A DNA stretch of 64,000 nucleotides from assembly GCF_024298765.1 (NCBI RefSeq), contig NZ_CP101210.1; one strand, 5' to 3'. The stretch comes from Escherichia coli (GTDB taxonomy: Bacteria > Pseudomonadota > Gammaproteobacteria > Enterobacterales > Enterobacteriaceae). Under the pieces are notes generated by a model. That model saw only the letters and a list, made by a program, of their open reading frames with translations. It was not told the origin of the DNA and did not search any database. Positions 1 through 64,000 of the stretch are shown here, piece after piece. The position numbers were made by a program, and so were the translations under genes. How positions within the stretch are numbered: the first letter of the stretch is position 1; every line of letters begins with the position of its first letter.

Positions 1-28
1 TCTGAGCCATGATCAAACTCTTCAATTT
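1..28 (-). rRNA. rrsE: 16S rRNA, 5' terminal 28 nt only (gene continues beyond window start)
   Basis: Reverse complement of 1..28 is AAATTGAAGAGTTTGATCATGGCTCAGA, the mature 16S 5' end; same leader as the complete 16S at 38929..40470. Confidence 0.8.
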
Positions 29-360
29 AAAAGTTTGATGCTCAAAGAATTAAACTTCGTAATGAATTACGTGTTCACTCTTGAGACTTGGTATTCATTT
101 TTCGTCTTGCGACGTTAAGAATCCGTATCTTCGAGTGCCCACACAGATTGTCTGATAAATTGTTAAAGAGCAGTTGCGACGCGGCTTTCAGCTCACTGTC
201 GCGAGGTGGCGTATACTACGCTTTCCTCTTTCAGAGTCAACCCTGAATTTCAGGGTTTTTTCTCTTCAACCGAACCGGCTGTTTGTGTGAAGTGATTCAC
301 ATCCGCCGTGTCGATGGAGGCGCATTATAGGGAGTTCTCCGCAGGCCGCAATAGAAAAAT
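29..360 (-). promoter_or_regulatory. rrn operon leader and tandem P2/P1 promoter region with AT-rich UP element
   Basis: Leader 29..177 is near-identical to 40471..40619; minus strand reads CTCCCTATAATGCGCC (P1 -10) near 321..336 and an A/T-rich UP-like tract at 352..372. Confidence 0.6.
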
Positions 361-522
361 TGCAGAAAAATGACTGACTGCTGCATTCCCCAGCAAAACC
401 CCGCTTTATACCTTTTTACGCACAGAGTTATCCACAATCATCAATGTAATTTCTGTATTTTTCCCACGGCAACCACTGTCAAAATTGTGATCACCATTGA
501 AAGAGAAAAATTCGCGAGCGTT

Positions 523-538
523 GCGCAAACGTTTTCGT
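523..538 (+). promoter_or_regulatory. PurR operator (PUR box) at the purHD promoter
   Basis: gcgcaaacgttttcgt matches the PurR 16-bp palindromic consensus (aCGCAAACGTTTnCgT) about 110 bp upstream of purH. Confidence 0.6.
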
Positions 539-575
539 TACAATGCGGGCGAAAAATAAGGATGCCCCGTTAGGG

Positions 576-613
576 GCGTTAGCTGAGTTTTTCGCGAAAA
601 ATTCAGCTAACGC
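576..613. other. 38-bp near-perfect palindrome in the purH 5' leader
   Basis: gcgttagctgagtttttcgcgaaaaattcagctaacgc is self-complementary except one mirrored mismatch; lies between the PUR box and the purH ATG. Confidence 0.5.
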
Positions 614-645
614 TCTCTGTAATAGTCAAATCCAGGGGATTTACC

Positions 646-2235
646 ATGCAACAACGTCGTCCAGTCCGCCGCGCTCTGCTCAGTGTTTCTGACAAAGCCG
701 GTATCGTCGAATTCGCCCAGGCACTTTCCGCACGCGGTGTGGAGCTGCTGTCTACAGGGGGCACTGCCCGTCTGTTAGCAGAAAAAGGTCTGCCGGTAAC
801 CGAAGTTTCCGATTACACCGGTTTCCCAGAGATGATGGATGGACGCGTGAAGACCCTGCATCCGAAAGTACATGGTGGCATTCTGGGTCGTCGCGGCCAG
901 GACGATGCCATTATGGAAGAACATCAGATCCAGCCTATCGATATGGTGGTTGTTAACCTGTATCCGTTCGCCCAGACCGTTGCCCGTGAAGGTTGCTCGC
1001 TGGAAGATGCGGTTGAGAACATCGATATCGGCGGCCCAACGATGGTGCGCTCTGCCGCCAAGAACCATAAAGATGTCGCCATCGTGGTGAAGAGCAGCGA
1101 CTACGACGCCATTATTAAAGAGATAGATGCCAATGAAGGCTCCCTGACTCTGGAAACTCGCTTTGACCTTGCCATTAAAGCCTTCGAACACACCGCCGCC
1201 TACGACAGCATGATTGCCAACTACTTCGGCAGCATGGTTCCGGCTTACCACGGTGAAAGCAAAGAAGCCGCCGGTCGCTTCCCACGCACGCTGAACCTGA
1301 ACTTCATTAAGAAGCAGGATATGCGTTACGGCGAGAACAGCCACCAGCAGGCTGCCTTCTATATAGAAGAGAATGTGAAAGAAGCCTCCGTTGCTACCGC
1401 AACCCAGGTTCAGGGTAAAGCCCTCTCTTATAACAACATCGCCGATACCGATGCGGCGCTGGAGTGCGTGAAAGAGTTCGCCGAGCCGGCATGTGTGATT
1501 GTGAAGCACGCCAACCCTTGCGGCGTGGCTATCGGCCATTCCATTCTTGATGCTTACGATCGCGCGTACAAAACCGACCCAACCTCCGCGTTCGGCGGCA
1601 TTATCGCCTTTAACCGCGAGCTGGATGCGGAAACCGCACAGGCCATCATTTCTCGTCAGTTTGTTGAAGTGATCATTGCGCCATCCGCCAGCGAAGAAGC
1701 CCTGAAAATCACCGCCGCCAAACAGAACGTGCGCGTCCTGACCTGCGGTCAGTGGGGCGAGCGTGTTCCGGGCCTTGATTTCAAACGCGTGAACGGCGGT
1801 CTGCTGGTTCAGGATCGAGACCTGGGGATGGTCGGTGCAGAAGAACTGCGCGTCGTCACCAAACGTCAGCCGACCGAACAGGAACTGCGTGATGCGCTGT
1901 TCTGCTGGAAAGTGGCGAAGTTCGTGAAATCCAATGCTATCGTCTATGCCAAAAACAATATGACCATCGGGATTGGCGCGGGCCAGATGAGCCGCGTGTA
2001 CTCCGCAAAAATCGCCGGTATTAAAGCTGCCGATGAAGGTCTGGAAGTGAAAGGTTCCTCGATGGCTTCTGACGCGTTCTTCCCGTTCCGCGACGGTATT
2101 GATGCCGCCGCCGCTGCGGGCGTGACCTGCGTAATCCAGCCTGGCGGTTCTATCCGTGATGACGAAGTGATTGCCGCCGCCGACGAGCACGGTATTGCAA
2201 TGCTCTTCACCGACATGCGCCACTTCCGCCATTAA
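646..2235 (+). CDS. purH: Bifunctional AICAR transformylase / IMP cyclohydrolase
   Basis: 529-aa ORF; N-terminus [27 protein letters not shown] typical of PurH; followed 11 bp later by purD. Confidence 0.97.
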
Positions 2236-2246
2236 TGGAGCAATAG

Positions 2247-3536
2247 ATGAAAGTATTAGTGATTGGTAACGGCGGGCGCGAGCACGCGCTGGCCTGGAAA
2301 GCGGCCCAGTCGCCGCTGGTTGAAACTGTTTTTGTTGCTCCGGGTAACGCAGGCACTGCGCTGGAGCCTGCACTGCAAAACGTCGCTATCGGCGTAACCG
2401 ATATCCCGGCGCTGCTGGATTTCGCGCAAAACGAAAAGATCGATCTAACCATCGTCGGCCCGGAAGCGCCGCTGGTGAAAGGCGTGGTGGATACCTTCCG
2501 CGCCGCCGGGCTGAAAATCTTCGGCCCAACCGCAGGTGCCGCGCAGCTGGAAGGCTCGAAAGCGTTTACCAAGGATTTCCTGGCCCGCCATCAGATCCCT
2601 ACGGCGGAATACCAGAACTTCACCGAGGTAGAACCTGCGCTGGCGTATCTGCGTGAGAAAGGCGCGCCAATCGTCATTAAAGCTGACGGTCTGGCTGCCG
2701 GGAAAGGCGTTATCGTGGCGATGACGCAGGAAGAAGCGGAAGCGGCTGTTCACGATATGCTGGCGGGCAACGCTTTTGGCGACGCGGGGCATCGCATCGT
2801 TATCGAAGAGTTCCTCGACGGCGAAGAAGCGAGCTTTATCGTGATGGTGGACGGTGAGCATGTGCTGCCGATGGCCACCAGCCAGGATCACAAACGCGTA
2901 GGCGATAAAGATACCGGGCCGAACACCGGCGGGATGGGCGCTTACTCCCCTGCGCCAGTGGTGACCGATGAAGTTCATCAGCGCACGATGGAACGTATCA
3001 TCTGGCCAACCGTGAAAGGCATGGCGGCGGAAGGCAACACCTACACCGGTTTTCTCTACGCGGGCCTGATGATCGACAAACAGGGCAATCCGAAGGTTAT
3101 TGAATTTAACTGCCGCTTTGGCGATCCAGAAACCCAGCCGATTATGCTGCGCATGAAGTCCGATCTGGTTGAGCTTTGCCTGGCGGCCTGTGAAGGCAAG
3201 CTGGACGAGAAAACGTCCGAGTGGGATGAACGCGCTTCTCTCGGCGTGGTGATGGCTGCGGGTGGATATCCGGGCGATTACCACACCGGCGATGTGATCC
3301 ACGGCCTGCCGCTGGAAGAAGTGTCTGACGGCAAAGTGTTCCACGCGGGCACGAAACTGGCGGATGACGAGCAGGTAGTGACCAGCGGCGGGCGCGTACT
3401 GTGCGTCACCGCGCTGGGTCATACCGTGGCAGAAGCGCAGAAACGCGCTTATGCCTTAATGACCGATATCCATTGGGACGACTGCTTCTGCCGGAAAGAT
3501 ATCGGCTGGCGCGCTATCGAACGCGAGCAGAACTAA
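2247..3536 (+). CDS. purD: Phosphoribosylamine-glycine ligase (GAR synthetase)
   Basis: 429-aa ORF MKVLVIGNGGREHALAWK; ATP-grasp fold signature; operon with purH. Confidence 0.97.
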   Translation: MKVLVIGNGGREHALAWKAAQSPLVETVFVAPGNAGTALEPALQNVAIGVTDIPALLDFAQNEKIDLTIVGPEAPLVKGVVDTFRAAGLKIFGPTAGAAQLEGSKAFTKDFLARHQIPTAEYQNFTEVEPALAYLREKGAPIVIKADGLAAGKGVIVAMTQEEAEAAVHDMLAGNAFGDAGHRIVIEEFLDGEEASFIVMVDGEHVLPMATSQDHKRVGDKDTGPNTGGMGAYSPAPVVTDEVHQRTMERIIWPTVKGMAAEGNTYTGFLYAGLMIDKQGNPKVIEFNCRFGDPETQPIMLRMKSDLVELCLAACEGKLDEKTSEWDERASLGVVMAAGGYPGDYHTGDVIHGLPLEEVSDGKVFHAGTKLADDEQVVTSGGRVLCVTALGHTVAEAQKRAYALMTDIHWDDCFCRKDIGWRAIEREQN

Positions 3537-4858
3537 CGCGACAGTTTTGCCAAGAGCGTTTTGCGCGTGATCCCTAACTGACGGGCGGCTTCGGTTTTGT
3601 TGCCGCCCGTTTTCTCCAGTGCCGCAAGAATCACCTCTTTTTCGACTTCCACCAGCGGCTGAATATCCTGACTTTGTACCAGCGGGATCGGCGTACTCGC
3701 AATCGCCAGCGGCAGCTCGCGTTCGGAAATATATTCCCCGGTCAGCAGCACCACCGCCCGTTCCACCGTGTTTTCCAGTTCACGAATATTTCCCGGCCAG
3801 TCGTAGTGAATCAGCAGATCCATCGCCTGGGGCGTAAAACCTTTTACCGCCTTACGATTACGCTCGGCAAAGCGCTGAAGAAAATGGTTTGCCAGCAGAG
3901 GAATATCTTCCCGCCGCTGACGCAGCGACGGAACTTCAATCGCCACCACGTTCAGGCGATAGTAGAGATCCTGGCGAAAACGCCCGGCATTCACCTCTGC
4001 GGCAAGATCGCGATGAGTCGCCGCAATCAGCCGGACATCAACCGAGATGGTCTGGTTGCTGCCGACACGCTGAACTTCGCGCTCCTGAATCGCACGCAGC
4101 AGACGAACCTGCATCATCGGCGAGATATCGCCAATTTCATCGAGAAACAGCGTGCCGCCGTCCGCCTCAACAAAGCGCCCTTCCCGGCGTTTATCGGCTC
4201 CGGTAAACGCCCCTTTTTCGTGACCGAACAATTCAGATTCCAGCAAGGATTCGTTGAGTGCCGCACAGTTGAGCGTTACCAGTGGTTTTTCACTCCGTGC
4301 GCTACTGGCGTGAATCGCCCTTGCGACCAGCTCTTTACCGGTGCCGGAATCGCCGTGGATCAGCACCGTGGCTTCCGATGGCGCGACGAGGGCGATTTCA
4401 CTGAGCAGGTGTTGCATCGCCGGGCTTTTACCGACCATACCGAACTGGCTGGCAGTCACCACAGGCGTTTCAGCATCAATACTGTGCGTATGTGCGAGCG
4501 CCTTTTCCAGCGTCGCCTGCAGGTTATCGAAATCCAGCGGCTTGATGAGATAATCCAGCGCCCCGGTTTTCAACGCTTCTACCGCCGTCTCGACGCTGGA
4601 GTACGCGGTCATAATCAGTACCGGAATCGCCGGATTTAACGCTTTGATCTCTTTTAGCGTGGCAATGCCGTCCATCTCTGCCATTCGCACATCGCAAAGC
4701 ACAAGATCAAAAACCTGTTCCCGCACCTGCTCCAGCGCCTGTCGCCCGCTGTTCGCCAGCGCGACGTTATAGCCCCAGCCGCGCAGCAAAGCCTGCAAAA
4801 TAGTGCAGTGGCTAATGTCATCATCCACCACCAGAATATCGATATTATCGTGCGTCAT
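3533..4858 (-). CDS. zraR: Sigma54-dependent response regulator (NtrC family)
   Basis: 441 aa; receiver domain, AAA+ sigma54 activator motifs ([14 protein letters not shown]), C-terminal HTH; 4-bp overlap with zraS. Confidence 0.95.
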
Positions 4859-6231
4859 CCTTGTGGGTCCTTACGCGTAATAGTGACCGGAAGCCAGAGG
4901 GTGAACGTTGCGCCTTTTCCCTCCTGGCTTACGACCTGAATTGTACCACCGTGTTGTTCAACAATATTATGCACGACCGCCAGCCCCAGTCCGGTGCCTT
5001 CGGCCTTCGTGGTGAAATACGGGGTGAAGATGGCTTCAAGCTGATCCGCCGCAATTCCCTTACCGCTGTCGGTAACGCTGATTTTTACGCCCGCGCCGCT
5101 TTCGCTGGCCGTCACGCTAATCACGCCATGCTGACCAATCGCCTGAATAGCGTTGAGATAGAGATTCAACAGGACCTGAGTCAGCCTGTCCGGATCGGCC
5201 TGAATTTCCGGTAATGTGTCGTTGGCGGTAAAGCGTAACTGGATCTCCCGGCTGTTTGCATCCTGGCTTACCAGCTGTAATGAGTGGCTAATCAGCGTGT
5301 TGAGTTCCACCGCCTGCAAAGCCAGATGCGTTGGCTTAACCAGTTCCAGCAACTCGCTTACCACGCGGTTTAAACGGTCAGCTTCTTTCGCCATCACCTG
5401 CGCCAGTTGATGCGCTTCTCCCCCTGCTGGCGCGCGTTCGGCAAAGTATTTCGCCAGCCCTTTAATCGAGGAAAGTGGGTTACGGATTTCGTGGGCAACG
5501 CCTGCCGCAAGATGCCCCAGTGCCACCAGCTTCTCTTTGCGCTTCATTTCATCCTGCAACAGCTGGCCCGAGCGCAGATATCGGCGATACCAGAAGAATG
5601 ACAACACGCTTGCCAGCAAGACCGTCGCCAGGGCGAAGAGGATAATCAGGGTGTTTCTCTGCTCACGATCTTCGGCACTCACAATGTTACTGGCGTCGAA
5701 AGCGATAAAAATTGCTTGTGGTGTCGCGGCATACTGCTGCATATGGCGCATCCGGTGCATTCCAGCAGCAAACATCGGTTGAAACTGGCGATAAATTTCC
5801 AGAACAGGCTCGCCGTCTGCGCTATCGATCCGCCGCCACGCTTCTTCATCTCCCGGATGTAACTGCTGCATTTCCTGCGGGGAATAAAGCTGTTTTCCCA
5901 CCATGCCGGAGTTGCTATGCATCACGATTGTTCCTTGTTCATCCGTGACCGCAAACCAACGTACACCAGGCTGCCCGGCCATTTCTTCCAGTAATGCCTG
6001 CTGCTGCGCATGATGCATGCGCATCCCCATGCCGACGCGCGAGCCGGATTCGAGAGCACGGATAAGTACACTGCCTTTTTCCAGCAGCGTTTGTCTGGCG
6101 GCTGCAGTCTCGCGCCCGTAATCGCGAATCACTGTCACCGCAAACAGCCCCACCAGCCCAACAATGACCACGGGGAGGATCGCGCTTAACCATTTAGCTA
6201 AGGAGTCTTTAGAACGTTGCATAAAACGCAT
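4855..6231 (-). CDS. zraS: Sensor histidine kinase of the zinc-responsive envelope stress two-component system
   Basis: 458-aa ORF; TM segments, H-box HEIRNPL, HATPase G-boxes; upstream of and overlapping zraR. Confidence 0.9.
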   Translation of the reverse strand: MRFMQRSKDSLAKWLSAILPVVIVGLVGLFAVTVIRDYGRETAAARQTLLEKGSVLIRALESGSRVGMGMRMHHAQQQALLEEMAGQPGVRWFAVTDEQGTIVMHSNSGMVGKQLYSPQEMQQLHPGDEEAWRRIDSADGEPVLEIYRQFQPMFAAGMHRMRHMQQYAATPQAIFIAFDASNIVSAEDREQRNTLIILFALATVLLASVLSFFWYRRYLRSGQLLQDEMKRKEKLVALGHLAAGVAHEIRNPLSSIKGLAKYFAERAPAGGEAHQLAQVMAKEADRLNRVVSELLELVKPTHLALQAVELNTLISHSLQLVSQDANSREIQLRFTANDTLPEIQADPDRLTQVLLNLYLNAIQAIGQHGVISVTASESGAGVKISVTDSGKGIAADQLEAIFTPYFTTKAEGTGLGLAVVHNIVEQHGGTIQVVSQEGKGATFTLWLPVTITRKDPQG

Positions 6232-6329
6232 CTTCTTCTTTGCCTGCTCATCCCTTTCTGACAGCAGAAATCATGCCATCTTTTATCAGCGCTTACCCTG
6301 CGCTGTAACACAAAGGCTTAAGTTTCAAT

Positions 6330-6375
6330 GAGTAAAAATGACTCGCTACCCGCAGCAGGCGAGTCATTTTTACTC
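6330..6375. promoter_or_regulatory. Pair of 17-bp inverted repeats (ZraR enhancer-like sites) in the zraP-zraS divergent region
   Basis: gagtaaaaatgactcgc, 12-bp spacer, then gcgagtcatttttactc: a perfect inverted repeat. Confidence 0.6.
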
Positions 6376-6417
6376 GTTTATCATGCCAGATTACCCGTCA
6401 TATCAGCGTTTCATCGT

Positions 6418-6434
6418 TGGCACGGAAGATGCAA
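6418..6434 (+). promoter_or_regulatory. Sigma54 (-24/-12) promoter of zraP
   Basis: TGGCACggaagaTGCA matches the TGGCAC-N5-TTGCA consensus about 35 bp upstream of the zraP ATG. Confidence 0.6.
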
Positions 6435-6468
6435 TACCCGAAGTAAGACAACCACTGGAGGATTAACC

Positions 6469-6894
6469 ATGAAACGGAACACGAAAATTGCCCTGGTAAT
6501 GATGGCGCTTTCAGCAATGGCGATGGGATCGACATCGGCATTTGCTCACGGCGGACACGGTATGTGGCAGCAAAATGCCGCGCCTTTGACCAGCGAACAA
6601 CAGACAGCGTGGCAGAAAATCCATAATGACTTTTACGCTCAAAGCAGCGCACTGCAACAGCAACTGGTGACGAAGCGTTATGAATACAACGCCCTGTTAG
6701 CCGCGAACCCACCGGATAGCAGCAAAATTAACGCGGTCGCCAAAGAGATGGAGAATTTGCACCAGTCGTTAGATGAATTACGGGTGAAACGAGATATTGC
6801 GATGGCTGAAGCGGGTATTCCGCGCGGTACCGGAATGGGCATGGGCTACGGCGGCTGCGGTGGTGGCAGTCATATGGGTATGGGCCACTGGTAA
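6469..6894 (+). CDS. zraP: Periplasmic zinc-binding envelope stress chaperone
   Basis: 141 aa starting MKRNTKIALVMMALSAMAMG (signal peptide), Gly/Met/His-rich C-terminus; track ORF 6328..6894 is extended upstream across the promoter. Confidence 0.92.
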   Translation: MKRNTKIALVMMALSAMAMGSTSAFAHGGHGMWQQNAAPLTSEQQTAWQKIHNDFYAQSSALQQQLVTKRYEYNALLAANPPDSSKINAVAKEMENLHQSLDELRVKRDIAMAEAGIPRGTGMGMGYGGCGGGSHMGMGHW

Positions 6895-6895
6895 A

Positions 6896-7597
6896 TCAGA
6901 ACGTTTTCTCGTTGGGTTGCCAGCGACAGAAATCAGAGTTTGCCACTAACAGTAATTGCGAACCTTCGGGCGCTTCCAGCCATGCCACGCTGACATCAAC
7001 AGAAGAGCGGCTCTGGCGGCGCTCGATATGCGCTATCGCCTGCGAATCTAAATCAGGTTTAATGGTTTGCCCTTCGCAGGTGGTCACGGTCTGTTCCATC
7101 GCATGCCAGCGCCCCTGGCGCAGCACGACTCTTCCCTGACGTAAGGCATCGCTAATCTGGCGGATCTGATCAGCACGATAACGGTATAAATCGATTTGGT
7201 CGTTAGAAAGCTGCTGCTTTTCCCCATCGGATTCACGTTGCATAAAGCTCAGATCGCCGCGATCGTCAAAACGCGCGCGAATGTTCACCGGCGGTTTGCT
7301 GTAAACATTGATATTGATGAGCGTAAGGTTATCGCCCTGCCAGCGATACTCTCGCGTGGTGGTATCGCCACTGCGCCACGGGCTAAACACGGCAAGCAGA
7401 TGCACATTATCGCCGCTGTCTTTTCGCCAGATGCGTACCGCGCCCTGGTCTTCAGCAAATCCACTGGCGGTAAAGGGAGGAAGTGAAGAGTTGTGGCTAC
7501 AGGCAGTGAGAAACAGCGCACCTGCCAGCATCAATGATCGACGCCAGAAAGACAAAAGGGGTGAAACCACCCCTTCGTTAAAACTGTTCACTGCCAC
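6896..7597 (-). CDS. yjaH: Conserved hypothetical protein (probable lipoprotein)
   Basis: ORF with hydrophobic N-terminus and Cys (LAGALFLTACSHN); synteny between zraP and hupA; track start is probably a GTG, exact start uncertain. Confidence 0.8.
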   Translation of the reverse strand: MAVNSFNEGVVSPLLSFWRRSLMLAGALFLTACSHNSSLPPFTASGFAEDQGAVRIWRKDSGDNVHLLAVFSPWRSGDTTTREYRWQGDNLTLININVYSKPPVNIRARFDDRGDLSFMQRESDGEKQQLSNDQIDLYRYRADQIRQISDALRQGRVVLRQGRWHAMEQTVTTCEGQTIKPDLDSQAIAHIERRQSRSSVDVSVAWLEAPEGSQLLLVANSDFCRWQPNEKTF

Positions 7598-7603
7598 GCA
7601 ATC

Positions 7604-7876
7604 TTACTTAACTGCGTCTTTCAGTGCCTTGCCAGAAACAAATGCCGGTACGTTAGCTGCGGCAATTTTGATTTCTTTACCGGTCTGCGGGTTGCGGCCA
7701 GTACGCTCAGCGCGGTGGTTCACTTTGAAGGTACCGAAACCAACCAGTTGTACAGCATCGCCTTCTTTCAGAGACTCAGTAATTGCAGCCAGAGTGGACT
7801 CCAGAGCAGCTTTAGCCTGGGTTTTGGACAGTTCTGCTTTCTCTGCAATTACATCAATCAGTTGAGTCTTGTTCAT
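7604..7876 (-). CDS. hupA: Nucleoid-associated protein HU alpha subunit
   Basis: 90 aa [73 protein letters not shown]. Confidence 0.98.
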
Positions 7877-7975
7877 AAGTTATCCTTACAATGTGTTTAT
7901 CGCTTGCTAAGCATCGAGTGCGACGGAAATGCCAGAATAGCACTCTCCTGCATACACGCACCGATAGCCACTTTT

Positions 7976-8012
7976 TTTCGCCCCCCAAATGTAGACCAGA
8001 CGGGGGGCGAAA
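7976..8012. other. GC-clamped stem-loop (tttcgcccccc / ggggggcgaaa) in the yjaG-hupA intergenic region
   Basis: 11-bp inverted repeat with a 15-nt loop, preceded by a T7 run on the plus strand. Confidence 0.5.
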
Positions 8013-8062
8013 GGGAAGACTCCAGGTACGACAAATCAGGCGTTAAATCACGTTTTCTGGTC

Positions 8063-8653
8063 TTATTGCTGAAAAATTATACCAATATTGCTCTCACCCG
8101 CCTCACGCAGGTCTGCCCTAAGGCCTTTTATCAGCTCGATATCGCGTTCTTCGCACTCAGCTAAAAGTCGGAATATTTCCCACTGAATGTCCCATTCTTG
8201 CTCTACAGCTGGGTTTTCTTTGAGCTCTTCATCGCTCATTTCGCGACCAGCCTGAGTCATTTCCAGCATCGCAACGGTCGTGATGGAGGTCTTACTCACT
8301 TCCACCGCGTGTTCGAGCGTTTCACCACTCAAACGCGAATGGACCAGTTCACTTAACGCCACGCAGGCATCGATTGCCGGATAAACGCCGTACAGATCGA
8401 AATCGTCGGCTGAAGGAATCGCTTCTTCAAATTTCTCCAGTTGGCTGTCGAAATTTACTTTTGCGTCTTTGACGGTCAGCGTTTCCCAGATGAGATCGAG
8501 AATACGGCGGTAAATTTGCCCATCACCAAAACCAGTTTGCTGACAGAATACGGCGTAATTGGGGTACATGCGTTCGCATAAGCAGGCCATAAAAGTGACG
8601 TGCTGCCAGCTTTCCAGGCGCTCCAGACGCAGATGAATTGGGTTTTGTAACAT
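8063..8653 (-). CDS. yjaG: DUF416-family conserved protein
   Basis: 196-aa ORF in conserved position between hupA and nfi. Confidence 0.88.
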   Translation of the reverse strand: MLQNPIHLRLERLESWQHVTFMACLCERMYPNYAVFCQQTGFGDGQIYRRILDLIWETLTVKDAKVNFDSQLEKFEEAIPSADDFDLYGVYPAIDACVALSELVHSRLSGETLEHAVEVSKTSITTVAMLEMTQAGREMSDEELKENPAVEQEWDIQWEIFRLLAECEERDIELIKGLRADLREAGESNIGIIFQQ

Positions 8654-8695
8654 GTTGAGTTCTCAAATACGGAAATTATCCGCAGTTTACCTGAA

Positions 8696-9367
8696 TTAGG
8701 GCTGATTTGCTGTATAGCGCACGAACGCCGGACGTTCCGAGGCCACCGCGTCCGCCCAGCGCGTTGGCTCCGGCAGACGATAGCCTTTCATGCAGCGTTG
8801 TACCCACGCCAGCGCGCTGTCTACGCTGACCCGATGGCCGGTAGCGATAAACAACGGGTTACAGCGCGCTTTGCTGCGCCAGACCCAGGCCAGCTGCTCG
8901 CCTTTATCCATCAGCGGTGCCAGCGCGCCCGGTTCACTGGAGAGCGGTTCGAATTTACCGCAGAGCCGTTTTTTCGCCACGCCTATCGTTGGCACATCCA
9001 CCAGCAAACCAAAGTGGCTGGCGACGCCAAGACGGCGAGGATGCGAGATCCCGTGACCATCGACAAACACTAAATCCGGCTTTTGCGACAGCATCTCCCA
9101 CGCTGCCAGCAGCGCAGGATATTCGCGGAAGGAGAGAAAACCTGGAATGTAAGGCATGGTGGTGGCGATGCGGGCCACTTTATACTCCACCAGCTCAAGC
9201 GAGGGGTATTTCAGCAGCACCATCGCCGCTCGCGTCACTTCTCCGCCCTGCTCAAATCCGACATCGGCTCCGGCGATCAGATCCGGCGGATCTTTATCGA
9301 GTCGATCCTCGCGGATCACAGAAGAAGCCAGTTCGATTTGTTGAGCGCGTAATGACGCGAGATCCAT
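8696..9367 (-). CDS. nfi: Endonuclease V (deoxyinosine 3' endonuclease)
   Basis: 223 aa [23 protein letters not shown]; RBS aaggag upstream. Confidence 0.95.
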
Positions 9368-9379
9368 AATCGCTCCTTA

Positions 9380-9523
9380 GAGCCTGGTCCACCAGGCGTA
9401 ATTGTTGAAGGCAGTTTGAGGCCGGACAGCGCGGAAAAACCGGAGCGTACACGTAGTACGTGAGGATTTTGAGCACTGCCCGGCCTCAAAATGGCAAATA
9501 AAATAGCCTGATGGACCAGGCTC
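9380..9523. mobile_element. 144-bp MITE-like palindromic element with 18-bp terminal inverted repeats, flanked by TTA direct repeats
   Basis: Left TIR gagcctggtccaccaggc (9380..9397) vs right TIR reverse complement gagcctggtccatcaggc (9506..9523); inner IR ttgaggccgg/ccggcctcaa; central perfect palindrome cacgtagtacgtg; TTA at 9377..9379 and 9524..9526. Confidence 0.6.
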
Positions 9524-10588
9524 TTAGCGGTGATACTGTTCAGATAACCGATGCACTGCCTCCACAAACACGCCAGCATGTTCTGGCGGCACATCCTGAT
9601 GAATGCCGTGACCAAGGTTAAAGACATGACCTTCACCGTGACCGAAACCTGCAAGTATAGTCGCTACTTCTTCTTCAATGCGGGCTGGCGGCGCGTACAG
9701 CATCGACGGATCCATATTGCCCTGCAACGCGACTTTATTGCCCACGCGACGGCGCGCATCGGCGATGTCCGTTGTCCAGTCGAGGCCCAGCGCATCGCAA
9801 CCGGTTTCTGCCATGGCTTCCAGCCACTGTCCGCCGCCTTTGGTAAACAGCGTGACCGGTACGCGGCGACCGTCGTTTTCACGCAGTAAACCATCAACAA
9901 TTTTATGCATGTAATAAAGCGAGAACTGTTGATAATCGCGCCCGGTAAGCACGCCGCCCCAGGTGTCGAAAATCATCACTGCCTGAGCACCGGCTTTAAT
10001 CTGCGCATTCAGATACAAAGTGACGCTTTTCGCCAGTTTATCGAGTAGCGCGTGCAGCGCCTGCGGATCGGCATACATCATTTTTTTGATCACGGTGAAG
10101 GCTTTGCTGCTGCCGCCTTCCACCATATAGGTCGCCAGCGTCCACGGGCTGCCGGAAAAACCAATCAGCGGCACTTCGCCTTTCAGTTCGCGACGAATGG
10201 TACGCACCGCGTTCATCACGTAACCCAGCTCATCTTCCGGGTCCGGAATTGGCAGTTTATCGACGTCGGCTTTGCAGGTGACTGGCGAGGTAAAACGCGG
10301 ACCTTCTCCGGCTTCAAAATAGAGCCCTAACCCCATCGCGTCCGGCACGGTGAGGATATCGGAAAAGAGGATCGCCGCATCCAGCGGGTAGCGACGCAGC
10401 GGTTGCAAAGTCACTTCGCACGCCAGCTCGGCGTTTTTGCACAGCGACATAAAATCGCCCGCCTGGGCGCGCGTGGCTTTATATTCCGGTAGATAGCGAC
10501 CCGCCTGGCGCATCATCCATACTGGAGTGACATCAACGGGCTGGCGCAGCAGCGCCCGCAGATAACGATCGTTTTTAAGTTCGGTCAT
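9524..10588 (-). CDS. hemE: Uroporphyrinogen decarboxylase
   Basis: 354 aa [36 protein letters not shown]. Confidence 0.97.
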
Positions 10589-10627
10589 TTTGGCTGTTCC
10601 TTAGTGCGTCAGGCGGTCAGTGTATCA

Positions 10628-11401
10628 TCACTCATACTCTGCCCGACACATCGCCACCGTATCTTCTATCAGACGGCGCGCTACGGTGCCGGGCGGCGGG
10701 AGTAACGGCAAATCGTCATAGCGATACCAGTTCGCCTCGAGCAATTCTTTCGGGTCGATCACGATGTCGCCGCTGTCATATTCCGCCATAAACGCGGTCA
10801 TTAAAGACTGAGGAAACGGCCACGGCTGGGAAGTCACATAACGCAAGTTTTTAACTTTAATTCCGCTCTCTTCCATCACTTCCCGCGCGACCGCCTGCTC
10901 GAGGGTTTCGCCCACTTCGACGAATCCGGCAAGTACCGTATGGACACCGTTGCGATGGCGGGTATGCTGGGCAAGGAGGATCGAATCATCGCGACGGATG
11001 GCAACAATAATGCAGGGGGCGATTTGCGGGTAGTAACGCTCACGGCAATGGCTGCACAGCATCGCCCATTCGGTTTTGCTTGGATACATTTCATGACCGC
11101 AGTAACCACAGTATTTATGCGATCGGTAAAACTCCGCCAGTTGCACGCCACGTCCGGCCAGTTGAAACAGCCCAACATCGAGATCAATGACCTGACGTAC
11201 CGACCCCATATCGTGACGACGCTGCTGTTGTATTAACCAAACAGGTTCCCCCTGCCATTCGCCGATTTGTAGTGCGCGCTGACCCACAAGATCGAAATTT
11301 GCCGCTTCGCCATATGGCAATTCTCCCTTCGGCAACCATAATTTTTGTTCATGGCTGACGACCCACCAGCCGTGATCTAATTTTTCAATTATACGATCCA
11401 T
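10628..11401 (-). CDS. nudC: NADH pyrophosphatase (Nudix hydrolase)
   Basis: 257 aa; Nudix box ([22 protein letters not shown]), zinc-ribbon Cys motifs. Confidence 0.95.
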
Positions 11402-11495
11402 AGCTCTTGCACTACCTTTGCATCACTGGCATGTTTAACATGGTTTTTACATTTCTCACTGAGCAGTTTTTGAATACAAACTTGCGGAGTCAATC

Positions 11496-11972
11496 ATGCT
11501 TAACCAGCTCGATAACCTGACGGAGCGCGTCAGAGGAAGTAACAAACTGGTTGATCGCTGGCTACATGTACGTAAGCATCTGCTCGTGGCTTACTACAAT
11601 CTGGTTGGCATTAAGCCTGGCAAAGAATCGTACATGAGGCTAAACGAAAAAGCCCTTGATGATTTTTGTCAGAGCCTGGTCGATTACTTGTCTGCCGGGC
11701 ATTTCAGTATTTATGAGCGCATTCTTCATAAGCTGGAAGGCAACGGGCAACTCGCGCGCGCCGCGAAGATTTGGCCGCAACTCGAAGCCAATACCCAACA
11801 GATTATGGATTACTACGATTCCAGCCTGGAAACCGCCATCGATCATGATAATTACCTTGAGTTTCAACAGGTTTTATCTGACATCGGCGAGGCGCTGGAA
11901 GCGCGCTTTGTGCTGGAAGATAAGCTGATTCTGCTGGTGCTTGACGCCGCCCGCGTCAAACATCCTGCTTGA
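11496..11972 (+). CDS. rsd: Regulator of sigma D (anti-sigma70 factor)
   Basis: 158 aa MLNQLDNLTERVRGSNKLVDRWLHVRKHLLVAYYNLVG. Confidence 0.95.
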   Translation: MLNQLDNLTERVRGSNKLVDRWLHVRKHLLVAYYNLVGIKPGKESYMRLNEKALDDFCQSLVDYLSAGHFSIYERILHKLEGNGQLARAAKIWPQLEANTQQIMDYYDSSLETAIDHDNYLEFQQVLSDIGEALEARFVLEDKLILLVLDAARVKHPA

Positions 11973-12009
11973 GTTCTGCGCTGTTAACGCGTAATTTACA
12001 TTCAACGCC

Positions 12010-14099
<2,090 letters not shown>

Positions 14100-14100
<1 letters not shown>

Positions 14101-14735
14101 TGTATCAGCCTGATTTTCCTCCTGTACCTTTTCGTTTAGGACTGTACCCGGTGGTGGACAGCGTACAGTGGATCGAACGTCTGTTGGATGCAGGCGTGCG
14201 TACTCTCCAGCTACGCATCAAAGATCGGCGCGATGAAGAGGTGGAAGCCGATGTCGTGGCGGCAATTGCGCTGGGCCGCCGCTATAACGCGCGATTGTTT
14301 ATCAACGATTACTGGCGGCTGGCGATCAAGCATCAGGCATATGGCGTCCATCTGGGGCAGGAAGATTTGCAAGCCACCGATCTCAGCGCCATCCGCGCGG
14401 CTGGTCTGCGGCTGGGCGTTTCGACACATGATGATATGGAAATCGACGTCGCGCTGGCAGCACGTCCTTCTTATATCGCGCTGGGACATGTGTTCCCGAC
14501 GCAAACCAAACAGATGCCTTCTGCACCGCAGGGGCTGGAACAGCTGGCACGGCATGTTGAGCGCCTGGCGGATTATCCCACCGTGGCGATTGGCGGTATC
14601 AGTCTGCCGCGCGCGCCAGCGGTAATGGCGACGGGTGTCGGCAGTATCGCCGTTGTCAGCGCCATTACTCAAGCCGCAGACTGGCGTTTGGCAACGGCAC
14701 AGTTGCTGGAAATTGCAGGAGTTGGCGATGAATGA
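14100..14735 (+). CDS. thiE: Thiamine-phosphate synthase
   Basis: 211 aa from the ATG overlapping the thiC stop (track ORF starts one codon earlier at GTG). Confidence 0.93.
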
Positions 14736-15483
14736 CCGTGACTTTATGCGTTATAGCCGCCAAATCCTGCTCGACGATATCGCTCTTGACGGGCAGCAAA
14801 AACTGCTCGACAGCCAGGTGCTGATTATCGGTCTTGGCGGGCTGGGTACACCTGCTGCGCTATACCTGGCGGGCGCTGGCGTCGGGACGCTGGTACTGGC
14901 AGATGACGACGATGTGCATTTAAGCAATCTGCAACGACAAATCCTCTTTACCACTGAAGATATCGATCGCCCGAAATCGCAGGTCAGCCATCAGCGACTG
15001 ACACAGTTGAATCCCGATATTCAACTGACAGCATTACAACAACGGTTAACGGGTGAGGCGTTAAAAGATGCGGTTGCACAAGCCGATGTGGTGCTCGACT
15101 GTACCGACAATATGGCGACTCGCCAGGAGATTAATGCCGCCTGCGTGGCACTCAACACACCGCTTATCACCGCCAGCGCGGTCGGATTTGGCGGTCAGTT
15201 GATGGTACTGACGCCGCCCTGGGAGCAGGGGTGTTACCGCTGCCTGTGGCCAGATAACCAGGAGCCAGAACGCAACTGCCGCACGGCGGGCGTGGTTGGC
15301 CCGGTGGTCGGGGTTATGGGCACTTTGCAGGCACTGGAAGCCATTAAGTTATTAAGCGGTATAGAGACGCCTGCGGGAGAACTCCGACTGTTCGACGGTA
15401 AGTCTAGCCAGTGGCGCAGCCTGGCGTTGCGCCGCGCCAGTGGTTGCCCGGTATGCGGAGGAAGCAATGCAGATCCTGTTTAA
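14728..15483 (+). CDS. thiF: ThiS adenylyltransferase (E1-like)
   Basis: 251 aa from [15 protein letters not shown]; Rossmann GLGGLG motif; CxxC pair; track ORF extended upstream. Confidence 0.93.
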
Positions 15484-15667
15484 CGATCAACCGATGCAGT
15501 GCGCCGCCGGGCAAACTGTTCACGAACTACTGGAGCAACTCGACCAACGACAAGCGGGCGCGGCTCTGGCGATTAATCAGCAAATCGTCCCGCGTGATCA
15601 ATGGGCGCAACATATCGTGCAGGATGGCGACCAGATCCTGCTTTTTCAGGTTATTGCAGGGGGTTGA
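15467..15667 (+). CDS. thiS: Sulfur carrier protein ThiS
   Basis: 66 aa [12 protein letters not shown]...ending GG; overlaps thiF 3' end by 17 bp. Confidence 0.93.
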
Positions 15668-15668
15668 G

Positions 15669-16439
15669 ATGTTACGTATTGCGGACAAAACGTTTGATTC
15701 ACATCTGTTTACCGGCACCGGGAAATTCGCTTCTTCACAACTGATGGTGGAGGCGATCCGCGCTTCCGGCAGCCAGCTGGTGACGCTGGCGATGAAACGT
15801 GTCGACTTGCGCCAGCACAACGACGCTATCCTCGAACCGCTTATCGCGGCGGGTGTGACCCTGCTGCCGAATACTTCCGGGGCGAAAACAGCGGAAGAAG
15901 CCATTTTCGCCGCCCATCTGGCACGTGAAGCATTAGGCACAAACTGGCTAAAATTAGAGATTCACCCTGACGCCCGCTGGCTGTTGCCCGATCCCATCGA
16001 AACCCTGAAAGCCGCCGAAACGCTGGTACAACAGGGATTTGTCGTGCTGCCTTACTGCGGGGCCGATCCGGTATTGTGTAAACGTCTGGAAGAAGTCGGC
16101 TGTGCAGCGGTGATGCCGCTCGGCGCGCCGATTGGCTCGAATCAGGGACTGGAAACCCGCGCCATGCTGGAGATTATTATCCAGCAGGCCACGGTTCCGG
16201 TGGTTGTCGATGCTGGCATCGGCGTTCCCAGCCATGCCGCGCAGGCGCTGGAAATGGGGGCCGACGCGGTGTTAGTGAATACGGCGATTGCCGTCGCGGA
16301 CGATCCCGTCAACATGGCGAAGGCATTTCGTCTGGCAGTAGAAGCAGGCCTGCTGGCACGGCAGTCCGGACCGGGCAGCCGCAGTCATTTTGCTCATGCC
16401 ACCAGCCCGCTGACCGGATTTCTGGAGGCATCGGCATGA
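15669..16439 (+). CDS. thiG: Thiazole synthase
   Basis: 256 aa from [20 protein letters not shown]. Confidence 0.95.
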
Positions 16440-17569
16440 AAACCTTCAGCGATCGCTGGCGACAACTGGACTGGGACAACATCCGCCTGCGTATCAACGG
16501 CAAAACGGCTGCTGACGTAGAGCGGGCGCTAAATGTCTCGCAACTCACCCGCGACGATATGATGGCGCTGTTATCGCCAGCCGCCAGTGGCTATCTGGAA
16601 CCACTGGCCCAACGGGCGCAGCGTCTGACCCGTCAGCGATTTGGCAACGTCGTCAGCTTCTACGTCCCGCTTTATCTTTCCAATCTTTGCGCTAACGACT
16701 GCACGTACTGCGGATTCTCTATGAGCAACCGCATCAAGCGCAAAACGCTGGATGAAGCGGATATTGCCAGGGAAAGCGCCGCTATACGGGAGATGGGCTT
16801 TGAACATCTGCTTTTAGTCACTGGTGAACATCAGGCGAAAGTGGGGATGGATTACTTTCGTCGTCATCTCCCTGCCCTGCGTGAACAGTTCTCTTCACTA
16901 CAGATGGAAGTACAGCCGCTGGCGGAGACGGAATACGCCGAGTTAAAGCAACTTGGTCTGGATGGCGTGATGGTTTATCAGGAGACATATCACGAGGCGA
17001 CTTATGCCCGCCATCATCTGAAAGGCAAAAAACAGGACTTCTTCTGGCGGCTGGAAACGCCGGATCGGCTGGGCCGTGCGGGGATTGATAAGATAGGCCT
17101 CGGCGCGCTAATTGGCCTTTCCGACAGCTGGCGCGTTGACTGCTATATGGTTGCAGAACATTTGCTATGGCTGCAACAGCATTACTGGCAAAGCCGCTAC
17201 TCTATCTCCTTCCCACGCCTGCGTCCATGTACTGGCGGCATTGAGCCTGCGTCGATTATGGATGAACGCCAGTTAGTGCAAACCATCTGCGCCTTCCGGC
17301 TGCTTGCACCGGAGATTGAACTGTCACTCTCCACGCGGGAATCACCGTGGTTTCGCGATCGCGTTATTCCGCTGGCAATTAATAACGTCAGCGCTTTTTC
17401 GAAAACGCAGCCAGGTGGCTATGCCGACAATCACCCCGAGCTGGAACAGTTCTCACCGCACGACGATCGCAGACCGGAAGCGGTTGCTGCCGCGTTAACT
17501 GCTCAGGGTTTGCAGCCGGTATGGAAAGACTGGGACAGCTATCTGGGACGCGCCTCGCAAAGGCCATGA
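16436..17569 (+). CDS. thiH: 2-iminoacetate synthase (radical SAM tyrosine lyase)
   Basis: 377 aa; radical [11 protein letters not shown] motif. Confidence 0.95.
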
Positions 17570-17761
17570 GACAGAATGTAAGAACGTAAATTTATTCCGA
17601 GCCGCTACGGAAGATGAAAAACGCAAGGTTGTTGAAAGCGTTGTGTTTTTTTATGGTAGTCCCGTCAGCAGGAATGTTGTCCAGGGCGAAAAGCTTCTTC
17701 CTCGTTTCGCCCTGCCTTTCTTAAAAATTCCGTGAAGAATTGCCCTCTGAATAACACCCAT

Positions 17762-17790
17762 AAAAAAACCCGCCGAAGCGGGTTTTTACG
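17762..17790 (-). terminator. Intrinsic terminator downstream of rpoC (bidirectional geometry)
   Basis: Minus strand reads aaaaacccgcTTCGgcgggttttttt: GC stem, UUCG tetraloop, U-run; A-run on the other side. Confidence 0.8.
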
Positions 17791-17808
17791 TTATTTGCGG
17801 ATTAACGA

Positions 17809-20800
17809 TTACTCGTTATCAGAACCGCCCAGACCTGCGTTCAGCAGTTCTGCCAGGCTGGCAGATGCGTCTTCTGCAGTCACCTGCGGTGCAGCCGGAG
17901 CTTCACCCGCAGCACGGCGACGCATACGATCCTGGTGGTACGCGTAACCGGTACCTGCCGGGATCAGACGACCCACGATAACGTTCTCTTTCAGGCCGCG
18001 CAGTTCGTCGCGTTTGCCCGCAACGGCTGCTTCGGTCAGCACGCGAGTGGTCTCCTGGAACGATGCCGCGGAGATGAAGGACTCGGTTGCCAGAGACGCT
18101 TTGGTGATACCCAGCAGATCGCGGGAGTAAGTTGCACCCACTTTGCCGTTCGCTTCCAGTTCGCGGTTTGCGATCTTGACGCGAGAGTATTCAACCTGTT
18201 CACCTTCCAGGAAGTCGGAGCTGCCCGCGTTAACGATGGTAGCTTTACGCAGCATCTGACGAACGATAACTTCGATGTGTTTATCGTTAATCTTAACGCC
18301 CTGCAGACGGTATACGTCCTGTACTTCGTTAACGATGTAACGAGTAACAGCATGAACACCACGCAGACGCAGAATGTCGTGCGGCGCTTCCGGACCGTCG
18401 GAAATTACGTCACCACGTTCTACACGTTCACCTTCGAACACGTTGAGCTGACGCCATTTTGGAATCATCTCTTCGTACGGATCGCTACCGTCTACCGGGG
18501 TGATAACCAGACGACGTTTACCTTTGGTTTCTTTACCGAAGGAAACGATACCGCTGATTTCAGCCAGGATTGCCGGCTCTTTCGGACGACGTGCTTCGAA
18601 CAGATCCGCAACGCGCGGCAGACCACCGGTGATGTCCTTGGTACCGCCGGATTCCTGCGGAATACGCGCCAGGGTGTCACCAGAGCTGATCTGTACGCCA
18701 TCTTCCAGCTGAACAATCGCTTTACCCGGCAGGAAGTACTGCGCAGGCATATCGGTACCCGGGATCAGTACATCGTTACCCTGAGCATCAACGATTTTCA
18801 GTGCCGGACGCAGATCTTTACCACCTGCGGTACGTTCTGCGGAATCCAGAACCACCAGCGAAGACAGACCGGTCAATTCGTCGGTCTGACGCGTAATGGT
18901 CTGACCGTCGATCATGTCAGTAAAGCGTACAAAACCGCTTACTTCGGTGATAACCGGCATGGTGTGCGGGTCCCAGTTTGCAACGGTTTCGCCGCCAGCA
19001 ACCTGTTCGCCATCGCCTTTTGCCAGTACCGCACCGTAAGGTACTTTGTAGCTTTCTTTGGTACGACCGAATTCGTCGATCAGTTTCAGTTCGGTGTTAC
19101 GGGAAGTGATAACCAGTTTACCGCTGGAGTTCACAACCGACTTCACGTTGCTGAGCTTGATGCTACCTTTGTTTTTCACCTGGATGCTGGATTCAGCAGC
19201 CGCACGAGATGCCGCACCACCGATGTGGAACGTACGCATGGTCAGCTGTGTACCCGGTTCACCGATGGACTGTGCCGCGATAACACCGATTGCTTCACCT
19301 TTGTTGATGATGTGGCCACGCGCCAGGTCACGACCGTAGCAGTGCGCACATACACCAAAGTCGGTGTCACAAGATACAACAGAACGTACTTTAACCGCGT
19401 CGACAGAGTTCTCTTCCAGCAGGTCACACCACTGTTCGTGCAGCAGCGTGTTGCGCGGAACGAGGATATCAGCAGTACCCGGCTTCAGAACGTCTTCAGC
19501 AGTTACACGACCCAGTACGCGATCGCGCAGCGGCTCTTTAACGTCACCACCTTCGATAACCGGAGTCATCATGATACCTTCATGAGTACCACAATCGTCT
19601 TCGGTAACCACTAGGTCCTGCGCCACGTCAACCAGACGACGAGTCAGGTAACCGGAGTTCGCCGTTTTCAGTGCGGTATCCGCCAGACCTTTACGAGCAC
19701 CGTGGGTGGAGATGAAGTACTGGAGTACGTTCAGACCTTCACGGAAGTTCGCGGTGATTGGCGTTTCGATGATGGAGCCATCCGGCTTCGCCATCAGACC
19801 ACGCATACCAGCAAGCTGACGAATCTGTGCCGCAGAACCACGCGCACCGGAGTCGGCCATCATGTAGATGCTGTTGAAGGAAACCTGCTTCTCTTCCTGA
19901 CCGTCACGGTTAATAACGGTTTCAGTTTGCAGGTTATCCATCATCGCTTTGGATACACGATCGTTCGCCGCAGCCCAGATATCGATAACTTTGTTGTAGC
20001 GTTCGCCCGCAGTTACCAGACCAGACTGGAACTGCTCCTGAATTTCAGCAACTTCTGCTTCTGCCTCGGAGATGATTTCGTGTTTCTTCTCCGGGATGAC
20101 CATGTCATCGATACCAACAGATGCACCAGAACGCGCTGCATATGCAAAGCCGGTGTACATGATCTGGTCCGCAAAAATAACGGTCGGTTTCAGACCGAGA
20201 ATGCGGTAGCAGGTGTTCAGCATTTTGGAGATTGCTTTTTTACCCAGCGCCTGGTTGACGATGGAGTAAGGCAGACCTTTCGGTACAATCATCCACAGAA
20301 TGGCACGGCCAACAGTCGTGTCTTTCAGGCTGGTTTTCGCTACTAATTCACCGTTAGCATCTTTTTCATACTCGGTGATACGCACTTTAACGCGCGCATG
20401 CAGAGAGGCCAGACCAGAGCGATACAGACGTTCTGCTTCTTTCGGGCCAGTCAGCACCATGCCTTCGCCTTTGGCGTTAACACAGTCACGGGTCATGTAG
20501 TACAGACCCAGTACAACGTCCTGAGACGGAACGATGATTGGTTCGCCGTTCGCCGGGGACAGGATGTTGTTGGTAGACATCATCAGCGCACGCGCTTCCA
20601 GCTGGGCTTCCAGCGTCAGCGGTACGTGAACTGCCATCTGGTCACCATCGAAGTCGGCGTTATATGCCGCACAAACCAGCGGGTGCAGCTGGATAGCTTT
20701 ACCTTCGATCAGTACCGGTTCAAATGCCTGGATACCCAGACGGTGCAGAGTCGGTGCACGGTTCAGCAGTACCGGGTGTTCGCGGATAACTTCGTCCAGG

Positions 20801-22032
20801 ATATCCCAAACGACAGCTTCTTCGCGCTCAACCATTTTCTTCGCAGCTTTAATGGTGGTAGCAAGACCACGCAGTTCCAGCTTGCCGTAGATGAACGGTT
20901 TGAACAGCTCCAGCGCCATTTTCTTCGGCAGACCGCACTGATGCAGACGCAGGTATGGACCTACGGTGATTACAGAACGACCGGAGTAGTCAACACGCTT
21001 ACCGAGCAGGTTCTGACGGAAACGACCCTGTTTACCTTTGATCATGTCGGCCAAAGATTTCAGAGGACGCTTGTTAGAACCGGTGATCGCACGACCGCGA
21101 CGACCGTTATCCAGCAGGGCGTCTACCGCTTCCTGCAGCATACGTTTTTCGTTACGTACGATGATGTCCGGCGCAGCCAGATCCAGCAGACGTTTCAGAC
21201 GGTTGTTACGGTTAATGACGCGACGATACAGATCGTTCAGGTCAGAAGTCGCGAAACGACCACCATCCAGCGGAACCAGCGGACGCAGATCTGGCGGCAG
21301 TACCGGCAGAACGGTCAGGATCATCCACTCTGGTTTGTTACCAGACTGAACGAACGCTTCCAGCAGTTTGATACGCTTGGTCAGCTTTTTACGCTTGGTT
21401 TCGGAGTTGGTTTCGTTCAGCTCTTCACGCAGCTGTTCGCACTCTTGCTCCAGATCCATGCTCTTCAGCAGGGCCTGGATTGCTTCCGCACCCATTTTCG
21501 CGTCGAATTCGTCACCGAACTCTTCCAGCGCGTCCAGATACTGCTCTTCAGTCAGGATCTGCTGGCGTTCCAGGTTGGTCATACCGCCTTCAATAACCAC
21601 ATAGGATTCGAAGTACAGTACGCGTTCGATATCGCGCAGCGGCATATCGAGCAGCAGGCCGATACGGGACGGCAGCGATTTCAGGAACCAGATGTGCGCA
21701 GTCGGGGAAGCCAGTTCGATGTGGCCCATACGCTCACGGCGTACTTTAGTCTGGGTCACTTCAACGCCGCACTTCTCACAGATGACACCACGGTGTTTCA
21801 GGCGCTTGTACTTACCGCACAGGCACTCGTAATCTTTTACCGGCCCAAAGATACGGGCGCAGAAAAGGCCGTCACGTTCTGGTTTGAACGTACGGTAGTT
21901 GATGGTTTCCGGCTTTTTAACTTCACCGAAAGACCATGAACGGATCATGTCTGGCGAAGCCAGAGCAATTTTGATCGCATCAAACTCTTCGGTTTTAGTC
22001 TGCGCTTTCAGAAACTTTAATAAATCTTTCAC
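17809..22032 (-). CDS. rpoC: DNA-directed RNA polymerase beta' subunit
   Basis: 1407 aa [64 protein letters not shown]. Confidence 0.99.
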
Positions 22033-22108
22033 GGATTTGCTCCCGTCGGAGTTAGCACAATCCGCTGCCGGGTTTTACCCCGACAGCAGTGACCTGTTTG
22101 AGCGAGAA

Positions 22109-25100
22109 TTACTCGTCTTCCAGTTCGATGTTGATACCCAGCGAACGAATCTCTTTCAACAATACGTTGAAGGATTCTGGCATGCCCGGCTCCATCTGAT
22201 GGTTGCCGTCCACGATGTTTTTATACATCTTAGTACGACCGTTCACGTCATCAGACTTAACGGTGAGCATTTCCTGCAGGGTGTATGCTGCGCCGTATGC
22301 TTCCAGCGCCCACACTTCCATCTCCCCGAAACGCTGACCACCGAACTGTGCCTTACCACCCAGCGGCTGCTGAGTAACCAGGCTGTAAGAACCGGTGGAA
22401 CGCGCGTGCATCTTGTCGTCGACCAGGTGGTTCAGTTTCAGCATGTACATGTAACCAACGGTTACCGGACGCTCGAACTGTTCACCAGTGCGGCCGTCGT
22501 ACAGGCGGATCTGACCAGAAGTCGGCAGGTCGCCAAGTTTCAGCAGCTCTTTAATTTCTGCTTCTTTCGCACCGTCGAACACCGGCGTTGCGATTGGCAT
22601 ACCTTTGCGCAGGTTTTCAGCCAGACGCATAACTTCTTCATCGCTGAAGGTACTCAGGTCAACTTTCTGACGAACGTCAGCGCCCAGATCGTACGCACGC
22701 TGGATGAATTCGCGCAGTTTCGCGACTTCTTGCTGCTGTTTCAGCATGGCGTTGATCTTGTCGCCGATACCTTTCGCAGCCATACCCAGGTGGGTTTCGA
22801 GGATCTGACCGATGTTCATACGAGACGGTACGCCCAGCGGGTTCAGTACGATGTCTACCGGCGTACCGTTTTCATCGTAAGGCATATCTTCGATCGGGTT
22901 GATCTTAGAAATTACACCCTTGTTACCATGACGACCTGCCATCTTGTCACCAGGCTGGATACGGCGTTTAACCGCCAGATATACCTTAACAATCTTCAGC
23001 ACGCCCGGTGCCAGATCGTCGCCCTGGGTGATTTTGCGGCGTTTCGCTTCGAGTTTCTTCTCGAACTCGTGTTTCAGTTCGTCATACTGCTCAGCCAGCT
23101 GTTCCAGCTGATTTTGTTTCTCTTCGTCGGTCAGGCCCAGCTCCAGCCAGCGATCGCGCGGCAGTTTGTCGAGCTTCTCAGCTTCAACGCCACCGGCTAC
23201 CAGCACAGCACGGATACGGCTGAACAGACCCGCTTCGAGGATCTGCAGTTCTTCAGACAGGTCTTTCTTCGCCTGTTTGAGCTGCATTTCTTCGATTTCC
23301 AGCGCACGTTTGTCTTTTTCTACGCCATCGCGAGTAAAGACCTGAACGTCGATAACCGTACCGGATACACCGTTTGGTACGCGCAGAGAAGAGTCTTTAA
23401 CGTCAGACGCTTTCTCACCGAAGATCGCACGCAGCAATTTTTCTTCTGGGGTCAGCTGAGTTTCACCTTTCGGCGTAACCTTACCAACCAGAATGTCGCC
23501 ACCGGTCACTTCCGCACCAATGTAAACGATACCGGATTCATCCAGTTTGGAGAGCGCAGCTTCACCCACGTTCGGGATGTCAGCGGTGATCTCTTCTGGC
23601 CCCAGCTTGGTGTCACGGGACACACACGCCAGTTCCTGAATGTGGATGGTGGTGAAACGGTCTTCCTGAACAACACGCTCGGATACGAGGATGGAGTCTT
23701 CGAAGTTGTAACCATTCCACGGCATGAACGCTACGCGCATGTTCTGACCAAGCGCCAGTTCACCGAGGTCGGTGGACGGACCGTCTGCCAGCACGTCGCC
23801 ACGTTCAACCGGTTCACCCAGAGACACACACGGCATCTGGTTGATACAGGTGTTCTGGTTAGAACGGGTGTATTTGGTCAGGTTGTAGATGTCGATACCT
23901 GCTTCACCCGGATACATCTCGTCTTCGTTAACTTTGATAACGATACGGGAAGCATCCACGTACTGAACGACACCACCACGTTTAGCAACCGCCGTTACAC
24001 CGGAGTCAACGGCAACAGCACGTTCCATACCAGTACCAACCAGCGGCTTATCAGCACGCAGAGTCGGAACGGCCTGACGTTGCATGTTCGCACCCATCAA
24101 TGCACGGTTGGCGTCATCGTGTTCCAGGAACGGGATCAGGGACGCACCGACGGATACCACCTGCTGGGTGGATACGTCCATGTAGTCAACCTGGTCACGG
24201 CTGAACAAGCTGGATTCGCCTTTGCTACGGCAAGTTACCAGGTCTTCTACGAAGTGGCCTTCTTCATCCAGGTTGGAGTTCGCCTGGGCGATAACGTAGT
24301 TGCCTTCTTCGATAGCAGACAGGTAGTGAATTTCGTCAGTTACAACACCGTCGGTCACTTTACGATACGGAGTCTCAAGGAAGCCGTATTCGTTAGTCTG
24401 TGCGTACACGGACAGAGAGTTGATCAGACCGATGTTCGGACCTTCAGGGGTTTCGATTGGACATACGCGACCGTAGTGAGTCGGGTGTACGTCTCGAACT
24501 TCGAAGCCTGCACGTTCACGGGTCAGACCACCTGGGCCGAGTGCGGAGATACGACGTTTGTGCGTAATCTCAGACAGCGGGTTGTTCTGGTCCATAAACT
24601 GAGACAGCTGGCTGGAACCGAAGAACTCTTTCACTGCTGCAGAAATCGGCTTGGCGTTGATCATATCCTGAGGCATCAGGGTATCCAGATCGCCCAGAGA
24701 CAGACGCTCTTTCACCGCACGCTCTACACGTACCAGGCCAACGCGGAACTGGTTTTCCGCCATTTCGCCAACGGAACGGATACGACGGTTGCCGAGGTGG
24801 TCTATATCATCGACTTCGCCTTTACCGTTACGGATATCGATGAGCTTTTTCATAACATCAATGATGTCGTCTTTGCTCAGGATACCGGAACCTTCGATTT
24901 CTTCGCGCAGCAGAGAACGGTTGAACTTCATACGACCAACCGCAGACAGGTCATAACGGTCTTCGGAGAAGAACAGATTCTCGAACAGGCTTTCAGCTGC
25001 TTCACGAGTCGGCGGCTCGCCAGGGCGCATCATGCGGTAGATTTCTACCAGTGCGCTCAGACGGTCGTTAGTTGGGTCGACACGTAAGGTTTCAGAGATA

Positions 25101-26137
25101 TACGGGCCGTGATCCAGGTCGTTTGTGAACAGCGTTTCGATACGCTTGTGACCAGACTGGCTCAGCTTAGCCAGCAGATCCAGGCTCAGCTCCATGTTCG
25201 CTGCGCAGATCAGCTCGCCGGTAGACTCATCAATATAGTCTTTAGCAACCACTTTACCTGCGATGTACTCAACCGGGACTTCGATCAGTTTGACGTCGTC
25301 TTTTTCCAGCTGGCGAATGTGGCGCGCAGTGATACGGCGGCCTTTTTCTACGTACACTTTACCGTTAGCTTCGATGTCAAAAGATGCGGTTTCACCACGC
25401 AGGCGTTCCGGCACCAGTTCCATCTGCAGCTTGTTATCACGGATTTCAAAGATAACTTTTTCAAAGAACAGGTCAAGGATCTGCTCTGTGGTGTAGTTCA
25501 GGGCGCGCAGAATGATGGTCGCAGGCAGTTTACGGCGACGGTCGATACGTACGAACAGGTTGTCCTTCGGATCGAATTCGAAGTCCAGCCAGGAACCACG
25601 GTAAGGGATGATGCGCGCGTTATACAGCACTTTACCCGAAGAGTGGGTTTTACCTTTGTCGGAGTCAAAGAAGACGCCCGGACTACGGTGCAGCTGGGAA
25701 ACGATAACACGCTCAGTACCGTTGATAACAAAGGTACCGTTGTCTGTCATGAGCGGAATTTCGCCCATGTAGACTTCTTGTTCTTTAATGTCTTTTACGG
25801 TGCCTTCCGGCGCTTCGCGCTCATAGATCACCAGACGCAGTTTAACGCGCAGCGGTGCGGAATAGGTCACGCCACGGATTTGACATTCCTGGACGTCAAA
25901 CACCGGTTCGCCAAGGCGGTAGCTGACGTATTGCAGCTCGGAATTACCGCTGTAGCTCTGAATCGGGAATACGGAACGGAAAGCAGCTTCCAGACCATAC
26001 TGCCCTTCAGGATCTTGCTCGATAAATTTCTGAAACGAGTCAAGCTGGATAGAAAGGAGATAAGGTACATCCAGAACTTGTGGACGTTTACCAAAATCCT
26101 TACGAATACGTTTTTTCTCGGTATAGGAGTAAACCAT
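22109..26137 (-). CDS. rpoB: DNA-directed RNA polymerase beta subunit
   Basis: 1342 aa from [35 protein letters not shown]; track ORF has 11 extra upstream codons. Confidence 0.99.
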
Positions 26138-26382
26138 AGGGTTCCTCAGCTCGCTGACAAGTCGACCCATCTGTCCATTGAGCGGACAGTTTGTGCAACA
26201 CTATTTTGTTGACCGGAAAATGGAACACTTTCCGCAATGCCTGTTGCTATCACGCTTAAACCATTTCATTGCGATTTACACAGAACGGACGTCCTGTCGC
26301 AGTATATTAAGTCGTCGATAGAAACAAGCATTGAAAGGCACAGCAGTAGTCAAACAGTGTGAAACGCTACTGGCGCCTTACA

Positions 26383-26440
26383 GCGCAAAAAGGCTGGTGA
26401 CTAAAAAGTCACCAGCCATCAGCCTGATTTCTCAGGCTGC
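26383..26440 (-). terminator. rplL-rpoB intergenic attenuator hairpins
   Basis: Minus strand: cagcctgagaaatcaggctg then aggctggtgactttttagtcaccagccttttt (stem-loop plus U-run) between rplL and rpoB. Confidence 0.7.
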
Positions 26441-26456
26441 AACCGGAAGGGTTGGC

Positions 26457-26822
<366 letters not shown>

Positions 26823-26888
26823 TTAAATTGTTCCTGAATATCAGAATAAGTTTATACGTAAGCGAATGCGTTAAAAAGATAACTGCGA

Positions 26889-27386
26889 TTAAGCAGCTTC
26901 TTTCGCATCGCGTACAGCAGCCAGAGTACGAACCAGTTTGCCAGCCGAAGCTTCTTTCATGGTTGCCATCAGGCGTGCAATTGCTTCTTCGTAGGTCGGC
27001 AGAGTTGCCAGGCGGTCGATCTGAGACGCCGGGATCAGCTCACCTTCAAAGGCAGCGGCTTTGACCTCAAATTTTGCATTCGCTTTCGCGAACTCTTTGA
27101 ACAGACGAGCAGCAGCGCCCGGGTGTTCCATAGAGTATGCAATCAGGGTCGGACCAACAAACGCGTCTTTCAGGCACTCGAACGGAGTACCTTCAACAGC
27201 ACGGCGCAGCAGGGTGTTACGAACAACACGCATGTATACGCCAGCTTCGCGACCTGCTTTACGCAGTTCAGTCATTTTATCTACAGTTACGCCACGGGAA
27301 TCCGCAACTACTGCAGACAGCGCGCCTTTGGCTACTTCGCTGACTTCAGCAACAATCGCTTGTTTGTCTTGAAGATTTAAAGCCAT
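26889..27386 (-). CDS. rplJ: 50S ribosomal protein L10
   Basis: 165 aa [64 protein letters not shown]. Confidence 0.98.
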
Positions 27387-27790
27387 TAGCTTTGCTCCTG
27401 GATGTTTGCCAGAGAAAATCTCTGGAACTCACTTCACTCCTCCAAACGGAGAGAGCGTCTTAATTACGGTGAGCAGAAACAAGCCAGAATATAAAAGAAT
27501 AATCTTAGCGTTCTGTCACCGTCTACGCAGGGGATTAAGTTTCTTGCGAAACTCCTGCGGTCTTCGACGGAGGCCTGGATAGGCCAGGCTCCAACGAACA
27601 AATCTTTTCTATCCGTCGCTATTCAGCTTGTGGCGGCGTTGGCTTCCTTCGTTCGCACCAGTCACATAGTTAACTATGCTCCTGGCGACTCGCTCAGTTA
27701 CCGCCTTGCCACAACCCGAATATCTCGGATATACGTCTGCATTAAGCATTATACGTGGGGGTAAGATTGTAGACAAAATCACCGCCCACG
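27387..27790 (-). promoter_or_regulatory. rplJ promoter (PL10) and long 5' leader (L10/L12 autoregulatory region)
   Basis: Minus strand ...ttgtctacaatcttacccccacgTATAATgc... just downstream of the rplA stop; about 370-nt untranslated leader before rplJ. Confidence 0.6.
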
Positions 27791-27798
27791 TAAAGGCA

Positions 27799-28998
<1,200 letters not shown>

Positions 28999-29011
28999 TT
29001 ACGGGCAAGGC

Positions 29012-29056
29012 CCATAAAAACAAAAGGCGCGAAATTGTATTCCAATCTCGCGCCTT
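29012..29056 (-). terminator. Intrinsic terminator downstream of nusG
   Basis: Minus strand aaggcgcgagattggaatacaatttcgcgcctt followed by ttgtttttatggg. Confidence 0.7.
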
Positions 29057-29093
29057 GTGCAACGATTAAATCGCCGCTTTTTTGATCGCTGGG

Positions 29094-29639
29094 TTAAGCT
29101 TTTTCAACCTGGCTGAAGTCCAGCTCTACCGGGGTCGCACGACCGAAGATAGAAACAGACACTTTCAGACGAGATTTCTCGTAATCCACTTCTTCAACAA
29201 CACCGTTGAAGTCAGCGAACGGACCATCATTAACACGGACCATTTCACCCGGTTCAAACAGCGTTTTCGGACGCGGCTTATCACCAACCTGCTGCAGGCG
29301 GTTCATAATCGCATCGACTTCTTTATCGCTGATTGGTGCAGGACGATCGGAAGTACCGCCGATGAAGCCCATCACACGCGGTACGCTGCGCACCAGGTGC
29401 CAGCTCGCGTCGTTCATCACCATCTGAACGAGGACGTAGCCAGGGAAGAATTTACGTTCGCTTTTGCGACGCTGACCGCCACGGATTTCAACCACTTCTT
29501 CGGTTGGTACCATGACTTCACCAAACAAATCTTCCATGTTGTGTAATTTGATATGCTCACGCAGCGACGTTGCTACGCGGCCTTCAAAACCGGAAAACGC
29601 CTGAACGACGTACCAGCGCTTTTTAGGAGCTTCAGACAT
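29094..29639 (-). CDS. nusG: Transcription termination/antitermination factor NusG
   Basis: 181 aa [73 protein letters not shown]. Confidence 0.98.
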
Positions 29640-29640
29640 C

Positions 29641-30024
29641 TCAGAACCTCAGGCCAGTGATAAAGGATACCAGGCGAACCAGAATACCATCCAGTCCCCA
29701 CAGGATCAGTGACATTACTGCGGTAACCGCAGCCACAATCAGCGTGGTGTGCAATGTTTCCTGGCGAGTCGGCCAAATGACCTTACGGACTTCGGTACGC
29801 GCTTCACGGGCAAAAGCAACGGTAGCTTTACCTTTTGTCGTTAACAGCGCGACACCACCCGCTGCAGCAATCAGAATTACTACGGCCAGCGCACGCAGCG
29901 GCAGCATAATGTCGCGATAAAGATAGTTGCCGACAATCGCCACCAGGAGCAATGCCACCACAACGACCCACTTCATCGCTTCCAGGCCGCGCCCGCTTCC
30001 TTGAGCTTCGGTATTCGCACTCAT
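29641..30024 (-). CDS. secE: Preprotein translocase subunit SecE
   Basis: 127 aa [45 protein letters not shown]; three TM segments. Confidence 0.97.
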
Positions 30025-30189
30025 AAACCAACCTGTCAGAAGTATTCTACAAACATTTTCACCCCGCGATCGCGAGGCAAACCAAATCGAAACGCGTATT
30101 AGCTTTTCGGATTATACGCCCTCAACAGAGCCTGTCTCAGCAATGATTATGACAAAGAAAATCACTGATGAGCCAGGTTCTGGTACGAA

Positions 30190-30221
30190 AGCGTGCAAAA
30201 AGGGCATCAAATGATGCCCTT
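30190..30221 (-). terminator. Intrinsic terminator downstream of tufB
   Basis: Minus strand aaaagggcatcatttgatgccctttttgcacg. Confidence 0.7.
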
Positions 30222-30253
30222 TTAGTGCGCATTGCGTCAAATGTTATCGGCAA

Positions 30254-31474
<1,221 letters not shown>

Positions 31475-31552
31475 TCACCACATCAACCAGGCAACATGCC
31501 CGACTTGTTGAATGCAATAAACAGAAGGAAAAAACAGGGAGGAGAAAAGAAG

Positions 31553-31628
31553 TGGTGCTGATAGGCAGATTCGAACTGCCGACCTCACCCTTACCAAGGG
31601 TGCGCTCTACCAACTGAGCTATATCAGC
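31553..31628 (-). tRNA. thrT: tRNA-Thr (anticodon GGU)
   Basis: Reverse complement GCTGATATAGCTCAGTTGGTAGAGCGCACCCTTGGTAAGGGTGAGGTCGGCAGTTCGAATCTGCCTATCAGCACCA. Confidence 0.95.
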
Positions 31629-31634
31629 ACATCT

Positions 31635-31709
<75 letters not shown>

Positions 31710-31825
31710 ATCCTGGAACTCGGCTACCTGATTTTCATTCTGCACTGAATATCGAGAGAAGCTCTCTTTATTCGAGCCGGTAAGCGAACTTATCGTCTCG
31801 GGCTACGCCATCGCGTGGCCGAAAT

Positions 31826-31910
<85 letters not shown>

Positions 31911-31918
31911 GGACTTGA

Positions 31919-31994
<76 letters not shown>

Positions 31995-32004
31995 ATCAAG
32001 TAGC

Positions 32005-32075
32005 GCGCATTCTATGGAGACATGCGAGTTCATGCAACTAAAAAATTGCATAATTTGTTTTATTGGTCACATTTT
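32005..32075 (-). promoter_or_regulatory. Promoter of the thrU-tyrU-glyT-thrT-tufB operon with AT-rich upstream element
   Basis: Minus strand TTGCATgaactcgcatgtctccaTAGAATgcgcgcta (17-bp spacer) preceded by an AT-rich tract. Confidence 0.6.
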
Positions 32076-32355
32076 ATGCGACGCGATGAAGAAACAGCCG
32101 AATGGAGGGCAGATTAGCACACTTTTTCAACATCATTGTGCTCAACAATGCGCTCCTGCTAAACCATAATTCTTTTTATCAGATGGAATATCTGTCACAT
32201 TGCTTTTCAACGATAGCTTCCTGGGAGAGATTTTTTCTTATTATTCCTCCCCATCTGGTGTTACCCTCCTGCCCATTAACCCATTCAACAGAACTGTGGC
32301 GCGCCATGGCAAATATCGCTTTGCCGATAGAGCTATGACCGCCAGAAACATGCTT

Positions 32356-33306
32356 ATGAGTATAAAAGAGCAAACGTTAATGACGCCTTACCTACAGTTT
32401 GACCGCAACCAGTGGGCAGCTCTGCGTGATTCCGTACCTATGACGTTATCGGAAGATGAGATCGCCCGTCTCAAAGGTATTAATGAAGATCTCTCGTTAG
32501 AAGAAGTTGCCGAGATCTATTTACCTCTATCACGTTTGCTGAACTTCTATATAAGCTCGAATCTGCGCCGTCAGGCAGTTCTGGAACAGTTTCTTGGTAC
32601 CAACGGGCAACGCATTCCTTACATTATCAGTATTGCTGGTAGTGTCGCGGTGGGGAAAAGTACAACCGCCCGTGTATTGCAGGCGCTATTAAGCCGTTGG
32701 CCGGAACATCGTCGTGTTGAACTGATCACTACAGATGGCTTCCTTCACCCTAATCAGGTTCTGAAAGAACGTGGTCTGATGAAGAAGAAAGGCTTCCCGG
32801 AATCGTATGATATGCATCGCTTGGTGAAGTTTGTTTCCGATCTCAAATCCGGCGTGCCAAACGTTACAGCACCTGTTTACTCGCATCTTATTTATGATGT
32901 GATCCCGGATGGAGATAAAACGGTTGTTCAGCCTGATATTTTAATTCTTGAAGGGTTAAATGTCTTACAGAGCGGGATGGATTATCCACACGATCCACAT
33001 CATGTATTTGTTTCTGATTTTGTCGATTTTTCGATATATGTTGATGCACCGGAAGACTTACTTCAGACGTGGTATATCAACCGTTTCCTGAAATTCCGCG
33101 AAGGGGCTTTTACAGACCCGGATTCCTATTTTCATAACTACGCGAAATTAACTAAAGAAGAAGCGATTAATACTGCCATGACGTTGTGGAAAGAGATCAA
33201 CTGGCTGAACTTAAAGCAAAATATTCTACCTACTCGCGAGCGCGCCAGTTTAATCCTAACGAAAAGTGCTAATCATGCGGTAGAAGAGGTCAGACTACGC
33301 AAATAA
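32356..33306 (+). CDS. coaA: Pantothenate kinase (type I)
   Basis: 316 aa from [26 protein letters not shown]; P-loop GSVAVGKST; track ORF extended upstream. Confidence 0.95.
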
Positions 33307-33309
33307 TTT

Positions 33310-33333
33310 TCAGGGGAGCTAATGCTCCCCTAT
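33310..33333. terminator. Bidirectional hairpin between convergent coaA and birA
   Basis: aggggagctaatgctcccct flanked by A/T runs on both sides. Confidence 0.5.
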
Positions 33334-33334
33334 C

Positions 33335-34300
33335 TTATTTTTCCGCACTACGCAGGGATATTTCACCGCCCATCCAGGGTTTTATTATTCCATCCTGCTC
33401 AAGCAATAAAGCGCCCTGTTTGTCTATTCCACGTGAAATGCCAAATATTTCTTTATCACCAATGATAAGTTTCACTGGGCGATTAATAAAATTATCCAGC
33501 TTTTCCCAGCGCGAAAGATAAGGTGCCAATCCTTCTTGCTCGAAGAGTTCCAGCGCCGCGCGTAATTCACGTATGAGCATGGCCGCCAACGTATTACGAT
33601 CGAGATTGATTCCCGCTTCCTGCAGCGTGATCCACCCTTGATTAACGACACTCTCTTCAACACGACGCATTGCCATGTTGATCCCGGCTCCAATGACTAT
33701 TTGCGCCGCATCGCCGGTTTTGCCAGTTAGCTCCACAAGAATGCCTGCCAGCTTGCGATCCTGCAGATAGAGGTCATTAGGCCATTTAACACGAACTTTA
33801 TCTGCACCCAGCTTGCGTAATACTTCCGCCATCACGATACCGATAACCAGACTTAAACCAATCGCCGCCGCCGGGCCTTGTTCCAGACGCCAGAACATCG
33901 ACAAATATAAGTTTGCGCCAAAAGGCGAAAACCATTTCCGCCCCCGGCGACCACGGCCAGCCTGCTGGTATTCTGCAACACAGGCATCGCCCGATTTAAG
34001 CTCTCCGATACGATCAAGAAGGTACTGATTCGTGGAGTCAATAACGGGCAGCACAGTTACACTACCGCCATCCAGCTGACCCAATATCTGTTCAGCATTA
34101 AGTAACTGGATAGGCTCAGGCAGGCTGTATCCTTTACCCGGAACGGTAAAGACATCAACGCCCCAGTCACGCAGTGTCTGAATGTGTTTATTAATAGCCG
34201 CCCGGCTCATTCCTAACGTTTCACCCAACTGCTCACCAGAGTGAAATTCGCCATTCGCTAACAGCGCGATTAATTTCAGCGGAACGGTATTATCCTTCAT
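33335..34300 (-). CDS. birA: Biotin-protein ligase / bio operon repressor
   Basis: 321 aa [62 protein letters not shown]. Confidence 0.97.
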
Positions 34301-35325
34301 GAAATCGTCTCCACTGCGCTAACTTCACCTGATGCACCAATAAAGCGAACTTCAGGCTCAAGCCAGACATTAAATTTTTCACCCACTTTTTGTCTTACAT
34401 GATGTGCCAGTTGCACCACATCTTCGCTTTTTGCATTGTCTTCATTAATGAGGACTAACGCCTGTTGACGGTGCACCGCAGCACCACCCATTTGCATCCC
34501 TTTTAGCTGGCACTGATCGATAAGCCAACCTGCTGCCAGTTTTACTGAACCATCCGCCTGGGGATAATTTGGTGCTGTTGGAAATTGTGCCAGTAATGCT
34601 TTAGCCGTTTCGGCAGATACAACAGGGTTTTTGAAGAAACTACCGGCATTGCCATTCACTTTTGGATCAGGGAGTTTGGTGGTGCGCATATGACACACCG
34701 CATTAAATACTTGCTGTGGCGTTACGGTTGTAGGATCCAGACGAGTTAAGTCACCATACGTTAGTACAGGTTGCCACTCTTTTGGCAGACGCAGACCTAC
34801 GGCTACAATGGCGAAGCGGTCCTGGTATTCATGTTTAAAAATACTGTCGCGATAGCCAAAACGGCACTCTTTGGCAGTTAAGCGCACTAGCTTGCCTGTC
34901 GCCAGTTCAACACAGTCAACATAAGCGCAAACTCGCTGTAATTCTACGCCATAAGCACCAATATTCTGGATAGGTGATGAGCCGACACAACCAGGAATTA
35001 ATGCCAGATTTTCCAGACCAGGCATACCTTCCTGCAAAGTGTATTTTACCAGGCGATGCCAGTTTTCTCCGGCTCCTACATGTAAATACCACGCATCAGG
35101 TTCATCATGAATTTCGATACCTTTAATCCGGTTGATGATCACCGTGCCGCGATAGTCTTCCAGAAAAAGTACATTACTTCCTTCACCCAGAATAAGAACG
35201 GGTTGTCCTTCTGCGGTTGCATGCTGCCAGGCATTGAGTAGTTGTTGTTCGTCTTCGGCACATACAATGTGCTGAGCATTATGATCAATGCCAAATGTGT
35301 TCCAGGGTTTTAAGGAGTGGTTCAT
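34297..35325 (-). CDS. murB: UDP-N-acetylenolpyruvoylglucosamine reductase
   Basis: 342 aa [34 protein letters not shown]; 4-bp overlap with birA. Confidence 0.97.
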
Positions 35326-35411
35326 AGCTGCTTTCCTGATGCAAAAACGAGGCTAGTTTACCGTATCTGCGGGGGGATGGCTTGTAGATATGATGACAGG
35401 AAGAGTTTGTA

Positions 35412-35447
35412 GAAACGCAAAAAGGCCCAGTCTTCCGACCGAGCCTT
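35412..35447 (-). terminator. rrn operon terminator (single hairpin)
   Basis: Minus strand aaggctcggtcggaagactgggccTTTTTgcgtttc immediately 3' of the 5S gene. Confidence 0.65.
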
Positions 35448-35459
35448 CTGCTTAATTTG

Positions 35460-35579
35460 ATGCCTGGCAGTTCCCTACTCTCGCATGGGGAGACCCCACA
35501 CTACCATCAGCGCTACGGCGTTTCACTTCTGAGTTCGGCATGGGGTCAGGTGGGACCACCGCGCTAAGGCCGCCAGGCA
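35460..35579 (-). rRNA. rrfB: 5S ribosomal RNA
   Basis: Reverse complement TGCCTGGCGGCC...GGGAACTGCCAGGCAT, 120 nt; two positions differ from the 5S sequence I recall. Confidence 0.9.
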
Positions 35580-35677
35580 AATTCTGTTTTATCAACACGT
35601 CTCGTTATGACCTGTCGATTTAATCTGTATCAGGCTGAAAATCTTCTCTCTATCCGCCAAAACACCTTCGGCGTTGT

Positions 35678-38583
<2,906 letters not shown>

Positions 38584-38767
38584 TCACAACCCGAAGATGT
38601 TTCACTTCAGAGTTGCGAAAATTTGAGAGACTCACGAACAACTTTCGTTGTTCAGTGTTTCAATTTTCAGCTTGATCCAGATTTTTAAAGAGCAAATATC
38701 TCAAACATCACCCGAAGATGAGTTTTGAGATATTAAGGCAGGTGACTTTCACTCACAAACCAGCAAG

Positions 38768-38843
38768 TGGCGTCCCCTAGGGGATTCGAACCCCTGTTAC
38801 CGCCGTGAAAGGGCGGTGTCCTGGGCCTCTAGACGAAGGGGAC
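38768..38843 (-). tRNA. gltT: tRNA-Glu (anticodon UUC) in the 16S-23S spacer
   Basis: Reverse complement GTCCCCTTCGTCTAGAGGCCCAGGACACCGCCCTTTCACGGCGGTAACAGGGGTTCGAATCCCCTAGGGGACGCCA. Confidence 0.93.
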
Positions 38844-38928
38844 GTATCAGTCTGCTTCGCAAGACGCCTTGCTTTTCACTTTCTATCAGACAATCTGTGT
38901 GAGCACTGCAAAGAACGCTTCTTTAAGG

Positions 38929-40470
<1,542 letters not shown>

Positions 40471-40800
40471 AAAAGTTTGATGCTCAAAGAATTAAACTTC
40501 GTAATGAATTACGTGTTCACTCTTGAGACTTGGTATTCATTTTTCGTCTTGCGACGTTAAGAATCCGTATCTTCGAGTGCCCACACAGATTGTCTGATAA
40601 ATTGTTAAAGAGCAGTGCCGCTTCGCTTTTTCTCAGCGGCGCGGGGTGTGCATGATACACTTTCCCGCTACAGAGTCAAGCATTTATTTTTGCTTTCTCT
40701 GCCGGAATTCTCAGGAGAACCCCGCTGACCCGGCGGCGTGTTTGCCGTTGTTCCGTGTCAGTGGTGGCGCATTATAGGGAGTTATTCCGGCCTGACAAGA
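40471..40800 (-). promoter_or_regulatory. rrn leader plus tandem P2 and P1 promoters
   Basis: Minus strand contains CTCCCTATAATGCGCCACCACTG (P1) and GCTTGACTCTGTAGCGGG...(P2 -35); leader conserved with 29..177. Confidence 0.7.
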
Positions 40801-40843
40801 GGAAATTTAAAATAATTTTCTGACCGCGCAACATTCAACCAAA

Positions 40844-41701
40844 TCAGTCTAAAACTGCCAGTTTTTCGAGCGTTTCGAAGCCGTAACGCTGTAAAACGGG
40901 CAATAATTGTTCAGCTTCTGGCGTCATTGCCATACAAAAGGCAATATTCGCATCGGCAGATTTTGCATCCGGGGCTTCATGTTCTAACAGCCAGGCCGTT
41001 CGGCGAGCAATCGCTGCGCCAGAATCCACCAGCCGGGTTCCCTCTGGCAGCACCTGTAACAGTTCTTCTTGTAGTAGAGGGAAATGGGTACACCCCAGTA
41101 CAACGGTATCTGGCGGCTCTTTCATTCTTAACCACGGACGCAAGATACGTTTTAGCGCATCCAGAGAAACATCTTCGCCATGCAGCTTCGCTTCAGCCAA
41201 CTCGACCATCTCTGCCGAGCCCAGCATTTCTATCTGGCATTCATTAGCGAAACGCGCGATCAGCTCATGAGTATAAGAACGTTTAACAGTTCCGCGGGTT
41301 GCCAGTAATCCGACAATGCCATTTGCCGTCAGACGTGCAGCAGGTTTAATCGCCGGCACGACACCAACAACCGGGAAGTCGAACTTTTCGCGTAATGCAG
41401 GAAGTGAAACGGTACTGGCGGTGTTGCAAGCGACCACAGCCAGCGCAAGGGGATAACGTTCTTGCACTGCGGTGACAATTGCCACCACTCGCTCAACAAT
41501 AAACTCTTCGCTTTTTTCGCCATACGGGAAAGCGACGTTATCGAAAGCATAAATGTAATGGAGATCCGGTAAGAGATGCCGGATCTCGTCATAGACCGAC
41601 AACCCACCGACGCCGGAGTCAAACACCAGCACGGTGGGACGTGGTTCAGAAGGTGTAGCTGCCAGACAAGGTGTATTCCCGTCCTGCAGTTTGGTAGCCA
41701 T
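40844..41701 (-). CDS. murI: Glutamate racemase
   Basis: 285 aa from [40 protein letters not shown]; 5' end overlaps btuB 3' end. Confidence 0.95.
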
Positions 41702-43490
41702 AGACTGTCTCATAATCTTTGTCGAACAGGTTGGCTATTTTACCACGAACTGTCAGATGAGAGGTGACCGGATACGCAACCGCAAGATCCCACAAGCTCA
41801 CACCGCCCATTTTGACTGACTTATAGGGCCAGGATGAGTAATCCGAATCGTATCGCGATCCCAGATATTGATAAGTTACACCCCAGTCAAAATCGAACAC
41901 TTGCCAGTCGAGCTGATACTTTACTTGCTGTTTAGGACGACGTTCTAACGGTTTGTCAGTTAAGGCATTTCTGGCATCCGTATAATCGTAGCTAACGGTA
42001 TGCACCAGCGGTCCAGTCTCGAAGTTTGCTGTAGATTCAATACCCTTAATATGCACCTTTGCGTCGTTATAATATCTTTCGCAGTTTTGGGTACAATTAA
42101 TCATATCACTGATATCATTACGGTATCCTGAAATTCGCCAGTTCACTCCTGCTGTTAAGCCTTCAAACGCCCCTTCCCACTGTTTGCTTTTTTCTGGATC
42201 GAGATTCGGATTACCTTTGTAACCATATAACTGACCGAGATTTGGCGCTTTAAATGCAGTTCCATAGGAAGCGATAAAGCGATAGCCTTCAATAAACTCC
42301 CATCCCACACTGGATTGCCATGTTGTGTGGCGATCAAATTGCGAGTTGTCGTCATTACGCACCGCGCCTTCTAACGTAAAATCGCCAACTTTTTGTAATC
42401 CAGTCAGATAAATCCCCGTGTTACGCTGATCGTAACCTTTTGGCAAATATCCAGTTCCAGGAGTAGTGGATTGTTTTTGCCAGTCGATACCAGCTCCAAC
42501 ATCACCGTGACCGACTGTGACGCTATTTGTCCACTGGAGATTGTATTGTTTCATCTCATCCAGGTTAGCTGATGCGTCATAGCGTCCATAATGTGGATCG
42601 TAGTTGTAATCTTTACTATGGCTATAACTGGAAACAAGTTGAGATTGCAGTGTTTCGCCAGCGTAGCGAAGACCCGCATCCCAGCTTTGACTATAAAGTT
42701 TTCGTGTATCAATCAGCGGAGAACCAGGAGAGTACCAGGCGTCATATTTAGTTCGGTTATCATAGCCGTAGCCACGAACAAATCCGCTCCACGTATCAGA
42801 GAAGTTATGTTCAAGTTTGCCGTAGAGTGTTTTACTTAAAAAACCGTCTCTGTCTGACTGTGGCTGCATCCCAGTGTTGCCATAGGCAACGACATCAAAT
42901 CCCCTGGTATAGGCATAATCACCAAGAAGTGTTACTTGAGTATTTTCACCAATTTGTTGCTGAGTGGAAATATCGTAATTTTGATAACTATTACTTCCCC
43001 ATCCGGCTGAAATTTCAGTGCCAGTATTCTCACGGGAGGTAATAATATTTATCACACCGCCAATGGCATCTGAGCCATAAATCGCTGAACGTGGCCCACG
43101 GATATATTCGATACGCTGCACCAAAGCGATCGGAAACTGGCTCAGGTCAGCCGATCCGCTAACACCTGCTAAATTCAGACGTACACCATCAATTAAAACC
43201 AGTGCATGGTTAGAGTTCGTGCCTCGAATAAAAATAGTTGAGAGCTGACCTTCTCCTCCATTTTGTGCAATTGCCACACCAGGCAAACGGCGGAGAACAT
43301 CATTTACAGAGGAAACTTGCCATCGTTCAATATCCTCACGTGTCACGACAGTGACAGGAGCAAGCACGGCACTTAATGGTTCCTGAAAACGGTTAGCAGT
43401 AACAACGAGAGTATCCGGGCTGGTATCCTGTGCCCAAGCAGAAAAAGCTGTGACAGAACACGCCGTCAGCAGCGAAGCTTTTTTAATCAT
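41646..43490 (-). CDS. btuB: TonB-dependent vitamin B12 outer membrane transporter
   Basis: 614 aa from [35 protein letters not shown]; TonB box DTLVVTA; C-terminal F. Confidence 0.97.
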
Positions 43491-43731
43491 TGTAAAGCAT
43501 CCACAATAGAAGAAGGATGCCGCAGGTTTCATCAATATTACGCGATGATGAGAACCAGATGCGACGTTAGCCGGCAGGTCTTCGGGCTTGGAGGGGTATC
43601 TAAGATACTAAGAGATGATGACTTCCCACCGGATGGCAGTGTCCGCATAACGCAATCATCGCACCTTTCCTTACCGCTGCGCGTCAGCTCCAGATTCGCA
43701 CTGGATTCCCTATTAACTCACAGGACCGGCA
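43491..43731 (-). promoter_or_regulatory. Cobalamin (AdoCbl) riboswitch / btuB leader
   Basis: Minus strand matches the btuB leader GCCGGTCCTGTGAGTTAATAGGGAATCCAGTGCGAATCTGGAGCTGACGCGCAGCGGTAAGGAAAGGTGCGATGATTGCG...CTGCCGGC... Confidence 0.85.
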
Positions 43732-43858
43732 AGTGGATGCTACAGGTTGTAACAAGTTACTGTCCAGACGTAGCTCACAAATAGGAATTCATCAAGATCT
43801 GGACATCTGATGAGCAATCCCTACAATCGCCGCGTACTTTAATTTTTCAGGATACATC

Positions 43859-44959
43859 ATGACCCCCGAACACCTTCCAACAGAACAGTATGAAGCGCAG
43901 TTAGCCGAAAAAGTGGTACGTTTGCAAAGTATGATGGCACCGTTTTCTGACCTGGTTCCGGAAGTGTTTCGCTCGCCGGTCAGTCATTATCGGATGCGTG
44001 CGGAGTTCCGCATCTGGCACGATGGCGATGACCTGTACCACATCATTTTCGATCAACAAACCAAAAGTCGTATCCGTGTGGATAGCTTCCCCGCCGCCAG
44101 TGAACTTATCAACCAGTTGATGACGGCGATGATTGCGGGTGTGCGTAATAATCCCATTCTGCGCCACAAGTTGTTCCAGATTGATTACCTCACTACGCTA
44201 AGCAATCAAGCGGTTGTTTCCTTGCTGTACCATAAAAAGCTGGATGATGAGTGGCGTCAGCAGGCGGAAGCCCTGCGCGATGCACTGCGCGCGCAGAATC
44301 TGAATGTGCATCTGATTGGTCGGGCAACGAAAACCAAAATCGAGCTGGACCAGGATTACATCGATGAACGTCTGCCGGTCGCAGGGAAAGAGATGATCTA
44401 CCGTCAGGTAGAAAACAGCTTTACCCAGCCGAACGCGGCGATGAATATTCAGATGCTGGAATGGGCGCTGGACGTAACCAAAGGCTCAAAAGGCGATTTG
44501 CTGGAGCTGTACTGCGGCAACGGTAACTTTTCATTAGCACTGGCGCGCAATTTTGATCGGGTATTAGCCACCGAAATCGCTAAGCCGTCGGTCGCTGCCG
44601 CGCAATACAACATTGCCGCTAACCATATTGATAACGTACAAATTATTCGTATGGCGGCAGAAGAATTTACTCAGGCGATGAATGGCGTACGCGAGTTTAA
44701 CCGCCTGCAAGGAATCGACTTAAAGAGTTATCAGTGCGAAACCATTTTTGTCGACCCACCGCGCAGCGGTCTGGACAGTGAAACCGAGAAAATGGTGCAG
44801 GCGTATCCACGTATTCTGTATATCTCCTGCAATCCGGAAACGTTATGCAAGAATCTGGAAACATTAAGCCAGACGCACAAGGTCGAACGTCTGGCTCTGT
44901 TTGATCAGTTCCCCTACACGCACCATATGGAGTGCGGCGTATTACTGACCGCGAAGTAA
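43859..44959 (+). CDS. trmA: tRNA (uracil54-C5)-methyltransferase
   Basis: 366 aa [29 protein letters not shown]; SAM-MTase motifs. Confidence 0.95.
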
Positions 44960-44964
44960 AACCC

Positions 44965-44990
44965 ATGCCGGATGCACCAGCATCCGGCAT
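44965..44990. terminator. REP-like hairpin between convergent trmA and yijD
   Basis: atgccggatgcaccagcatccggcat perfect inverted repeat. Confidence 0.5.
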
Positions 44991-44998
44991 GATACCGA

Positions 44999-45358
44999 TT
45001 ACTCAGCAACTTCCTGCTTACGGTTACGCATCTTCGCGCCAATCCAGAACACCATAATGACGGAGAGTACTGCCGGGAAGAAGTTAGAGCCGATATCCGG
45101 ATATTCCGCACGAACTACCGTGCTGTACAGCAGTACGCCGAGAATAAAACAGGCAGCTGCCAGACCCGGCAAGCCTACCGGCATGGTGCGATTAAGATAA
45201 CGTTGATGCAGGCAGTAAACCGTCAGCAACAGGGAAATAATCGGGAATACAGAAAATGGCACAATGGAGCTAAACAGCGCTGCGAAAGTACCATTAATCG
45301 ATAAGCCAGCAACCAACGCCAGCAGCAGCGTACCTCTATCTTGATTTGCTTGTTTCAT
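44999..45358 (-). CDS. yijD: DUF1422 inner membrane protein
   Basis: 119-aa hydrophobic ORF immediately downstream of fabR. Confidence 0.88.
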
Positions 45359-46005
45359 TACTCGTCCTTCACATTTCCCGGAATAATTGCGGTTTTCTCT
45401 TGTTCACGGCGATACCAGTAATAAGCCCCTTTAGAAATCATTCGCAGTTGCAGTACCAGTCGCTCTTCTAATTGCCGACGTTGTTCGACGCCGACATCCA
45501 ACGCCTCGGCCCCCGCACTGAAGACAATCGTCACCATTGCTTCGGCTTGCGCTTCAGTAAACGCACGCGGCATATGGTTTTCGAGTTCCAGATAGTCCGC
45601 AAGTTCCGCAATGAAGTGCTGAATTTCACGCGCAACGGCGGCACGAAACGCAGCGGAGGTGCCGGAGCGTTCCCGCAATAATAACCGGAAGGCGTTAGGA
45701 TTATTACCGATGAACTCCATAAATGTGGAGACCGAGGTGCGGATCACACTCCCGCCTTTGGCGATACGCTGACGCGCCTGACGCATGAGTTGGCGTAGCA
45801 TTAAACCGCTCTCATCAACCATGGTCAGACCCAGTTCGTCTACGTCGCGGAAATGCCGATAAAAAGAGGTGGGAGCAATGCCCGCTTCACGCGCCACTTC
45901 ACGCAAACTCAGGCTGGCGAAGCTGCGTTCAGCACTTAATTGGCTAAATGCGGCTTCCACCAGCGAACGGCGGGTTTTTTCTTTTTGTTGCGCTCTTACG
46001 CCCAT
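45358..46005 (-). CDS. fabR: TetR-family repressor of unsaturated fatty acid biosynthesis
   Basis: 215 aa from [52 protein letters not shown] (TetR HTH); track ORF runs 32 codons further upstream. Confidence 0.9.
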
Positions 46006-46339
46006 CACGATGTCTGAATCCTTGCCAAAAGTACTGCTGGCACTATACCAGAGAATGAACATACTGGATTGCTCCAGTATTGTGAATGAACGGTAACGCA
46101 ATAAAACATATTTACTGCAATTCTTTGGCCGGTTCTTTTACGTACAACGGAAACCTGCCGCTTAAACGGAGAGTATCGTCGATAAAAATCCAATAAAACG
46201 TTCAGGTCAAAAGTAAGAAACAGACAAAGCAAAGGCCGCTCACGATATAGCCAGATAAATGACGGGGATCAATTGGCTTACCCGCGATAAAATGTTATCA
46301 TTCTGTTGCTTTTATGTATAAGAACAGGTAAGCCCTACC

Positions 46340-47740
46340 ATGCCACATTCCTACGATTACGATGCCATAGTAATAGGTTCCGGCCCCGGCGGCGAAGGCG
46401 CTGCAATGGGCCTGGTTAAGCAAGGTGCGCGCGTCGCAGTTATCGAGCGTTATCAAAATGTTGGCGGCGGTTGCACCCACTGGGGCACCATCCCGTCGAA
46501 AGCTCTCCGTCACGCCGTCAGCCGCATTATAGAATTTAATCAAAACCCACTTTACAGCGACCATTCGCGACTGCTCCGCTCTTCTTTTGCCGATATCCTT
46601 AACCATGCCGATAACGTGATTAATCAACAAACGCGCATGCGTCAGGGATTTTACGAACGTAATCACTGTGAAATATTGCAGGGGAACGCTCGCTTTGTTG
46701 ACGAGCACACGCTGGCGCTGGATTGCCCGGACGGCAGCGTCGAGACACTAACCGCTGAAAAATTTGTTATTGCTTGCGGCTCTCGTCCATATCATCCAAC
46801 AGATGTTGATTTCACGCATCCACGCATTTACGACAGCGACTCAATTCTTAGCATGCACCACGAACCGCGCCATGTACTTATCTATGGTGCTGGAGTGATC
46901 GGCTGTGAATATGCGTCGATCTTCCGCGGTATGGATGTAAAAGTGGATCTGATCAACACCCGCGATCGCCTGCTGGCATTTCTCGATCAAGAGATGTCAG
47001 ATTCTCTCTCCTATCACTTCTGGAACAGTGGCGTAGTGATTCGTCACAACGAAGAGTACGAGAAGATCGAAGGCTGTGACGACGGTGTGATCATGCATTT
47101 GAAGTCGGGTAAAAAACTGAAAGCTGACTGCCTGCTCTATGCCAACGGTCGCACCGGTAATACCGATTCGCTGGCGTTACAGAACATTGGGCTGGAAACT
47201 GACAGCCGCGGACAGCTGAAGGTCAACAGCATGTATCAGACCGCACAGCCGCACGTTTACGCGGTGGGCGACGTGATTGGTTATCCGAGCCTGGCGTCGG
47301 CGGCCTATGACCAGGGGCGCATTGCCGCGCAGGCGCTGGTGAAAGGTGAAGCCACCGCACATCTGATTGAAGATATCCCTACCGGTATTTACACCATCCC
47401 GGAAATCAGCTCTGTGGGCAAAACCGAACAGCAGCTGACCGCGATGAAAGTGCCATATGAAGTGGGCCGCGCCCAGTTTAAACATCTGGCACGTGCACAA
47501 ATCGTCGGCATGAACGTGGGCACGCTGAAAATTTTGTTCCATCGGGAAACAAAAGAGATTCTGGGTATTCACTGCTTTGGCGAGCGCGCTGCCGAAATTA
47601 TTCATATCGGTCAGGCGATTATGGAACAGAAAGGTGGCGGCAACACTATTGAGTACTTCGTCAACACCACCTTTAACTACCCGACGATGGCGGAAGCCTA
47701 TCGGGTAGCTGCGCTAAATGGCTTAAACCGCCTGTTTTAA
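46340..47740 (+). CDS. sthA: Soluble pyridine nucleotide transhydrogenase
   Basis: 466 aa [38 protein letters not shown]; FAD/NAD Rossmann motifs. Confidence 0.97.
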
Positions 47741-48640
47741 CACTTTATCGAAATGGCCATCCATTCTTGCGCGGATGGCCTCTGCCAGCTGCTCATAGCG
47801 GCTGCGCAGCGGTGAGCCAGGACGATAAACCAGACCAATGGTACGGCGTGGTTCCGGCTTAATACACGGCAAATAAACAACCCCATCGCGTTTGCGCTCC
47901 GGCGGCACAGCCAGCGCAGGCAGTAAAGTGATCCCGCTACCTGCCGCCACCATGTTGCGCAGAGTTTCCAGGCTGGTCGCGCGGAAGTGTGTATCTTCAT
48001 CCGCCCCGGCTTCAAAACAGAAACCCATTGCCTGATCGCGCAAACAGTGACCGTCTTCCAGCATCAGCAGTTTTTCCCCTGCCAGATCGGCCATCGGTAC
48101 GCATTCGCGGTTCGCCCACGGATGGTCTTCATAGATAGCCAGCAACATTGGCTCATCAAACAACGGCACTTCAATGAATGCTTCGCTCTCTTTCACCAGC
48201 GCGAGGATCACGCAATCGAGTTTGCCGCTGTCCAGTTGCGCCAGTAACTGGTGGGTCTGTGCTTCATGCAGATACATTTCCAGCTTTGGAAAGGTCTGGT
48301 GCAGCATCGGGATAATATGCGGTAGCAGGTACGGTCCAACCGTGGGAATCAGACCAATATGCAGCGGTCCGGACATCGTCTCGCCCTGCTGGCTTGCCAT
48401 CTCTTTAAGGACTTTCACCTCACGCAGCACGGTACGCGCCTGATCCACCAGCAGCATTCCCGCCTGGGTGAATAACACTTTACGGCTGGTCCGCTCCAGC
48501 AACATCACACCCAACTCATCTTCCAGCTTACGAATTTGCCCGCTAAGCGTCGGCTGGCTAACGTGGCAGGAATCTGCCGCACGCCGAAAATGGCGGTGTT
48601 CGGCCAATGCCACCAGGTACTCAAGATCACGAATATTCAT
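47723..48640 (-). CDS. oxyR: LysR-family hydrogen peroxide-inducible regulator
   Basis: 305 aa from [44 protein letters not shown]; redox Cys residues present; 3' end overlaps sthA by 18 bp. Confidence 0.97.
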
Positions 48641-48735
48641 TATCCATCCTCCATTGCCACGATAGTTCGCGGCGATAGGTAGCATAGCAACGAACGATTA
48701 TCCCTATCAAGCATTCTGACTGATAATTGCTCACA

Positions 48736-48848
48736 GAAACGGAGCGGCACCTCTTTTAACCCTTGAAGTCACTGCCCGTTTCGAGAGTTTCTCAACTCGA
48801 ATAACTAAAGCCAACGTGAACTTTTGCGGATCTCCAGGATCCGCTTTT
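48736..48848 (+). ncRNA. oxyS: OxyS small regulatory RNA
   Basis: GAAACGGAGCGGCACCTCTTTTAACCCTTGAAGTCACTGCCCGTTTCGAGAGTTTCTCAACTCGAATAACTAAAGCCAACGTGAACTTTTGCGGATCTCCAGGATCCGCTTTTTTTT; divergent from oxyR. Confidence 0.92.
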
Positions 48849-48891
48849 TTTTATTCTACAGGCCCACAGCAAGAGAGCCTGATAGTAACGG

Positions 48892-50175
48892 TTACTCAAT
48901 CCGATCTTTGACAATAAAGAAGTAACACAGCGCCCCGGTGAACGTCACACAGGCCGCGATAACCAGCGCCAGATTAAACGAGTGTGTGGTATCCACGACC
49001 CAACCGGTTACGATCGGAGCAAAGGAAGCAAAAACAAAACTGCCAAAGTTTTGAATCCCGGCGATGGAAGCCACTTTTGTTTCTGACACCATCACCTGCA
49101 CCAGCCCCCATGCAGATGTTCCCGCGAAATGCACGCAGAACAGCGCCATTGAGATAAACGCTACCGCCTGGGCTGGCGAGGAAGATTGCACGACCAGCAA
49201 CGTGCCTAATGCCGACATCATCAAACCGCAGACAATCGCCGTTTTACGCGTCTTCGCCAGGTCATAGCCTTTTTTCGCCAGCCGATCGACAACAATACCG
49301 TTAACCCACATCCCGACCGCCGCCGCGAGGAAAGGAATTGCCGCCACCCAACCGGTTTTCGCCAGACTGAAACCTTGTTCGGCCTGCAAATAACCGGGTA
49401 ACCACGCGATGTAGAGCCAACCGGTATAATTGACGCCAGAGAAACCTAAAATCATCCCCCAGGTTGTCCGATGCTTAAACAGCGCCAGCCACTCGCTAAA
49501 TTGTAACTGTGGACGCGGTTTAACCGGCGCGGAGAGATATGTCCGTTCTTCCTCGGTCAGGACAAACTGCGCCCGGTTGCGATACCACGCGTACCAACAG
49601 ATCCCAACCAGAATCCCTGCTACGCCGATGATGACAAACATCGTCCGCCAGCCCCATGCCAGTTGCATCAATACAAGAGCAGGAGGCGCGATAGCCTGAC
49701 CGATAACGGTAGATGAGTTAAAAATCCCCAGCGCCGTGCCGCGTTCTTTTTGCGCATACCAGTCGGTGATCGACTTTACTCCCGCAGGCATAAATGGCGC
49801 TTCGCCAATACCCAGACCGATACGCATTAAAATAAAGTGGCTAAAAGAATTAACCATTCCTGTTAATGCCTGCATTAATGACCAGAATATTAAGCCTGCG
49901 CCTAACACTATTCGTGGGCCAAAGCGGTCTAGCAAAATACCGGAAGGAAGTTGTGAAAAACCATAAGACAGAGAAAATGCAGAAAGCAAAACACCAAACT
50001 CGGTAGCGGATAATCCTAACTCGCCACGAATTGCTTCACCTGCCACGCTCAATGACGAACGGTCGAGAAAATTAACGATCCCCGCCATAAATAATAAAAC
50101 CAGGGTCACTGTCTGAATACGACGAATCCGTTGCGGTTTATTACCCGCAACACTGGTTGACACATCAACGTCCAT
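48892..50175 (-). CDS. MFS transporter, anion:cation symporter family (hexonate/hexuronate-type)
   Basis: 427-aa ORF; MFS motif A GILLDRFGPRIV; about 12 hydrophobic segments; strong RBS aaggag; resembles the DgoT/ExuT/GudP/RhmT class by eye. Confidence 0.85.
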   Translation of the reverse strand: MDVDVSTSVAGNKPQRIRRIQTVTLVLLFMAGIVNFLDRSSLSVAGEAIRGELGLSATEFGVLLSAFSLSYGFSQLPSGILLDRFGPRIVLGAGLIFWSLMQALTGMVNSFSHFILMRIGLGIGEAPFMPAGVKSITDWYAQKERGTALGIFNSSTVIGQAIAPPALVLMQLAWGWRTMFVIIGVAGILVGICWYAWYRNRAQFVLTEEERTYLSAPVKPRPQLQFSEWLALFKHRTTWGMILGFSGVNYTGWLYIAWLPGYLQAEQGFSLAKTGWVAAIPFLAAAVGMWVNGIVVDRLAKKGYDLAKTRKTAIVCGLMMSALGTLLVVQSSSPAQAVAFISMALFCVHFAGTSAWGLVQVMVSETKVASIAGIQNFGSFVFASFAPIVTGWVVDTTHSFNLALVIAACVTFTGALCYFFIVKDRIE

Positions 50176-50241
50176 TTTTAGCTCCTTGAGCGGAATTAAT
50201 CGATTTGATGAATATTCAGAAAATAATTAAGCGAACCGCTA

Positions 50242-51456
50242 TTACCAGTTCCACAATGTGCCATCTTCCAGTCGTGCGACGGGGAGATACGCCGGGTCAT
50301 ACGGATATTTCGCCGCCAGTTTCTCATCGAAAGAAATACCCAGCCCCGGTTCATCGCCTGGGTGCATATAACCTTCATCGAAGCGCCAGCTATGCGGGAA
50401 GACTTCAAGCATTTGTTCGGAATAGCCCATGTACTCCTGAACGCCAAAGTTTGGCACCCAGAGGTCAAAATGCAGCGCCGCCGCATGGCAAACAGGCGAT
50501 AAATCTGAAGGGCCATGCGAACCGGTACGTACCTGATAAAGCGATGCAAAATCGGCAATCCGTCGCATCCCGGTAATGCCGCCTGCATGGGTAATCGTCG
50601 TGCGAATATAGTCAATCAGCTGCTCTTCGATTAACTGCTTGCAGTCCCAGATACTGTTAAACACTTCACCGACCGCAATCGGCGTCACGGTATGCTGACG
50701 AATCAGACGAAAACATTCCTGATTCTCGGCAGGCGTCGGATCTTCCATCCAGAACAGGCGGTAATCTTCAATGCTCTTCCCAAAGCGCGCCGCTTCGATG
50801 GGGGTCAGGCGATGGTGCATGTCATGCAACAGATGTTCGTTAAAACCGAACTTATTACGCACCGCTTCAAATAACTTCGGCGTAAAATCGAGATACTTTT
50901 CTGAAGACCACAACTGCTCTTCTGGCCACAGGCCTTTGGTTGCTGGTTCATACGCCAGTCCTTTGCCCTTCGCCAGACCATAGGTGGTTTGCATACCCGG
51001 TACACCACACTGCACACGAATCGCCTTAAAGCCCATCTGCTGGTGCTTTGCATAGTCTTCAAGGACTTCATCAATCGTACGCCCGGTGGTGTGGCAATAA
51101 ACCATAACGCCTTCACGAGAAGCACCACCAAGCAGTTGATACAATGGCATATTTGCCGCTTTTGCTTTGATATCCCACAACGCCATATCAATGGCAGAAA
51201 TGGCTGACATCGTGACGGGGCCACGTCGCCAGTAAGCACCTTTATAAAAGAATTGCCAGATATCTTCGATACGGCTGGCATCGCGGCCAATTAGTTGTGG
51301 ACAAAGATGATCTTTCAGATAAGAAGCGACCGACAATTCGCGACCATTTAACGTGGCATCTCCTAATCCACAAAGTCCGCTTGCAGTGGTTATTTTAAGC
51401 GTAACGAAATTACGCCCTGGGCAAGTAACAAAAACATCTGCAGCAATAATTTTCAT
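50242..51456 (-). CDS. Enolase-superfamily dehydratase, D-mannonate dehydratase (ManD/RspA-like) subgroup
   Basis: 404 aa from [24 protein letters not shown]; ManD-type motifs ([25 protein letters not shown]) and metal ligands in HDMHH / WMEDP / GEVF; RBS aggag. Confidence 0.85.
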
Positions 51457-51857
51457 TATTGCAATCTCCTGTGTTGTAAATAGACGTTTCAAACTTAATT
51501 TTGCGCCTACTACCATACAAGAGAGAAAGAGCGATTATTCAACCATGATCACATTAAAAATAAAAATTTCTACCGAGGAGAAAAAACACCCTCAAAAACC
51601 ACCTGAATAATTAGCTATCATCGTTAAAACAACACGTTAAATAATCACATAACAAACTCCATTAATCATTAAAAATGAACACAGCAATAGAAATGAATTA
51701 TATTCAATTAATTAAAGTATGTATTGGCTGATGTATTGAAAATATAATTTTTATGGGGAGAGTGAAGGTAAAGAAGACGCAAGAATAAAAAGGAATGTGA
51801 CAAATAATGGTTCTGGTTGGGCGTTAAATTTAAGGTCACCAGAATACTGACAAATTT

Positions 51858-51912
51858 CTGCCTGATGCGGCGTAAACGCCTTATCCGCCTACGAAGTGTC
51901 GCACTTTGTAGG
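51858..51912. repeat. REP/BIME-type palindromic repeat downstream of argH
   Basis: gcctgatgcggcgtaaacgccttatccgcctac followed by an imperfect palindrome gaagtgtcgcactttgtagg. Confidence 0.6.
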
Positions 51913-51953
51913 CGTGGTAAGCTCCCCATTTTCAGGGGAGCAATATAAACAAA

Positions 51954-53327
51954 CTACTCTAACCGAGCTTGCGCAAAAGCAATCGCCTGCGCCACCTGCT
52001 GCGGTGAGACGCCGCCTTTTGCAGCACGCTTGTCGAGGCACGATTGCAGCGACAGAATCGGATAGACATCTTCGCCAATCACCTGGCTGAATTTCTGCAA
52101 CTCACTGAGCGGCAGATCTTCCAACGCTTTGCCCTGACGAATGGCTTCCACCACAGCTTCACCCACAATATGGTGCGCCTCGCGGAACGGTACGCCTTTC
52201 GCCACCAGATAATCCGCCAGTTCAGTAGCGTTGGCGTAACCCTGCTGCGCCGCTTCCTGGCAACGCGGACGTTTCACCTGAATGCCGTCCAGCACCAGCG
52301 CCGCCATATGCAGGCAGTCCAGCCAGGTATCGAGCGCGTCGAACAGACCTTCTTTGTCTTCCTGCATATCTTTGTTGTAAGCCAGCGGCAAACCTTTCAG
52401 CGTCATCATCATGCCGGTTAACGCCCCCTGCACCCGACCGCATTTACCGCGAATCAGCTCCAGCGCATCCGGGTTTTTCTTCTGCGGCATTAATGATGAA
52501 CCGGAAGTCACACGGTCAGAAAGCTCCACAAACCCCGCTTCGCCGGTGTTAAAGAAAATCAGATCTTCAGCAAAACGCGACAGATGCACCATGCCGATAG
52601 CGGCAGCAGAAAGCAGTTCCAACACATGGTCACGGTCAGAAACGCTGTCGAGACTGTTACGGGTCGCCGAAGCAAAGCCCAGCCAGCCTGCTAACTGTTC
52701 ACGGTCGATTTCATAGGCCGTTCCTGCCAGTGCGCCACAGCCTAGCGGGCTGACATCCAGACGCTTAAGCGCGTCCTGCAAACGGCTTTCATCACGCGCC
52801 AGCATCTCAACGTAGGCCAGGCACCAGTGAGCGAACGTCACCGGCTGGGCGCGTTGCAGGTGAGTGTAACCCGGCATCACCGCGTCCTGATTGTTCTGCG
52901 CGGTCTCGACCAGAGCGGATTGTAACTGCCGGTTAGCCGTCAGCAACTCGCTAACGGTATCTTTGCACCACAGTTTCAGGTCAGTTGCTACCTGATCATT
53001 ACGGCTACGCCCGGTATGCAGTTTTTTGCCTAACTGACCCACTTTGTCGATCAGTTTGCCTTCCACCCAGCTATGGATATCTTCGGCGTCGCTTTCAAGG
53101 ATTTGTTGTGGCCTGGCGCGAACATCTTCCAGCAGCACGTTCAGCGCCTCTTCCAGTTGCGCCTGCTCTTCTGCGGTTAACACGCCGACCGTTACCAGGG
53201 CTTTGGACCAGGCCACAGAGCCAACAATATCCTGCTCCGCCAGACGGTAATCAAAGCGCAGTGAGTCGTTGAATTGTTTGAACCGTTGATCTGCTGCCTG
53301 GGTAAAACGCCCGCCCCAAAGTGCCAT
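51954..53327 (-). CDS. argH: Argininosuccinate lyase
   Basis: 457 aa [44 protein letters not shown]. Confidence 0.97.
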
Positions 53328-53387
53328 AACTCTGTTTCCTTATTTTGAAATTCAATGCCGGAAAGCTGCGCCTCCGGCCAACAAAAC

Positions 53388-54164
53388 TTAAGCTAAAATC
53401 CGCGTACCCATCGGCATACCGTTAAACAGTGCCGGAAGCTGTTCCGCATGACGCCAGGAGGCGATATCTACCGGACGGCCCAACGTGCGCGCAGCATCCA
53501 GCGCCGCGTTCACTTTCACAATCATGCCGTCAGTAATAATGCCCTGCTCAATCAGTTGTTCTGCTTTCGCGGCGGTCATTTCGGCAATACGTTGCCCTTT
53601 GCCGTCGAGAATGCCGCTGACGTCAGAGAGCAAAATCAGATCCGCGCCCAGCGTTGCCGCCAGCGCCGTCGCCGCCTGGTCGGCATTGACATTCATCAGT
53701 TGCCCTTCGTCTGTTACGCCAATGGAGCTGACCACCGGCAGATAACCGTTCTCCAGCAAACTGTTGATAAGCTTAGGCGAACCTGGCTGCGCCAGTCCAA
53801 CATGGCCTAACTCTTCATCAAGCTGGGTCACTTTGACGCTGTCGCCGTCACCGAGAAACAAACCTACGGCCGCAATCTGATGTTTCTTCGCCCATGCCAG
53901 CAGGGTTTTATTTGCCGTTCCCGCCAGTGCTCCGGTGATAATGTCTATCTGATCCGCAGGCGTCACCCGCAGGCCATTTTTCTTTTTCACCGGCAGATTC
54001 AGCCCTTTCATCAGCTCATCCACCACGCAACCGCCGCCGTGCACAATCACCAGCGGACGCTGATGTGACTCGCGATAATTCACCAGTGCGCTAAACAGAC
54101 GTTCCAGCGCCTCTTCACTATCCAGCAGTACGCCACCCAGTTTGATAATTAATGGATTCATCAT
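53388..54164 (-). CDS. argB: Acetylglutamate kinase
   Basis: 258 aa from [24 protein letters not shown]; track ORF extended 11 codons upstream. Confidence 0.95.
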
Positions 54165-54171
54165 TGCACCC

Positions 54172-55176
54172 TTAAATAAGAGACTGCGTTTCCGCATAGC
54201 CGAAACGAATATTGGCGCACTGCACCGCTTGTGCCGCCGCGCCTTTCAGTAAGTTGTCTTCGGTCGCCACAATAATCAGATGCTCGCCCTGAACGGCAAA
54301 ACCGATATCGCAGAATGGCAGTCCAACGACATTTTTCAGCGCCGGAACGCCTTTGTCATACAGCCGCACCAGTGGTTTATGGGCATACGCCTGCTGTAAC
54401 GCTTGCGCCACTTGCACCTGGCTCACACCCGGTTTCAGGCGGCAGGTAATGGTTTCGAGAATGCCGCGCGGGAAATTGCCCAGATGCGGGGTGAAGATAA
54501 CGTCAGCACCGAGGTGTGTGGCGATCTCTGGTTGATGGCGATGGGTAAAGACGCCATACGGTTGCAGGCTAACTTCACAAAAACTATTTGAAATCGCTGC
54601 CTTACGTCCTGCACCGCTCACGCCGCTGGTGGCGTTGATCACCGGCCACTGATTGAGGTCAAGAAGATCGGCATCAATCAACGGTTTCAGCGCCAGCTGT
54701 GCTGCCGTCGGATAACAGCCTGGCACGGCAATCAAGTTCGCTTCTTTTAATTTATTACCGCACCACTCCGCCAGACCGTAGGCTGCCTGTTCCAGCAGTT
54801 CCGGGTATTGATGGGTAAAGCCGTAATATTTTTCATAGAAGGCGACATCGTTAACACGAAACGCGCCGGAAAGGTCGAACACCACACAGCCTGCTTCAAG
54901 AAATTGCGGCGCTAAATCGTGGCTGACTTCATGGGCGGTGGCGAGAAACACCACGTCCACCCCTGGGCTAAACTCGCTGATATCCGACATCGGCTGCAAC
55001 GGCAGATCAACGATGCCTTTTAGCTGCGGATGCAAATCGGAGATTAACTTTCCCGCATCATTGCTTTGCGCTGAAACAGTCAAAGCGGTTATGTTCATAT
55101 GCGGATGGCGATTTACATAGGTCACTAGCTCTGCGCCAGCGTAGCCGCTGGCACCCACAATCAGCGTATTCAACAT
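54172..55176 (-). CDS. argC: N-acetyl-gamma-glutamyl-phosphate reductase
   Basis: 334 aa [37 protein letters not shown]. Confidence 0.97.
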
Positions 55177-55239
55177 CGGGGCTATTCACCTTCTTATGTC
55201 TGGTTGCCAGGTTAAACGTAAAACATTCACCTTACGGCT

Positions 55240-55305
55240 GGTGGGTTTTATTACGCTCAACGTTAGTGTATTTTTATTCATAAATACTGCATGAATATTG
55301 ATACT
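55240..55305. promoter_or_regulatory. Divergent argC / argE control region with ARG-box-like operators
   Basis: AT-rich tgaatA/T-type repeats (ttattcataaatactgcatgaatattgatac) between divergent argC and argE. Confidence 0.55.
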
Positions 55306-55329
55306 ATCATGACCAGAGGTGTGTCAACA

Positions 55330-56481
55330 ATGAAAAACAAATTACCGCCATTTATCGAGATTTACCGTGCTCTGATTGCCACACCTTCAATAAGCGCCAC
55401 GGAAGAGGCACTCGATCAAAGCAATGCAGATTTAATCACTCTGCTGGCGGACTGGTTTAAGGATTTAGGCTTCAATGTGGAAGTACAGCCTGTGCCAGGA
55501 ACTCGCAACAAATTTAATATGCTGGCCAGTTGCGGACAGGGGGCTGGCGGTTTGTTGCTGGCGGGGCATACCGATACGGTGCCATTTGATGACGGACGCT
55601 GGACGCGCGATCCATTTACGTTGACGGAGCATGACGGCAAGCTTTACGGCTTAGGCACCGCCGACATGAAAGGCTTTTTTGCGTTTATCCTTGATGCGCT
55701 ACGCGATGTCGACGTCACGAAACTGAAAAAACCGCTCTACATTCTGGCGACTGCCGATGAAGAAACCAGTATGGCCGGAGCGCGTTATTTTGCCGAAACT
55801 ACCGCCCTGCGCCCGGATTGCGCCATCATTGGCGAACCGACGTCACTACAACCGGTACGCGCACATAAAGGTCATATCTCTAACGCCATCCGTATTCAGG
55901 GCCAGTCGGGGCACTCCAGCGATCCAGCACGCGGAGTTAACGCTATCGAACTAATGCACGACGCCATCGGGCATATTTTGCAATTGCGCGATAACCTGAA
56001 AGAACGTTATCACTACGAAGCGTTTACCGTGCCATACCCCACGCTCAACCTCGGGCATATTCACGGTGGCGACGCTTCTAACCGTATTTGTGCTTGCTGT
56101 GAGTTGCATATGGATATTCGTCCGCTGCCGGGCATGACACTCAATGAACTTAATGGCCTACTCAACGATGCGCTGGCTCCGGTGAGCGAACGCTGGCCGG
56201 GTCGTCTGACGGTCGACGAGCTGCATCCGCCGATCCCTGGCTATGAATGCCCGCCAAATCATCAACTGGTTGAAGTAGTTGAGAAATTGCTCGGAGCAAA
56301 GACCGAAGTGGTGAATTACTGTACCGAAGCGCCGTTTATTCAAACGTTATGCCCGACGCTGGTTCTGGGGCCTGGCTCAATTAATCAGGCTCATCAGCCT
56401 GATGAATATCTGGAGACGCGGTTTATCAAGCCCACCCGTGAGCTGATAACCCAGGTGATTCACCATTTTTGCTGGCATTAA
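55330..56481 (+). CDS. argE: Acetylornithine deacetylase
   Basis: 383 aa from [26 protein letters not shown]; M20 peptidase metal ligands. Confidence 0.95.
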
Positions 56482-56497
56482 AACGTAGGCCAAACAA

Positions 56498-56535
56498 TGT
56501 CGGATGCGATGCTTACGCATCTTATCCGACCTACA
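56498..56535. repeat. REP element in the argE-ppc intergenic region
   Basis: tgtcggatgcgatgcttacgcatcttatccgacctaca (REP-like hairpin). Confidence 0.6.
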
Positions 56536-56782
56536 CCTTTGGTGTTACTCGAGGCGATTTTTTAACATTCCCATAAGTTACGCTTATTTAAAGCGTCGTG
56601 AATTTAATGGCGTAAATTCCTGCTATTTATTCGTTTGCTGAAGCGATTTCGCAGCATTTGACGTCACCGCTTTTACGTGGCTTTATAAAAGACGACGAAA
56701 AGCAAAGCCCGAGCATATTCGCGCCAATGCGACGTGAAGGATACAGGGCTATCAAACGATAAGATGGGGTGTCTGGGGTAAT

Positions 56783-59434
56783 ATGAACGAACAATATTCC
56801 GCATTGCGTAGTAATGTCAGTATGCTCGGCAAAGTGCTGGGAGAAACCATCAAGGATGCGTTAGGAGAACACATTCTTGAACGCGTAGAAACTATCCGTA
56901 AGTTGTCCAAATCTTCACGCGCTGGCAATGATGCTAACCGCCAGGAGTTGCTCACCACCTTACAAAATTTGTCGAACGACGAGCTGCTGCCCGTTGCGCG
57001 TGCGTTTAGTCAGTTTCTGAACCTGGCCAACACCGCCGAGCAATACCACAGCATTTCGCCGAAAGGCGAAGCTGCCAGCAACCCGGAAGTGATCGCCCGC
57101 ACCCTGCGTAAACTGAAAAACCAGCCGGAACTGAGCGAAGACACCATCAAAAAAGCAGTGGAATCGCTGTCGCTGGAACTGGTCCTCACGGCTCACCCAA
57201 CCGAAATTACCCGTCGTACACTGATCCACAAAATGGTGGAAGTGAACGCCTGCTTAAAACAGCTCGATAACAAAGATATCGCCGACTACGAACATAACCA
57301 GCTGATGCGCCGCCTGCGCCAGTTGATCGCCCAGTCATGGCATACAGATGAAATCCGTAAGCTGCGTCCAAGCCCGGTAGATGAAGCCAAATGGGGCTTT
57401 GCCGTAGTAGAAAACAGCCTGTGGCAAGGCGTACCGAATTACCTGCGCGAACTGAACGAACAACTGGAAGAGAACCTCGGCTACAAACTGCCCGTCGAAT
57501 TTGTTCCGGTACGTTTTACCTCGTGGATGGGCGGTGACCGCGACGGCAACCCGAACGTCACTGCCGATATCACCCGCCACGTCCTGCTACTCAGCCGCTG
57601 GAAAGCCACCGATTTGTTCCTGAAAGATATTCAGGTGCTGGTTTCTGAACTGTCGATGGTTGAAGCGACCCCTGAACTGCTGGCGCTGGTTGGCGAAGAA
57701 GGTGCCGCAGAGCCGTATCGCTATCTGATGAAAAACCTGCGCTCTCGCCTGATGGCGACACAGGCATGGCTGGAAGCGCGCCTGAAAGGCGAAGAACTGC
57801 CAAAACCAGAAGGCCTGCTGACACAAAACGAAGAACTGTGGGAACCACTCTACGCTTGCTACCAGTCACTTCAGGCGTGTGGCATGGGTATTATCGCCAA
57901 CGGCGATCTGCTCGACACCCTGCGCCGCGTGAAATGTTTCGGCGTACCGCTGGTCCGTATTGATATCCGTCAGGAGAGCACCCGCCATACCGAAGCGCTG
58001 GGCGAGCTGACCCGCTACCTCGGTATCGGCGACTACGAAAGCTGGTCAGAGGCCGACAAACAGGCGTTCCTGATCCGCGAACTGAACTCCAAACGTCCGC
58101 TTCTGCCGCGCAACTGGCAACCAAGCGCCGAAACGCGCGAAGTGCTCGATACCTGCCAGGTGATTGCCGAAGCGCCGCAAGGCTCCATTGCCGCCTACGT
58201 GATCTCGATGGCGAAAACGCCGTCCGACGTGCTGGCTGTCCACCTGCTGCTGAAAGAAGCGGGTATCGGGTTTGCGATGCCGGTTGCTCCGCTGTTTGAA
58301 ACCCTCGATGACCTGAACAACGCCAACGATGTCATGACTCAGCTACTGAATATCGACTGGTATCGCGGCCTGATTCAGGGCAAACAGATGGTGATGATTG
58401 GCTATTCCGACTCAGCAAAAGATGCGGGCGTGATGGCAGCTTCCTGGGCGCAATATCAGGCACAGGATGCATTAATCAAAACCTGCGAAAAAGCGGGTAT
58501 TGAGCTGACGTTGTTCCACGGTCGCGGCGGTTCCATTGGTCGCGGCGGCGCACCTGCTCATGCGGCGCTGCTGTCACAACCGCCAGGAAGCCTGAAAGGT
58601 GGCCTGCGCGTGACTGAACAGGGCGAGATGATCCGCTTTAAATATGGTCTGCCAGAAATCACCGTCAGCAGCCTGTCGCTGTACACCGGGGCGATTCTGG
58701 AAGCCAACCTGCTGCCACCACCTGAGCCGAAAGAGAGCTGGCGTCGCATTATGGATGAACTGTCAGTCATCTCCTGCGATCTCTACCGTGGCTACGTACG
58801 TGAAAACAAAGATTTTGTGCCTTACTTCCGCTCCGCTACGCCGGAACAAGAACTGGGCAAACTGCCGTTGGGTTCACGTCCGGCGAAACGTCGCCCAACC
58901 GGCGGCGTCGAGTCACTACGCGCCATTCCGTGGATCTTCGCCTGGACGCAAAACCGCCTGATGCTCCCCGCCTGGCTGGGTGCAGGTACGGCGCTGCAAA
59001 AAGTGGTCGAAGATGGCAAACAGAGCGAGCTGGAGGCTATGTGCCGCGATTGGCCATTCTTCTCGACGCGTCTCGGCATGCTGGAGATGGTCTTCGCCAA
59101 AGCAGACCTGTGGCTGGCGGAATACTATGATCAACGTCTGGTAGACAAAGCACTGTGGCCGTTAGGTAAAGAGTTACGCAATCTGCAAGAAGAAGACATC
59201 AAAGTGGTGCTGGCGATTGCCAACGATTCCCATCTGATGGCCGATCTGCCGTGGATTGCAGAGTCTATTCAGCTACGGAATATTTACACCGACCCGCTGA
59301 ACGTATTGCAGGCCGAGTTGCTGCACCGCTCCCGCCAGGCAGAAAAAGAAGGCCATGAGCCGGATCCTCGCGTCGAGCAGGCGTTAATGGTCACTATTGC
59401 CGGGATTGCGGCAGGTATGCGTAATACCGGCTAA
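56783..59434 (+). CDS. ppc: Phosphoenolpyruvate carboxylase
   Basis: 883 aa [43 protein letters not shown]; ends ...GMRNTG. Confidence 0.98.
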
Positions 59435-59448
59435 TCTTCCTCTCCTGC

Positions 59449-59478
59449 AAACCCTCGTGCTTTTGCGCGAGGGTTTTC
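59449..59478 (+). terminator. Intrinsic terminator downstream of ppc
   Basis: aaaccctcgtgcttttgcgcgagggtttt stem-loop plus U-run. Confidence 0.65.
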
Positions 59479-59616
59479 TGAAATACTTCTGTTCTAACAC
59501 CCTCGTTTTCAATATATTTCTGTCTGCATTTTATTCAAATTCTGGATATCCCTTCAGATATCCTTAAGGAATTGTCGGTACATTCGGCGATATTTTTTTC
59601 AAGACAGGTTCTTACT

Positions 59617-61350
59617 ATGCATTCCACAGAAGTCCAGGCTAAACCTCTTTTTAGCTGGAAAGCCCTGGGTTGGGCACTGCTCTACTTTTGGTTTTTCTCT
59701 ACTCTGCTACAGGCCATTATTTACATCAGTGGTTATAGTGGCACTAACGGCATTCGCGACTCGCTGTTATTCAGTTCGCTGTGGTTGATCCCGGTATTCC
59801 TCTTTCCGAAGCGGATTAAAATTATTGCCGCAGTGATCGGCGTGGTGCTATGGGCGGCCTCTCTGGCAGCGTTGTGCTACTACGTCATCTACGGTCAGGA
59901 GTTCTCGCAGAGCGTTCTGTTTGTGATGTTTGAAACCAACACCAACGAAGCCAGCGAGTATTTAAGCCAGTATTTCAGCCTGAAGATTGTGCTTATCGCG
60001 CTGGCCTATACGGCGGTGGCAGTTTTGCTGTGGACGCGCCTGCGCCCGGTCTATATTCCAAAGCCGTGGCGTTATGTTGTCTCTTTTGCCCTACTTTATG
60101 GCTTGATTCTGCATCCGATCGCCATGAATACGTTTATCAAAAACAAGCCATTTGAGAAAACGTTGGATAACCTGGCATCGCGTATGGAGCCTGCCGCACC
60201 GTGGCAATTCCTGACCGGCTATTATCAGTATCGTCAGCAACTAAACTCGCTAACAAAGCTACTGAATGAAAATAATGCCTTGCCGCCGCTGGCGAATTTC
60301 AAAGATGAATCGGGTAACGAACCGCGCACTTTAGTGCTGGTGATTGGCGAGTCGACCCAGCGTGGCCGCATGAGTCTGTACGGTTATCCGCGTGAAACCA
60401 CGCCGGAGCTGGATGCGCTGCATAAAACCGATCCGAATCTGACCGTGTTTAATAACGTGGTGACGTCTCGTCCGTACACCATTGAAATCCTGCAACAGGC
60501 GCTGACCTTTGCCAATGAAAAGAACCCGGATCTGTATCTGACGCAGCCGTCGCTGATGAACATGATGAAACAGGCGGGTTATAAAACCTTCTGGATCACC
60601 AACCAGCAGACGATGACCGCCCGCAATACCATGCTGACGGTATTTTCGCGCCAGACCGACAAGCAGTACTACATGAACCAGCAACGTACGCAGAGTGCGC
60701 GTGAATACGACACCAACGTGCTGAAGCCGTTCCAGGAAGTGCTGAATGACCCTGCGCCGAAGAAACTGATCATCGTTCATCTGCTGGGTACGCATATCAA
60801 ATACAAATACCGCTACCCGGAAAATCAGGGCAAGTTTGATGGCAATACCGATCATGTTCCGCCGGGATTAAGCGCAGAAGAACTGGAGTCATATAACGAT
60901 TATGACAACGCTAACTTGTATAACGATCACGTGGTTGCCAGCCTGATTAAAGACTTTAAAGCGACCGATCCGAACGGTTTCCTGGTTTATTTCTCTGACC
61001 ACGGTGAAGAGGTTTACGACACGCCGCCGCACAAAACTCAGGGGCGTAATGAAGACAACCCGACGCGTCATATGTACACCATTCCGTTCCTGCTGTGGAC
61101 GTCAGAAAAATGGCAAGCGACTCATCCGCGTGATTTCTCACAGGATGTTGATCGTAAATACAGCCTGGCGGAACTGATCCACACCTGGTCAGATTTAGCG
61201 GGCTTATCTTACGACGGTTACGATCCAACCCGTTCAGTGGTGAATCCGCAGTTCAAAGAAACTACCCGCTGGATTGGTAACCCGTACAAGAAAAACGCGC
61301 TGATCGATTACGACACTCTGCCGTATGGCGATCAGGTGGGTAATCAGTAA
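59617..61350 (+). CDS. eptC: Phosphoethanolamine transferase (LPS core modification)
   Basis: 577 aa from MHSTEVQAKPLFSWKALGWALLYFWFFSTLLQAI; N-terminal TM helices plus sulfatase-like domain. Confidence 0.93.
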   Translation: MHSTEVQAKPLFSWKALGWALLYFWFFSTLLQAIIYISGYSGTNGIRDSLLFSSLWLIPVFLFPKRIKIIAAVIGVVLWAASLAALCYYVIYGQEFSQSVLFVMFETNTNEASEYLSQYFSLKIVLIALAYTAVAVLLWTRLRPVYIPKPWRYVVSFALLYGLILHPIAMNTFIKNKPFEKTLDNLASRMEPAAPWQFLTGYYQYRQQLNSLTKLLNENNALPPLANFKDESGNEPRTLVLVIGESTQRGRMSLYGYPRETTPELDALHKTDPNLTVFNNVVTSRPYTIEILQQALTFANEKNPDLYLTQPSLMNMMKQAGYKTFWITNQQTMTARNTMLTVFSRQTDKQYYMNQQRTQSAREYDTNVLKPFQEVLNDPAPKKLIIVHLLGTHIKYKYRYPENQGKFDGNTDHVPPGLSAEELESYNDYDNANLYNDHVVASLIKDFKATDPNGFLVYFSDHGEEVYDTPPHKTQGRNEDNPTRHMYTIPFLLWTSEKWQATHPRDFSQDVDRKYSLAELIHTWSDLAGLSYDGYDPTRSVVNPQFKETTRWIGNPYKKNALIDYDTLPYGDQVGNQ

Positions 61351-61364
61351 TTATCAGCCAGATG

Positions 61365-61462
<98 letters not shown>

Positions 61463-61499
61463 ACTGAAACTGCCGCAATGTTTACATCTCACTCCCATC

Positions 61500-61528
61500 A
61501 GGCCACACTTTTCAGGTGGCCTTTTTTC
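61500..61528 (+). terminator. Hairpin plus T-run (likely eptC terminator)
   Basis: aggccacacttttcaggtggccttttttc. Confidence 0.5.
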
Positions 61529-61574
61529 ATAATGCCAGTTACTGTTTTCCCGTCTACATACCTAAGGGAATAAC

Positions 61575-62426
61575 ATGTATCACGACGTCAGCTATCTGCT
61601 CTCCCGCCTGATCAACGGCCCGCTGTCCCTGCGCCAGATTTACTTTGCCAGCAGCAACGGCCCGGTACCCGATCTTGCGTATCAGGTCGATTTTCCACGG
61701 CTGGAAATTGTGCTGGAAGGTGAGTTTATTGATACCGGCGCTGGAGCAGCGTTAGTTCCCGGCGATGTGCTGTACGTCCCTGCTGGTGGCTGGAATTTTC
61801 CACAATGGCAAGCCCCCGCCACCACCTTTAGCGTGCTGTTTGGCAAACAGCAACTCGGCTTCAGCGTTGTGCAATGGGATGGCAAACAATATCAAAATCT
61901 GGCGAAGCAACACGTCGCCCGACGCGGCCCGCGCATTGGTTCTTTTCTGCTACAAACGCTCAATGAAATGCAAATGCAGTCGCAGGAGCAGCAAACGGCC
62001 AGACTTATCGTCGCCAGCCTGCTTAGCCACTGCCGCGATTTGCTCGGCAGCCAAATCCAGACCGCCTCACGCAGCCAGGCACTGTTCGAAGCTATTCGTG
62101 ATTATATCGACGAACGCTATGCCTCCGCGCTTACCCGCGAATCTGTCGCACAGGCATTCTATATTTCGCCAAATTACCTCTCGCACCTGTTTCAAAAAAC
62201 GGGGGCCATTGGTTTTAACGAATACCTGAATCACACGCGACTGGAGCACGCTAAGACGTTATTGAAAGGCTATGACCTGAAGGTAAAAGAAGTGGCGCAC
62301 GCCTGCGGCTTTGTCGACAGCAACTACTTCTGCCGTCTGTTTCGTAAAAATACCGAACGCTCGCCGTCGGAATATCGTCGGCAGTACCACAGCCAACTGA
62401 CAGAAAAACCGACTACTCCAGAATAA
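61575..62426 (+). CDS. yijO: AraC/XylS-family transcriptional regulator
   Basis: 283 aa; cupin-like N-terminal half and C-terminal AraC HTH. Confidence 0.9.
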   Translation: MYHDVSYLLSRLINGPLSLRQIYFASSNGPVPDLAYQVDFPRLEIVLEGEFIDTGAGAALVPGDVLYVPAGGWNFPQWQAPATTFSVLFGKQQLGFSVVQWDGKQYQNLAKQHVARRGPRIGSFLLQTLNEMQMQSQEQQTARLIVASLLSHCRDLLGSQIQTASRSQALFEAIRDYIDERYASALTRESVAQAFYISPNYLSHLFQKTGAIGFNEYLNHTRLEHAKTLLKGYDLKVKEVAHACGFVDSNYFCRLFRKNTERSPSEYRRQYHSQLTEKPTTPE

Positions 62427-62754
62427 GATGGGTTTGCTGCGGCGCAGAAAGCACTTTGCGCACTGCGCTCATCACCCTCTGCGGCTCACGCAGGAAAGCG
62501 TAGATGCTGCATTGCACGTAGCGACAATGTTCAAATCGCTCAGCACCGGCAAGCTCGATATCCGTAATTAACAGCGCAACATCCGCCCGGCGGATATCCT
62601 CGTCCGCTAAACGATTCTCCGTTCCCAACGCGCCCTGAGTTTCAATGCTAACGCCCCACTTCTCTAACTGGCACAACTTTTCCAGCCGTTCCGCCGCCAT
62701 ATAAGTATGCGCCACGCCGCTTACGCAGGCGGTTACTGCCACCAGGTATGCCAT
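62413..62754 (-). CDS. frwD: PTS fructose-like EIIB component
   Basis: 113 aa from MAYLVAVTACVSGVAHTYMAAERLEKL (active-site Cys); track ORF extended upstream. Confidence 0.9.
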   Translation of the reverse strand: MAYLVAVTACVSGVAHTYMAAERLEKLCQLEKWGVSIETQGALGTENRLADEDIRRADVALLITDIELAGAERFEHCRYVQCSIYAFLREPQRVMSAVRKVLSAPQQTHLILE

Positions 62755-62755
62755 T

Positions 62756-63634
62756 TTAACCTCCCACGGTAACCTGAAATCCGGCCCGTTCTGCCATTTC
62801 ACGCATCGTTGCCACATCGGCTGACGACGGCGCAGCAACCTCTTTCATCGACCATGTTTTCCCCAGCAGGCGGTATTTCGGCTCGCCGTACTGATGAAAC
62901 GGTAACAGATGGATCTGCCTGATATTCAGCGGGATCAGCACGTCCAGCGCCTGCTGCATATTCTCCCGGCTGAGCGTGAAACCAGGGATCAGCGGTAAAC
63001 GCGGGATCACGTTGACACCCTCACTCACCAGCAAACGCAGATTCTCCAGCACGCGTTGCAGGTTCATCTTCACCACATCCCGCGCCTGAGCCGCATCCAT
63101 AATTTTTAAATCGAACAACACTTCATCGCACAATTTCGCCAGCGGTAACAGCTTGCTGGCTGGCGCGTCTCCGGCAGTTTCGATGGCGCATGACACACCC
63201 CATAGCCGCAGTCGCTGTAAAAAACGGGTCGCAAACTCCGCCTGCATTAACACTTCGCCGCCAGAAAGCGTGACGCCACCGCCGGACGTGCGAAAGAAAA
63301 TGTCATCTTTCATCACTTCCCGTTCCAGAGCGTCAAGACTGATATCGCGGCCAATCCGTTCAAATGCCCCGGAGGGGCATTCATCCGCATCACGCAAACA
63401 TTTCGCGCAGTGCAGACATTTCGCCTCTCTGCGCACCGTCTGGATTTTGCCGGAGATCGACTCCGGATTAGCACACCATGGGCAAAGATGCGGACAGCCT
63501 TTAAAAAAGACCACCGTACGAATGCCCTCGCCGTCATTCAGTGAATAACGCTGAATGTTGAAAATGCGCGCCACATCATCGCGGCGCGTTTCCACAACGT
63601 TACAGCTGATGCGCTGTCCGGCGGATGATGTCAT
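62756..63634 (-). CDS. pflC: Glycyl-radical enzyme activating protein (PFL2 activase)
   Basis: 292 aa from MTSSAGQRISCNVVETRRDD; radical-SAM CPHLCPWC plus extra Cys cluster. Confidence 0.93.
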   Translation of the reverse strand: MTSSAGQRISCNVVETRRDDVARIFNIQRYSLNDGEGIRTVVFFKGCPHLCPWCANPESISGKIQTVRREAKCLHCAKCLRDADECPSGAFERIGRDISLDALEREVMKDDIFFRTSGGGVTLSGGEVLMQAEFATRFLQRLRLWGVSCAIETAGDAPASKLLPLAKLCDEVLFDLKIMDAAQARDVVKMNLQRVLENLRLLVSEGVNVIPRLPLIPGFTLSRENMQQALDVLIPLNIRQIHLLPFHQYGEPKYRLLGKTWSMKEVAAPSSADVATMREMAERAGFQVTVGG

Positions 63635-64000
63635 CCTGGATCTCCTTCGACAGTTCGACAAAGAAGGCGCTGTATCCGGCAACGCGCACCACCAGCCCGG
63701 CATAATCTTGTGGGCGCTGTTGCGCTTCCCGCAACGTGTCGGCGTTCACCACGTTAAACTGAATATGCTGCAACTTAAGCTGGGTAAACGCCCGTAAGAA
63801 GTCGGCCAGTTTGCGTAATCCCGCTTCACCTTCCAGGGTCGCCGGAGTGAATTTCACGTTCAGCAACGTACCGTTAGACAGCAGCGTATTATCGAGCTTA
63901 CTGACTGATTTCAGTACCGCCGTTGGCCCTTGTGCATCCTGACCCAGCATGGGTGACAAGCCACCGTCTGCCAGTTGTTCCCCGGCAAAACGACCGTCTG
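63600..64000 (-). CDS. pflD: Formate C-acetyltransferase 2 (glycyl radical enzyme), C-terminal part only; gene continues beyond window end
   Basis: C-terminal glycyl radical motif RVAGYSAFFVEL; overlaps pflC start. Confidence 0.9.
   Translation of the reverse strand, partial: DGRFAGEQLADGGLSPMLGQDAQGPTAVLKSVSKLDNTLLSNGTLLNVKFTPATLEGEAGLRKLADFLRAFTQLKLQHIQFNVVNADTLREAQQRPQDYAGLVVRVAGYSAFFVELSKEIQDDIIRRTAHQL

Follow-up and report, generated by a model that had tools for sequence, protein, structure and literature searches.

A single intrinsic terminator without rrB at the 3' end of an rrnB-type operon in Escherichia coli

The locus between the 5S rRNA gene and murB

The window, a 64,000-nucleotide stretch of an Escherichia coli genome (NZ_CP101210.1), carries an rrn operon on its minus strand, where 23S and 5S rRNA genes were found with Rfam; the 5S gene is followed on the same strand by murB and birA (Table 1). 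The interval between the 5S gene and the murB start codon (ATG at 35325) occupied 35326-35459 and was exactly 134 nt long, as the earlier note on this DNA had stated. When the window 5S gene was aligned with rrfB of MG1655, differences were found at positions 12-13 and 71. Positions 12-13 (35567-35568) read CU in the window and AG in MG1655 rrfB (GGCGGCCTTAGCG vs GGCGGCAGTAGCG), and the 5S genes of outgroup species were variable there. At position 71 (35509, minus strand) a U was present instead of a C (GCGCTGATGG vs GCGCCGATGG). The latter was the sole difference, across a 335-nt query, from the closest relative, strain 104 (NZ_CP029164.1), whose 5S-murB interval matched that of the window at every base; the 335-nt query had a 100% match in none of 5,426 complete E. 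coli genomes (best match 99.7%), and the change may be private to this strain or an error of sequencing.

Table 1. Features of the 5S-murB region, in window coordinates
Feature	Position	Strand	Basis
5S rRNA gene, last gene of the rrnB-type operon	35460-35579	-	Rfam RF00001, 90.5 bits; ends set by comparison with E. coli 5S
Empty site of the tRNA-linked repeat rrB	35454-35455	-	Alignment to MG1655 and comparison of K-12 rrn 3' ends
Terminator hairpin	35417-35451	-	Fold
U-rich tract TTTTTGCGTTTCT after the stem	35411-35423	-	Sequence; alignment
Locus-specific spacer, terminator to murB	35326-35410	-	Orthologous to MG1655, 2 SNPs
Motif ATACGGTAAACTAGCC, upstream of murB	35351-35366	-	Conserved in outgroup loci
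murB CDS, 342 aa	34297-35325	-	ORF list; named murB in all matching genomes
birA, downstream of murB	33335-34300	-	ORF list

The motif ATACGGTAAACTAGCC was kept from Escherichia to Klebsiella, Enterobacter and Kosakonia and probably serves murB as the promoter -10 region. A consensus promoter scan of 34800-36000 reported no murB promoter at this motif or elsewhere in 35326-35410.

One hairpin was found in the 134 nt and no second one. It starts 9 nt past the 3' end of the 5S gene, on the rrn strand and upstream of murB. Its core stem is formed by 35437-35445 pairing with 35424-35432 around a GGAA loop (35433-35436), so that the stem-loop (35424-35445) reads GGCTCGGTC-GGAA-GACTGGGCC and contains 9 bp, six of them G-C pairs, closed by a 4-nt loop. 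Pairing of GCAGAA with UUUUGC adds an A/U extension, which brings the extended hairpin to 15 pairs, and the U-tract UUUUUGCGUUUCU lies directly 3' of the stem. The features of an intrinsic (Rho-independent) terminator were thus present, namely a G+C-rich stem-loop, an adjoining U-rich tract and a position at the end of the transcription unit on the transcribed strand.

The hairpin folded with an energy of -23.1 kcal/mol (z = -3.44), and only 1 of 200 shuffled sequences folded as well. Its stability was about that of K-12 T2 (-22.7 kcal/mol) and weaker than that of T1 (-33.9 kcal/mol); the core stem accounted for -15.1 kcal/mol, included two G-U wobble pairs and was the weakest among the T1-type alleles compared. 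When the stems of seven alleles or species were aligned, 98.4% of the cells were paired and two pairs showed compensatory changes: pair 4-19 occurred as U-A, U-G and C-G, and pair 6-17 as A-U, G-U and G-C, with the window holding the wobble state at both. The shuffle control for covariation was not significant at n = 7 (94 of 500 shuffles), and the result is a tendency toward a conserved stem. A consensus terminator scan of 34800-36000 did not report the hairpin. The same scan applied to MG1655 detected T1 and missed T2, and because a terminator as well characterised as K-12 T2 was missed too, the silence of the scan on the window hairpin reflects a limit of the scan and is not counter-evidence.

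Comparison with the K-12 rrn 3' ends

The rrfB-murB interval of MG1655 is 300 nt long (rrfB end 4171756, murB start 4172057); T1 comes first in it, and a spacer and a repeated 5S 3' end separate T1 from T2. The earlier note had described the K-12 region similarly, as two hairpins and a 5S 3'-end repeat over about 300 bp. Pairwise alignment, the check that it had proposed, showed that the two intervals are not identical and that the difference from K-12 is real: the window has a net 166 nt less. What it lacks begins with the 3' flank of T1, continues through the spacer and the repeated 5S 3' end, and takes in the 5' half of T2. Approximately 100 nt from the U-tract to murB was orthologous to MG1655. 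The last 18-19 nt of the upstream RNA gene, repeated in K-12, occurred in the window only once, at the 5S end itself.

The single hairpin combined parts of both K-12 terminators. K-12 rrnB T1 reads GGCTCAGTC-GAAA-GACTGGGCC, and the window stem-loop was identical to it at 20 of 22 bases and to the T1 of K-12 rrnA and rrnD at 21 of 22, fitting a T1-type pattern, GGCTCAGTC-GRAA-GACTGGGCC. The flanks TAAGCAGAA (5') and TTTTTGCGTTTCTACAAACTCTT (3') were identical to those of K-12 T2, and the U-tract was the one that follows K-12 T2. Conversely, the flanks of T1 (AAAACGAAA on the 5' side and TTTCGTTTTATCTGTTG on the 3' side, forming a long perfect stem) were absent around the window hairpin, where the T2-like TAAGCAGAA and TTTTTGCGTTTCTAC were found. 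The description of one hairpin after the 5S gene with a T1-like stem and T2-like flanks, as first made from the sequence, was therefore accurate.

The 166-bp module of K-12 is a named element that the earlier note had left unrecognised, the tRNA-linked repeat (TLR) rrB, which encodes the sRNA RrB (Stenum et al. 2021, PMC8144298). The TLR copies rrA, rrB and rrF are produced by read-through of T1 and processed to short-lived sRNAs that bind Hfq and CsrA (PMC8144298); termination is given as 87% at T1 and 100% at T2 (Orosz 1991, as cited in PMC8144298). The module would fall between window bases 35454 and 35455. A blastn search of the window with the TLR core (word size 7) returned nothing but the 23-nt 5S end, and on its sequence the window carries the empty-site allele of rrB. 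Relative to the K-12 rrnB arrangement of T1, rrB and T2 (Brosius 1981; Orosz 1991; PMC8144298), the window thus shared the locus from 5S to murB, the 3' flank on the T2 side, the U-tract and the downstream spacer, and differed in having one hairpin instead of two and neither the rrB gene nor the second 5S 3' end.

In a comparison of the K-12 rrn 3' ends, also suggested in the earlier note, rrnA, rrnB and rrnD (after rrfF) shared the module in which a spacer and a repeat of 18-23 nt from the 5S 3' end lie between T1 and T2, the remaining four operons having single terminators (PMC8144298). One T2-type hairpin stood right after the 5S gene in rrnG, rrnE had a hairpin of its own type, and rrnC and rrnH ran into tRNAs. 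K-12 rrnA and rrnB were the same from the 5S gene through the T2 hairpin, except for one base of the T1 loop, and diverged immediately beyond it. The architecture of the window was that of K-12 rrnG and of the short rrnB ends of E. coli B, BL21 and PE15 (the 5S gene, CATCAAATTA, and one hairpin in a GGCC...GGCCTTTTTGC frame), with a different stem interior, GGCCATCC-TGAC-GGATGGCC in those operons and GGCTCGGTC-GGAA-GACTGGGCC in the window.

No family was reported over the TLR/RrB or the terminators by Rfam, either at the gathering threshold in 29000-37000 of the window or at an E-value of <=0.01 in the MG1655 and strain 104 loci. The sole extra match was to naRNA4, a REP-derived nucleoid-associated RNA, downstream of T2 at MG1655 rrnA (436-497 of that locus sequence); it scored 31.7 bits, below the gathering score of 59.5.

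In strain 104, no copy of T1 or of the TLR was found at rrnA, rrnB, rrnD or rrnE, the four operons checked; rrnC, rrnG and rrnH lay outside this check and are free of TLRs in K-12. Its rrnA, rrnD and rrnE ended in single T2-type hairpins without a TLR. The strain from which the window derives is probably devoid of rrA, rrB and rrF altogether. The rrnA and rrnE operons of strain 104 were near-identical for about 80 nt after the 5S gene, including the hairpin GGCTATCCGTCAGGATGGCC and a REP-like GCCGGATGCGACGCTGGCGCGTCT (19200-19340 and 7990-8150 of the locus sequences), a likeness suggesting that homogenisation reaches past the terminator. The rrnE terminator of K-12 differed from that of strain 104. 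Strain 104 also had no yjaA between the rrnE 5S gene and yjaB, with a 125-nt gap in place of the 384-nt gene of MG1655 (locus sequence 7557-8241); yjaA is one of the Clermont phylogroup markers.

Distribution in E. coli and other Enterobacteriaceae

The K-12-type long form, scored as the TLR core joined to rrnB-specific downstream sequence and covered to >=80%, was present at rrnB in 2,516 of 5,426 complete E. coli genomes (46%). About 2,900 complete genomes had the short interval, O157:H7, CFT073 and E. coli B among them. When rows were drawn at even intervals from the ranking, 59 were full-length, 32 of them short in one piece and 27 long; 26 of the short rows had spans of 334-335 nt (T1-type) and six had spans of 333 nt (T2-type).

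The 68-nt terminator region of the window was identical in 64 genomes and matched at >=90% identity in 1,403 more. Since megablast extended this query over the hairpin, alleles were separated by bands of identity and not by coverage. A variant of the T1-type allele with four T shares no 28-mer with the 68-nt query and was invisible to it; a separate query was therefore used. That query includes 21 nt of the 5S gene and matches every operon, and only its >=99% identity band was counted, giving 425 genomes. Single terminators of T1 type were thus present in at least about 1,900 genomes (35%), some of these allele counts being BLAST identity or coverage bands and not genome-by-genome readings; judged from the evenly spaced sample, their share is probably about 44%. 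The T1-type single terminator occupied one place per genome at the median, beside rrf. T1-type alleles were read directly in strain 104 (the same as the window), S40 (GGCTCAGTC), O157:H7 (GGCCCGGTC), CFT073 (AGCCCAGTC) and FDAARGOS_1264 (GGCCCAGTC with four T), and the plain T2 hairpin was read in E. coli B, PE15 and OkiPb01693.

The TLR itself also varied between genomes. A full copy of the TLR core was detected in 3,942 of 5,426 E. coli genomes by sensitive blastn (3,941 by megablast), and the RrA/B/F-type repeat was absent from about 27% of complete genomes. The number of copies ranged from 0 to 3 between strains: K-12 had three, O157:H7 had one, at rrnD, and CFT073 retained only a 30-nt fragment. 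The sRNA family has been described as conserved across Enterobacterales (PMC8144298). That paper, which treats the sRNAs as conserved, is silent on their absence in about 27% of genomes. In the literature searched, no paper was found describing strain-to-strain presence or absence of the rrn TLRs, and nothing relevant was found on gene conversion at E. coli rrn terminators.

Outgroup loci were collected with a degenerate murB pattern from contigs representing one genome per species, yielding 79 loci. The end of a 5S gene was visible upstream of murB in 48 of these; 40 had a true 5S gene and one hairpin, four had a TLR (Kluyvera genomosp. 3, Klebsiella indica, Enterobacter sp. CC120223-11 and Salmonella diarizonae) and four were unclear. 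Single hairpins before murB are the norm across Enterobacteriaceae. Among the 40 single hairpins, 26 were T2-type, five were T1-type and nine were of other types. Enterobacter sp. JUb54, one of the five, had T1 followed, across a short unrelated spacer, by a T2-type hairpin, and lacked the repeat of the 5S end. In Enterobacter sp. BIGb0383, no terminator other than a complete T1 with T1 flanks preceded murB. Escherichia sp. E1V33 and E. coli E69 had single hairpins of T2 type.

The rrnB ends of E. whittamii, Kosakonia oryzendophytica and a Pluralibacter MAG resembled the window most directly, in that their T1-type stem was flanked by AAGCAGAAGGC and GGCCTTTTTGCGTTT and lay 118-129 nt ahead of the murB ATG in the loci with a visible 5S end. 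The E. whittamii stem was CATCAAATTAAGCAGAAGGCTCAGTCGAAAGACTGAGCCTTTTTGCGTTT, 129 nt from the ATG, and the Kosakonia and Pluralibacter loci had the same frame with GGCCCAGTCGGAAGACTGGGCC and GGCTCAGTCGAAAGACTGAGCC. In E. albertii, a hairpin of the same stem type was found at the same position, with GGCCCGGTCGAAAGACCGGGCC ahead of the same TTTTTGCGTTTCTACAAAC; the contig begins at this hairpin, so that the upstream sequence and the TLR status lie beyond its end. The stems of these four species differed from that of the window by point differences, partly compensatory. The T1-type stem is the ordinary single-terminator stem at rrnB, both in many lineages of E. coli and elsewhere in Enterobacteriaceae, and the "hybrid" of T1 stem and T2 flanks is an old and widespread terminator type whose label is K-12-centred.

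Origin and consequences of the short form

We interpret the window as a natural, old and common empty-site 3' end of an rrnB-type operon, with one intrinsic terminator after the 5S gene and without rrB, and not as a rearrangement of this particular strain; we assign this reading a probability of roughly 0.88. The terminator is an ordinary allele built from known parts and appears functional. A polymerase that passes the 5S gene would transcribe the 9-bp G+C-rich stem, the GGAA loop and the A-U extension and then UUUUUGCGUUUCU, and transcription of rrnB would end about 85-90 nt before murB. The murB-birA pair would rely on its own promoter. Processing of the 5S 3' end is expected to be normal, because the CAUCAAAUUAAG after the 5S gene is that of K-12 rrfC and rrfH (rrfG is one base off).

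Under this interpretation, the K-12 tandem form at rrnB is most likely the derived one and would have arisen by gene conversion from a TLR-bearing rrn operon; the identity of K-12 rrnA and rrnB to the end of T2, followed by divergence, is the pattern expected of a conversion tract into rrnB from such an operon. O157:H7 belongs to phylogroup E and CFT073 to B2, and both branch outside the A/B1 clade that holds K-12. The presence of the short T1-type allele in these two strains and in E. whittamii suggests, by parsimony, that the short form is older and the long form derived at rrnB, a polarity that we hold with moderate confidence only, given that it is a parsimony argument with few Escherichia outgroups. 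Against it stand the T2-type single hairpins of Escherichia sp. E1V33 and E. coli E69 and the truncated E. albertii contig. The allele of E. coli B is K-12 minus the TLR; either a deletion across the direct repeats or a conversion event with an rrnG-type end as donor would account for it.

The opposite polarity, in which the tandem of T1, TLR and T2 was ancestral at E. coli rrnB, short forms arose by repeated loss and the T1-type stem was kept through patch conversion, is unlikely. The TLR long forms before murB in Kluyvera, Klebsiella indica, an Enterobacter and Salmonella diarizonae show that the module is ancient, and the short T2-type allele of E. coli B is what a direct-repeat deletion would give. 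However, the long form was found in only 4 of 48 outgroup loci, and the short T1-type form occurred in E. whittamii and in lineages that are generally placed basal in E. coli (B2 with CFT073 and E with O157:H7). Moreover, a loss model needs two events to produce the T2-T1-T2 mosaic.

The earlier note had taken the single hairpin to suggest recombination or gene conversion in the rrn terminator region of this strain. The general part of that proposal stands, since rrn 3' ends do exchange between operons, as seen in the identity of K-12 rrnA and rrnB and in TLR copies varying from 0 to 3; the restriction to this strain does not, the short form being the majority at rrnB, occurring in other species and having no donor at the four strain 104 operons checked. 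A recent T1-T2 fusion with loss of the intervening DNA is very improbable, and the counts across E. coli and the outgroup loci already largely refute it. Such an event would account for the mosaic of T2, T1 and T2 sequence that the hairpin presents relative to K-12, and a deletion could have been mediated by the direct repeats on either side of the TLR (18-23 nt of the 5S 3' end), in a region where exchange among operons is clear. A single crossover between T1 and T2, however, would leave the 5' flank of T1, AAAACGAAA, whereas the T2 flank is present instead. Furthermore, the identical 68-mer recurred in 64 genomes and its T1-type relatives in at least about 1,900, including O157:H7 and CFT073, the same kind of terminator was found in other species and genera, and the lack of a T1 donor at the four strain 104 operons argues against recent conversion in the window's strain. 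The last alternative, a collapsed assembly of a repeat-rich rrn 3' end that removed the TLR, can practically be dismissed: an element flanked by direct repeats and multi-copy in some genomes is prone to collapse in short-read assemblies, but about 2,900 complete genomes, produced by many laboratories on many platforms, have the short interval, and a collapse would yield the T2 stem and not a distinct T1-type stem found once per genome.

For E. coli as a species, we consider it somewhat more probable than the contrary that the RrA/B/F family is a dispensable presence/absence polymorphism, with 0-3 copies and about 27% natural nulls that probably include CFT073 and the lineage of the window, and that the single terminator with a T1-type stem is older than the K-12 T1-T2 tandem at the rrnB 3' end. 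The textbook rrnB T1-T2, among the most used terminator cassettes of cloning vectors, is the native state in only about 46% of E. coli genomes. The absence of rrA, rrB and rrF from about one quarter of complete genomes argues against an essential function, and strains without them are natural knock-outs in which the roles proposed for these sRNAs with CsrA and Hfq can be tested.

Follow-up and report, generated by a model that had tools for sequence, protein, structure and literature searches.

Conserved btuB–murI overlap of Escherichia coli and candidate murI expression signals at the 3' end of btuB

Introduction

The vitamin B12 receptor gene btuB and the glutamate racemase gene murI of Escherichia coli have been described in print as 'well-characterized overlapping ORFs ... 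which share 56 bp'. The overlap with the essential murI is the reason why the Keio collection contains no btuB mutant, and it has misled transposon screens, in which murI was scored as a phage-resistance hit (TraDIS preprint, 10.1101/2025.12.01.691526). A study in the Journal of Bacteriology handles btuB–murI as one operon and reports promoter and ribosome-binding-site mutations that raise the 'btuB-murI' transcript about 300-fold (PMC11841063). The btuB riboswitch represses translation initiation and not the promoter; btuB mRNA falls secondarily, through elements of the open reading frame, with a Rho termination score of 0.9 and no Rho termination signal (PMC5499598). E. coli is routinely grown with cobalamin (PMC11841063, PMC5499598).

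Two further types of described arrangement are close to this one. Translationally coupled pairs of the ATGA/TAATG type share with btuB–murI same-strand neighbours, overlapping frames and a weak downstream Shine–Dalgarno sequence, and overlaps of 1–17 nt occur in the same region at thiE/F, thiF/S, thiG/H, murB/birA and fabR/yijD; they differ from btuB–murI in that the murI start lies 56 nt before the btuB stop and in that cells are viable without btuB translation. In the second type, signals of an essential gene lie within a dispensable upstream ORF, as with the rne promoter inside yceQ and the lptC promoters inside kdsC; full deletion of such an upstream ORF looks lethal, whereas insertions are tolerated (Goodall et al., 2018). 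Here, we compare a btuB–murI locus with these systems and examine what the sequence of the btuB 3' end suggests about the expression of murI.

Sequence data and analysis

The window is a 64,000-nucleotide stretch of E. coli DNA, read on one strand (NCBI RefSeq assembly GCF_024298765.1, contig NZ_CP101210.1). It is matched at 100% over 3.1 kb by the chromosome of E. coli strain 104, whose PGAP annotation agrees with the gene boundaries used here. Loci from 80 Enterobacteriaceae species were retrieved with MurI as the query and, together with the window, gave a set of 81 sequences. Synonymous constraint was expressed as normalised synonymous codon entropy in a codon alignment of 79 btuB genes. 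The coordinates of all features are collected in Table 1.

Table 1. Features of the btuB–murI locus in window coordinates
Feature	Coordinates	Strand	Description and basis
Promoter-like site, probable btuB promoter	43737..43766	minus	TGGACA, 18-nt spacer, TAGCAT; consensus scan
Cobalamin riboswitch aptamer, btuB leader	43556..43745	minus	Rfam RF00174, 87.8 bits, E = 2.6e-20; RefSeq-annotated
btuB CDS	43490..41646	minus	Vitamin B12 receptor, TonB-dependent, 614 aa; PGAP, ORF list, sequence
btuB codons 577-596, murI-free	41702..41761	minus	60 nt, extreme synonymous-site conservation; putative murI expression signals
Candidate extended -10 sigma-70 element	41745..41737	minus	TGgTAAAAT; putative function
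Predicted murI transcription start	41729..41732	minus	5-8 nt past the -10 element, from geometry alone; leader about 30 nt
Upstream in-frame ATG	41711..41713	minus	MRQSMATK...; not conserved, probably not used
Weak Shine-Dalgarno-like GAGA	41708..41711	minus	7 nt before ATG; columns -10 to -7 invariant
murI start codon ATG	41699..41701	minus	Conserved
Out-of-frame btuB/murI overlap	41646..41701	minus	56 nt exactly
btuB stop codon TGA	41648..41646	minus	
murI CDS	41701..40844	minus	Glutamate racemase, 285 aa, MATKLQDG...; PGAP, ORF list, sequence
16S rRNA gene	40470..38929		Followed by the remainder of the rrn operon

Results and discussion

Overall arrangement of the locus

The product of the upstream gene is assigned to BtuB by the NCBIfam equivalog NF007926 (1078 bits; cut-off 836) and by TIGR01779 (874 bits; cut-off 600), and that of the downstream gene to MurI by NF002034 (515.6 bits; cut-off 408), with an alignment that starts at residue 24, and by a further match to TIGR00067. 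The overlap holds the last 18 sense codons and the stop codon of btuB and the first 18.7 codons of murI, which is read in the +1 frame relative to btuB, the A of its ATG being position 2 of btuB codon 597 (TAT). BtuB, MurI, a same-strand overlap of 56 nt and the riboswitch with its synteny are all present, and the locus is on these four counts a member of the E. coli btuB–murI overlapping pair. The promoter-like site upstream of btuB is probably the btuB promoter already known, whose transcript would have a leader of about 240 nt. An earlier note on this DNA had reported that the two frames share 56 bp and that murI starts inside the 3' end of btuB; the former is borne out by the ORF list, the sequence and the PGAP annotation, and the latter by the sequence, the annotation and the conservation of the ATG described below.

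In K-12 MG1655, btuB (b3966; 4163639–4165483) and murI (b3967; 4165428–4166285) likewise overlap by 56 nt, and the frames, the upstream cobalamin riboswitch and the gene order trmA–btuB–murI–rrn operon are the same as in the window. The two junctions differ by one SNP, at 41757, and of 5426 complete E. coli genomes, 5425 match the 116-nt junction at 95% identity or better. The overlap is an already known arrangement of E. coli and its relatives, as the earlier note had also recognized: that of K-12 is identical and has been published as 'well-characterized'. It is a textbook arrangement and the reason why there is no clean btuB deletion.

The window differs from K-12 in the body of btuB only, which is a mosaic allele. 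Identity to K-12 is approximately 100% from the leader to about 43400, falls to 65–82% (with one 60-nt bin at 92%; about 75% overall) in the tract from 43390 to 41814 and returns to approximately 100% from 41813 through murI. Between the 3' breakpoint of the mosaic and the murI ATG there are 113 nt, which places the breakpoint a short way upstream of the conserved block described below. No btuB gene of the 80 sampled species or of the metagenome loci exceeds 75% identity to the divergent tract, and the 3.1-kb region is matched at 95% or more by only 463 of 5425 complete E. coli genomes.

Dual coding in the overlap

The length of the overlap is unchanged at 56 nt in 80 of the 81 Enterobacteriaceae species loci, and none of the 81 (the 80 species loci and the window) lacks the ATG at 41701, although these sequences are related and do not represent independent observations. 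The order trmA–btuB–murI and the 56-nt overlap are seen again where MurI is 67% identical (P0121; loci L083 and L084). A metagenome scan anchored on KDYET...FDSGVGG returned 75 distinct junctions, every one with a 56-nt overlap, the junction pattern sitting 17 nt downstream of the candidate -10 motif and sampling only relatives that keep this neighbourhood.

The murI reading frame extends upstream as far as an in-frame ATG at 41713, from which the overlap would measure 68 nt. This codon is ACG in 79 of the 81 loci, the cause being a synonymous TAT/TAC polymorphism of btuB: among the distinct junctions, 137 have TAC as the Tyr codon at this site and 20 have TAT. The A and T of the ATG at 41701 come from the neighbouring Tyr codon. 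All 157 distinct junctions share the 56-nt overlap and have TAT at this codon, even though BtuB would be unchanged by TAC, and such a lack of variation at a site that is silent in btuB is direct evidence that selection acts on the murI ATG itself. Conservation identifies the ATG at 41701 as the functional murI start.

Silent variation is strongly reduced in both frames of the overlap. The synonymous entropy of the overlapped btuB codons is 0.07, compared with a btuB background of 0.78 (sd 0.18), and that of the overlapped murI codons is 0.04, compared with 0.72 for murI outside the overlap. Since the btuB silent sites are almost frozen there, a second constraint is needed inside the overlap. 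The variation that is left is found mostly where a murI second position coincides with a btuB third position (16 of 18 such columns vary), and the overlap encodes 38 distinct BtuB tails versus 56 distinct MurI N-termini. In these alignments BtuB is the dominant frame of the overlap and the MurI N-terminus is the more tolerant partner.

The overlapped MurI residues belong to an N-terminal extension. The family profiles begin at residue 24, leaving residues 1–23 outside, and among the 150 cluster representatives listed, the majority have alignments that start at MurI residue ∼20–24. PDB entry 2JFN is near-identical to the window MurI over the full 285 aa; other MurI structures align from residue ∼20–26. 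In the three non-symbiont distant loci that were inspected, MurI begins 4–12 residues before FDSGVGG. No btuB gene lies upstream of murI in any distant locus long enough to show the neighbouring genes, and several representatives with 45–55% identity either have no btuB neighbour or are on contigs too short to show neighbours. Enterobacteriaceae filled the results of a first protein search, which contained no intermediate taxa. Reduced-genome symbionts that have lost btuB retain an N-terminal extension of similar length; a btuB 3' remnant was sought upstream of murI in these btuB-less genomes, which are too AT-rich and diverged to tell.

Could the overlap then be without coding function for murI, with MurI beginning downstream of btuB, for example at a GTG at +69 (Val24)? 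Such a start would agree with the point at which family profiles and other MurI structures begin, with the greater variability of the MurI residues relative to the BtuB residues in the overlap and with the tolerance of transposon insertions inside it (10.1101/2025.12.01.691526). However, the tolerated insertions are strongly biased in orientation, and the mini-Tn5 drives expression in one orientation (Goodall et al.). The GTG codons downstream of btuB are missing in several junctions, and inspection found no Shine–Dalgarno-like sequence upstream of them. The T of the ATG never varies although btuB would tolerate a synonymous change there, the near-freezing of btuB-synonymous sites in the overlap (0.07 versus 0.78) calls for a second constraint, and the btuB-less reduced-genome relatives keep an extension of similar length. 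We consider a downstream start, which the earlier note had named as the observation that would overturn its account, to be highly improbable.

With the start at 41701, the locus resembles a case of overprinting in several respects. The overlapped part of MurI lies outside the conserved family core, distant MurI proteins have neither the extension nor a btuB neighbour, and the variation is mainly silent in BtuB and amino-acid-changing in MurI, an asymmetry expected if the older frame dominates. Both marks of an overprinted N-terminal extension, namely a position outside the core with absence in distant homologues and an asymmetric constraint, are found here. The locus departs from a simple case of overprinting in that the extension persists in symbionts without btuB, and the comparison draws on few loci outside the Enterobacteriaceae. 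In this lineage MurI carries an N-terminal extension of about 20 residues, and its first 18.7 codons are read in the +1 frame from the DNA of the last 18 BtuB codons.

Constraint upstream of the murI start

Synonymous sites are also constrained in the part of btuB that precedes the murI ATG. Codons 577–596 have a synonymous entropy of 0.22 against the background of 0.78 (Mann–Whitney p = 2e-11), and the lowest 18-codon run elsewhere in btuB has an entropy of 0.67. The frozen columns form two blocks, from -49 to -36 (GTTCGTGGTAAAAT) and from -19 to -4 (AAAGATTACGAGACAG), with looser silent sites between them. The sequence comparison makes some extra function of this region, upstream of the murI ATG, well supported. 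An RNA fold was rejected as the cause of the constraint. Segments of 171 and 90 nt spanning the start fold with no greater stability than their shuffled counterparts (z = +0.42 and -0.12, respectively) and show no exceptional structure, and the predicted fold can draw no support from covariation, since it would join invariant columns to the variable columns -35 and -32.

The upstream block includes a candidate extended -10 element, TGGTAAAAT, in which TG stands one base upstream of a TATAAT-like hexamer that agrees at five of six positions. The motif TGGTA(A/G)AAT is present in 157 of 157 distinct junctions, and it is conserved beyond coding need: its Gly codon is always GGT, the preceding Arg codon is CGT in 156 of 157 junctions and Lys, where present, has AAA as its only codon (119/119). 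In the 38 junctions with Arg in place of Lys, the rare AGA is used without exception, which keeps the hexamer as TAGAAT (TAnAAT); Arg is thus reached solely through AGA. By an approximate position weight matrix (PWM), in 69 of 81 loci (here the 80 species loci and K-12) the candidate ranks first to third among the promoter-like sites within 1.9 kb upstream. No recognisable -35 element was found for it by PWM scan. A consensus -35/-10 promoter was sought inside btuB without success, the scan giving only ATGCCA-16-TATTAT at 43069..43042, about 1.3 kb upstream, and the better-scoring PWM sites in btuB fall in non-conserved sequence. A check for an internal murI promoter, which the earlier note had proposed, has yielded a sequence candidate for the -10 element but not for the -35 element.

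A bare match to the motif carries no weight, since TGNTARAAT occurs in the window at chance frequency (three found versus 3.6 expected). The other two matches are inside murB and rplL, and the idea that all such motifs in the window are promoters was dropped. An antisense promoter on the plus strand (CATAAT, ∼41710) was likewise rejected: it depends on the TAT/TAC polymorphism and reads CGTAAT in most species.

Downstream of the candidate -10 element, the predicted leader would contain the second of the two frozen blocks, and the GAGA sequence before the murI ATG would form a duplex of -2.7 kcal/mol with the anti-Shine–Dalgarno sequence, ranking 34th of the 35 CDS in the region. So weak a Shine–Dalgarno sequence fits coupling and low autonomous expression equally well.

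A putative promoter of its own, embedded in btuB, is the best reading of the sequence for murI. On this reading the pair is comparable to yceQ/rne and kdsC/lptC, btuB being missing from the Keio collection because of murI, and differs from them in that we infer the proposed promoter from conservation alone. A literature search on the murI promoter and the MurI N-terminus returned nothing relevant, and the candidate may be previously undescribed.

The block could instead act in translation or regulation only, as a standby site, an S1-binding or low-structure leader or a regulator site, with transcription coming from the btuB promoter, from weaker and non-conserved promoters farther up in btuB, or from both. 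The constraint is indeed also strong at -19 to -4, around GAGA, little structure is predicted for the A-rich segment, other promoter-like sites in single genomes score similarly (for instance -151 and -299 for K-12, and -373 for the window) and the -10 motif is no rarer than chance. Against this, the upstream promoter-like sites are in non-conserved sequence and have been replaced in the mosaic allele, and a viable isolate (20KM2222, below) keeps just 140–148 nt of native sequence upstream of murI. Two frozen blocks with looser sites between them also fit a -10 element, a discriminator or start region and a ribosome-binding site. We regard a purely translational or regulatory role as rather unlikely.

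Dependence of murI on btuB expression

In typical termination–reinitiation pairs the stop and start codons are 1–4 nt apart. The murI start is 56 nt upstream of the btuB stop, a spacing outside this range. No terminator-like site was found between btuB and murI, so that co-transcription of the two genes is possible.

Several disruptions of btuB are compatible with life. Cells survive the lambda-Red replacement of the initial ∼1000 bp of btuB together with the btuB ATG, and for transposon insertions a strong orientation bias (10:1) is reported only within the overlap (10.1101/2025.12.01.691526); the mini-Tn5 of Goodall et al., cited by the same preprint, drives transcription and translation in one orientation only. 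Among viable natural isolates, strain 405 carries an IS1 in btuB, opposite to murI and ∼902 nt upstream of its ATG, WP5-S17-ESBL-10 carries an ISEcp1-blaCTX-M-14 unit opposite to murI at btuB nucleotide ∼1245, and 20KM2222 carries an IS1B oriented as murI, 140–148 nt upstream of the ATG. Read-through transcription may come from the kanamycin cassette, from the transposons and from the IS1 that is oriented as murI, and each of these lines of evidence is supportive of independence and not decisive.

These observations bear on a reading in which the btuB promoter is the sole source of murI transcripts and murI is translated mainly by ribosomes arriving from btuB, or because such ribosomes open up the murI start region, so that B12 would lower MurI. 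The missing terminator, the very weak murI Shine–Dalgarno sequence, the published treatment of the pair as one operon with its strongly raised joint transcript (PMC11841063) and the distance of 56 nt, fixed in relatives, are all in its favour. That distance, however, is forced by dual coding anyway, and it separates stop and start too far for typical reinitiation. The strain without the btuB ATG and the isolates with IS1 or ISEcp1 units opposite to murI are viable, and the synonymous constraint reaches -49, which is further than a ribosome-binding site needs. Finally, if MurI needed btuB translation, B12 would be toxic; yet the riboswitch blocks btuB translation and growth with cobalamin is routine (PMC5499598, PMC11841063). 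We give this operon-and-coupling reading a low probability, and obligatory translational coupling and riboswitch dependence of murI are unlikely.

The earlier note had gone further on these points than the evidence now allows. Its proposal that murI is co-transcribed from the btuB promoter holds as a possibility, there being no terminator between the genes, but the dependence of murI on a riboswitch-controlled transcript is not supported. Its expectation that riboswitch repression would affect murI is at odds with a riboswitch that blocks translation initiation and not the promoter and with the lack of a Rho signal, and a dependence on the translational coupling that it suggested is not supported, in view of the 56-nt spacing and of the viability of the ∼1000-bp deletion and the opposite-orientation insertions.

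The reading that we prefer combines co-transcription with independence. The two genes may be co-transcribed, and murI is most likely independent of the btuB promoter, of the riboswitch and of btuB translation. The final ∼50 nt of btuB ahead of the ATG would double as murI expression signals, comprising the extended -10 promoter, a short unstructured leader and the weak Shine–Dalgarno sequence; we infer these embedded signals from the conservation of synonymous sites together with the viability of btuB disruptions. Enough MurI would then remain when B12 represses btuB translation or when phages or colicins select for the loss of btuB. A known overlap with the murI start at 41701 and a murI made independent by signals embedded in btuB is, in our judgement, the probable state of the locus. 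The wider proposal is more tentative and in our view a little less likely to hold than to fail: across the 80 Enterobacteriaceae species loci, the one locus with a 67%-identical MurI and the 75 distinct metagenome junctions sampled, the last ∼110 nt of btuB may perform triple duty, encoding the C-terminal strand of BtuB, providing an autonomous murI promoter and ribosome-binding site and encoding the MurI extension, in a conserved and insulating design.

Biological implications

In practice it matters whether B12 regulation and the integrity of btuB hold the essential murI hostage, and the comparative evidence suggests that they probably do not. The block upstream of the murI ATG would be an instance of regulatory signals that constrain codon choice inside a gene, to the point of forcing the rare codons ATA and AGA. 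The 9-nt element and the ∼50-nt block should be kept when btuB is recoded, deleted or engineered, which is relevant to phage-receptor knockouts, to genome recoding and to containment strains based on D-glutamate auxotrophy. If the triple-duty proposal is true, the 3' end of btuB would be undeletable and the 3' boundary of btuB recombination tracts would be fixed. The design would insulate an essential cell-wall enzyme from repression by the B12 riboswitch, and also from the frequent inactivation and allelic replacement of btuB under phage and colicin pressure.

Start region of murI

Upstream of the conserved murI start lies a second in-frame ATG (see table), and initiation at this codon would give a protein with the N-terminus MRQSMATK... 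and an overlap with btuB of 68 nt. The ATG is found in the window and in K-12, and the corresponding triplet is ACG in 79 of the 81 loci compared (the 80 Enterobacteriaceae species loci and the window). It was therefore rejected as a conserved murI start and is regarded as a silent polymorphism of btuB (TAT/TAC). In species that encode the btuB isoleucine by ATC or ATT and not by ATA (loci L097, L095, L121 and others), the murI frame is open, without a stop, as far back as a GTG at position -45 relative to the murI ATG. Some MurI proteins (P0023, P0096 and P0100) are annotated with 293 residues, compared with 283-285, which is probably start-codon annotation noise and not a longer protein.

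btuB is absent from reduced, symbiont-like genomes (the AT-rich loci L087, L088 and L089, and L085/L086), in which murI is located directly 3' of argH (with a gap of 23 or 254 nt) or of metF. The N-terminal extension of MurI that precedes (I/L)(L/F)DSG(V/I)GG is retained in these genomes, with a similar length.

In the annotated part of the region, pflC/pflD is the second-longest same-strand overlap after btuB/murI; the remaining ones (thiE/F, thiF/S, thiG/H, murB/birA and fabR/yijD) span 1-17 nt.

Elements within the coding regions

Synonymous variation (normalised synonymous codon entropy) is lowered to 0.40 at btuB codons 9-21, compared with a btuB background of 0.78 in the codon alignment of 79 genes, and two overlapping terminator-like sites are located in the same 5' part of the gene. 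Both features fit the regulatory elements within the btuB reading frame that are reported to reduce mRNA levels with AdoCbl (PMC5499598). In murI, codons 20-49 show values of 0.3-0.5 for approximately 90 nt past the end of the overlap, with a return to ∼0.8 only near codon 50; this could reflect either a constraint on the 5' end of the mRNA or a further element.

At the other end of murI, two strong promoter-like sites lie just past the gene and upstream of the 16S gene, and they fit rrn P1 and P2. The Fis sites of rrnB P1 have been noted in a preprint to be located within the murI coding region, so that the 3' end of murI is likewise dual-use.

Features of the btuB-murI region and a neighbouring overlap (window coordinates)
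Feature	Position	Strand	Remarks
Promoter-like site pair	40771..40798 and 40652..40679	-	11/12 and 10/12 matches
murI codons 20-49	~41555..41645		low synonymous variation
Second in-frame ATG	41711..41713	-	12 nt upstream of murI start
Divergent btuB tract	41814..43390	-	1.58 kb
btuB codons 9-21	~43428..43466		low synonymous variation
Two overlapping hairpin-plus-T-run sites	43474..43451		inside 5' end of btuB CDS
pflC/pflD overlap	63600..63634		35 nt, same strand

Natural variation of btuB

The btuB gene of the window is a mosaic allele. The divergent tract displays ∼75% identity to K-12 and is flanked by segments of ∼100% identity, comprising the riboswitch and the first ∼100 nt of the coding sequence on the 5' side and the last 113 nt of btuB together with murI on the 3' side. 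Compared with the btuB genes of 80 Enterobacteriaceae species, the tract shows no more than 75% identity. A match of 95% or more to the btuB-murI region of the window is present in just 463 out of 5425 complete genomes of E. coli. The BtuB equivalog score is still reached despite the divergence.

In the natural isolates E. coli 405 (L216), WP5-S17-ESBL-10 (L217) and 20KM2222 (L218), btuB is interrupted by an insertion, either of IS1 or of an ISEcp1-blaCTX-M-14-IS903 unit, and one of the IS1 copies is located just 140-148 nt 5' of the murI start codon. These loci show that btuB is lost among clinical and animal isolates, and the disrupted isolates are useful natural experiments for murI expression.

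Follow-up and report, generated by a model that had tools for sequence, protein, structure and literature searches.

The genes sthA and oxyR of Escherichia coli are transcribed towards each other and there is no DNA between them, which raises the question where their two mRNAs end, what defines these ends and whether the arrangement matters for either gene. The window analysed here is a stretch of 64,000 nucleotides of E. coli chromosome from contig NZ_CP101210.1 (RefSeq assembly GCF_024298765.1); all positions refer to it unless K-12 is named. In the ORF list and in RefSeq, sthA (46340–47740, plus strand) encodes the soluble pyridine nucleotide transhydrogenase of 466 amino acids and ends with a TAA stop codon at 47738–47740. 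The gene oxyR (47723–48640, minus strand) encodes the LysR-type peroxide regulator of 305 amino acids, which starts with MNIRDLEYL, and its TAA stop codon is the reverse complement of 47723–47725.

An initial annotation of the window, made from the letters alone, had claimed an 18-bp 3' overlap of the two genes at 47723–47740, and the ORFs, the stop codons and RefSeq agree with this claim to the nucleotide. The shared tail-to-tail stretch, TTAAACCGCCTGTTTTAA, codes on one strand for L-N-R-L-F-stop of SthA and on the other for L-K-Q-A-V-stop of OxyR, with the codons of the two genes in exact antiparallel register; each stop codon faces a leucine codon, TTA, in the other gene. Two genuine coding sequences (CDSs) of housekeeping genes on opposite strands thus share their 3' nucleotides, which makes sthA and oxyR a convergent overlapping gene pair, and the amount of intergenic DNA is zero. 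The identical overlap is annotated in RefSeq for a strain that is 100% identical to the window over a query of 2601 bases (46300–48900), and for K-12 MG1655 (oxyR 4158490–4159407, sthA 4159390–4160790). Of 5426 complete E. coli genomes all but one (5425) have the locus of the 2.6-kb query, several of them with 100% identity.

The overlap is already known: it is part of the reference annotation, and four or more published data sets show overlapping transcripts of the two genes. What is added here is its conservation across the family, the interlock of stop and leucine codons, and evidence that hairpins of each transcript constrain the codons of the partner gene.

For the comparison between species, SthA was used to scan species-representative genomes, and the best 80 loci, all from Enterobacteriaceae and with 91–100% SthA identity, were retained. 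Two of them, one on a truncated contig (L023) and one with a frameshifted sthA (L082), were uninformative, leaving 78 species. The overlap is 18 bp long in 76 of these 78 and 27 bp long in Enterobacter soli and Pluralibacter gergoviae. In the latter two, Leu462 of SthA, the codon of which faces the oxyR stop, is encoded by CTG and oxyR therefore continues for three codons more. In the 76 others the codon is TTA (72 species) or CTA (4 species), as compared with a share of only 5.2% for TTA plus CTA among the remaining leucine codons of SthA. The OxyR codon facing the sthA stop is TTA in 73 species and CTA in 5. Both products are conserved to the final residue in 76 of the 78 species, and among the best 80 loci their C-terminal residues are nearly invariant.

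The use of TTA or CTA at the leucine codons facing the stops, together with the conserved overlap, indicates that the interlocked stops are kept by selection. Judged from these sequence comparisons, the overlap is not an effect of chance or of annotation. That the end of sthA or oxyR has been mis-called, the overlap being an artefact, has a negligible probability: the stops are unambiguous, both C-termini keep their length and sequence in 76 of the 78 species, and RefSeq agrees for both K-12 and the identical strain. In its geometry the pair is like other bacterial tail-to-tail overlapping genes, which have a short 3' overlap and in which the stop, TAA or TAG, is a leucine codon (TTA or CTA) when read from the opposite strand. 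Compared with these, sthA–oxyR is a standard case, and only its stability among the sampled species of Enterobacteriaceae is worth noting.

Published transcript ends inside the partner genes

Since there is no intergenic DNA, the 3' end of each mRNA must form inside the CDS of the partner. The initial annotation had accordingly expected mutual read-through into the antisense strand of the partner gene, an expectation that the CDS overlap by itself forces and that published K-12 data confirm. Transcript ends without overlap, which the annotation had named as the opposite outcome, are impossible because the CDSs themselves overlap. K-12 positions (x) were converted to window positions (w) by w = 47740 + (4159390 − x). 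Over 901 nt, window and K-12 are collinear and differ by 17 substitutions, all of them outside the stems of the hairpins described below.

The 3'-end mapping that had been suggested as a check is available from published Term-seq data (PMC7815308). In these data the dominant 3' end of the sthA mRNA lies at K-12 4159345 (minus strand), which is 47785 on the plus strand of the window, 45 nt beyond the sthA stop and inside oxyR; the authors placed it in the class "primary sthA / antisense oxyR". It was covered by 78,428 reads in LB at OD 0.4 and by 54,987 reads in LB at OD 2.0 (PMC7815308), numbers similar to those listed there for OxyS, and is missing from the list for glucose minimal medium. 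The terminal part of the RNA with this end is perfectly complementary to the final 63 nt of the oxyR mRNA. For oxyR itself the tables of PMC7815308 contain no curated Term-seq 3' end. The TERMITe supplements have no entry for sthA or oxyR, and a literature search on a terminator in the sthA 3' UTR found no report.

Some sthA transcription proceeds antisense through about 250–375 nt of oxyR and reaches a region of bicyclomycin (Rho) sensitivity. The sthA-strand region is at K-12 4159015 (minus strand; score 5.8, p = 6e-31) (PMC7815308), which converts to about 48115, some 375 nt past the sthA stop. On the oxyR strand the bicyclomycin-sensitive region is at K-12 4159509 (plus strand; score 5.1, p = 3e-16) (PMC7815308), which converts to 47621, some 102 nt beyond the stop of oxyR. 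These scores were calculated from 800-nt windows and have a low resolution, at which read-through and an independent antisense transcript are not separable. The operon map of Conway et al. (2014), to the extent that it is reproduced in PMC7373196, has a convergent transcript overlap of 379 bp, in which sthA ends 252 nt past its stop (47992) and oxyR 110 nt past its stop (47613). The zone of sthA read-through antisense to oxyR therefore extends on the plus strand from 47786 to 48115, with the operon-map end and the Rho region within it or at its border. The oxyR transcripts end on the minus strand at 47613–47629, a region that comprises the operon-map end and the bicyclomycin position; their portion antisense to sthA is about 102–110 nt long and includes two conserved hairpins.

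Hairpins within the codons of the partner

On the sthA side, folding predicts a hairpin at 47755–47780 on the plus strand (hairpin 1), composed of GGCCAUCC, a 10-nt loop and GGAUGGCC. It begins 14 nt past the sthA stop, within the oxyR codons for A-I-R...M-D-G-H, has a stem of 8 bp (−15.1 kcal/mol) and is followed by the tail UCUGCCAG. The mapped sthA 3' end at 47785 is located 5 nt beyond this hairpin, the tail up to it being UCUGC, without a U tract. Hairpin 1 thus has the stem but not the U tract of an intrinsic terminator and was not picked up by a consensus scan. A second sthA-sense hairpin predicted by folding (hairpin 2; 47782–47809, plus strand), with a conserved core in which 47786–47793 is paired with 47797–47804, lies beyond the mapped end. 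Hairpins 1 and 2 fold together with −33.4 kcal/mol (z = −3.8).

On the oxyR side two hairpins are predicted on the minus strand, both upstream of the mapped oxyR end at about 47613–47621. Hairpin A (47675–47710; −22 kcal/mol, z = −4.2) lies within sthA codons 449–460 and hairpin B (47630–47674) within sthA codons 431–445. The latter consists of AAAGGUGGUG...GCCGCCACCUUU followed by CUGUUCCAU; with −15.6 kcal/mol and z = −1.55 it is no more stable than shuffled sequences. Behind its stem (CCACC and partner) comes UUUCUGUUCC in E. coli; many species have UUUUUGCUCC there. With this stem and tail hairpin B is a candidate intrinsic terminator, but its length, its 13-nt loop, the low z-score, its absence from the hits of the consensus scan and the bicyclomycin sensitivity of the site speak against it.

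In the scan of 46000–49200 no canonical terminator made of a hairpin and a U tract was found just downstream of either stop. The statement of the initial annotation that there is "no intervening terminator" is thus correct in that there is neither intergenic DNA nor a canonical intrinsic terminator; what it missed is that conserved hairpins inside the CDS of the partner define the 3' ends. These hairpins limit the main read-through from sthA to 45 nt.

The hairpins are conserved. In hairpin 1, 98.8% of the alignment cells are paired over 71 distinct sequences when read in the sense of the UTR (97.5% on the opposite strand), and three pairs show compensatory changes. The commonest of these is A-U to G-C, found in 8 sequences, with the G-U intermediate in 2; in OxyR it corresponds to the change of an aspartate codon from GAT to GAC plus that of isoleucine ATC to valine GTC. 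Hairpin 1 was not predicted in 4 of the 78 species, namely at three Pseudocitrobacter loci, which a 3-nt indel keeps out of the alignment (A1), and in Enterobacter sp. BIGb0383. In hairpin 2, 93.0% of the cells are paired (82.6% on the opposite strand), two pairs have compensatory changes (C-G to U-A in 11 sequences), and one U-G pair is present in 71 of 71 distinct sequences. For the two hairpins taken together, changes on both sides of a pair were counted in 23 cells versus 6.8 in shuffles, and 0 of 500 shuffles reached 23; the species being related, these shuffle statistics overstate independence.

The corresponding values for oxyR are 92.6% paired cells in the sense of the UTR versus 75.8% on the opposite strand for hairpin A and 99.6% versus 85.9% for hairpin B. 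Hairpin B has six variable pairs with wobble changes only (U-A to and from U-G, or A-U to and from G-U), all of which are valid on the oxyR-sense strand. Double compensatory changes were not found in the oxyR-side hairpins in the species alignment; the strong conservation of SthA confines variation to third codon positions.

Variation at synonymous sites is lowest where these hairpins are encoded. In the last 35 informative codons of sthA the synonymous-site diversity is 0.38 as compared with a gene mean of 0.65, the lowest of 381 windows of codons along the gene (rank 1). In the last 15–25 informative codons of oxyR it is 0.32–0.37 as compared with 0.60, again the lowest (rank 1 of about 260). 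In both genes the region of low diversity spans far more than the six dual-coding codons. Within SthA, the stem codons for Thr443 and Thr444 are invariably ACC, whereas the loop codon for Thr436 uses all four bases. Codon bias or other causes could contribute to the reduced synonymous variation near the gene ends.

Could dual coding and protein constraint alone explain the conserved 3' ends, the hairpins being by-products without a function at the RNA level? The near-invariant C-termini of both proteins, the 91–100% identity of SthA among the best 80 loci and the lack of a double compensatory change in hairpin B would all fit. We nevertheless consider this very improbable. Only six codons are shared, yet the diversity minimum covers about 35 codons of sthA and 15–25 of oxyR, and a stem threonine codon is invariant where a loop threonine codon takes all four bases. 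Compensatory changes do occur, including one that joins a non-synonymous Ile-to-Val to a synonymous Asp change, and changes on one side of a stem yield wobble pairs solely on the UTR-sense strand. The hairpins at the 3' end of each gene appear to restrict synonymous change in the partner gene and, at one site, amino-acid change.

Formation of the 3' ends

The reading of the 3' ends that we favor, with a probability of roughly 0.65, is that transcription is terminated by Rho and that the RNA is then trimmed to the hairpins. On the sthA side, Rho would terminate the read-through about 250–375 nt inside antisense oxyR, and 3'-to-5' exonucleases would then shorten the RNA to hairpin 1, which would serve as a protective 3' cap and leave the stable end at +45. 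On the oxyR side, hairpin B with its U-rich tail and Rho would jointly set the 3' end, downstream of hairpins A and B. The RNA structures formed would put extra selection on the codons of the partner; this would account for the low synonymous variation and, in OxyR, for the coupling of Asp GAT-to-GAC with Ile-to-Val.

In the published bicyclomycin data read-through increases upon inhibition of Rho on both strands, as is characteristic of Rho-dependent terminators. By composition the sthA-sense RNA also contains a rut-like region, C-rich, G-poor and untranslated, upstream of the termination region: from +261 to +360 nt (48001–48100) the ratio of C to G is 2.1. In the oxyR-sense RNA the ratio is 1.3–1.6 from +61 to +200 nt. 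PMC7815308 attributes such trimming to transcripts terminated by Rho, and Rho-dependent terminators with mature 3' ends made by exonuclease trimming to a stem-loop were described by Dar and Sorek (2018), as summarized in PMC7815308. With this class sthA shares the downstream bicyclomycin-sensitive region after a C-rich, G-poor stretch, and the sharp 3' end a few nucleotides past a stable hairpin that has no U tract. It differs from the class in that the hairpin lies inside the CDS of another gene and constrains the codons of that protein.

The position 47785 may instead be the true site of termination rather than a product of trimming, with hairpin 1 (and hairpin B for oxyR) acting as non-canonical terminators of the overlapping bidirectional kind. 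In that kind, reported by Ju et al. (2019), a single stem-loop region reportedly serves as the end of both convergent transcripts, and Rho is not needed. The likeness is that sthA and oxyR are convergent and that stem-loops unlike those of intrinsic terminators define their 3' ends. The two ends are, however, far apart (47785 versus about 47613–47621), belong to different hairpins and are both associated with bicyclomycin sensitivity, and we regard this explanation as unlikely, although a serious one.

In the collision model for terminators of this kind the nascent stem-loop positions the converging polymerases, which are then released by head-on and trailing collisions; such terminators are neither intrinsic-like nor Rho-dependent, and a requirement for the stem-loop at convergent pairs was described together with the model (bioRxiv 10.1101/2022.10.23.513370). 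Hairpin 1, which without a U tract marks a sharp and abundant 3' end, and the conservation of the hairpins are what one would expect from it. The same preprint lets one predict poor collision termination for a weakly transcribed gene such as oxyR. The bicyclomycin-sensitive read-through on both strands is unlike the Rho-independent class, and the 3' ends are about 165 bp apart, behind separate hairpins instead of at one shared element. Rho-dependent termination with trimming, the reading preferred here, is in accord with the bicyclomycin sensitivity of both strands.

Overlapping transcripts and possible cross-talk

The concept of the excludon originates from Listeria. Its defining outcome is mutually exclusive expression of two neighbouring genes, and sthA–oxyR shares with it the transcript overlap and the double-stranded RNA. 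As in convergent excludons, the genes are neighbours on opposite strands, their transcripts overlap, and the complementary transcript ends form dsRNA that is cut by RNase III. The cut dsRNA was captured with p19 from 47675–48019 (PMC7373196, Table S1); the cluster is labelled "oxyR sthA, 3', Convergent" and contains dsRNAs of about 21 nt from both exponential and stationary phase. In an analysis with ExcludonFinder, oxyR–sthA is one of 165 convergent excludons present in at least 50% of 58 RNA-seq samples (PMC12288877, Table 1). The list is based on coverage, so that any CDS overlap qualifies automatically. Whereas the E. coli excludons have a mean intergenic distance of 95 nt (PMC12288877), in sthA–oxyR the CDSs themselves overlap. 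Taken together, the locus behaves as convergent excludons or pairs with overlapping 3' UTRs do, and its ends look Rho-dependent and hairpin-capped.

Whether high transcription of sthA lowers oxyR, or the reverse, via transcriptional interference or via duplex cleavage by RNase III is a separate question, and a positive answer would be compatible with any of the mechanisms of 3'-end formation discussed above. If it were so, the balancing of NAD(P)H would be coupled to the peroxide response. Besides the listing and the captured dsRNA, the sthA read-through of 250–375 nt into oxyR, the conservation of the arrangement across the Enterobacteriaceae sampled and the fact that sthA itself is regulated, as a target of Spot 42, speak for such a functional excludon. 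Conservation is, however, equally explained by the difficulty of separating interlocked stops, and no experiment was found that links the expression of sthA and oxyR. For SthA and OxyR, the proteomics data of PMC7373196 (Table S2), in which rnc mutants are compared with wild type, have final values of only 0.67–1.37, taken here to be fold changes. The authors of that study saw no clear relation between cleavage by RNase III and protein abundance (PMC7373196). We consider such repression via the overlap improbable. Nothing so far points to a strong effect of the overlap on the expression of sthA or oxyR, and any regulatory cross-talk is probably modest.

A more far-reaching proposal is that the abundant, hairpin-capped sthA end and the embedded structures form a selected module, in which transcription of sthA, set by the carbon source via Spot 42, tunes the oxyR mRNA by antisense pairing, RNase III or polymerase collisions. 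It is more speculative still, and we give it little credence. Under this proposal, too, the peroxide response would be tied to the balance of NAD(P)H, and the co-variation of Ile and Val in OxyR would be forced by the RNA fold of the partner gene. That the sthA 3' UTR is the source of an sRNA was also considered and rejected, the RIL-seq literature having sthA solely as a target of Spot 42.

The finding as such is ordinary and changes little. Its value is that of a clean and conserved example of how mRNA 3' ends can be defined without intergenic DNA; should the overlap couple the expression of sthA and oxyR, an extra layer would be added to a very well-studied stress regulator.

A search of 44000–52000 against Rfam at a permissive threshold yielded OxyS and a sub-threshold match to naRNA4 only, with no match in the overlap. 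OxyS is located at 48736–48845, and its terminator, a stem of 8 bp with a run of T behind it, is the clearest hit of the consensus scan of 46000–49200.

Transcript ends of sthA

In the K-12 Term-seq data for cells grown in LB to OD 0.4, the sthA 3' end (window 47785, K-12 4159345) is represented by 78,428 reads, more than the 63,516 that the table lists for the 3' end of the sRNA OxyS (PMC7815308). The list for glucose minimal medium from the same source does not contain the sthA 3' end at 4159345 (PMC7815308). The high read count and the absence from the glucose list could reflect a stable sthA 3' fragment, the level of which depends on the carbon source.

A second cluster of p19-captured double-stranded RNA is located at the sthA 5' end (window 46304-46507), and its antisense transcription start is given as K-12 4158793 (+) in NC_000913.2 coordinates (PMC7373196 supplement). 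Coordinate mapping places this start near window position 46360 on the minus strand, within sthA some 20 nt from its start, and directed toward fabR; therefore, sthA may also be overlapped at its 5' end by a long divergent fabR leader.

Variation of the locus among Enterobacteriaceae

Among the best 80 sthA-oxyR loci of the species scan with SthA, those of Enterobacter soli (L011) and Pluralibacter gergoviae (L075) have CTG as the codon for Leu462 of SthA, because of which the usual oxyR stop is lost. As a consequence, OxyR is extended by three residues (QTV or QAV) and the sthA-oxyR overlap is 27 bp long (locus positions 3875-3901). The otherwise conserved hairpin 1, the stem-loop in the sthA 3'-UTR, is not predicted at locus positions 3899-3965 in the three Pseudocitrobacter loci (L028, L032 and L035) or in that of Enterobacter sp. 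BIGb0383 (L049). In Pseudocitrobacter, SthA ends in LNRLW and OxyR is one residue longer. In Kluyvera genomosp. 3 YDC799 (L082) the sthA frame is broken after about 25 codons (locus position ~2501-2578) and the locus is one base shorter than the others; the break either marks this sthA as a frameshifted pseudogene or reflects a sequencing error.

Flanking genes

The stop codon of fabR overlaps the start codon of yijD by a single base (window 45356-45358; fabR extending from, and yijD to, position 45358), an arrangement identical in K-12. Such sharing of stop and start is the usual layout of translationally coupled genes in one operon.

Directly past oxyS lie, on the minus strand, genes for an MFS transporter (427 aa) and for D-mannonate dehydratase (manD) (window 48892-51516), whereas in K-12 MG1655 the immediate neighbor of oxyS is argH. 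The two genes thus look like a strain-variable insertion adjoining the oxyS-oxyR control region. Downstream of manD, a stretch at 51810-51890 (minus strand) weakly matches the Rfam family naRNA4 (27.6 bits versus a gathering score of 59.5), a REP-derived nucleoid-associated RNA, and is probably a REP-like element.

What the first reader, a model, noticed from the sequence alone, without database searches (positions are those of the whole stretch)
48820..48900. Island operon converges on oxyS with no intrinsic terminator in its direction: potential antisense read-through across OxyS
The transporter stop (48892) lies about 40 bp from the oxyS terminator. Read on the minus strand, the oxyS hairpin is preceded (not followed) by the U-run, so it should not terminate transcripts leaving the island efficiently. 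Expression of the module could therefore generate RNA antisense to OxyS.
Basis: inference. Interest (0 to 1): 0.4.

Follow-up and report, generated by a model that had tools for sequence, protein, structure and literature searches.

The report
Terminator-less operon end facing oxyS
In about a third of E. coli strains, including CFT073, a two-gene sugar-acid module ends 39 bases from the OxyS small-RNA gene with no terminator of its own, so its transcripts probably run antisense across oxyS; such tail-to-tail overlaps are common in E. coli and no effect has been shown.

Summary
oxyS lies at 48736-48852 (+). Its terminator is a hairpin at 48826-48844 followed by T8. An MFS transporter gene on the minus strand stops at 48892-48894, 39 nt away. 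Read on the minus strand, the hairpin is preceded by A8 and followed by AAAAGUUC, so there is no U-tract. No canonical terminator and no C-rich Rho-loading stretch lies between the MFS stop and the oxyR start codon.

New context:
- Island-free strains (K-12, O157) carry a dedicated argH terminator in this spacer. The manD-MFS island replaced it.
- The junction is nearly invariant in 1868 of 5426 complete E. coli genomes, CFT073 included.
- Relatives in other genera continue with an rspB-like gene or a strong terminator, so the island looks like a truncated operon.
- Read-through would be antisense to OxyS and then sense into oxyR.
- The only terminator-like element on that path lies at the far end of oxyS.

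The interpretation remains an untested inference. Five of the 14 other convergent gene ends in this window also lack a terminator, and K-12 Term-seq places the sthA 3' end inside oxyR. I rate this an ordinary member of a known class with modest interest. It could be tested in CFT073.

The parts
48736..48852 (+). oxyS gene (OxyS sRNA), including the U-run of its terminator
   Evidence: Rfam RF00035 at 48736-48845, 139.5 bits, full length 1-110. K-12 Term-seq 3' ends fall 5-6 nt into the U-run (PMC7815308 supplement).
48826..48852 (+). oxyS intrinsic terminator: 8-bp hairpin 48826-48844 plus T8 at 48845-48852. Unidirectional by sequence.
   Evidence: 8 pairs, 5 GC, loop 3, tail TTTTTTTTAT; dG -11.2 and T-score 5.68 on the + strand; dG -10.3 and T-score 0.15 on the - strand.
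48853..48891 (-). 39-nt island-derived spacer between the MFS stop and the oxyS T-run. It contains a hairpin at 48881-48859 (CAGGCUCUCUUGCUGUGGGCCUG, dG -11.0) followed by UAGAAUAA, with no U-tract. Possibly a decayed terminator.
   Evidence: Homology to K-12/O157 stops at 48852. Fold and T-score 1.0. Alignment with Citrobacter sp. R56 places a 27-nt gap that removes the 5' arm and loop of a GC hairpin. The hairpin is not conserved in Escherichia sp. MOD1-EC7003.
48892..50175 (-). MFS transporter gene (anion:cation symporter type, D-galactonate-transporter-like), last gene of the module. Stop codon TAA at 48894-48892.
   Evidence: ORF. Pfam MFS_1 190.7 bits and TIGR00893 276.6 bits, the latter below its cutoff. 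RefSeq annotation 'MFS transporter'.
50242..51456 (-). manD (D-mannonate dehydratase ManD, enolase superfamily), first gene of the module. About 81% DNA identity to the core gene rspA.
   Evidence: NCBIfam NF043051 equivalog 731.5 bits against a cutoff of 550. RefSeq annotation. rspA hit at 80.9% (H10).
51507..51553 (-). rspA-type promoter/operator upstream of manD: TGTGATCA at 51553-51546 and CTTGTATGGTAGTAG at 51521-51507, carrying an RspR-box with a degenerate left half (TCTCTTGTAT instead of ATACTTGTAT).
   Evidence: 15-nt exact match to the rspA upstream region at the same distance from the ATG. Conserved in manD upstream regions from three other genera. RspR footprint and ATACnnGTAT box reported in PMC8249747.
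48732..48778 (-). Only terminator-like element on the read-through path: the complement of OxyS stem-loop a (hairpin 48778-48740, interrupted, 11-nt loop, dG about -10) followed by UUUCUGUG (48739-48732). It lies at the far end of oxyS, so it could not prevent antisense overlap.
   Evidence: Relaxed scans, T-score 3.06. Fold. Not reported by the consensus scan.
48641..48735 (.). Divergent oxyR/oxyS promoter region with the OxyR operator (ATAG/CTAT repeats at about 48674-48716). Read-through RNA polymerase must cross it.
   Evidence: Promoter-like sites on the - strand. Sequence. Operator position is from my own knowledge of the OxyR literature, not tested here.
47723..48640 (-). oxyR, on the same strand as the module. 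Read-through past oxyS would enter it in the sense direction.
   Evidence: ORF. RefSeq annotation.
51954..53327 (-). argH, the gene that converges directly on oxyS in island-free strains.
   Evidence: ORF. Annotation.

Best explanation
This is the junction between a strain-variable two-gene sugar-acid module (manD-MFS, minus strand) and the core oxyS gene.

Shown by sequence:
- The module replaced the short argH-oxyS spacer that carries argH's own terminator in K-12.
- The module brought no terminator with it. It looks like a truncated manD-MFS-rspB-type operon cut 39 nt after the MFS stop.

Inferred:
- RNA polymerase leaving MFS meets two stable hairpins with no U-tract. These are the spacer hairpin and the reverse complement of the oxyS terminator. 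They can at most cause a pause.
- The next roughly 250 nt of untranslated RNA are G-rich and strongly folded, which is poor for Rho.
- So whenever the module is transcribed, most polymerases should continue across oxyS and produce RNA fully complementary to at least the 3' half of OxyS.
- Ends are probably heterogeneous. Candidates are the weak hairpin plus UUUCUGUG at the far end of oxyS, a roadblock by OxyR bound at its operator, continuation into oxyR as sense mRNA, and 3'-exonuclease trimming back to the hairpins.
- The physiological effect on OxyS is probably small. OxyS is made in large amounts on induction, the module's promoter is an rspA-type regulated promoter in AT-rich DNA, and such 3' overlaps are routine in E. 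coli.
For: - Positions of oxyS, its terminator and the MFS stop.
- No minus-strand terminator-like site between 50233 and 47600: with relaxed scans.
- U-tract score 0.15 behind the reversed oxyS hairpin and 1.0 behind the spacer hairpin. For comparison: 5.68 for oxyS, 3.45 for the K-12 argH terminator, 3.52 for the Enterobacter MFS terminator.
- C/G 0.59-0.94 in every 78-nt window from 48900 to 48650. MFE -83.9 kcal/mol, z = -3.4.
- K-12 and O157 have GAGCCTGGCTTATCGCCGGGCTT+TTTTAT on the argH strand, and homology ends exactly at 48852.
- The junction is nearly invariant in 1868 of 5426 complete genomes, in three other Escherichia lineages, and in CFT073.
- Relatives: manD-MFS followed by a strong terminator in Enterobacter sp. 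kpr-6; manD-MFS followed by an rspB-like gene in Lelliottia and Siccibacter.
- Unidirectional terminators let antisense polymerases pass, and both collisions and antisense RNA repress expression (PMC4731013).
Against: - There are no transcript data for this locus. No paper in the held library reports RNA antisense to OxyS.
- Hairpin-induced pausing, NusG-dependent Rho action or a bound protein could still terminate transcription despite the unfavourable composition.
- The module may be barely transcribed. Its upstream region is 27-36% GC, its RspR-box has lost one half-site, and IS1 or IS5 insertions in two strains show it is dispensable.
- A hairpin plus UUUCUGUG at 48778-48732 may stop part of the read-through before oxyR.
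Confidence: 0.5

Rival explanations
1. Transcripts of the module are efficiently ended or trimmed before the body of oxyS. Possible routes are Rho/NusG, pausing at the two hairpins, or fast 3'-5' decay back to the spacer hairpin. Under this reading no meaningful antisense OxyS RNA accumulates.
For: - Two stable hairpins lie directly after the stop codon (dG -11.0 and -10.3).
- In K-12 the sthA 3' end maps to a hairpin without a U-run (PMC7815308 supplement), so stable 3' ends can form at such hairpins.
- The RNA after the stop codon is untranslated.
Against: - No U-tract follows either hairpin.
- C/G stays below 1 and the RNA is strongly folded, the opposite of a rut site. Compare C/G of 4.8-7.3 in the argH 3' flank.
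- Only 39-47 nt of untranslated RNA precede the oxyS terminator, too short for Rho loading by established knowledge.
- Trimming back after downstream termination would still mean oxyS DNA was transcribed antisense, so collisions could still occur.
Confidence: 0.15
2. The module is essentially silent (a cryptic, decaying remnant), so the missing terminator has no consequence and is simply tolerated.
For: - The module is a two-gene remnant of operons that carry a third, rspB-like gene elsewhere.
- The upstream region is AT-rich.
- The left half-site of the RspR-box is mutated only in the E. coli island.
- IS1 and IS5 insertions occur in natural strains.
- The module is absent from two thirds of E. 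coli.
Against: - Both ORFs are intact and 97-100% conserved across 1860 genomes and in sister Escherichia lineages.
- The TGTGA element, the operator and the Shine-Dalgarno sequences are retained at conserved spacing. A weakened repressor site would, if anything, raise expression.
Confidence: 0.25
3. The arrangement is a working regulatory device of the excludon type. When the module is induced, its long 3' extension lowers OxyS through polymerase collision and RNase III cleavage of the duplex. It also supplies oxyR mRNA that escapes OxyR autorepression. Carbon status would thereby be coupled to the peroxide response in island-bearing lineages.
For: - The geometry fits. The read-through is antisense to oxyS and sense to the divergent oxyR.
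- No insulating terminator is present, although K-12 has one here.
- The junction is conserved.
- There is a K-12 precedent: an upstream oxyR P2 start overlaps OxyS by 41 nt and was proposed to lower OxyS (PMC7967276).
Against: - Conservation of the junction reflects the low divergence of E. coli, not demonstrated selection.
- The spacer hairpin is not conserved in Escherichia sp. MOD1-EC7003.
- Similar terminator-less convergent ends are common nearby.
- The OxyS burst on induction should far exceed any read-through RNA (my own knowledge).
- There are no expression data.
Confidence: 0.07

Closest known systems
Antisense RNA from transcriptional read-through at convergent genes with a unidirectional terminator (synthetic system of Brophy & Voigt 2016, PMC4731013; natural sbrB-lexA case in S. 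aureus, PMC8745188)
   Same: A terminator that works in one direction only, with a convergent transcription unit behind it. The predicted consequences are polymerase collision plus a perfectly complementary RNA.
   Different: Here the target is a 110-nt trans-acting sRNA gene rather than an mRNA. The read-through comes from an operon that has no terminator at all, not from a leaky one. No transcript has been observed.
K-12 / O157 argH-oxyS junction (tail-to-tail pair of dedicated terminators)
   Same: Same locus and same oxyS terminator, with a minus-strand operon converging on oxyS across a short spacer (61 nt in K-12, 39 nt here).
   Different: K-12 has its own hairpin plus U6 terminator for argH. 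The island-bearing configuration has none for MFS.
Bidirectional intrinsic terminators shared by convergent genes (hairpin flanked by an A-tract and a U-tract)
   Same: A single hairpin sits between two convergent transcription units.
   Different: The 5' flank of the hairpin on the + strand is ACUUUU, so the minus-strand 3' flank is AAAAGU. The U-tract needed for the second direction is missing.
Excludon (long antisense transcript that covers one gene and serves as mRNA for the divergent neighbour; described in Listeria, from my own knowledge)
   Same: The predicted transcript would be antisense to oxyS and continue as sense RNA into the divergently arranged oxyR.
   Different: It would originate by read-through from an upstream operon rather than from a dedicated promoter. 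Neither the transcript's existence nor any effect has been shown.
oxyR P2 / OxyS 5' overlap in K-12 (PMC7967276)
   Same: Minus-strand transcription overlapping oxyS. An interference effect on OxyS level was proposed.
   Different: P2 overlaps only the first 41 nt of OxyS. It is a promoter inside the locus that is present in all strains. The case here would cover all of OxyS and is strain-specific.
SdsR/RyeA (sRNA with a fully complementary cis-antisense RNA, PMC6610125)
   Same: An sRNA whose gene is transcribed on both strands.
   Different: RyeA is a discrete sRNA with its own promoter. Here the antisense RNA would be a 3' extension of an mRNA.

Membership tests
OxyS sRNA (Rfam RF00035) | Covariance-model match at or above the gathering score, full length, divergent from oxyR | tested here: met
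   139.5 bits against 75, model positions 1-110, at 48736-48845 (+). oxyR lies at 47723-48640 (-).
Intrinsic (Rho-independent) terminator for the manD-MFS operon | GC-rich hairpin shortly after the stop codon | tested here: met
   Hairpins at 48881-48859 (dG -11.0) and 48844-48826 (dG -10.3) on the minus strand.
Intrinsic (Rho-independent) terminator for the manD-MFS operon | U-rich tract immediately 3' of the hairpin | tested here: not met
   The tails are UAGAAUAA (T-score 1.0) and AAAAGUUC (T-score 0.15). The consensus scan finds no minus-strand site between 50233 and 47600.
Bidirectional intrinsic terminator | A-tract 5' and U-tract 3' of one hairpin, so that both strands read hairpin plus U-run | tested here: not met
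   The + strand 5' flank is GAACUUUU, not an A-tract. The minus-strand tail has 2 U in 8.
Rho-dependent terminator downstream of MFS | Untranslated RNA of about 70 nt or more | tested here: met
   254 nt lie between the MFS stop and the oxyR ATG (48894-48641). Only short ORFs of 27-40 codons with GTG or TTG starts occur there.
Rho-dependent terminator downstream of MFS | C-rich, G-poor, weakly structured rut region | tested here: not met
   C/G 0.59-0.94 in all 78-nt windows. MFE z-score -3.4. In contrast, C/G reaches 4.8-7.3 downstream of argH.
Rho-dependent terminator downstream of MFS | Bicyclomycin-sensitive 3' ends in vivo | not testable with these tools
   Needs Term-seq or RNA-seq with and without bicyclomycin in an island-bearing strain.
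Read-through-derived cis-antisense RNA | Convergent transcription unit with no effective terminator before the target gene | tested here: met
Read-through-derived cis-antisense RNA | Antisense transcript detected | not testable with these tools
   No RNA data are available. Literature searches found nothing.
Excludon | One long transcript that is antisense to one gene and mRNA for the divergent neighbour | tested here: inconclusive
   The geometry allows it, since oxyS is on the + strand and oxyR on the - strand downstream on the same strand as MFS. The transcript is not demonstrated, and a weak terminator-like element at 48778-48732 and the OxyR operator lie in between.
D-mannonate dehydratase ManD (NCBIfam NF043051 equivalog) | Score above the curated cutoff over the full length | tested here: met
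   731.5 bits against 550, residues 1-404.

The most novel reading that the evidence does not exclude
In the third of E. coli lineages that carry manD-MFS, including CFT073-type UPEC and APEC strains, loss of the insulating terminator may have created an excludon-like link. Induction of the rspA-type promoter, which is likely controlled by CRP and RspR, would send polymerases antisense through oxyS and on into oxyR. This would damp OxyS and add oxyR mRNA that escapes autorepression, so the peroxide response would be wired differently from K-12.
Probability: 0.07. Interest if true: 0.6.

Novelty: new member of a known kind. Interest (0 to 1): 0.25.

Why it matters
OxyS and OxyR are textbook regulators that have been studied almost entirely in K-12, where argH is insulated from oxyS by its own terminator. 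About a third of E. coli genomes, including CFT073 and many avian-pathogenic strains, have a different neighbour with no insulation. If read-through occurs, OxyS levels and oxyR transcription in those strains could depend on the expression of an unrelated sugar-acid module. That would be a strain-specific rewiring invisible to K-12 work. If it does not occur, the locus is still a clean natural test of how E. coli ends transcripts that lack both a U-tract terminator and a C-rich rut site. Either way the phenomenon belongs to a well-known class, so the expected impact is modest.

Tried and rejected
- Hidden canonical terminator on the minus strand. I ran the consensus scan and two relaxed ViennaRNA-based scans. 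Nothing appears before the far end of oxyS.
- Bidirectional action of the oxyS terminator. Rejected on flank sequence and U-tract score.
- Rho site in the spacer or in antisense oxyS. Composition and structure argue against it.
- Another RNA family on either strand of 48500-49100. Only OxyS was found.
- Variant spacers with a terminator among island-bearing E. coli. The spacer is nearly invariant; only the A-run length (7-9) and a few SNPs differ.
- More Citrobacter-type long spacers, to firm up the decayed-terminator idea. A metagenome pattern scan gave 0 hits. The one extra relative I fetched (L028) is not next to oxyS. The idea therefore rests on a single comparator.
- Linkage between the island and a cluster of 5 SNPs in the oxyR promoter/operator. 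Rejected, because two island-bearing strains carry the K-12 allele.
- Published transcript evidence. K-12 Term-seq supplements list the oxyS and sthA 3' ends but no argH-strand end in the held text. UPEC sRNA papers mention OxyS only in their reference lists. The ManD physiology paper (doi 10.1021/bi500837w) is not held.

Full report
**What is there**

The window is an E. coli chromosome segment. Reading left to right it carries rrnB, murI, btuB, trmA, yijD-fabR, sthA, oxyR, oxyS, the island, and argHBC.
- Rfam places OxyS at 48736-48845 on the + strand with 139.5 bits against a gathering score of 75.
- Its terminator is the hairpin GCGGATCTCCAGGATCCGC at 48826-48844, followed by eight T at 48845-48852.
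- On the minus strand, a 427-aa MFS transporter gene (48892-50175) ends with TAA at 48894-48892.
- It is preceded by manD at 50242-51456. This matches the NCBIfam ManD equivalog with 731.5 bits against a cutoff of 550.
- The gap between the stop codon and the T-run is 39 nt.

**Is there a terminator in the module's direction?**

The minus-strand RNA after the stop reads CCGUUACUAU-CAGGCUCUCUUGCUGUGGGCCUG-UAGAAUAAAAAAAA-GCGGAUCCUGGAGAUCCGC-AAAAGUUCACG.
- Two hairpins form, with dG of -11.0 and -10.3 kcal/mol. Neither is followed by a U-tract.
- Weighted U-tract scores are 1.0 and 0.15. For comparison: 5.68 for the oxyS terminator in its own direction, 3.45 for the K-12 argH terminator, and 3.52 for the terminator behind the orthologous MFS gene of Enterobacter sp. 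kpr-6.
- The consensus scan reports no minus-strand terminator-like site anywhere between 50233 and 47600.
On this strand the run is an A-run. The point stands.
- The oxyS terminator is not of the bidirectional type, because its 5' flank on the + strand is ACUUUU rather than an A-tract.

**Could Rho do the job?**

- From the MFS stop to the oxyR start codon there are 254 untranslated nucleotides.
- Every 78-nt window in this stretch has more G than C (C/G 0.59-0.94).
- The RNA folds unusually well (-83.9 kcal/mol, z = -3.4, none of 200 shuffles as good). That is expected for the mirror image of a highly structured sRNA.
- This is the opposite of a rut site. The untranslated stretch downstream of argH in the same window reaches C/G of 4.8-7.3.
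- Only 39-47 nt of untranslated RNA precede the oxyS terminator. I cannot exclude it without data.

**The only terminator-like element on the path**

- A relaxed scan picks up the complement of OxyS stem-loop a. It is an interrupted hairpin at 48778-48740 (dG about -10, 11-nt loop) followed by UUUCUGUG at 48739-48732, with a U-tract score of 3.06.
- If it works at all, it stops polymerases after they have crossed the whole of oxyS. It could limit entry into oxyR but not the antisense overlap.

**Comparative context**

1. The island is present in 1860 of 5426 complete E. coli genomes. The MFS-oxyS junction is present in 1868, with at least 97.5% identity over 161 nt.
2. Divergent island-bearing strains differ in the spacer only by A-run length (7-9) and a few SNPs. 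CFT073 has exactly the window's sequence.
3. K-12 and O157 lack the island, and their homology to the window stops exactly at 48852, the last T of the oxyS terminator. In those strains argH converges on oxyS across 61 nt that contain a dedicated terminator on the argH strand, GAGCCTGGCTTATCGCCGGGCTT followed by TTTTAT. The island configuration has therefore lost an insulator that the reference strain has.
4. The same argH-manD-MFS-oxyS-oxyR order occurs in Escherichia sp. MOD1-EC7003, Escherichia sp. E1V33 and E. whittamii.
5. Elsewhere the module sits at other loci and has a proper end:
   - manD-MFS followed by a strong terminator (dG -17.9, U-run) in Enterobacter sp. kpr-6.
   - manD-MFS followed directly by a 339-aa Zn-dependent oxidoreductase of the RspB type (NF007489, 661 and 639 bits) in Lelliottia and Siccibacter.

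   The E. coli island thus looks like a two-gene remnant cut just after MFS.
6. Citrobacter sp. R56 has the MFS gene alone next to oxyS, with a 97-nt spacer carrying AGCCCCC-CUUUAUC-GGGGGCU plus UUCCUGCUU. MAFFT aligns the Escherichia spacer to it with a 27-nt gap that removes the 5' arm and loop. This suggests a decayed terminator, but it rests on one comparator. A metagenome scan for more found nothing.

**Where read-through would go**

- oxyR is on the same strand as the module.
- A polymerase that passes oxyS crosses the oxyR/oxyS promoter-operator region and enters oxyR in the sense direction.
- The predicted transcript has excludon-like geometry: antisense to oxyS and mRNA for the divergent oxyR.
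- OxyR bound at its operator could act as a roadblock. This is inference from general knowledge.
- There is a K-12 precedent for minus-strand transcription over part of oxyS. An upstream oxyR P2 start overlaps OxyS by 41 nt and was proposed to lower OxyS (PMC7967276).
- Synthetic work shows that unidirectional terminators let antisense polymerases through. It also shows that collision and antisense RNA each contribute to repression (PMC4731013).

**How unusual is it?**

Not very.
- Using the annotation of an identical genome, the window has eight convergent junctions.
- In four of them the two stops overlap or abut: purD/zraR, zraP/yjaH, sthA/oxyR and yijO/frwD.
- Five of the 14 other convergent gene ends have no hairpin plus U-run within 200 nt.
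- In K-12 Term-seq the sthA 3' end maps 45 nt past its stop, inside oxyR on the opposite strand, at a hairpin without a U-run (PMC7815308 supplement).
- Earlier operon mapping reported roughly 500 overlapping transcripts in K-12, including convergent operons (quoted in PMC7373196).
- The oxyS-argH spacer is known to vary between enterobacterial families (PMC8825220).

**Will the module be transcribed?**

- Its upstream region is 27-36% GC.
- It is nevertheless a recognisable homologue of the core rspA promoter. TGTGATCA and CTTGTATGGTAGTAG lie at the same spacing and the same distance from the ATG.
- The second element contains the RspR (YdfH) box ATACnnGTAT, defined by footprinting on rspA (PMC8249747).
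- In the E. coli island the left half-site is changed (TCTCTTGTAT). It is intact in rspA and in the manD genes of three other genera.
- Expression is therefore plausible and probably conditional, but it is unknown.
- IS1 and IS5 insertions in two strains show the module is dispensable.

**Verdict**

- My best reading (confidence about 0.5): when the module is transcribed, most polymerases cross oxyS, ends are heterogeneous, and the effect on OxyS is small.
- Rivals: efficient termination or trimming before oxyS (0.15), a silent module (0.25), and a genuine excludon-like regulatory link (0.07).
- I found no published transcript evidence either way.
- This is a new instance of a known kind of arrangement. 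It is mainly of interest because it touches a textbook sRNA in clinically important lineages and can be tested directly in CFT073.

Noticed in passing
window 51507-51553 (-); L029 2740-2800; L010, L018, L024 upstream of manD: The manD upstream region is homologous to the core rspA promoter: TGTGATCA plus a 15-nt exact match, CTTGTATGGTAGTAG, 50 nt before the ATG. The published RspR (YdfH) box ATACnnGTAT is intact in rspA and in the manD genes of Lelliottia, Enterobacter and Siccibacter. In the E. coli island its left half is lost (TCTCTTGTAT). The island may have partly escaped RspR repression.
   Followed up: partly
window 48892-51456 compared with L018 2767-6354 and L024 2663-6406: In Lelliottia and Siccibacter the module is manD-MFS followed directly by an RspB-type Zn-dependent oxidoreductase (NF007489, 661 and 639 bits). 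The E. coli island lacks the third gene and looks like a truncated operon.
   Followed up: partly
L023 3208-5440 (Citrobacter sp. R56): Citrobacter sp. R56 has the MFS gene (92% aa identity) alone between argH and oxyS, with no manD. Its 97-nt spacer carries its own GC hairpin plus UUCCUGCUU. The Escherichia spacer aligns to it with a 27-nt gap over the 5' arm and loop.
   Followed up: partly
window 51716-51953 (-): In island-bearing strains argH is followed by a hairpin without a U-run (51942-51922, tail UUACCACG), then REP-like palindromes (about 51845-51905), then an extremely C-rich, G-poor stretch (C/G 4.8-7.3). argCBH transcripts probably end here by Rho rather than at an intrinsic terminator as in K-12.
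   Followed up: partly
window 48655-48692: A cluster of five SNPs relative to K-12 lies in the oxyR promoter/OxyR operator region, including the oxyR -10 hexamer (TATTCT to TATGCT). It is shared by some island-bearing strains but not all, so it is a lineage polymorphism not linked to the island.
   Followed up: yes
window 47723-47740: sthA and oxyR converge and overlap by 18 nt. K-12 Term-seq places the sthA 3' end 45 nt past its stop, antisense inside oxyR, at a hairpin without a U-run.
   Followed up: partly
window 3533-3536, 6894-6896, 47723-47740, 62413-62426: Four of the eight convergent gene pairs in the window have overlapping or abutting stop codons (purD/zraR, zraP/yjaH, sthA/oxyR, yijO/frwD). 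Their transcripts must therefore extend antisense into the neighbouring gene.
   Followed up: yes
window 48641-48891; RefSeq records NZ_CP029164.1, NC_004431.1 and others: The RefSeq/PGAP annotations of these genomes list no oxyS feature. The gap between MFS and oxyR appears empty in the annotation tables.
   Followed up: no
NZ_AP038246.1 and NZ_CP095816.1 (hits H66, H67): Two natural strains carry IS insertions inside the island: an IS1A-family element in HCM-28C-2, and an ISKpn26 (IS5-like) element splitting the MFS gene in FY10.
   Followed up: no
window 26391-26452 (-) and 38591-38690 (-): There are Rfam hits to 'Pseudomonas sRNA P26' in the rplL-rpoB spacer and to StyR-44 just upstream of the 23S rRNA gene. 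Both are known conserved elements of these operons and look ordinary.
   Followed up: no

Follow-up and report, generated by a model that had tools for sequence, protein, structure and literature searches.

Does the gene pair that separates argH from oxyS in this Escherichia coli genome represent DNA gained at this site or DNA lost from K-12? The original prediction, made from the window (the whole stretch of 64,000 nucleotides that was analysed), had placed a co-oriented ManD-like dehydratase and MFS transporter pair here. The list of open reading frames and the annotation agreed with it: both genes lie on the minus strand, in a two-gene module that runs from 48853 to 51953, bounded by the terminator of OxyS on one side and the stop codon of argH on the other (Table 1). 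OxyS and the MFS gene are convergent, with 46 bp between the 3' end of OxyS and the manD-MFS operon. Both genes were already annotated in RefSeq, and the module is thus real but ordinary. The longer manD reading frame that starts at 51516 is a mechanical one only.

Table 1. Features of the argH-oxyS region, in window positions
Feature	Position	Strand	Size, basis or remark
OxyS small RNA gene, left flank	48736-48845	plus	Rfam RF00035, 139.5 bits, E 2.8e-30
Allele-specific 39-bp spacer, OxyS terminator to MFS stop codon	48853-48891		
MFS transporter gene	48892-50175	minus	427 aa
manD	50242-51456	minus	404 aa from RefSeq start
Promoter-proximal leader, homologous to the rspA promoter	51457-51560	minus	alignment
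Putative RBS of manD, AGGAG	51470-51466	minus	
Putative -10 of the manD promoter, TAAGTT	51497-51492	minus	
Putative -35 of the manD promoter, TTGTAT	51520-51515	minus	
Degenerate RspR box, TCTCTTGTAT	51524-51515	minus	
Conserved TGTGATC block	51553-51547	minus	
AT-rich non-coding spacer	51561-51859		~28-33% GC
REP-like palindromic element downstream of argH	51860-51914		read from sequence
Hairpin CTCCCC-N7-GGGGAG	51922-51940	minus	14 nt past argH stop; without U-run
argH, right flank	51954-53327	minus	ORF and annotation; stop codon region is the right breakpoint

To define the breakpoints, the window was compared with a K-12-like genome. Homology ended at 48852, the last T of the run that closes the OxyS terminator, and restarted at 51955, in the argH stop codon. 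At the position of the module, the K-12-like strain carries 54 bp of unrelated spacer, so argH and oxyR/oxyS are indeed neighbors in K-12-type genomes, as the original prediction had it. Over the whole 64 kb, 48853 to 51954 was the sole gene-sized interval lacking a match in the K-12-like genome; the claim that no other gene content falls outside the K-12 map was therefore correct. The AT-rich region noticed upstream of the pair corresponds to a 497-bp leader upstream of manD, in which the GC content falls to 28 to 38%, and the coding GC of the module (42 to 56%) is like that of the flanks. Neither an integrase nor a transposase or IS reading frame was found among the open reading frames and annotation of the window, in accordance with the original prediction, and no tRNA gene was found at the module. 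Direct or inverted repeats flanking the module were not significant, with short repeats occurring at chance level only. The module thus shows none of the marks of a mobile genomic island, namely, an integrase or IS element, a tRNA target, direct repeats, and atypical composition.

We next examined how the module is distributed. It was present in 1,860 of 5,426 complete E. coli genomes (about 34%), and the K-12 junction was present in 3,553. A match over at least 80% of the two-gene interval was obtained in 1,859 genomes, with the RefSeq annotation of both genes in place among the matches listed. The locus is therefore strain variable, and the pair, carried by only about a third of the genomes, is not part of the gene set shared by most E. 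coli strains. At least three allele classes exist at the argH-oxyS site in E. coli; 147 genomes carry an additional 9-kb sugar island with a degenerate OxyS copy, and unrelated insertions occur at this site in other enterobacteria. The site is a true hotspot, as anticipated in the original prediction. A simple rule based on phylogroups (module present in B2/D/F and absent from A/B1/E) was rejected because the module is missing from H118, a strain whose name refers to ST131, and because it also occurs in strains that match the K-12-like strain exactly in their flanking proteins. A K-12-type argH and a module-bearing argH from the same genetic background showed nine differences, eight of them within 200 bp of the junction. 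The presence or absence of the module probably segregates by recombination.

The OxyS sequence itself was 100% identical in the K-12-like strain, Nissle, E. whittamii, and other loci. A MAFFT alignment had hinted at a degenerate second OxyS copy at the module in the window. This candidate was rejected since local alignments against OxyS and the ST38-type pseudo-OxyS remained at the level of shuffled sequences (score of 17 versus 16.4 ± 2.3 for shuffles; z of 0.7 to 1.5), and Rfam gave only the real OxyS in the window. The pseudo-OxyS is real in the ST38-type allele only. A search of the accessible literature found no paper mentioning this argH-linked manD-MFS copy. For CFT073, it confirmed that oxyR is c4922 and found nothing on locus tags c4920 and c4921.

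The direction of the change was then deduced from other enterobacteria. There, argH lies 46 to 212 bp from the OxyS terminator in 51 of the 54 informative loci, and the A-run and GCCCGG hairpin motif of the K-12 spacer are found in 52 of 61 loci. Because argH abuts oxyS and the K-12 spacer hairpin is present in most of these bacteria, enterobacteria ancestrally had the K-12 arrangement, and the module was inserted. Of the two origins that the original prediction had left side by side, insertion here held, and deletion in K-12 did not. A module that belonged to the ancestral core genome and was deleted in K-12 and its relatives would explain why several Escherichia species and one Citrobacter strain have it at this site, and partial deletions that arose independently exist in the present-day strains JS01 and MINF_9A. 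Nevertheless, such a deletion is very unlikely given the arrangement in the other enterobacteria. In addition, the 54-bp K-12 spacer is without homology inside the module allele, and the flanks at the junction display tightly clustered old differences rather than identity. Homology of this spacer to the module allele, or to the spacer between the MFS gene and oxyS in Citrobacter sp. R56, was rejected: blastn-short recovered the shared T-run only, and a permissive alignment scored no better than shuffled sequences. Some of the empty alleles seen today could nonetheless have arisen secondarily, by recombinational replacement.

The module also occupies this site in E. whittamii, Escherichia sp. 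E1V33, Escherichia sp. MOD1-EC7003, and Citrobacter sp. R56, the last with an internally deleted manD. In the comparison with E. whittamii, the pS was 0.29 for manD and 0.25 for both argH and oxyR, and the dS of the MFS gene was 0.28; in every Escherichia comparison, the synonymous divergence of the module equaled that of argH and oxyR. The insertion is thus ancient, older than the species E. coli, and not a recent gain of this strain. A genomic islet recently acquired by horizontal transfer into the strain or clone would fit the patchy distribution (34% of E. coli genomes), the AT-rich leader, and a site that takes other foreign DNA, such as the 9-kb island and the inserts in other genera. 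It is, however, extremely unlikely in view of the synonymous divergence, the occupation of this position by the module in three further species-level lineages of Escherichia, the coding GC shared with the flanks, and the absence of an integrase, IS element, tRNA gene, or flanking repeats. In a species-level scan, no match came from the genomes representing E. coli, E. albertii, E. fergusonii, E. marmotae, and E. ruysiae, so an ancient origin needs many losses or replacements.

As for the source of the inserted pair, a manD gene (91 to 94% identical) and an MFS gene (82 to 89% identical) are adjacent in Enterobacter, Pluralibacter, Klebsiella, and Raoultella and also in Lelliottia, Siccibacter, Atlantibacter, and another Citrobacter strain. 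In these genera, the pair is bordered on one side by ynfC-speG-ynfB and on the other by rspB, a ydfJ-like gene, a ydfI-like gene encoding a fructuronate reductase, and ydfH(rspR)-ydfG; a glucuronate isomerase gene is sometimes present too. Loci with the order manD-MFS-rspB (Lelliottia, Siccibacter, and Enterobacter sp. kpr-6) share both the pair and its gene order with the module, whereas those with the order MFS-manD-rspB (Pluralibacter, Klebsiella, and Raoultella) share the pair in the other order. The rsp operons of these genera run on with rspB, the ydfJ-like transporter gene, and the fructuronate reductase gene, and the module corresponds to the first two genes and the promoter. No rspB was found near the module, where the order runs manD, MFS gene, oxyS. 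The rsp locus of E. coli itself, at ynfA-rspB and repressed by RspR (YdfH), consists of rspA-rspB without an MFS gene. Its RspA is 92% identical to the ManD of the module, and the two loci share a homologous core promoter and the TGTGATC block; however, its second gene is rspB, encoding a Zn-dependent dehydrogenase, in place of the MFS gene. Synonymous sites between manD and rspA are saturated (pS of 0.70), indicating that the duplication is old. The module is a paralogue of part of the enterobacterial rsp operon.

The manD product passed the NCBIfam equivalog NF043051 (D-mannonate dehydratase ManD) with 731.5 bits over residues 1 to 404, against a curated cutoff of 550 bits, and could be aligned end to end with PDB entry 4IL2 ("Starvation sensing protein rspA"). 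The motifs AIRVQ (145), TTYG (157), LHDMHH (210), WMEDP (236), and VGEVF (262) are present and are identical in the 4IL2 alignment. Based on what is known of ManD structures, we take their residues to be the metal-binding Asp/Glu/Glu, the catalytic Arg-Tyr, and the catalytic His. The protein is predicted to be an enolase-superfamily D-mannonate dehydratase paralogous to RspA. Within the enterobacterial RspA clade it is also the most divergent protein, with 91 to 94% identity to all the others.

The best NCBIfam match of the MFS protein was TIGR00893 (D-galactonate transporter subfamily), with 276.6 bits; this is under the curated cutoff of 395 bits, suggesting that the protein is a relative of DgoT rather than a DgoT orthologue. 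The protein was also under the cutoff of every other substrate-defined NCBIfam family. It nonetheless aligned, at distant similarity, with the DgoT structure (PDB 6E9N) over residues 13 to 424 of 427 (E value of 1.9e-57), with its FLDRS (residue 36) and GIGEAP (residue 122) segments facing YVDRA and GIFEAP of DgoT. The Asp-Arg pair in TM1 and the Glu in TM4 of DgoT reportedly act in proton coupling and carboxylate binding, according to the DgoT structure paper, and both have a counterpart here, in the LDR and GEAP motifs. The MFS protein is therefore predicted to be a DgoT-like aldonate:H+ importer of the anion:cation symporter type. Its gene is unlinked to dgo genes. The MFS proteins encoded beside manD/rspA in other genera are 82 to 89% identical to it.

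The region upstream of manD was also compared with that of rspA. The 100 bp upstream of manD could be aligned with PrspA, and the block CTTGTATGGTAGT, which contains the -35 element TTGTAT, was invariant in all eight aligned sequences, which included the upstream regions of E. coli rspA and of manD from three other genera. The TGTGATC block was conserved in the same alignment. The manD promoter is thus homologous to PrspA. Both the sequence of the RspR box (ATACnnGTAT) and the start of rspA transcription have been described (PMC8249747). E. coli rspA has a perfect copy of the box, as do three other genera, but a search allowing up to one mismatch found none ahead of manD, whether in the window or in the remaining argH-linked copies. 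RspR control via a conserved box was rejected accordingly. In the argH-linked copy, the left half of the operator has changed from ATAC to TCTC, so tight repression by RspR has probably been lost here. Some rsp loci of other genera adjoin the rspR gene, and the RspR box is still perfect in the three manD-first loci, unlike in the module.

Are the two genes still useful? The pN/pS ratio was 0.015 to 0.03 for manD and 0.01 to 0.03 for the MFS gene, as low as for argH and oxyR at pS values up to about 0.3. Both genes are under strong purifying selection. Inactivated modules were also found, with a 276-bp deletion in the MFS gene, a 1.83-kb deletion, an IS1 insertion, or an ISKpn26 insertion; since several lineages carry one, the module is dispensable. 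These disruptions, the manD remnant of Citrobacter sp. R56, and the lack of the rest of the pathway and of a regulator in the module would be expected if the pair were a functionless relic drifting to loss, and the Gerlt laboratory is said to have suggested that low-efficiency ManDs are possibly relics. We consider this unlikely because of the low pN/pS ratios, the 1,859 genomes with a match over most of the interval, the intact catalytic and proton-coupling motifs, and a promoter core that is invariant across genera.

The spacers on either side of the module were examined for terminators and RNA elements. The CTCCCC hairpin, conserved in E. whittamii and Escherichia sp. E1V33, occupies the site of the canonical argH terminator of the K-12 allele and was not scored as terminator-like. 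No terminator-like site was found on the minus strand of the spacer between the MFS gene and OxyS, where an intrinsic terminator for the manD-MFS transcript was sought; this spacer is 97.8 to 100% conserved in other Escherichia module alleles. The argH-manD intergenic region is 83 to 88% identical to that of other Escherichia species, compared with 93 to 96% for the genes. A search for Rfam families in this region gave only one weak REP-type match, to the REP-derived naRNA4 at 51810 to 51890 (27.6 bits; E value of 0.045). A related copy of the REP-like element lies at 61418 to 61452 of the window. One reading of this layout is that the presence or absence of the operon is an ancient polymorphism maintained across Escherichia species, with a regulatory side effect on OxyS and OxyR: in strains with the module, the canonical argH terminator would be gone, and an unterminated manD-MFS transcript would run antisense through oxyS towards the oxyR promoter. 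We hold this to be a long shot. If true, transcription of the sugar-acid genes (or of argCBH) would be tied to the level of OxyS and OxyR in one third of E. coli, and the oxidative-stress response would be strain dependent.

The reading that we favor, with a probability of roughly 75%, is that the module is an old chromosomal accessory operon derived from the rsp operon, not a mobile element, with the following origin and mechanism. The front end of rsp, comprising an rspA-type promoter, the ManD gene, and the DgoT-like MFS gene, would have been copied to the argH-oxyS site in an Escherichia ancestor, displacing a short spacer that held the argH terminator. The copy would then have descended vertically with its flanks, under strong purifying selection where it was kept, and would repeatedly have been lost, eroded, or swapped for the ancestral empty allele via homologous recombination. 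A sigma-70 promoter homologous to PrspA would drive a bicistronic manD-MFS transcript. The MFS protein may import a six-carbon sugar acid together with a proton, our best guess being L-gulonate or D-mannonate, and ManD would convert D-mannonate into 2-keto-3-deoxy-D-gluconate (KDG), which KdgK and Eda would channel into central metabolism. If L-gulonate is imported, the upstream steps to D-fructuronate and D-mannonate would be provided by RspB and YdfI/UxuB, encoded elsewhere. Uptake of an aldonate and dehydration of D-mannonate to KDG are thus the likely role of the pair. Genes for a dehydrogenase, kinase, aldolase, or regulator are absent from the module itself.

The route from L-gulonate through D-fructuronate and D-mannonate to KDG is that of the GulD-UxuB-UxuA pathway of Haemophilus influenzae, and this UxuA-based catabolism of D-glucuronate and L-gulonate resembles the module in the predicted D-mannonate-to-KDG step and in having an importer gene beside the enzyme gene (PMC5788505). 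The two systems differ in that ManD belongs to the enolase superfamily and is analogous, not homologous, to UxuA and in that H. influenzae uses a TRAP importer whereas the module encodes an MFS importer and neither the dehydrogenase nor the reductase step.

The architecture could also be right and the chemistry another one: the substrate might be a different sugar acid (D-gluconate, D-altronate, or an unrecognized aldonate), or the older "starvation-sensing" model of RspA might apply. The divergence of this ManD within its clade and a transporter below the cutoffs of the substrate-defined families are both consistent with this. Specificity reportedly differs within the ManD subgroup, according to the 2014 work of Wichelecki et al., in which RspA-type ManDs are also said to have had poor catalytic efficiency and a physiological role that could not be assigned; if so, the substrate of the module may differ from D-mannonate. 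We regard another chemistry as possible but the lesser prospect, since the ManD equivalog was passed by a wide margin and since the orthologous pair elsewhere sits with an RspB-type dehydrogenase, a fructuronate reductase, and sometimes a glucuronate isomerase, a context that points to the fructuronate/mannonate branch.

Only about two thirds of E. coli genomes follow the textbook argH-oxyS-oxyR map. The direction of the change is settled: the module is an ancient insertion, and nothing was lost from K-12. For OxyS studies in strains other than K-12, this means that the downstream context can differ, with a convergent operon that has no recognizable terminator. The module is a trimmed rsp copy and includes a transporter gene that is missing from E. 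coli's own rsp locus. The strong purifying selection on both genes argues that a ManD of the low-efficiency type and its importer are useful in the strains that keep them. The locus therefore bears on the purpose of RspA-type ManDs, for which Nissle 1917 and CFT073 would be convenient strains.

When all 64 kb were compared with a K-12-like genome (one carrying the K-12 argH-oxyS junction), 48853-51954 was the sole gene-sized interval that lacked a counterpart, as expected from the original prediction that nothing else in the window lies outside the K-12 map. Homology ended on the left at the final T of the OxyS terminator and on the right at the argH stop codon. The K-12-like strain had 54 bp in place of the module, forming a canonical argH terminator hairpin; the adjacency of argH and oxyS expected for K-12 holds with this spacer between them. 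No similarity was found between the spacer and any part of the module allele. The module, manD and an MFS transporter gene behind an AT-rich leader, had been described and placed accurately, as judged by the same comparison. The RefSeq annotation of Nissle 1917 labels the pair "D-mannonate dehydratase ManD" and "MFS transporter" and uses the ManD start that gives 404 aa. The GC composition of both genes is that of the neighboring genes. About 270 bp upstream of manD, the leader contains two copies of the octamer ATGTATTG, 12 bp apart. The pair is partially conserved in other Escherichia alleles and could be a binding site or a chance occurrence in AT-rich DNA.

Features of the argH-oxyS region in the window and of the third allele (L031/L032, loci extracted from NZ_AP022049.1, 4753000-4785000)
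Feature	Position	Strand	Remark
Divergent block	38864-48852		16S rRNA end, murI, btuB, trmA, yijD, fabR, sthA, oxyR
oxyR	47723-48640	minus	beyond OxyS
OxyS	48736-48845	plus	convergent with MFS gene
MFS transporter gene	48892-50175	minus
Terminator-like hairpin	50233-50251	minus	at manD stop codon
manD	50242-51456	minus
ATGTATTG pair	51717-51740		in AT-rich leader
Non-coding stretch			497 bp between argH and manD; GC down to 28-38%
argH	51954-53327	minus	order argC, argB, argH on minus strand, then non-coding stretch
Pseudo-OxyS	L032 4773-4895	plus	full-length, degenerate, broken stems; accompanies 9.1-kb island
Sugar island	L032 4906-13972

Smaller differences from the K-12-like strain were also seen. 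Since about 945 bp including yjaZ (annotated as "heat-shock protein C") are missing from the thiH-rpoC intergenic region (17733-17757), K-12 has gene content absent from the window strain. About 297 bp are likewise missing between argE and ppc (56491-56493), and stretches without a K-12-like match lie between zraS and zraP (about 290 bp, 5653-5939) and near the nfi-hemE junction (142 bp, 9381-9522). Across the 10-kb divergent block, identity to the K-12-like strain fell to 94.5%, versus 97 to 99% in the rest of the window, and the block must hold some unusually divergent gene.

A survey of 5,426 complete E. coli genomes showed the module to be accessory: the module segment (coverage of at least 80%) was present in 1,860 and the K-12 junction in 3,553, with about a dozen genomes having another arrangement. 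By identity to the window, the module sequences formed two clusters, one of at least 99% (n = 532), which takes in Nissle 1917 and clone D i14, and one of 95 to 99% (n = 1,335). A strain named for ST131, O157:H7, O26, and K-12 relatives were without it. A simple phylogroup rule was ruled out by the ST131-named strain and by three carriers (UK_Dog_Liverpool, Ec-042-T20-ESBL, and STEC17-190) that share identical TrmA, YijD, FabR, SthA, OxyR, ArgB, and ArgC proteins with the K-12-like strain.

Whether the module was inserted here or deleted in K-12 had been left undecided. Public metagenome contigs were scanned for a non-E. coli enterobacterial OxyS variant with the stem GCGGACC (GCGGATC in E. 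coli), giving 61 loci. Their ArgH was mostly 92 to 97% identical to that of E. coli, so the contigs stand for related genera. The argH stop lay 46 to 212 bp from the OxyS terminator in 51 of the 54 loci with enough sequence, the motif that composes the K-12 spacer (GCNTAAAAAAGCCCGG-loop-CCAGGCTC) directly followed the OxyS T-run in 52 of the 61, and neither manD nor the MFS gene was found at argH-oxyS in any of the 61. The ancestral state in enterobacteria is therefore the K-12 junction, with the module as the derived one.

In a species-level scan (one genome per species), the module occupied the exact same site in Escherichia whittamii, Escherichia sp. E1V33, and Escherichia sp. MOD1-EC7003, with a protein identity of 99%. 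Citrobacter sp. R56 had, at that site, a 92% identical MFS gene and an internally deleted manD remnant (L019, its extracted locus, 5693-5880). Module nucleotide identity followed flank identity in every comparison. Against the window, E. whittamii gave a pS of 0.29 for manD and 0.25 for both argH and oxyR, with a dS of 0.28 for the MFS gene; the corresponding values for UK_Dog_Liverpool were 0.08, 0.11, 0.10, and 0.10. Because the site is shared and module divergence tracks that of the flanks, the insertion must be older than the point at which these Escherichia lineages diverged and was inherited together with its flanks. The alternative of a recent deletion was set aside because the differences between K-12-type and module-linked argH in one genetic background cluster at the junction (8 of 9 sites within 200 bp), as expected when short recombination tracts exchange two haplotypes of long standing. 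An ancient insertion thus answers the question.

The nearest relatives of manD and the MFS gene adjoin each other, in either order, inside the rsp locus of Enterobacter, Pluralibacter, Klebsiella, Raoultella, Lelliottia, Siccibacter, Atlantibacter, and another Citrobacter. There, one flank consists of ynfC, speG, and ynfB, and the opposite flank encodes an RspB-type Zn-dependent oxidoreductase, a YdfJ-like metabolite/H+ symporter, and fructuronate reductase; some loci also have glucuronate isomerase. In several, a GntR regulator adjoining ydfG and dcp is the counterpart of ydfH/rspR. In contrast to these loci (L006-L021), where a DgoT-like MFS gene lies beside rspA, E. coli's own rsp locus (ynfC-speG-ynfB-ynfA-rspA-rspB; L024) has none. 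Since the argH-linked copy is the only one in E. coli, two thirds of E. coli strains are without this transporter. The 100 bp upstream of the window manD can be aligned to the rspA promoters of E. coli and three other genera; the CTTGTATGGTAGT block is invariant in this alignment, and a TGTGATC block is conserved as well. With the mapped rspA start site and the RspR box (ATACnnGTAT) taken from PMC8249747, the CTTGTATGGTAGT block contains the -35 element (TTGTAT) and the right half of the RspR operator. For the left half, rspA and the manD-first loci of other genera have ATAC, all argH-linked copies in Escherichia have TCTC, and Citrobacter R56 has AATC. Gene pairing, promoter alignment, and operator comparison together show that the module, whose operator is damaged, comprises the promoter and the two leading genes of an operon of the manD-MFS-rspB type. 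The window ManD shares 92% identity with E. coli RspA and 91 to 94% with all other enterobacterial RspA-type proteins, making it the most divergent member of that clade; synonymous sites between manD and rspA are saturated (pS 0.70).

ManD scored above the NCBIfam ManD equivalog cutoff (731.5 versus 550) and retains every catalytic motif of the solved RspA structure 4IL2. The best family for the transporter was the D-galactonate transporter subfamily, but below its cutoff (276.6 versus 395). Residues 13 to 424 of its 427 align with DgoT (6E9N), and it retains the Asp-Arg and Glu residues that serve proton coupling and carboxylate binding in DgoT. According to Wichelecki et al. (Biochemistry 2014, 53:5692), RspA-type ManDs are reportedly of low efficiency, CFT073 is said to have a cryptic L-gulonate pathway, and no physiological role was reportedly assignable to ManD. 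Because oxyR is c4922 in CFT073, the module genes there should be c4920-c4921. A literature search for the argH-linked manD-MFS copy found no paper. Considering the orthologue neighbors in other genera and the established route from L-gulonate via D-fructuronate and D-mannonate to 2-keto-3-deoxy-D-gluconate (KDG) (PMC5788505), the most likely role is proton-coupled hexonate import and D-mannonate dehydration. The MFS protein would take up L-gulonate or D-mannonate with a proton and ManD would convert D-mannonate to KDG, with RspB, YdfI/UxuB, KdgK, and Eda provided from elsewhere.

That the module is a dead relic is argued against by a pN/pS of 0.01 to 0.03 for both genes, a purifying selection as strong as that on argH and oxyR. 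The module is nonetheless dispensable and has been inactivated several times independently. Besides the Citrobacter remnant, we found an IS1 insertion in the module (match H1), an ISKpn26 insertion within the MFS gene (H61), a 276-bp in-frame MFS deletion in MINF_9A (L025; alignment pieces overlapping by 13 nt), and in JS01 (L026; 11-nt overlap) a 1.83-kb deletion (window 49836-51666) that takes out the promoter together with manD and the 5' portion of the MFS gene.

The canonical argH terminator of the K-12 spacer has no equivalent in the module allele, where only a hairpin without a U-run and a REP-like element follow argH, and no terminator-like site was found on the minus strand from the MFS stop to oxyS. 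Transcription could thus run on from argCBH into manD, and from the MFS gene across oxyS in the antisense direction. The terminator-like hairpin immediately ahead of the MFS gene may act as a partial terminator and so set the manD:MFS expression ratio. The total of terminator-like sites in the region was within about 1.5 standard deviations of shuffle expectation.

The proposal of a strain-variable hotspot gained support from a third allele class, found in 147 of the 5,426 genomes, one being a strain named ST38, and from unrelated cargo in other enterobacteria. In this allele, a 9.1-kb sugar-utilization island (43% GC) lies between argH and the manD leader and encodes an AraD-like 4-epimerase, a DeoR regulator, a four-gene sugar ABC transporter, L-ribulose-5-phosphate 3-epimerase, and an FGGY kinase. 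The accompanying pseudo-OxyS scored 35.5 bits in Rfam (gathering score, 75), with 81.6% identity over 98 bp. Since two metagenome loci of other enterobacteria (L068 and L075, from about 8100 onward) carry a 74 to 75% identical island abutting oxyS, the ST38-type island and pseudo-OxyS look like an import from a species with the island beside oxyS. A third metagenome locus had a 727-aa open reading frame in the gap (L043, 7970-10520). Such other cargo in enterobacterial contigs marks the argH-oxyS gap as a hotspot of insertion in several genera. Overall, the observation was confirmed and its earlier interpretation supported. Nearly two thousand public genomes already carry annotations of these genes and their families, so the module is no discovery but known biology, with a well-ordered evolutionary history.

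What the first reader, a model, noticed from the sequence alone, without database searches (positions are those of the whole stretch)
48892..50175. Anion:cation-symporter MFS transporter translationally coupled to the dehydratase
A 66-bp spacer and a strong RBS indicate an operon with the upstream dehydratase, so this transporter is the likely uptake step for the same substrate. No cognate regulator is encoded in the insert, so control must come from elsewhere or from the AT-rich upstream region.
Basis: inference. Interest (0 to 1): 0.35.

Follow-up and report, generated by a model that had tools for sequence, protein, structure and literature searches.

The report
Sugar-acid importer paired with mannonate dehydratase
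This is an ordinary but uncharacterised E. coli accessory gene for a proton-driven sugar-acid importer, most likely co-transcribed with a D-mannonate dehydratase gene, and comparison with other bacteria suggests it brings in D-mannonate or the closely related L-gulonate.

Summary
A 427-aa ORF lies at 48892-50175 on the minus strand. It sits 66 bp downstream of a 404-aa ManD-type dehydratase gene (50242-51456) and has an AAGGAG ribosome-binding site 6 nt before its ATG. No regulator lies between argH and oxyS.

The protein is an anion:cation-symporter (ACS/SLC17-type) MFS transporter. It is 56% identical to LgoT and at most 32% identical to DgoT, GarP, GudP, ExuT and RhmT. It belongs to a separate clade that is sister to LgoT, with an invariant binding-pocket signature that differs from LgoT at four positions.

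Across Enterobacterales this clade sits next to a mannonate dehydratase, either ManD/RspA or the unrelated UxuA. The likely substrate is therefore D-mannonate or its C5 epimer L-gulonate; this is inferred, not shown.

The pair has one rspA-type promoter upstream of manD. It contains the conserved core of the RspR operator, found once in the 64-kb window. There is no promoter box or terminator between the genes, so an operon is supported. Strict translational coupling is not. The likely regulator is the resident repressor RspR, acting in trans.

The cassette is in 34% of complete E. coli genomes. It is old and under strong purifying selection. I file it as a new member of a known kind, of modest interest.

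The parts
48892..50175 (-). Coding sequence of a 427-aa ACS-family MFS transporter from an LgoT-sister clade; probable hexonate:H+ symporter
   Evidence: ORF. Pfam MFS_1 and TIGR00893 are the top hits. It is 56% identical to LgoT. The AlphaFold model shows 12 TM helices plus 2 intracellular helices, pLDDT 89, and its best structural match is DgoT. RefSeq calls it 'MFS transporter' WP_000382186.1.
50182..50187 (-). Shine-Dalgarno AAGGAG of the transporter gene, 6 nt before its ATG
   Evidence: Read from the sequence.
50176..50241 (-). 66-nt manD-transporter spacer, 33% GC, with no terminator, promoter box or notable structure
   Evidence: One search flagged only a weak hairpin over the manD stop codon. 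Folding gave z = 0.02. No copy of the 12-mer box lies here.
50242..51456 (-). manD: 404-aa enolase-superfamily D-mannonate dehydratase, a paralogue of RspA (91.6% aa identity to K-12 RspA)
   Evidence: NCBIfam NF043051 equivalog scores 727.8 bits against a cut-off of 550. Best PDB relatives are 4IL2 and 4E4F. Identity to RspA.
51492..51553 (-). rspA-type promoter of the cassette: TGTGATC (51553-51547); 25 nt; box CTTGTATGGTAG (51521-51510) containing the -35 TTGTAT; 17 nt; -10 TAAGTT (51497-51492). The predicted transcription start is C at 51486.
   Evidence: The region is homologous to the K-12 rspA promoter, where the RspR footprint and transcription start were mapped (PMC8249747). The exact 12-mer occurs once in the 64-kb window. 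Coordinates were checked.
51457..51860 (-). AT-rich (31% GC) leader and upstream region of manD, partly conserved with E. whittamii and Citrobacter sp. R56
51861..51953 (-). argH-distal hairpin (GCTCCCC-N7-GGGGAGC, without a T-run) followed by a REP-like element; marks the argH-side end of the cassette
   Evidence: Sequence. Fold of -43 kcal/mol. Weak Rfam naRNA4/REP hit at 27.6 bits, below the gathering score. REP copies also match other loci.
48736..48845 (+). oxyS small RNA gene, convergent with the transporter gene; its terminator marks the other end of the cassette
   Evidence: Rfam RF00035, 139.5 bits. Comparison with the empty site.

Best explanation
The ORF encodes a proton-coupled organic-anion importer of the ACS (SLC17-like) MFS family. 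It belongs to an uncharacterised clade that is sister to the L-galactonate transporter LgoT.

In this genome it is the second gene of a two-gene unit, manD then transporter. The unit is most likely transcribed from a single rspA-type sigma-70 promoter about 30 nt upstream of the manD ATG. The transporter is translated from its own AAGGAG site.

The proposed pathway is as follows. The transporter takes up a hexonate. ManD dehydrates D-mannonate to 2-keto-3-deoxy-D-gluconate. The host's KdgK and Eda then feed that product into central metabolism.

The most likely substrate is D-mannonate, and possibly also its C5 epimer L-gulonate. L-gulonate would need the resident RspB and YdfI enzymes.

The most likely regulator is the resident GntR-family repressor RspR (YdfH), acting in trans on the conserved box that overlaps the -35 element.

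**Shown here:** family, fold, conserved coupling residues, gene order, promoter homology, conserved neighbourhood, purifying selection.

**Inferred:** substrate, co-transcription, RspR control.
For: **Family and mechanism**
- Pfam MFS_1; TIGR00893 (ACS, 2A0114) is the top NCBIfam hit by about 100 bits.
- The sequence aligns end to end with DgoT (6E9N) at E = 2e-57.
- The AlphaFold model has pLDDT 89 and shows 12 TM helices plus 2 intracellular helices. Its best structural matches are DgoT (TM-score 0.80-0.87), then sialin and VGLUT2.
- The DgoT residues for carboxylate binding and proton coupling are kept: R47, Y79, R126, D46 and E133 correspond to R39, Y71, R118, D38 and E125 (residue roles from PMC6532931, and the 2026 LgoT preprint).

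**Position in the family**
- Identity is 56% to LgoT and 21-32% to the other five E. coli ACS members.
- In an NJ tree the clade is monophyletic (100% bootstrap) and sister to LgoT (100%).
- The pocket signature F36/M129/T156/F245/T353/Q360/N376 is invariant in 19 members down to 65% overall identity. It differs from LgoT at four positions.

**Link to mannonate dehydration**
- In 16 fetched Enterobacteriaceae loci, plus the window itself, the orthologue lies directly beside ManD/RspA. Gene order varies. In most non-Escherichia cases this is inside the rsp locus.
- In Rouxiella, Pectobacterium, Leminorella and Providencia the orthologue forms a three-gene module: a GntR regulator, the transporter, and the non-homologous D-mannonate dehydratase UxuA.

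**Operon**
- The exact 12-mer CTTGTATGGTAG occurs once in the 64-kb window, 65 nt upstream of the manD ATG.
- In most ManD-then-transporter species sampled the only box copy in the pair lies upstream of manD. In the reverse order each gene has its own box and a hairpin lies between them.
- The E. coli spacer has no terminator or notable structure.

**Regulator**
- The box overlaps the mapped RspR footprint and the -35 element of K-12 rspA.
- rspR is present in 5417 of 5426 genomes.

**Function retained**
- dN/dS is 0.01-0.03 for both genes against other Escherichia species.
Against: - No transport, expression or binding data exist for this protein. No paper in the searched library mentions its accession.
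- TIGR00893 scores 276.6 bits, below its curated cut-off of 395.
- The left half of the published RspR palindrome (ATACnnGTAT) is TCTC here, three mismatches in all. RspR binding may therefore be weak or lost.
- The predicted -10 element (TAAGTT) is poor, and the consensus promoter scan did not detect this promoter.
- In full rsp loci the transporter co-occurs with RspB, YdfI and a second MFS transporter (YdfJ). L-gulonate or another hexonate therefore remains possible.
- From my own recollection of Wichelecki et al. 2014 (not readable here), RspA-type ManDs are 'low-efficiency' enzymes with no demonstrated physiological role.
- Kluyvera has a strong 15-bp hairpin between rspA and the transporter gene. 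Co-transcription is therefore not universal for this gene order.
- Some E. coli alleles carry in-frame deletions, and Citrobacter sp. R56 has lost most of manD. The unit is dispensable.
Confidence: 0.7

Rival explanations
1. The transporter is an L-gulonate:H+ symporter. It supplies the resident rsp pathway: RspB L-gulonate 5-dehydrogenase, then YdfI fructuronate reductase, then ManD or UxuA. It would not be a D-mannonate carrier.
For: - In full rsp loci it sits with RspB, YdfI and ManD.
- L-gulonate is the C3 epimer of LgoT's substrate L-galactonate (my own stereochemistry). This fits a 56% paralogue with a slightly altered pocket.
- The L-gulonate pathway through fructuronate and mannonate is established in H. 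influenzae, whose binding protein takes both L-gulonate and D-mannonate (PMC5788505).
Against: - The minimal modules contain no L-gulonate dehydrogenase or fructuronate reductase. This holds for transporter + ManD in Escherichia and for regulator + transporter + UxuA in four other genera.
- Full rsp loci already carry a second transporter, YdfJ.
Confidence: 0.25
2. It is a redundant L-galactonate transporter that does the same job as LgoT. One database record (Cedecea lapagei) names an orthologue this way.
For: LgoT is the nearest characterised relative at 56% identity. Pocket positions F245, T353 and N376 match LgoT.
Against: - It forms a separate clade with 100% bootstrap support. LgoT is encoded at a separate locus in K-12, which lacks the cassette, so the two are distinct genes and not alleles.
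- Four pocket or gate positions differ from LgoT, invariantly across the clade.
- It is never found next to lgoR/lgoD-type genes.
- LgoT is strictly stereoselective.
Confidence: 0.07
3. The gene is an independently expressed or silent relic. It would have no working link to manD, the adjacency being only historical.
For: - Two thirds of E. coli genomes lack the cassette.
- Some alleles carry in-frame deletions that remove a TM helix.
- Citrobacter sp. R56 keeps the transporter gene but only about 190 bp of manD.
- Shimwellia has the transporter gene alone.
- From memory, RspA-type ManDs are reported as low-efficiency.
Against: - dN/dS is 0.01-0.03 for both genes over dS of 0.2-0.37.
- The transporter is repeatedly linked to one of two unrelated mannonate dehydratases.
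- No separate promoter box or terminator lies in the E. coli spacer.
Confidence: 0.08
4. One reading: translation of the transporter gene depends mechanically on translation of manD (translational coupling).
For: The genes share a strand and are close together. A 4-bp hairpin (GCUC/GAGC) includes part of the ribosome-binding site.
Against: - The stop and start codons are 66 nt apart.
- The ribosome-binding site is strong and essentially unstructured, and the junction folds no better than shuffled sequence (z = 0.02).
- Spacer length ranges from 19 to 123 nt among species with the same gene order.
Confidence: 0.05

Closest known systems
LgoT (YjjL), the L-galactonate:H+ symporter of E. coli K-12 (ACS family, TC 2.A.1.14)
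   Same: Nearest characterised relative at 56% identity and the sister clade. It has the same 12-TM fold, the same D/E/R proton-coupling and carboxylate-binding residues, and the same F/T/N at DgoT positions 264/370/393.
   Different: It is a separate orthologous group. Four pocket or gate positions differ: Y55 to F, N148 to M, S175 to T, H381 to Q. It is linked to a mannonate dehydratase rather than to lgoR/lgoD. Its substrate has not been tested.
DgoT, the D-galactonate:H+ symporter (PDB 6E9N/6E9O), and the dgoD-dgoT and rhmD-yfaV(rhmT) arrangements
   Same: Best solved-structure match. The operon logic is also the same: an enolase-superfamily acid-sugar dehydratase gene followed by an ACS transporter gene on the same strand, with a 56-119 bp spacer in K-12.
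   Different: Identity is only 30-31%. Substrate-specifying residues Q164, Q264 and S370 are T, F and T here. In dgo and rhm the regulator is encoded in the operon, whereas here it is not.
The rspAB operon and its repressor RspR (YdfH) in E. coli K-12
   Same: The upstream gene is 91.6% identical to RspA. The promoter shares TGTGATC-N25-CTTGTATGGTAGTAG, the -35 element, and a 30-nt distance from the start site to the ATG.
   Different: The cassette lies at argH-oxyS, not at the rsp locus. Its second gene is a transporter rather than RspB. The left half of the RspR palindrome is degenerate. Synonymous divergence from resident rspA is saturated, so this is not a recent duplication.
The GulPQM TRAP transporter and L-gulonate pathway of Haemophilus influenzae
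   Same: An uptake system placed at the head of a pathway through D-mannonate to KDG. D-mannonate itself supports growth and induces that pathway (PMC5788505).
   Different: It is an unrelated transporter class (TRAP with a periplasmic binding protein). Its dehydratase is UxuA, and the whole pathway is encoded in one cluster.

Membership tests
ACS family of the MFS (TC 2.A.1.14; SLC17-like) | MFS fold with 12 TM helices in two six-helix bundles joined by intracellular helices | tested here: met
   Pfam MFS_1 at 190.7 bits. The AlphaFold model has pLDDT 89.3 and pTM 0.89, with 12 TM helices plus 2 intracellular helices. Foldseek's top hits are DgoT, then sialin and VGLUT2.
ACS family of the MFS (TC 2.A.1.14; SLC17-like) | Reaches the curated score of the family profile TIGR00893 (2A0114) | tested here: not met
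   It is the top hit at 276.6 bits. The next family scores 169.1, but the curated cut-off is 395.
ACS family of the MFS (TC 2.A.1.14; SLC17-like) | TM1 arginine and TM2 tyrosine that bind the substrate carboxylate, plus the D46/E133/R126 proton-coupling set (DgoT numbering) | tested here: met
   R39, Y71, D38, E125 and R118 are present. Y44 is F36, as in RhmT and the VGLUTs.
ACS family of the MFS (TC 2.A.1.14; SLC17-like) | Proton-coupled uptake of an organic anion | not testable with these tools
   This needs a proteoliposome or whole-cell transport assay.
LgoT orthologues (L-galactonate:H+ symporter) | Groups within the LgoT clade and not as a separate paralogue | tested here: not met
   It forms a separate clade with 100% bootstrap support, sister to LgoT at 56% identity.
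LgoT orthologues (L-galactonate:H+ symporter) | Same binding-pocket residues as LgoT | tested here: not met
   Four of 14 compared positions differ, invariantly across 19 clade members.
LgoT orthologues (L-galactonate:H+ symporter) | Linked to lgoR/lgoD | tested here: not met
   No LgoR or LgoD homologue lies in any of the 25 neighbourhoods.
manD-transporter operon (co-transcription) | Same strand, with no terminator and no separate promoter between the genes | tested here: met
   The only feature flagged is a 6-bp hairpin over the manD stop codon, within the number expected by chance.
manD-transporter operon (co-transcription) | A transcript that spans both genes | not testable with these tools
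   No RNA data are available.
Translationally coupled gene pair | Stop and start codons overlap or nearly abut, or the downstream ribosome-binding site is hidden in structure that upstream translation opens | tested here: not met
   The gap is 66 nt. The ribosome-binding site lies 47 nt past the stop codon. The junction fold has z = 0.02.
RspR (YdfH) regulon | RspR box ATACnnGTAT overlapping the -35 element | tested here: inconclusive
   The window has TCTCTTGTAT, three mismatches, all in the left half. The 12-mer core CTTGTATGGTAG, invariant in more than 20 rsp-type promoters, is present exactly and at the same distance from the ATG.
RspR (YdfH) regulon | RspR binds the promoter and represses it | not testable with these tools
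   This needs a gel shift or footprint, and expression measurements in an rspR mutant.
ManD subgroup of the enolase superfamily (the upstream gene) | Reaches the curated score of the NCBIfam equivalog NF043051 | tested here: met
   727.8 bits against a cut-off of 550. It is 91.6% identical to RspA. Best PDB relatives are 4IL2 and 4E4F.

The most novel reading that the evidence does not exclude
The clade could be the first MFS transporter dedicated to D-mannonate. The two-gene cassette (ManD plus transporter, under the trans-encoded repressor RspR) would then be the missing physiological setting for 'low-efficiency' RspA-type ManD enzymes: salvage of external D-mannonate or L-gulonate by a subset of Escherichia strains. 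A side possibility follows from the lack of a terminator after the transporter gene. Induced transcription could run antisense through oxyS and into oxyR, linking sugar-acid use to the oxidative-stress locus.
Probability: 0.35. Interest if true: 0.45.

Novelty: new member of a known kind. Interest (0 to 1): 0.3.

Why it matters
- **Annotation.** The gene is labelled only 'MFS transporter' in RefSeq, yet it is in about a third of complete E. coli genomes. Only five of the six K-12 ACS transporters have an assigned substrate, and this is a seventh E. coli member with none.
- **A testable substrate.** Its repeated pairing with two unrelated mannonate dehydratases predicts D-mannonate or L-gulonate. 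The invariant pocket signature is a natural comparison with LgoT for working out how ACS transporters tell sugar-acid stereoisomers apart.
- **A way into the ManD question.** It offers a simple genetic system, cassette-positive against cassette-negative strains, for asking what RspA-type ManD enzymes do in cells.
- **A possible second RspR target.** RspR was reported to have a single target in K-12, which lacks this cassette. Cassette-bearing strains may have a second.
- **Scale.** None of this would overturn current understanding. It fills a gap in annotation and physiology.

Tried and rejected
- **Consensus promoter and terminator scan.** It found no promoter on the minus strand near manD and nothing convincing in the spacer. 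It also missed the rspA-type promoter, which is too weak for its threshold. That promoter was found only by homology.
- **Search for the published RspR palindrome with up to 1 mismatch.** There was no hit upstream of manD. I first read this as loss of the operator. I revised that after seeing that several species with a native RspR also have degenerate left halves but an invariant 12-mer core.
- **KdgR, UxuR/ExuR and full CRP sites.** I looked by eye in the upstream region and found no convincing palindrome. Only a conserved TGTGATC sits at a fixed 25-nt distance from the box, which may be a CRP half-site centred near -60.5. This is inference only.
- **Gerlt-lab ManD papers (bi500837w, PMC4007978, and a guessed PMC id).** None is held. 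Statements about 'low-efficiency' ManD and the cryptic L-gulonate pathway in CFT073 rest on my memory of the abstracts.
- **Literature search by protein accession.** Nothing found.
- **Search of 50%-identity cluster representatives.** It showed a very large family (705 clusters at E <= 1e-30). It added no closer characterised relative.
- **Recent horizontal transfer as the origin.** Rejected. The nearest non-Escherichia DNA is at most 81% identical. Divergence among Escherichia species matches species-level dS.
- **Recent duplication of resident rspA.** Rejected, because dS is saturated.
- **Gain or loss at the argH-oxyS site.** Left open. The empty allele carries about 55 bp that are absent from the occupied allele, so neither form is a simple derivative of the other.

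Full report
**Setting.** The window is E. coli chromosome. The gene order is trmA, yijD, fabR, sthA, oxyR, oxyS, then the segment in question, then argH, argB and argC. Rfam confirms oxyS at 48736-48845 on the plus strand.

- A 427-aa ORF lies at 48892-50175 on the minus strand.
- The gene upstream on that strand is listed as 50242-51516. It really starts at the ATG at 51456, giving 404 aa with an AGGAG ribosome-binding site, as RefSeq annotates it.
- The gap between the two genes is exactly 66 nt.
- AAGGAG sits 6 nt before the transporter's ATG.
- The segment holds only these two genes.
- It is present in 1860 of 5426 complete E. coli genomes. The rest carry about 55 bp of unrelated sequence, including the K-12 argH terminator.

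**What the protein is.**
- Pfam gives MFS_1. The best NCBIfam profile is the ACS family TIGR00893 at 276.6 bits, about 100 bits above the next family but below its curated cut-off of 395.
- The best solved relative is DgoT, aligned over residues 13-424.
- An AlphaFold model built from 21 sequences has pLDDT 89.3 and pTM 0.89. It shows 12 TM helices and two intracellular helices.
- Foldseek ranks DgoT first (TM-score 0.80-0.87), followed by sialin and VGLUT2.
- I fetched the six K-12 ACS genes for comparison. Identity is 56% to LgoT, 32% to GarP, 30-31% to DgoT, 28% to GudP, 23% to ExuT and 21-23% to RhmT.
- The residues that bind the carboxylate and couple protons in DgoT are all present (R47, Y79, R126, D46, E133; PMC6532931). 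E144 of LgoT, the equivalent of DgoT E133, is essential for transport.

**A distinct clade.**
- An NJ tree places the window protein and its orthologues in a clade with 100% bootstrap support, sister to LgoT (also 100%). The orthologues range from 71% to 99% identity and include the Rouxiella protein.
- At the 14 DgoT-defined pocket and gate positions, all 13 members carry the same residues.
- They differ from LgoT at four positions: F36 for Y, M129 for N, T156 for S, and Q360 for H.
- Six further members from Pectobacterium, Leminorella, Providencia, Celerinatantimonas, Klebsiella michiganensis and Affinibrenneria share this signature.
- LgoT is strictly specific for L-galactonate. An invariant different pocket therefore argues for a different substrate.

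**Genomic context points to mannonate.**
- In Raoultella, Pluralibacter, Lelliottia, Siccibacter, Kluyvera, Cedecea, Atlantibacter, Klebsiella and unnamed Enterobacter/Citrobacter isolates, the orthologue (82-89% identity) lies inside the rsp locus.
- That locus runs between ynfA and rspR-ydfG, with RspA (ManD), RspB, YdfJ and YdfI.
- The orthologue is directly adjacent to ManD in 16 fetched loci, plus the window itself, with the order varying.
- A second subclade (65-72% identity) forms a three-gene module in Rouxiella, Pectobacterium, Leminorella and Providencia, each time with different flanking genes.
- That module is a divergent GntR-FCD regulator, the transporter, and UxuA. UxuA is the non-homologous D-mannonate dehydratase.
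- Its regulator is only 28% identical to RspR and has a different operator.
- So the same transporter clade is tied to two unrelated enzymes that carry out one reaction.
- The minimal modules contain no other enzyme: ManD + transporter in Escherichia, and UxuA + transporter in the second subclade. D-mannonate is therefore the simplest substrate.
- L-gulonate is the C5 epimer of D-mannonate and the C3 epimer of L-galactonate (my own stereochemistry). It remains plausible where RspB and YdfI are present. The H. influenzae system handles both compounds.

**Operon and regulator.**
- In K-12, RspR (YdfH) protects 31 bp centred on ATACTTGTAT. This overlaps the -35 element of rspA, and transcription starts 30 nt before the ATG (PMC8249747).
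- I aligned the region upstream of the first gene in 21 loci. Nineteen share an invariant CTTGTATGGTAG and a TGTGATC (in a few, only GTGATC) exactly 25 nt upstream of it, whichever gene comes first. The exceptions are Siccibacter, which has two TGTGA-type motifs (tgtgacc, tgtgatc) at other distances, and Rouxiella, which has neither element.
- The window has this exact 12-mer once in 64 kb, at 51521-51510. It is followed by a 17-nt spacer, TAAGTT, and a C at 51486, which is 30 nt before the manD ATG.
- In most species with ManD-then-transporter order the only box copy in the pair lies upstream of manD.
- In species with the reverse order, each gene has its own box and a GC-rich hairpin separates them.
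- The E. coli spacer has no box and no convincing terminator, and it folds no better than shuffled sequence.
- This supports a bicistronic unit. It does not support translational coupling in the strict sense.
- The left half of the published palindrome is degenerate here (TCTC). It is also degenerate in several species that encode RspR next to the locus. RspR control is therefore likely but unproven.
- rspR itself is in 5417 of 5426 genomes.

**History and selection.**
- The transporter gene is in 1869 of 5426 genomes. There are two allele groups, one at 99% identity or more and one near 97.7%.
- E. whittamii and two unnamed Escherichia species carry the cassette at the same site, with 93-96% DNA identity.
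- dN/dS is 0.01-0.03 at dS of 0.16-0.37 for both genes. The cassette is therefore old and functional.
- Its manD is not a recent copy of resident rspA, because dS between them is saturated.
- Signs that the unit is dispensable also exist. Some alleles have in-frame 28-aa or 39-aa deletions. Citrobacter sp. R56 retains a manD remnant next to an intact transporter gene. One strain has an IS1 upstream of manD.

**Verdict.** This is a correctly spotted gene of an ordinary type. The substrate assignment is an inference from context and pocket comparison and needs a transport assay.

Noticed in passing
window 48640-48892, minus strand: No intrinsic terminator follows the transporter's stop codon on its own strand. 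The only strong hairpin is the oxyS terminator read backwards, with A-runs on both sides and no U-tract. The transporter gene runs in the same direction as oxyR, so read-through would be antisense to oxyS and could enter oxyR.
   Followed up: partly
window 51620-51641, minus strand: The direct repeat TTTAACG-N5-TTTTAACG, about 165 nt upstream of the manD ATG, is conserved between E. coli, E. whittamii and Citrobacter sp. R56. The surrounding AT-rich sequence has diverged. It could be a protein-binding site. I found no known motif that matches it.
   Followed up: no
window 51547-51553, minus strand: TGTGATC lies exactly 25 nt upstream of the box in 19 of the 21 upstream regions compared, a few showing only GTGATC. 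Its centre falls near -60.5, which would fit a class I CRP half-site. The right half is poor.
   Followed up: partly
L035 3664-4361 (E. coli HCM-28C-2, otherwise 100% identical to the window here): An IS1A element is inserted in the AT-rich region about 350 bp upstream of manD, between the REP element and the promoter. The window itself lacks it.
   Followed up: partly
P0003, P0005 (399 aa) and P0108 (388 aa), E. coli alleles of the transporter: These carry in-frame deletions between short repeats. One removes residues 272-299, which form one TM helix. The other removes residues 121-159, including the proton-coupling E125. Both probably inactivate the transporter. P0005 was seen on 22 contigs.
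   Followed up: partly
L029 9693-9882 (Citrobacter sp. R56, same argH-oxyR site): manD is reduced to a remnant of about 190 bp that fuses its N- and C-terminal codons. The promoter box and a 92%-identical transporter gene are still intact.
   Followed up: partly
L012 7889-8000 (Kluyvera cryocrescens): A perfect 15-bp hairpin followed by a T-rich stretch lies between rspA and the transporter gene, and there is no separate box. It may be a terminator or an attenuator in that species.
   Followed up: no
L016 (Enterobacter sp. kpr-6) 1243-2454 and 8712-9923: Two ManD genes lie in one rsp locus, each with its own full RspR box. The second is followed directly by the transporter gene, the same two-gene layout as the Escherichia cassette.
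   Followed up: no
L019 (record titled Chryseobacterium sp. 18061): The contig carries speG, ynfB and an rsp locus 76-92% identical to E. coli proteins. It is clearly from an Enterobacteriaceae genome, so the assembly label probably reflects contamination or a mix-up.
   Followed up: no
L001 1-361 (E. coli EC5654): In this strain the gene just upstream of sthA is annotated as an M20 aminoacylase family protein. The window has fabR there. This looks like another variable spot next to the region studied.
   Followed up: no
window 51861-51953: In cassette-bearing genomes argH ends in ...LE* and is followed by a hairpin without a T-run and then a REP-like element. In K-12 it ends in ...LG* and is followed by a canonical terminator. 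Some read-through from argCBH towards manD therefore cannot be excluded.
   Followed up: partly
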